NCBI GenBank assembly: GCA_020349685.1
Contig: CP070698.1
Location: 365,885-378,000 of the forward strand
Length of the DNA stretch: 12,116 bases
Direction of reading: 5' to 3'
DNA from: a bacterium
Lineage (GTDB): Bacteria > BMS3Abin14
Shown: positions 1 to 12,116 of the stretch, in pieces
How the letters are laid out: every line of letters starts with the position of its first letter
Position numbering within the stretch: position 1 is the first letter of the stretch
Program-made: the position numbers and the translations under genes
Notes under the pieces: generated by a model
The model's database searches: none
What the model saw: the letters and a program-made list of their open reading frames with translations, nothing else
Told to the model about the DNA's origin: nothing

Positions 1-30
1 CATTCTATCCAGTGTTTCGCATTTCTTCAT
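1..30 (-). CDS. 5' end of a gene running off the left edge (MKKCETLDRM...); product unknown
   Basis: Minus strand reads GAGAGG-TTAAAA-ATG(30) AAG AAA TGC GAA..., a good SD and start, open to the window edge. Only 10 codons are visible. Confidence 0.6.
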   Translation of the reverse strand, partial: MKKCETLDRM

Positions 31-135
31 TTTTAACCTCTCGGAGTGGAAGGTTGGTTCTTTAAAATAAAAGCAATTTCCATGCCCTGGACCGCTCTTA
101 GAACCCGAAAAGATGATCTTTATCTGAAAAAGCGC

Positions 136-159
136 AAAAAGGGACCTGGTGGAAATCCC
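136..159 (-). terminator. Intrinsic terminator-like hairpin within the leader of the left-edge gene
   Basis: Minus strand GGGAUUU-CCACC-AGGUCCC (7-bp stem with 2 G-U pairs), followed by UUUUU and a second U-run. Confidence 0.6.
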
Positions 160-167
160 GCGTTAAC

Positions 168-266
168 CCGCAGCGCCCGAAGAATGGACCTTTCGTTCCC
201 CGGGCACGGCCCTGCGCAAGGAACGGTTGACAAGCCCTTTCCCAGGGATCCGCCGCTATGCTGCGG
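168..266 (-). ncRNA. Candidate riboswitch/cis-regulatory leader aptamer; class uncertain, loosely SAM-I-like core
   Basis: Closing helix CCGCAGC(266-260)/GCUGCGG(174-168) encloses CCCU-GGGAA-AGGG and a long CGUUCCUUG...CGGGGAACG stem flanked by UGUCAACC...GAAAGGUCC. Lies directly upstream of a terminator. Confidence 0.45.
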
Positions 267-372
267 AAACAAGGCTCCTGTGTTTGTTGCAATATTAAAA
301 CACCAACCCCGGGTATGTTGCGTTTTTGACACAAATCTTCCTTCGCCGGGTCCGCAGCGCTGACCCCGGATT

Positions 373-414
373 CCAGACACCAGCCACCGGACACCAGGCA
401 CCAGACACCAGACA
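373..414. repeat. Degenerate heptamer tandem repeat (CCAGACA)x6
   Basis: ccagaca ccagcca ccggaca ccaggca ccagaca ccagaca, abutting the yehW stop codon. Confidence 0.9.
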
Positions 415-1158
415 CTATCCACCAGAAACTTCCCTTCCTTTCCCTATCATTCCCAGCGCGGTGTCCACGATGATGGCAAACAGACCGACCAGTGCGGCTC
501 CCTGGATAATGAAAGCAGGGTTTTCCCCGATGAGTCCGGCAATGATCGGTTTGCCAAGCCCACCGGCGCCTATGGTTGCGCCCAGTGTGGCAGTCCCGAT
601 ATTGATGACGGTAGAAATCCGCACACCTGCAAGGATGACCGGCAAGGCCAGCGGGATCTCGACGGACCCCAGAACCTGAACAGGGGTCATTCCCATACCC
701 CTTGCCGCTTCCAGGACATCCGAGTCCACCGAATCGATGCCTGTTATGGTGTTGCGGACCACGGGCAGGAGGCCATAAAGGAAAAGGGCGATGATCGTCG
801 GCTTGAAACCGAACCCCACAACCGGTACGGCGAGGGCAAGGACCGCCACGGGCGGAAAGGTCTGCCCCATGGAGGCCAGGGCATTCACCGCTGGCAGAAA
901 GTCACGGCCCCAGCGGCGCGTCACGGCGATCCCGGTAACCAGACCGAGGATCGTGGCCAGTCCGCTTGACACCAGGACCAGGAGGCCGTGTTCCGCGACG
1001 AGTTGGGTGAAGGGTGCCAGGTCGTAGATGACCTGGTCGAGGGAAGGGAAGAAAAACATCATGGCCACGGACCAGAGCGAGGTGGAAAGTGTGAGGATTA
1101 TAAATACGGCGATGAGTGCCGTTACGATCCAGATCTGTCTATTTATTCCATTGGCCAT
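415..1158 (-). CDS. yehW: Osmoprotectant (glycine betaine/choline-type) ABC transporter permease, YehW/OsmW-like
   Basis: 247 aa hydrophobic protein with QTFPPVAVLALAVP, LYGLLPVVRNT and the EAA loop EAARGMGMT; last gene of the operon. Confidence 0.88.
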   Translation of the reverse strand: MANGINRQIWIVTALIAVFIILTLSTSLWSVAMMFFFPSLDQVIYDLAPFTQLVAEHGLLVLVSSGLATILGLVTGIAVTRRWGRDFLPAVNALASMGQTFPPVAVLALAVPVVGFGFKPTIIALFLYGLLPVVRNTITGIDSVDSDVLEAARGMGMTPVQVLGSVEIPLALPVILAGVRISTVINIGTATLGATIGAGGLGKPIIAGLIGENPAFIIQGAALVGLFAIIVDTALGMIGKGREVSGG

Positions 1159-1167
1159 GAGGTTTTT

Positions 1168-1191
1168 CAGTGGAAAGTGGACAGTGGACAG
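1168..1191. repeat. Heptamer repeat (CAGTGGA) x~3.4
   Basis: cagtgga aagtgga cagtgga cag. Confidence 0.75.
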
Positions 1192-1220
1192 CCCAAAGAG
1201 GAGGCCATATCCGGTCTCTT

Positions 1221-1255
1221 CTGAATCCTGAATTCCGAATCCTGAATCCTGATTT
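1221..1255. repeat. Heptamer repeat (CTGAATC)x5
   Basis: ctgaatc ctgaatt ccgaatc ctgaatc ctgattt, abutting the yehX stop codon. Confidence 0.88.
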
Positions 1256-2338
1256 TCATGCCTCCAATATGTCCTCCATCCTGATCTCTCCTAAAAGGGC
1301 CCCCTTCCGGTCCACCACCGGCGCGCTCCGGATCCCCTGCTGAACCATGCGTGAAAGGGCCTCCTTGAGGGTTGATTCGGTCGTAACCGCTGCCGTCCTG
1401 TGGTCAAGGCACGACATGGCGAGGCCGGCCGTTGGTTCAGCGCCTTCCAGGTCGTTTTTATCCAGCCATCCAAGCACGCGGCCGTTCCTGTCCACTACCC
1501 ACAGATAGGGATGTTCCAAAAGGAATCGCGCTGCTGATTGGAGAGGCTCTGAATCCGCGATACTCGGAGCCTTTTTCATGTAGTCGCCCGCCCCCAGCCT
1601 TGACAGCCTTTTCAGGGCCCTGTCGGTGCCGATAAACTCTGTGACGAACCGGCCCGCGGGGTTGGTCATGATGTTCTCCGGCGTGTCGTGCTGAACCAGC
1701 TTTCCTTCCCTGAGGATGATGATCCTGGTCGCGAGACGGATCGCTTCATCGATATCGTGGGTTACAAAAACGATGGTTTTCCTCAGTTCCTTCTGGATCC
1801 GGGCGAATTCGGTCTGGAGCGCTTCCCGCGTGATGGGATCGATAGCGCCGAAGGGTTCGTCCATAAGAAGGATGGAGGGGTCGGCGGCAAGGGCCCGGGC
1901 CACGCCGACCCTCTGAGCTTCGCCGCCCGAAAGTTGACGGGGGTACTTGGCGCTGTAAATGCCCGGGTCCAGGTTCAGCATTTCAAGGAGGTGGCCCGTG
2001 CGGTCGCGGATCCTCGTCTGGTGCCAACCGAGGAGCCGTGGAACGACACCGACGTTCTGGGCGACCGTCATGTGAGGGAAGAGCCCGACGCTCTGGATGG
2101 CGTAGCCTATCTGACGCCGCAGCTCCTCCGCACGGTAGGTGGTGATGTCCTTTCCGCCGATAGTTATGACTCCACCGGATACAGGAATAAGCCGGTTTAT
2201 CATCCGGAGGGTGGTCGATTTTCCGCAGCCGGACGGACCGATGATCACGCAGAACTCGCCATCCTCCACATCGAAGGACAGTCCGTCCACAGCGGTTCTT
2301 CCGGCGAACACCTTTGTTACCTGCTGAAGGCTTATCAT
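1256..2338 (-). CDS. yehX: Osmoprotectant ABC transporter ATP-binding subunit with C-terminal CBS pair, YehX/OpuCA-like
   Basis: Walker A GPSGCGKST, signature LSGGEAQRV, Walker B ILLMDEPFGAID, H-loop VTHD; CBS-like C-terminus (APVVDRKGALLGEI). Start overlaps the yehY stop (ATGA). Confidence 0.92.
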   Translation of the reverse strand: MISLQQVTKVFAGRTAVDGLSFDVEDGEFCVIIGPSGCGKSTTLRMINRLIPVSGGVITIGGKDITTYRAEELRRQIGYAIQSVGLFPHMTVAQNVGVVPRLLGWHQTRIRDRTGHLLEMLNLDPGIYSAKYPRQLSGGEAQRVGVARALAADPSILLMDEPFGAIDPITREALQTEFARIQKELRKTIVFVTHDIDEAIRLATRIIILREGKLVQHDTPENIMTNPAGRFVTEFIGTDRALKRLSRLGAGDYMKKAPSIADSEPLQSAARFLLEHPYLWVVDRNGRVLGWLDKNDLEGAEPTAGLAMSCLDHRTAAVTTESTLKEALSRMVQQGIRSAPVVDRKGALLGEIRMEDILEA

Positions 2339-3504
2339 CGGAGCCCTTTCGGCCGCATCATGAAGATGATCCCACCCATGAAGGAATCAACAAACACGGC
2401 CATCAAGATGGTCGGCATCGCGCCAAGCATGATCAGGTCGTTGGCAGCCTGGCCCAGCCCCTGAAAGATGAACACTCCCATCCCTCCAGCGCCGATAAGG
2501 GCTGCAACAGCGGTCAGACCGATAGCCTGGACCAGCGATACCCTGATTCCGTTCAGGATAACCGCTGATGCGATTGGGATCTCGACTCTGAAAAGGAGCT
2601 GGGACGTTGTCATACCCATTCCCTTGCCGGCTTCGATGGCAGCCGGGTCCACCGTTGAAAAACCGGTGTACGTGTTCCTGACAACCGGAAGGAGGGAATA
2701 GGCGGTCAGGGCGATGAGCGCCGGTGCCGTACCGATGCCGCTGACACCCATTTCGGTGAGAAAAGGGAATTTCAGGGTGGCGGCGGCAAGGATCGGTATG
2801 AGGATGCCGAAAAGCGCCAGGCTCGGCGTGGTCTGAAGTGTGTTGAGTGTGAAGAATGTCGGGTTGTAGAAACGTTTTTTCCGGTGTGCCAGGAGGCCGA
2901 GCGGGATCCCCAGCGCGAGGGAAAGCCCAACTGAAGATACCACCAGTGCCGCGTGGGTGATCAATTCACTGAAAAAGCGCTCCCTGCGGTTGGCGAATTC
3001 ACGCATGATAGAGAGCATGTCAAAACGGCCCGAGATCAGCAGGAATGCCGCAGCGGCGGCGGTGGCCAGGACCAGAAGAACAACGGGGCTCTTGCCTTTG
3101 CCACAACTTTGCCATGTATCGGTGAGGATGATGATCAGTGTGAAGGCGCCTATCCAGAAGGCCGGACCGAGCGACACCCTTGCAATCGTTCCGTATTCCT
3201 CCGTAATTATGGCCGCGTGTTTTCCCGCCGTGATCATCAGGAGGATGAGGAGGATCGATGAGAGCAAACCGGCAAGAAGGATCCGACGCCGTCTGTTGAA
3301 CCTCAAGGAGCATAGGATGACGAGAGCGATCCAGAAAAGGACCACCACGATCCACAATTCTCCACGGGTCCTCACGAGATGCACGGCGTCGCCGATGGCG
3401 ATCCGGTTGGGCCTGAAGGTCACGAAGCCCGTTGACAGGATGGCCACCAGCCCCAGGACGGCGGCGCTGAATGGAACTTTTTCGATGGAGAAGAGAGGGC
3501 GCAT
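2335..3504 (-). CDS. yehY: Osmoprotectant ABC transporter permease, long YehY-like form
   Basis: 389 aa; N-terminal RPNRI motif and extra TM region, QTTPSLALFGILI, YSLLPVVRNT, EAGKGMGMT, AALIGAGGMG. Confidence 0.88.
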   Translation of the reverse strand: MRPLFSIEKVPFSAAVLGLVAILSTGFVTFRPNRIAIGDAVHLVRTRGELWIVVVLFWIALVILCSLRFNRRRRILLAGLLSSILLILLMITAGKHAAIITEEYGTIARVSLGPAFWIGAFTLIIILTDTWQSCGKGKSPVVLLVLATAAAAAFLLISGRFDMLSIMREFANRRERFFSELITHAALVVSSVGLSLALGIPLGLLAHRKKRFYNPTFFTLNTLQTTPSLALFGILIPILAAATLKFPFLTEMGVSGIGTAPALIALTAYSLLPVVRNTYTGFSTVDPAAIEAGKGMGMTTSQLLFRVEIPIASAVILNGIRVSLVQAIGLTAVAALIGAGGMGVFIFQGLGQAANDLIMLGAMPTILMAVFVDSFMGGIIFMMRPKGLR

Positions 3505-3510
3505 AAAAAG

Positions 3511-3617
3511 AGGGGAAAGGTTAAAGGGGAAAGGTTAAAGGGGAAAGAGGAGGCGTGTGTGCCGTCAAGTGATCCAGCGCGTTGACTTTCCCCTTTCTCC
3601 CTTCACCTTTCGCCTTT
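3511..3617. repeat. Inverted pair of heptamer arrays (AGGGGAA/AGGTTAA alternating x5 ... CTTTCNC x4)
   Basis: aggggaa aggttaa aggggaa aggttaa aggggaa (3511-3545) and the complementary ctttccc ctttctc ccttcac ctttcgc cttt (3586-3617). Confidence 0.85.
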
Positions 3618-4536
3618 ATTTCAGAAACCCCTTCTCCTTCAGATACCCTCGGGCCACCTCTCTGGCATCGATACCTTCAACCTGTATCCTGGCGTTGAGT
3701 GTCTGGAGCGTCACCAGGTCCAGGGACTCGAAGACCGGCTTGAGGAGGGGCTCGATCTTCGGGTATTTATCCAGGATCGTCTTCCGGACGATGGGTGCCG
3801 GTTCGTACACGGGTTGAACGGCTTTGGTATCCTCAAGGACGATCAGCCCGAGAGCCGCCAGCTGCCCATCGGTTCCGTAGGCCATGGCGAAATTCACTCC
3901 GTTCACGCCCTGTGCCGCGGCCTTTTCCGTCTGGGCCGTGTTGCCTCCCGAAAGGGTGAGGAGCTGGTCCTTGCGCAGGGTGAAACCGTAGGCCTCCTGG
4001 AAGGCGGGCAGGGCGGCCGCGCTGTTGACGAATTCCTCACTGCCGGCAAGCTTGACCTTTCCGCCATCGTTAACGTATCTGGCGAACTCTTCCAGGGTGT
4101 ACACCTTGTTCTCATCCGCCACATCCTTGCGTGCCGCGATGGCCCAGGTGTTGTTGGCTGGAGCGGGCGTAAGCCAGACAACGCCGTTCGCCTCCATATC
4201 CAGTTCTTTGACCTTCTGATAGCCTTTGGACGCGTCTTTCCAGAGGGGATCGTCCGCGAGGCCGAAAAAGAAGGCTCCGTTTCCCGTATACTCCGGGTAG
4301 ATGTCGATCTGTCCCGCCGCGATGGCCTTTCGTACCATGGGCGTGGGCCCGAATTCGGTCCTGTCCTCGGTGGAGATACCGTTCATCTCCAGCATGAGGA
4401 TGATCATGTTGCCCAGCAGCGCCCCCTCGGTATCGATCTTGGAGGCCACAACGACCTTGTCCGCAGCAAGGCCGGGCGAGATCGCCACAGCCAGGGTGAC
4501 GAACGAGGCAATAAGTGCATTAAATATGAAACGCAT
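3616..4536 (-). CDS. osmF: Periplasmic osmoprotectant-binding protein, OsmF/YehZ-like
   Basis: Start refined to ATG 4536 (SD AAGGGGG upstream); signal peptide MRFIFNALIASFVTLAVAISPGLA; motifs VASKIDTEGALLG, DIYPEYTGNG, APANNTWAIA, AMAYGTDG, QPVYEPAPIVR. Confidence 0.9.
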   Translation of the reverse strand: MRFIFNALIASFVTLAVAISPGLAADKVVVASKIDTEGALLGNMIILMLEMNGISTEDRTEFGPTPMVRKAIAAGQIDIYPEYTGNGAFFFGLADDPLWKDASKGYQKVKELDMEANGVVWLTPAPANNTWAIAARKDVADENKVYTLEEFARYVNDGGKVKLAGSEEFVNSAAALPAFQEAYGFTLRKDQLLTLSGGNTAQTEKAAAQGVNGVNFAMAYGTDGQLAALGLIVLEDTKAVQPVYEPAPIVRKTILDKYPKIEPLLKPVFESLDLVTLQTLNARIQVEGIDAREVARGYLKEKGFLK

Positions 4537-4588
4537 TTTCACCCCCTTGTTCTGGTCCCGCATTCAAAAAGCGCTTTGCGAGACGCAT

Positions 4589-4715
4589 GTATCGGTGTGT
4601 CGGTGTATGGGAGTATCGGGGAAAGAGCAGTAACCCGTTCAGGAATACCGGTTGAATTTGTAGACGACACGGAGGTTCTGCGTCGATACCCCGTTACTCC
4701 GATACCCCGATGCGA
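4589..4715. repeat. Inverted pair of octamer arrays (GTATCGGN x4 ... CGATACCC x~4)
   Basis: gtatcggt gtgtcggt gtatggga gtatcggg (4589-4620) and cgataccc cgttactc cgataccc cgatgcga (4684-4715). Confidence 0.8.
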
Positions 4716-4719
4716 CACT

Positions 4720-5310
4720 TTACATTCCTTCCAGTATGGACCTTTTAAGTTCTTTCAGGCCCCCGTCCCCGAGTTTTTCACCGAACCAGATGGCCAGAAG
4801 AGCACCGGCGAAATCAGATCCTTCAATCGTCGCTTTTGGCTGGCCATTGAAGATAATGGTTGTTCCTTTCCCGGGTTCGTACTGAAAAACATGCCTATCG
4901 CCCTCAACGGCTGCCTCTGAAAACAGGGAGACAAAACGGTCCATGCGATTTTTAAGATCGGGCGTGGCCGCAGGCGTATTGGCCTCAAACCCTTCCCGCC
5001 AGGCTTCCTGCAATTTTTCACCATCGACCTTTTTGTAAAGGTATGCCATCTCCATGGCCTTCGCCTGGTCCGACGCGATGATATTCCCGGGATCTTTTGA
5101 AGGGGTCTCCATGTAAAGTCCCGCCACGTAGACCTTCACCTTGAGAAAGGTCTTGGTCCTGATACCCATCCCCGCCAGAGCGGCGGTGCGCCCACCGATC
5201 TGAATGGTGTTGTCCATGGTGACGCCTGCGAGTTCTCCTGCAGGCACGCCCTGGGGGATCAAGGCCGCGGTGAACAGAAACATCAGTGTTAAAGCCAAGA
5301 TCTTTTTCAT
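4720..5310 (-). CDS. Secreted chalcone-isomerase-fold protein (Chalcone_3-like)
   Basis: Strong SD AAGGAGG; signal peptide; family-type motifs LAGMGIRTKTFLKVKVYVAGLY, AWREGFEAN, FAGALLAIWFGEK. Confidence 0.82.
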   Translation of the reverse strand: MKKILALTLMFLFTAALIPQGVPAGELAGVTMDNTIQIGGRTAALAGMGIRTKTFLKVKVYVAGLYMETPSKDPGNIIASDQAKAMEMAYLYKKVDGEKLQEAWREGFEANTPAATPDLKNRMDRFVSLFSEAAVEGDRHVFQYEPGKGTTIIFNGQPKATIEGSDFAGALLAIWFGEKLGDGGLKELKRSILEGM

Positions 5311-5420
5311 GTTCTCCTCCTTGTAAATTCAATAATTCGTGACTCGGTCCAGGATCCGTGAATCGTATTTCTTGATCTGTCAATTTGATGCCCTTAGAGG
5401 GTGCTGTTGTACTCTTTTCG

Positions 5421-5441
5421 AATCACGAATCACTAGTCACG
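5421..5441. repeat. Heptamer repeat (AATCACG)x3, with loosely complementary CGTGAAT-like units near 5337-5377
   Basis: aatcacg aatcact agtcacg just downstream of the mazG stop. Confidence 0.65.
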
Positions 5442-5443
5442 GG

Positions 5444-6217
5444 TTATCTCTCGCCCTTTTTGGCTTTTTGCCAATACCTTTCCATTTCGTCCAGCTCCAT
5501 CTCCTCGAGTGACTTTGCATCTCCCGAAGCCAGTTCTTCCATCGCCCGGAAACGACCAGCGAACTTGTTCATGGAAGCTTCGAGCGCATCTGCTGGATGG
5601 ACGTCCAGGAAACGGGACAGATTGACGGTCATGAAAAGCAGGTCCCCAATTTCCTCCATGATCTTCCGGCGGTCTCCTCCAGCAACGGCTTCGCGGATTT
5701 CCTCCATCTCCTCGACAAGCTTTTCAAAGAGCTGGGATGTCTCCTCCCAATCAAAGCCCAGGCTGACGGCTTTTTCCTGCATGCGCAGCGCGCGGTGGAG
5801 GATGGGGGTCCCCGGATGCCTCTTTGTCCTCTTTTTCCCCTCGGTTTCCTCCTTTATGCGCTCCCAGTTCTTGAGGGCTGCCGCCTCATCGGCCGCCTTT
5901 TCATCCCCGAACACGTGGGGATGACGGCGCAGCAGCTTATCGTTGATCCCGCGAACCACGTCGTCGAAATTGAAAGTGCCTTCTTCTGCCGCGATCTGGC
6001 TGTGAAAGACGATCTGAAGCAGGAGGTCGCCCAACTCCTCTCTGATCTCACCGTTCTCGCCGCTGTCAACAGCCTCAACAAGTTCATATGCCTCTTCAAC
6101 GACATAAGGTCTCAATGTTTCGTGCGTTTGCTCCCTGTCCCAGGGACAGCCTTTGGGTCCCCTGAGCGTCGCCATGATCTCGAGAAGTTCATCAATGGGT
6201 TTTTTCATCTTAGCCAC
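5444..6217 (-). CDS. mazG: Nucleoside triphosphate pyrophosphohydrolase MazG (tandem domain)
   Basis: LRGPKGCPWDREQT, EEAYELVEA, EELGDLLLQIVFHSQIA, KLLRRHPHVFG, GFDW, EEIGDLLF. Start is GTG 6217 or ATG 6208. Confidence 0.95.
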   Translation of the reverse strand: MAKMKKPIDELLEIMATLRGPKGCPWDREQTHETLRPYVVEEAYELVEAVDSGENGEIREELGDLLLQIVFHSQIAAEEGTFNFDDVVRGINDKLLRRHPHVFGDEKAADEAAALKNWERIKEETEGKKRTKRHPGTPILHRALRMQEKAVSLGFDWEETSQLFEKLVEEMEEIREAVAGGDRRKIMEEIGDLLFMTVNLSRFLDVHPADALEASMNKFAGRFRAMEELASGDAKSLEEMELDEMERYWQKAKKGER

Positions 6218-6358
6218 GGCTGGTATACCCCCGAAGGAAGATATTTGAGTCAGTATGCCAGAGTAAAATCATAATTCCAAATGGATGAGGGGGAGTAATT
6301 CGAAATTCGTTATTCCCAATCATAAGACCTTTTATAAATAATGCTCGCACATTTTCGG

Positions 6359-6386
6359 GTAACGAGTCACAAGTTACGAGTCACGG
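6359..6386. repeat. Heptamer repeat (GTNACRR)x4
   Basis: gtaacga gtcacaa gttacga gtcacgg; loosely complementary aattcga aattcgt tattccc units near 6297-6317. Confidence 0.7.
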
Positions 6387-6396
6387 TTTTTCCCTT

Positions 6397-6426
6397 TTGT
6401 ATTCCCTGTTATCCTTGGGGTATAAT
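6397..6426 (+). promoter_or_regulatory. Putative sigma70 promoter of the selenoprotein gene
   Basis: TTGTAT (6397-6402), 18-nt spacer, perfect TATAAT (6421-6426), 54 nt before ATG 6481. Confidence 0.6.
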
Positions 6427-6480
6427 CACTGGACAGGAATAACTCAACTTTTCAACGCTTTTCGGAAGGGGGTACCGACG

Positions 6481-7677
6481 ATGAAAAGATATGTCCTTTG
6501 GTCGCTTCTGGTGCTGCTCAGCCTTTTATTGGCAAGCAGCGCGTTGGCGGCTGAGACCGTCAAATTCGAACCCGTGCGCGCACCAAGCAAGGGACCAGAT
6601 AACGCGCCCGTGACCATCATCGAGATCGCGGATTTCATGTGACCCTTCTGCAAGGAGGTCGGTCCGACCTTCAAACAGCTGTTCGAGGAATACAAGGGCA
6701 AGGTGCGGTTCGTTCTGGTTCCCTACATGAGACGGTATTCCCACGATTCGGAAAACGCCGCCCTCGCAGCCTGGGCGGCATGGGATCAGGGCAAGTTCTG
6801 GGAGATGCACGATCTGCTCTTTGAAAAGGCTCCGGAGCTCGACAGGCCCATCCTGGACGACCTGGCGCGACAGCTGGGTCTTGATATGAACAAGTTCAGG
6901 AAGGCCATGGAAGAAAAGTCAAACCTTCCCGAGCTGAAGGAAAATCTGGACAGGGTTCACCAGCTGGATATCTGGAGCACCCCCACGGCGATCATCAACG
7001 GTCGAGTGGTCAAAGGCGCCCAGCCTATTGAGAACTATCGGAAGGTGATCGATGAGGCCCTCGGTAAGAGCGGCCTGACACCATGGGTGCCGGCCTACCT
7101 GAAGGCCCTCTTCCATGTGCTTGGCCCCGCCCCGGCCCATGCACAGAGCAGGGAGTTTGGACGAGGGAAGGTACCCCTCTACATAAAGGTTCCTGATGCC
7201 AAACCGACAAACGAACCGAAAGTGGGAGAAGAGGCCCCTGATTTCACCCTCCCCAGTGTGGGGGATGCCTCCATCAGCCTGAAAGAGTACAGAGGGAAAA
7301 AGAACGTGCTGCTCAGCTTCCTGCCGGCCGCGTTCACACCTGTCTGAACGGGGCAACTGGCTGCGTACGAGGAGCTCAAGGACCTCTTCGCGCAGCACGA
7401 CACCCAGGTTCTGGGTGTGCTGACCGATAACCTTCCCAGCCTCAAGGCATGGACACAGGGTATCAATGTTTCCTTCCCTGTCCTGAGCGATTACTGGCCC
7501 CACGGACACACGGCCCTCAAATATGACGTTCTCCGGTCAGAGGGGATCGCTGAAAGAGCCATTTTCATCATCGACAAGAAGGGGATCATCAGGTACATCG
7601 ACGTCCACGACATCAACGAAGACCCTGGCATGAACGCCATTATCAGGACTTTGGAGGAGATAGAAGGGAAGAAATAG
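6481..7677 (+). CDS. Exported DsbA-like thioredoxin-fold / AhpE-like peroxiredoxin fusion with two selenocysteines (U54, U289); 398 aa
   Basis: One frame from ATG 6481 (SD GGAAGGGGG) to TAG 7677 with only two internal TGA: 6640-6642 in IIEIADFM-U-PFC and 7345-7347 in SFLPAAFTPV-U-TGQ. Signal peptide ...ASSALA/AE; DsbA cis-Pro loop STPTAIING; AhpE-like VLSDYWPHG and ERAIFIIDKKG. Confidence 0.9.
6654..6672 (+). promoter_or_regulatory. Bacterial SECIS-like hairpin for UGA 6640
   Basis: GGAGGUCG-GUC-CGACCUUC, an 8-bp stem starting 11 nt after the UGA, with GU at the apex (GGUC as in the E. coli fdhF SECIS). Confidence 0.75.
7360..7396 (+). promoter_or_regulatory. Candidate SECIS hairpin for UGA 7345
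   Basis: GCUGCG-UA-CGAGGAG-[CUCAAGGAC]-CUCUUCG-CGCAGC: 13 bp with a 2-nt bulge, starting 12 nt after the UGA. The apical loop is less canonical. Confidence 0.55.
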
Positions 7678-7681
7678 TGGC

Positions 7682-7758
7682 AAGTGGAAAGGATAAAGGG
7701 GAAAGGTCAAACGGCAGGCTGTGTTTTACTTTCCCCTTTCCACTTTTACCTTTTCCCT
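7682..7758. repeat. Inverted pair of heptamer arrays (AAGNNNA x4 ... TTNNNCT x5)
   Basis: aagtgga aaggata aagggga aaggtca (7682-7709) and ttttact ttcccct ttccact tttacct tttccct (7724-7758); same family as 3511-3617. Confidence 0.8.
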
Positions 7759-7772
7759 TTGTTTTCCCCCCC

Positions 7773-7802
7773 TTGCCACCCTGCAAATGAAATTGGTATA
7801 TT
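7773..7802 (+). promoter_or_regulatory. Putative sigma70 promoter of the DUF1844-TPR-DUF4388-phoH operon
   Basis: TTGCCA (7773-7778), 18-nt spacer, extended -10 TGG-TATATT (7794-7802). Confidence 0.45.
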
Positions 7803-7915
7803 TGACAGGATGTGGCGGGATCAGGCGCTCCGGTCCTGGCCCAGGAGGGCGCACCGAATAAGCAGCTTGTTTGCCGTCCGGCGGCACTGGATGCCGGAGG
7901 TAAGGGAGTTATTAC

Positions 7916-8332
7916 ATGACAGAGGACCAAAAGAAGGACAAGGATTTCAAGGTCGATGACCGCCGCACTTCCTCAGGCGCGGAAGGTAAAGAGAGCAAGC
8001 CACCGGAACCCGAAGGTCAATCCGGCGCCGATAAAGGAGAGCCTCCCGAGCCTCCGAAAACTGGCGATCCGGGCGAGGCCATCAAGGTCGATTTTTCGAC
8101 TTTCATATTTTCCCTTTTCAGTTCGGCGCTGATACAGCTCGGCGACATGGCTGATCCCATTACGGGTGCCATGGACCCCAACCTTACCTCTGCCAAGCAG
8201 ACCATCGACATCATCGATATCCTCAGGTTAAAGACCCAAGGTAACCTGACAGAGGAAGAGGACAACCTTCTGGAGAACGCCTCGGCAGAACTGAAGTGGA
8301 AATACCTTGATGCCCTTAAGAAGAAAAACTAG
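7916..8332 (+). CDS. DUF1844-family protein
   Basis: SD AAGGGAG; charged N-terminus FKVDDRR, then VDFSTFIFSLFSSALIQLG..DPITG...NLTSAKQTIDIIDILRLKTQGNLTEEE. Confidence 0.82.
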   Translation: MTEDQKKDKDFKVDDRRTSSGAEGKESKPPEPEGQSGADKGEPPEPPKTGDPGEAIKVDFSTFIFSLFSSALIQLGDMADPITGAMDPNLTSAKQTIDIIDILRLKTQGNLTEEEDNLLENASAELKWKYLDALKKKN

Positions 8333-8345
8333 GATCCGGAGCCTG

Positions 8346-10307
8346 ATGAGAAAATTCAAGATCCTCGTCCTCCTCCTGGTTGCGTGGGCGATCTTTTCAG
8401 TCAATGCGGTCCTGGCCATCGAGGTCAGTGAGGTAACCGTCGATTTCCCCCTTTCCGAAGTGCTGGATATCAAACCTTCCGAACCGGACGGCACGGCGCA
8501 GGTCAGTGCAGGGGGTGCCTCTGCGAAGGTGTGGCGCGCCCCCTGGGAGGATGACTGGTACGCCTACCGGCAGAACGTCCTTCGCGGAAACTTCAGCGAG
8601 GCGGAAAAACGGCTCGAAAAGGTTCTGGCGCACCGGAAAAAGAGCGGGATCCCCAACCTGTTCAGCCCCGCAGCCGCCCTCCTGGTAGAGGCGTCGACGG
8701 CGAGGAAGCAGGGGCGATACGATGACGCCCTCAAGATCATCGCCTACGCAAAGGAGTTCGCACCCGACGATCCCGGTCCGCATTTTCAGAGGGCCCGGAC
8801 CATCTGGAGACAGAACCAGCTCAGAGCCCTGTCTTCACTGGATGCTCTTTTAGAGGGATGGGTCACCTTTTTCAAGGACTTCCGTTCCTTTTTCCCATGG
8901 GGCATGGGGGTCGTCCTCTGGTTTCTTGTAGCGGTAACGATCTCTTCCCTGCTGACGATCCTGCTGTTCACGCCCAGGGTCCTCCCCAGGATAGCCCACG
9001 ATCTTTCCCATGTGGTAAAGGTTCCCCAGTGGCTGTGGCTGGCTGCCATTCCCATCCTATTGGCTGTCATTGCCCTCATGGGAGTGCCCTTTATCATCTG
9101 GATCCTGCTCGTGGCCCTGACGATGATGCTGCACCTGACGAACCGGGAAAGAATGGCCGTGGGTCTGGCACTTTTCCTCCTTCTGGCTCTGCCGCTCCTC
9201 GTCCATGTCCTGGCACTTAACGAAGCGTACTACTCGAACTCCAGGTCTTACATGATCTAGATGGCGGAAAGGGGCGGAGAAGGGGCCAGAACCCTCGAGG
9301 AACTTCATGCGCTTCGCGTGAAGGATCCCGAGAACAGTCATGTCCTGTCTACACTCGGTGTGGTCCTCAAGAGGTCGGGCCGTTTGAGGGAGGCGGAATC
9401 GTACCTGTCCAGGGCAATGGATCTGGCTCCGGATTCACCGTCCATTATCAACAACCTCGGCAACGTCCTTTTCCAGACCGGCCGCGTCACGGCAGCCGTC
9501 GATCATTACAGACAGGCTCTCAGGTACGAGGACGACCCACGCATCCATTACAACCTCAGTCAGGCACTGAGAGAGAACCTTCAGCTCGAGGAGGGAGAGA
9601 AGGAATTCCGGGTCGCCCAGGAGAAAGCGCCTGAATTGGCAAGCTCGCTCATGGCACAGCAGCAGGAGGGGGGGCAGCGTATAACGGTGGAAATTTATGG
9701 AGAGTCCAGCCGCTACCTGCTCGATTCCCTCTCCCTGGACCGGGCCGGCATGCAGTGGAGAGATGCGCTCTGGTCGGGCATCGTTCCCATGGTCCCCTTC
9801 AGAAGCTCCTGGTTCCTGTTCCCCGTGTCGGCTGTGATCCTTTTCATGGGGCTGCCTTTGAGCGGAAGGTTCAGCATTTCGAGGAGGTGCCGGCGCTGCA
9901 ACAAGATGCACTGCCACAAGTGCAGCCAATCCAGTTCCGATGTCCTGTGTGCCCAGTGCCGGCAGATCTTCATCGTTCGAAGCGGCGTTGATCCAGCCAG
10001 CCGCGTTAAAAAGATGATGCAGATCATGAGGTTCACCAAGACCAGGGCCCTTGTTTCCAGGGTGGCGACAGTCCTGCTTCCGGGCATGGGGCACATCTAT
10101 CTCGGAGTGGGCTGGCAATCCCTGGTTCTCATCACCCTGTCGGTGATGTTCTGGTCAAAATGGGTCCTCTGGTACGGGGTTTTCAGGAACACGACCTTAC
10201 TGGATATTCAGGCAGGGCTGTTCTCCAAGATCCTGTTCGGAATCCTTCTGGGTGCTTTTTACCTGTTTGCGCTGAAAAATGTGAGCAGCCAGCTGGAGGA
10301 GAAATGA
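8346..10307 (+). CDS. Signal peptide-TPR-multi-TM-TPR-Cys-rich Zn-finger membrane protein, 653 codons, interrupted by one in-frame TAG at 9258-9260 (readthrough/Pyl, nonsense mutation or error)
   Basis: ATG 8346 after GGAG, with signal peptide MRKFKILVLLLVAWAIFSVNAVLA. ORFs 8307-9260 and 9261-10307 share one frame joined by ATC TAG ATG. TPR motifs (AMDLAPDSPSIINNLGNVLF, HYNLSQAL); CRRC-x4-CHKC-x8-CAQC; LLPGMGHIYLG. Confidence 0.7.
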
Positions 10308-10311
10308 TCCC

Positions 10312-11523
10312 ATGGCGCTAAAGGGCACACTCAGGGATTTTGGCCTTTCAGATATATTCCAGCTGATCTCCCACCAGAGAAAGACAGGGGTACTTCGTCT
10401 CGAGGACAAGGGAAAGAGCGTGTCCGTTGCCTTCGATGAGGGCAAGGTGGTAGGGGCTGAAAGCGCCTCCGCCAGAACCCAGGAGAAGGAGCGGGTGGGG
10501 GATATCCTCGTCAAATCAGGTCTCGTGGACACAGCACGGCTTGATGAATGTCTTCAGGAACAGAAAAGGACAGCCAAGAAACTCGGTGTGGTTCTGACCG
10601 AAAAGAACTACCTCACGGAGGAGCTTTTCCGGGCGGCCCTTGCTTTCCAGATCAAGGAAACCCTCTACAGGATCTTTCAGTGGAGCAGCGGGACCTACAA
10701 GTTCGATGCCACAAAGGTGGAGTACGACAAACATTTTATCTCCCCCTTTCCGGCCGAGTACATCCTCATGGAAGCGGCGAGGATCATCGATGAATGGCCC
10801 GGTGTGCAGGCTAAAATACCCTCGATGGAGATCGTTTTTGACAAGATCTCGGGAGCGGAGGGGAAGATCGTCAGAAGTTCCGACCTTGGCAAGGAAACCG
10901 GTGGGGATGAGGATGTAAGCTTCGACACGATCGGTGAGGAAAAGCCCAAGTCGATAGAGGGCGACAGGACGGTGCTGTCCGCTGCCCAGGAGAAGGTTTT
11001 CGACCTGGTCAACGGAAAGTTCTCCGTTTCCGATATCGCTTACAGGTCACTCCTGGGGGATTTCGAGGCCTGCAAAATCCTCACGGACCTTTCGGGATTC
11101 GGCCTGATAAGACCGGTCAAGGTGCCCGTGTCAACGCCCAAGACCGAGGAAACGGCAAAGGAGACCAGGAGGCGCAAAGGGGTCGTCACCTTGCTTACCG
11201 GCCTGTTCTTTGCGGGTATACTGATCTTTATCCTTTTCAGTGCCATCGCGCGCTCGGGCGGGAAGCTCAACCTCCTCGCCCAGGTGACTTCCGAAAAGGC
11301 CATTACAATAAGGCAGACCATCGTCAACGCCCAGAAACAGCGCCTCATGCTCGCACTGGAAACATACCGGCTGGAGAAAGGTTCCTATCCTCTTTCCCTG
11401 GATGATCTCGTCCAGACAGGTTTTGTTATTGACTCTGACATCTCCTACCCCTTTGAGGAACCTTACAGGCTGGAATGGAGCGACAAGGGCCCCATTATTG
11501 TGCCTCCCGGGGATCAGCCGTGA
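10312..11523 (+). CDS. DUF4388 (PatA_N-like) protein with MshEN-like motif, one TM helix and GspG-like C-terminus
   Basis: MALKGTLRDFGLSDIFQLISHQRKTGVL; RVGDILVKSGLV...LQEQ; FQWSSGTYKF; EAARIIDEW; TM VVTLLTGLFFAGILIFILFSAIA; LALETYRLEKGSYPLSLDDLV. Confidence 0.8.
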   Translation: MALKGTLRDFGLSDIFQLISHQRKTGVLRLEDKGKSVSVAFDEGKVVGAESASARTQEKERVGDILVKSGLVDTARLDECLQEQKRTAKKLGVVLTEKNYLTEELFRAALAFQIKETLYRIFQWSSGTYKFDATKVEYDKHFISPFPAEYILMEAARIIDEWPGVQAKIPSMEIVFDKISGAEGKIVRSSDLGKETGGDEDVSFDTIGEEKPKSIEGDRTVLSAAQEKVFDLVNGKFSVSDIAYRSLLGDFEACKILTDLSGFGLIRPVKVPVSTPKTEETAKETRRRKGVVTLLTGLFFAGILIFILFSAIARSGGKLNLLAQVTSEKAITIRQTIVNAQKQRLMLALETYRLEKGSYPLSLDDLVQTGFVIDSDISYPFEEPYRLEWSDKGPIIVPPGDQP

Positions 11524-12116
11524 AAAAAGCTCTCAAATTAGAAGATGAAACGGTTGCAAGGGTGCTTTCGGGTGACAGGGATCGGAACCTGAAGATGATC
11601 CAGCAGCTGACCGGTGTGACGGTGGGTGTCCGGGGTGAAAATATCTTTTTCGACGGGCCGGAGGAAAAGGTCGAAGACGTCCAGCGCCTGATCGAGGACA
11701 TCATCGACAACCTTGGCAAAGGGAGGGCGATAACCAACGATGAGATAGAGAACCTGTTCCGGCAGGCGGGCAACGGGGAGAAAACGGGGTACACGGAGCT
11801 CGTTTCTGAAGCGGTGGTTCTGACCCCCCGAAAATCGGTGGTTCCCAAAAGCCGGAACCAGAAACTCTACCTTGAGAGGATCGGCACCGACGATATCGTT
11901 TTCGGTATCGGACCCGCTGGAACGGGCAAGACCTATCTCGCCATGGCCGCGGCCGTGAGAGCTCTCGTTTCCAAGGAAGTCAGCCGGATCATCCTGACCC
12001 GGCCGGCCGTGGAGGCGGGGGAGAAGCTCGGGTTCCTGCCCGGTGACATGTACGAAAAGGTCAATCCCTACCTGAGGCCCCTTTATGACGCTCTCTTTGA
12101 CATGATCAGCGCGGAG
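11520..12116 (+). CDS. phoH: PhoH-family ATPase (PhoH/YbeZ-like), 3' end beyond the window
   Basis: Absent from the ORF track because there is no stop. GTG 11520 overlaps the upstream TGA. Translation gives FGIGPAGTGKTYLA, LTRPAVEAGEKLGFLPGD, NPYLRPLYDAL. Confidence 0.93.
   Translation, partial: MKKALKLEDETVARVLSGDRDRNLKMIQQLTGVTVGVRGENIFFDGPEEKVEDVQRLIEDIIDNLGKGRAITNDEIENLFRQAGNGEKTGYTELVSEAVVLTPRKSVVPKSRNQKLYLERIGTDDIVFGIGPAGTGKTYLAMAAAVRALVSKEVSRIILTRPAVEAGEKLGFLPGDMYEKVNPYLRPLYDALFDMISAE

Follow-up and report, generated by a model that had tools for sequence, protein, structure and literature searches.

Three small open reading frames from a little-known sediment phylum almost certainly form a single gene that encodes an exported DsbA-like/AhpE-type peroxiredoxin fusion with selenocysteine in both active sites

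1-Cys peroxiredoxins require an outside thiol. The peroxiredoxin half of the protein described here resembles AhpE of M. tuberculosis (Rv2238c; PDB entries 1xvw, 1xxu, and 4x0x) in its PxxxTxxC motif, in the arginine of the ...AERA/ANRG... stretch, and in the lack of a resolving cysteine. AhpE has a peroxidatic cysteine and is cytoplasmic and unfused, whereas the present protein has selenocysteine (Sec, U), is predicted to be exported, and is joined to a DsbA-like domain. Passages of the review PMC13188914 describe a bacterial Sec-peroxiredoxin family (PF00578, TxxU), which belongs to the same Pfam family and shares the T-x-x-U placement of Sec; unlike it, our protein lies on the AhpE branch and has a second Sec-containing domain. 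With 52.3 bits against the NCBIfam PrxU model NF040737, below the cut-off of 270, it is not a PrxU member. Under the name "DsbA-like protein form 1" (PF01323, UxxC), passages of the same review also list DsbA-like proteins with Sec, which have the same UxxC in a DsbA/Thioredoxin_4 fold. The top NCBIfam match of residues 38-192 turned out to be NF041057, the Rcas_1661 family thioredoxin-like (seleno)lipoprotein, at 91.7 bits (cut-off, 190); the signal peptide has no lipobox cysteine, the protein is not a member of the family, and, unlike Sec DsbA-like proteins of the NF041057 type, it is fused to a peroxiredoxin.

The domain order, a signal-peptide-like start, and the three redox residues are shared with Cys/Cys DsbA-peroxiredoxin fusions of 384-419 aa (39% identity), which are annotated at NCBI as "redoxin domain-containing protein" in Thermodesulfobacteriota, Myxococcales, and Candidatus Lernaella MAGs and of which our literature searches found no characterisation. 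They differ in having CxxC (often CxHC or CxYC) and AAWTPxC instead of the Sec sites, and in their linker. According to passages of the review PMC13188914, the double (fusion) selenoproteins reported by Haft and Tolstoy in 2025 have two or three Sec residues and two Sec-bearing domains joined together, the examples given there including an arsenite methyltransferase/AhpD domain selenoprotein and a methyltransferase/UXPK-star double selenoprotein. Their domain pairs are other than the one found here, and the table passages of that review hold no DsbA/peroxiredoxin entry. The protein studied here combines two known selenoprotein families, and two-Sec fusions are already a known kind, as passages of PMC13188914 document. 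An earlier note on this DNA knew of no described example of the fusion; this stands for the Sec/Sec form, since no DsbA/peroxiredoxin double selenoprotein appeared in the literature searched, including parts of PMC13188914, PMC2398784, PMC1976440, and PMC3322552 (Haft and Tolstoy 2025 and survey supplements may list it), but the architecture itself was already public in the Cys/Cys proteins.

In the ScsB-TlpA-PprX system of Caulobacter crescentus (parts of PMC3322552), an exported peroxiredoxin is likewise recycled by an exported thioredoxin-fold protein, the two being separate there; PprX, however, is a Cys enzyme of the PrxQ type, its partner TlpA does not resemble DsbA, and the pathway depends on ScsB, a membrane protein of the DsbD family. 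In the PRDX4-PDI pair of the endoplasmic reticulum (parts of PMC4138195), the peroxiredoxin hands the oxidising equivalents of peroxide to a thioredoxin-fold disulfide catalyst. That pair is eukaryotic, consists of separate proteins with a 2-Cys peroxiredoxin, and has no selenium; it would be relevant here as a hypothesis only.

We analysed a stretch of 12,116 nt (the window; contig CP070698.1 of assembly GCA_020349685.1, positions 365,885 to 378,000), to which the following coordinates refer.

6464..6472, + strand: purine-rich, RBS-like stretch GGAAGGGGG, 8 nt upstream of the ATG, read from the sequence
6481..7677, + strand: coding sequence (398 codons, then TAG) of the double selenoprotein with DsbA-like and AhpE-like peroxiredoxin domains
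6481..6552, + strand: putative Sec-type signal peptide by sequence pattern (MKR, hydrophobic core, then ALA-AE)
6592..7056, + strand: DsbA-like thioredoxin-fold domain, residues 38-192, active site U54-P-F-C57 (Pfam Thioredoxin_4, DSBA)
6640..6642, + strand: UGA 1, Sec54, first position of UxxC, in the column of Cys56, which is invariant in 23 Cys/Cys homologues
6654..6672, + strand: SECIS-like hairpin 1, GGAGGUCG-GUC-CGACCUUC, beginning 11 nt past UGA 1
7057..7221, + strand: variable linker, residues 193-247, a semi-hydrophobic stretch plus A-x-A (...LGPAPAHA-QS...)
7222..7674, + strand: peroxiredoxin domain of the 1-Cys(Sec) AhpE type, residues 248-398, motif P282-A-A-F-T286-P-V-U289, arginine R359 (Pfam AhpC-TSA, 2e-35)
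7345..7347, + strand: UGA 2, Sec289, peroxidatic position, in the column of Cys285, which is invariant in 23 Cys/Cys homologues
7358..7396, + strand: SECIS-like hairpin 2, a long stem-loop with its base 10-11 nt past UGA 2
7679..7763, + strand: terminator-like hairpin with a U-rich tail, 3' of the TAG stop (fold, -28.6 kcal/mol; z = -2.1)

Translated with TGA as U, 6481-7677 (+) is a single frame of 398 codons whose sole interruptions are the TGAs at 6640 and 7345, and the retranslation agrees with the earlier note, which had described one frame cut by two TGAs in the contexts ...IADFM-U-PFCKEVGPTFK... (U54) and ...LPAAFTPV-U-TGQLAAYEEL... (U289). The table 11 reading differs from it in just two codons, U54 (TGA 6640-6642) and U289 (TGA 7345-7347), and yields three ORFs (6397/6481-6642, 6703-7347, and 7417-7677), the fragmentation that the note had expected of standard gene callers. 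We conclude that these three small called ORFs are almost certainly one gene, which encodes an exported enzyme with Sec in both active sites. The stretch GGAAGGGGG would serve as the ribosome-binding site. The protein is presumably exported; a basic-hydrophobic-AxA start was common to all 11 homologues in the alignment. A simple promoter/terminator scan listed no terminator 3' of the gene, though the hairpin at 7679..7763 folds there.

The four Pfam models that the note had named for the two halves all matched above their curated cut-offs: Thioredoxin_4 (PF13462; residues 38-192, 1.3e-26, 94.2 bits versus 23.2), DSBA (PF01323; residues 45-190, 1.3e-15, 58.1 bits versus 25.6), AhpC-TSA (residues 248-373, 2e-35), and Redoxin (residues 247-387, 2.6e-26). 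The nearest solved relatives of the DsbA-like domain were BdbD (1e-17), DsbA proteins including actinobacterial ones, and ScsC-type proteins. Both U54-P-F-C57 and W165-S-T-P-T169, the latter of which we take to be the cis-Pro loop of this domain, were invariant among the 11 full-length copies. The linker that follows is the least conserved region of the Sec/Sec alignment and varies in length, with insertions in homologues P0062 and P0067; its location matches the signal-peptide end of stand-alone exported homologues, and it may be a relic signal peptide.

For residues 246-376 the best solved relative was M. tuberculosis AhpE (E = 3.3e-27), with U289 opposite the cysteine of FTGIC and R359 opposite the arginine of ANRG. 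The seven best PDB sequences were all AhpE-type, namely, six of M. tuberculosis AhpE (Rv2238c/MT2298) and 4xih, an "AhpC/TSA family protein," with E values of 3e-27 to 3e-26, the next match being at 1e-18. P282, T286, position 289, and R359 were invariant in 11 of 11 copies. Only the columns of U54, C57, and U289 hold conserved Cys or Sec in the Sec/Sec and Cys/Cys families alike; there is no further conserved Cys column. These comparisons place the C-terminal half among the AhpE-type peroxiredoxins, with no resolving cysteine and with Sec289 as the predicted peroxidatic residue.

We then determined the distribution of the two TGAs among relatives, the earlier note having proposed a search for homologues with Cys or TGA at both sites. 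All 16 genomes of this small phylum were searched, and 11, each a different species-level genome, held a full-length gene with TGA in both columns (61-77% identity); a 12th copy, in genome G009, runs off the end of its contig but retains the second TGA. Since both TGAs share alignment columns in all 11 full-length copies, chance is excluded. Outside the phylum, all 23 fused homologues have Cys at both positions. The Sec/Sec and Cys/Cys profiles aligned end to end in hhalign (probability, 100%; E = 2.7e-95), the fusions being 38-39% identical, and the two domains remain joined across lineages. Homologue P0262 has C-P-F-C at the first site and ends directly after ...FTPV. In genome G012, which has a VKOR, the fusion has decayed to a remnant of ~220 bp, which occupies the same slot, flanked by mazG and DUF1844, and contains an in-frame TAA. 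Nearly all genomes of the phylum carry in addition a second, separate Sec-DsbA-like gene. A scan keyed to two peptide words (DFMCPFC, which is blind to the TGA form, and WDQGKFW) brought up chiefly single DsbA-like genes outside the phylum and is no census of the fusion. Every public annotation examined either fragments the Sec/Sec gene or mistranslates it: pieces that stop at ...FTPV are named "thioredoxin domain-containing protein" (e.g., P0057) or "hypothetical protein," and entry P0002 (399 aa, 77% identical) has W at both TGA sites.

Near-identical DNA was found in sediment metagenomes. Contigs from two DNA runs of other studies spanned both TGAs unchanged, and the possibility raised earlier that a TGC or TGT had been misread did not hold up against these assemblies. 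The contigs showed six differences from the gene region, one just past the stop (7683) and five within the gene; we read the latter as one synonymous change and four changes at variable residues. Two metatranscriptome libraries gave one contig each with at least 99% match to the gene, one of them spanning the first TGA, and these are not proof of transcription because such libraries can contain DNA.

The machinery for Sec decoding was present in part. The genome encodes tRNA-Sec (tca), which was the sole tRNA with a tca anticodon found, and selB (362 bits versus a cut-off of 242), while selA and selD had no match in this assembly (81.9% complete, 344 pieces). Among the 16 genomes of the phylum, 12 have selA, both same-genus genomes included; selD, with an in-frame TGA of its own, was found in 10 of the 12 other family genomes searched, again including both of the same genus, and G003 (a single contig, listed as 100% complete) has both genes. 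Of the selABCD set that the note had wanted confirmed, tRNA-Sec and selB were found, while selA and selD were not found in the 82%-complete assembly and are present in both same-genus genomes. TGA is the commonest ordinary stop in the genome, ending 294 of 599 long stop-to-stop frames, and it ends 4 of the 11 ORFs of the window; in three of the gene's copies, a third, genuine TGA serves as the terminal stop. We are highly confident that both UGAs are decoded as Sec via the bacterial SelB/SECIS route.

Each UGA is followed by a SECIS-like hairpin that appears to be conserved, with moderate support for the second. In the RNAalifold consensus, hairpin 1 has eight pairs, six invariant and two compensatory (both sides changed, pairing kept). 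Its synonymous-codon identity was 0.83 versus 0.48 in the rest of the gene (rank 3 of 136 windows), a conservation that largely overlaps a conserved peptide, and its single-sequence fold was no better than that of shuffled sequence (z = -0.63). Hairpin 2 gave a single-sequence z of -2.2. In a first hand-set register it showed no covariation beyond shuffles (130/500), and in a second one the covariation was 0.208 versus 0.142 for shuffles, a value reached by 0 of 500, with 71% of cells paired; the support is moderate because RNAalifold alone did not recover this hairpin. The single 398-aa polypeptide with Sec in both domains that had been proposed from the bare sequence is supported by the TGA/Cys conservation, the hairpins, and tRNA-Sec plus selB, and the product probably takes this form.

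The best overall explanation, which we hold with considerable confidence from the sequence comparisons, would be one gene for an exported, ~41-kDa mature DsbA-like/AhpE-type peroxiredoxin double selenoprotein with a redox relay. It is very likely that the two Sec residues, although in different active sites, communicate. Because U54, C57, and U289 are the only conserved Cys/Sec residues, we infer a selenium relay from the peroxiredoxin to the DsbA-like domain, and the route peroxide to Sec289 to U54/C57 is probable. Peroxide would oxidise Sec289 to the selenenic acid; exposed Sec54, of the same chain or of the partner chain in a dimer, would attack it, giving a transient interdomain Se-Se bond; Cys57 would resolve this bond to a U54-C57 selenylsulfide and free Sec289; and a reductant external to the protein would then reduce the oxidised UxxC. 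That the nearest peroxiredoxin is the 1-Cys enzyme AhpE and that the fusion persists across lineages would both support such a relay. A two-domain complex prediction from the natural Cys/Cys alignment scored 0.00 (controls not run) and counts neither for nor against contact.

In the leading, still tentative, reading the protein would be a peroxidase of the cell envelope that carries its own redoxin and is recycled by an envelope reductant. The scarcity of the DsbD/CcdA-type transporter DsbD_TM (PF02683) counts against such a reductant-fed peroxidase: just 5 of the phylum's 16 genomes gave a match, and neither this one (G000, 82% complete) nor G003, a fusion carrier, did so. As the main alternative, the same relay could run in the oxidative direction with the thiols of client proteins as reductant, the peroxiredoxin using peroxide to re-oxidise the DsbA-like domain, which would make disulfides in exported proteins as a substitute for DsbB/VKOR; we consider this somewhat unlikely, although several observations favour it. 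DsbB (PF02600) was found in none of the 16 genomes, and VKOR was found in four (G006, G012, G022, and G010); three of these belong to the four genomes that lack the fusion, and just 1 of the 12 fusion carriers has VKOR. The seemingly complete G003 carries the fusion and has no DsbB, VKOR, or DsbD_TM match, the decayed remnant lies in a VKOR-bearing genome (G012), true oxidases (BdbD and actinobacterial DsbA) are found among the closest solved structures for the DsbA-like domain, and there is the PRDX4-to-PDI precedent (parts of PMC4138195). The anti-correlation of VKOR and fusion, however, comes down to possibly two or three independent losses in closely related genomes, uncorrected for phylogeny, and the VKOR match of G006, a polytopic protein of 467 aa, has no DsbA domain. 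A steady supply of peroxide seems doubtful in sediment, the source of the near-identical DNA; the solved relatives also include the reductase/isomerase ScsC, and the separate Sec-DsbA-like gene of nearly all the genomes could serve as the general oxidase. The co-occurrence counts for DsbB, VKOR, and DsbD_TM (0, 4, and 5 of 16) are suggestive and come from a small, phylogenetically dependent sample. That a transient interdomain diselenide operates in a self-contained, peroxide-driven disulfide-forming enzyme, giving the envelope its oxidising power as a selenium-based bacterial counterpart of PRDX4-PDI, we think unlikely. It is more improbable still that one chain is made and then cleaved after export at the A-x-A of the linker into a Sec-DsbA-like protein and a Sec-peroxiredoxin in a 1:1 ratio. 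In most of the 11 copies A-x-A, or a comparable small-x-small motif, does come after a semi-hydrophobic stretch, and in stand-alone exported homologues (216-248 aa) the equivalent position, before the ...IYxV/P...KP.DS...VGDKAPDF motif, is the end of the signal peptide; but the stretch is short and charged (K, H) and hence probably a poor substrate for signal peptidase, linker length differs between homologues (P0062 and P0067 have insertions), and the linker of the Cys/Cys fusions is a different, proline-rich one without A-x-A.

If the TGAs were true stops, the locus would be three small ORFs, a pseudogene, or a product of sequencing errors, as standard gene calling with its three ORFs and the matching fragments in public databases (e.g., P0057) might suggest. 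We hold this to be highly improbable: the protein sequence is conserved on either side of TGAs that are kept in 11 species-level genomes, the homologues have Cys at both sites, the contigs of two other studies retain TGA, the truly decayed copy in G012 looks quite different, and a first product of 53 residues would comprise the signal peptide and half a strand. The true-stop, pseudogene, or error reading was rejected as contradicted by the TGA conservation, the Cys homologues, and the independent contigs. Reassignment of TGA to Trp or Gly (code 4 or 25) in place of Sec would account for the W at both sites in the annotation of P0002 (399 aa, 77% identical) and is the least probable of these explanations, extremely so, given that long frames end in TGA more often than in any other stop, that TGA terminates three orthologues, that the only tca-anticodon tRNA found is tRNA-Sec and selB is present, and that Trp at the CxxC or peroxidatic site would kill both active sites.

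The double selenoprotein is encoded by a conserved gene of a little-known sediment phylum that is split or mistranslated in the public annotations examined. With its natural Cys/Sec and Cys/Cys relatives, the protein offers a system in which to ask what selenium contributes to a relay between peroxiredoxin and redoxin, and whether this relay passes through a Se-Se intermediate. If the oxidative reading were true, disulfides would be formed in the cell envelope without DsbB, VKOR, or quinones.

Translation of the forward strand from 6481 to 7677 with TGA read as selenocysteine (Sec, U) gave, as the earlier note had proposed, a single frame of 398 residues followed by TAG, in which U54 (TGA 6640-6642) and U289 (TGA 7345-7347) turned out to be the only departures from table 11. 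The first TGA is the opening position of U-P-F-C, and the second is the final position of P-A-A-F-T-P-V-U. Read with table 11, the same frame yields three open reading frames (6397/6481-6642, 6703-7347, and 7417-7677), the pieces that a gene caller would be expected to report. The two domains anticipated in the note were both recovered above the curated Pfam cut-offs, as follows.

Residues 38-192, Thioredoxin_4 (1.3e-26)
Residues 45-190, DSBA (1.3e-15)
Residues 248-373, AhpC-TSA (2e-35)
Residues 247-387, Redoxin (2.6e-26)

Among solved structures, the peroxiredoxin (Prx) half was nearest to Mycobacterium tuberculosis AhpE, of the 1-Cys subfamily (E = 3.3e-27; best non-AhpE match, 1e-18), with U289 aligned to the peroxidatic Cys of AhpE, while the DsbA-like half was nearest to Bacillus subtilis BdbD (1e-17), actinobacterial DsbA, and ScsC-type proteins. 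No NCBIfam model reached its cut-off with the fusion protein; the top matches were the Rcas_1661 (seleno)lipoprotein family (91.7 versus a cut-off of 190) and several peroxiredoxin models (PrxU, 52 versus 270). The N-terminus (MKR, a hydrophobic core, and ALA-AE) has the look of a Sec-type signal peptide in 11 of 11 copies, and the protein is predicted to be exported. The linker (window 7057-7221, residues 193-247) contains a semi-hydrophobic segment that closes with A-x-A (…LGPAPAHA-QS…), placed where stand-alone exported homologues have the end of their signal peptide; it is probably the relic signal peptide of a formerly separate prx gene. Two public fragments, P0062 and P0067, carry linker insertions of 40 to 70 residues.

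We then determined the distribution of the fusion. The lineage is a very small candidate phylum represented by metagenome-assembled genomes (MAGs) only; phylum-level and family-level searches returned the same 16 species-level genomes, and our six-frame search of the family covered the whole phylum. The full-length fusion with exactly two in-frame TGAs was present in 11 of the 16 (the window's own genome, G000, and its relatives G001, G002, G003, G004, G005, G007, G010, G011, G021, and G023), and a twelfth copy, in G009, is truncated where its contig ends and includes the second TGA. At E <= 1e-40, no match was found in G006, G008, G012, or G022 (4 of 16 genomes). The full-length copies showed 61 to 77% identity to the window's protein, and both Sec columns were invariant, as were C57 and, in the peroxiredoxin motif, P282, T286, and R359. 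Between mazG and DUF1844 in G012 (locus L025, 1501-1719) lies a remnant of about 220 bp corresponding to the last ~80 codons of the fusion, with deletions and an in-frame TAA; it is a decayed copy in a VKOR-bearing lineage. Three copies terminate, at the aligned C-terminus, in a TGA that is a true stop, and TGA therefore has both meanings in the lineage. A reassigned genetic code was excluded, since TGA is the ordinary stop for 294 of 599 long stop-to-stop frames genome-wide and for 4 of 11 window ORFs.

Near-identical DNA was found in 18 metagenome runs (sediment, estuary, or marine sediment) from nine studies, one possibly being the window's source. Whether TGC or TGT underlies the two sites, a point raised in the earlier note, was answered in favor of TGA: the contigs of two DNA runs from different studies kept both codons unchanged. 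These contigs showed six differences in total from the window (the first four lines below being our own codon reading), and the altered residues are all variable in the alignment.

7356, A>G, synonymous
6899/6900, within R140
7130, A217V
7144, Q222E
7683, just past the stop

Many metagenome contigs from other organisms matched only a 35-nt stretch (window 6787-6821, encoding …AAWDQGKFWEMHDL…) and then diverged; the stretch is a DsbA-family motif very conserved at the DNA level, hence a depth spike in the metagenome contig cover. Two metatranscriptome libraries gave one contig each matching the fusion gene at at least 99%, one covering 6561-6802, across TGA 1, and the other covering 7334-7538, starting 11 nt before TGA 2; contigs from RNA libraries are no proof of transcription, and we regard them as a hint of RNA.

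An exhaustive HMMER search yielded P0240, a public fused homologue of 393 aa (38% identity in one stretch over residues 5-393) with the motifs C-A-Y-C and T-P-V-C. With P0240 as the query, 23 of the 120 matches listed had both PF01323 and PF00578 (369 to 419 aa); their sources include Thermodesulfobacteriota, Myxococcales, and Candidatus Lernaella MAGs, and "redoxin domain-containing protein" is the only name that NCBI gives these proteins. The comparison of homologues suggested earlier thus gave TGA at both sites in 11 of 11 full-length phylum copies and Cys in both aligned columns in 23 of 23 fused homologues. An end-to-end hhalign alignment of the Sec/Sec and Cys/Cys families (362 columns; probability, 100%; E = 2.7e-95) paired U54 with C56 and U289 with C285. 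P0262 carries C-P-F-C and stops directly after ...AAFTPV; judged from its protein, it looks like a Cys/Sec intermediate. The predicted fragmentation by gene callers was borne out by the public Sec/Sec middle fragments, all ending ...FTPV (P0036, P0053, P0057, P0062, P0067, P0101, P0104, and P0157). P0002 (JGI, 399 aa), named "peroxiredoxin/protein-disulfide isomerase", has W at both TGA sites, which is a code-4 artefact. The public annotations of the orthologues P0002, P0057, P0062, and P0067 are thus wrong in three respects, namely W at both TGAs, truncation after …FTPV, and, in two of the fragments, the linker insertions.

The search for selABCD proposed in the note was answered in part: in the window's assembly (2.03 Mb, 344 pieces with runs of N between them, 81.9% complete), tRNA-Sec (anticodon tca) and selB (362 bits versus a cut-off of 242) were present, while selA and selD were not found. 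Above-cut-off selD with its own in-frame TGA occurred in 10 of 12 other family genomes searched and selA in 12 of 16 phylum genomes, both sets including the two same-genus genomes and the single-contig G003 (listed completeness, 100%), and we read the missing genes as assembly incompleteness. One in-frame TGA was present in 11 of 12 above-cut-off selD matches (search of relatives G001-G012 and G018; G014 alone was without it), so that SelD is itself a selenoprotein in the lineage. Two other G000 genes with an in-frame TGA lie outside the window.

G000:C1:1238648-1239139, minus strand, second DsbA-like gene, TGA at its CxxC (…FNDFQ-U-PYCARL…), with a long in-frame N-terminal extension ahead; similar single-TGA matches in nearly all 16 phylum genomes
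G000:C1:1854923-1855276, plus strand, exported peroxiredoxin-like gene, TGA in …FYFAINTSA-U-RSTV…, 34% identity to the fusion's Prx half; similar matches in G004, G011, and G023

SECIS-like hairpins were sought after both UGAs. Hairpin 1 (GGAGGUCG-GUC-CGACCUUC; RNAalifold, 11 sequences) starts 11 nt after UGA 1 and has 8 pairs, 6 invariant and 2 maintained by both-sided changes; in two sequences, one of the pairs is replaced by a C·A mismatch. This stretch ranks third among 136 windows for synonymous-codon identity at invariant residues (0.83, versus 0.48 over the remainder of the gene), and folded alone it was unexceptional (z = -0.63). A longer stem-loop after UGA 2 gave a good single-sequence fold in the window (z = -2.2); RNAalifold did not recover it, and one of two hand-set registers gave nothing above shuffles. 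The other register had 71.4% of cells paired versus 67.1% in shuffles (0 of 500 reached it) and a covariation score of 0.208 versus 0.142 (0 of 500 shuffles), with all slid controls lower, although these shuffle counts overstate the support because the sequences are related.

The fusion gene, with a hairpin 3' of its stop, stands alone between divergent mazG and a DUF1844-TPR-TPR-DUF4388-phoH row.

415-4563, minus strand, OpuA-type glycine-betaine ABC transporter (two permeases, ATPase with CBS domains, binding protein)
4720-5310, minus strand, chalcone-isomerase-like protein
5444-6217, minus strand, MazG
7916-12116, plus strand, DUF1844, two TPR proteins, DUF4388, PhoH

None of these neighbors (415-6217 and 7916-12116) is a thiol-redox gene. 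DUF1844 and a TPR gene followed the fusion in 10 of 10 loci with enough downstream flank, which we read as inherited synteny and not a functional link.

The conserved Cys/Sec columns of the Sec/Sec and Cys/Cys families comprise only the three active-site positions. The oxidized form of a 1-Cys peroxiredoxin is resolved by an outside thiol, and the fused UxxC domain would be the obvious candidate for the resolving partner of the Prx half. In the interdomain relay that we propose as plausible, peroxide would convert Sec289 to a selenenic acid, Sec54 would attack it to form an interdomain Se-Se bond, Cys57 would resolve this bond to a U54-C57 selenylsulfide, and an outside reductant would reset the enzyme. 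The ScsB-TlpA-PprX envelope pathway (PMC3322552) follows the same logic, which the fusion would hold in one chain.

As for partners, DsbD_TM was detected in only 5 of 16 phylum genomes (neither G000 nor G003 being among them), DsbB in 0 of 16, and VKOR in 4 of 16. The fusion may alternatively act oxidatively, with peroxide driving disulfide formation by analogy with PRDX4-PDI (PMC4138195): three of the four VKOR carriers are without the fusion, and the VKOR carrier G012 has only the decayed remnant of ~220 bp, but the genome sample is small and consists of close kin.

Sec-DsbA-like, Sec-Prx, and multi-Sec fusion selenoproteins already appear in passages of a 2026 review of the prokaryotic selenoproteome (PMC13188914). 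A DsbA/Prx double selenoprotein was not found in its table passages or in those consulted of the GOS and Olavius surveys, nor in our literature search, whose scope excluded survey supplements and Haft and Tolstoy 2025. We conclude that the fusion is a genuine double selenoprotein, conserved in this lineage but mis-annotated, and that it combines known kinds of selenoprotein.
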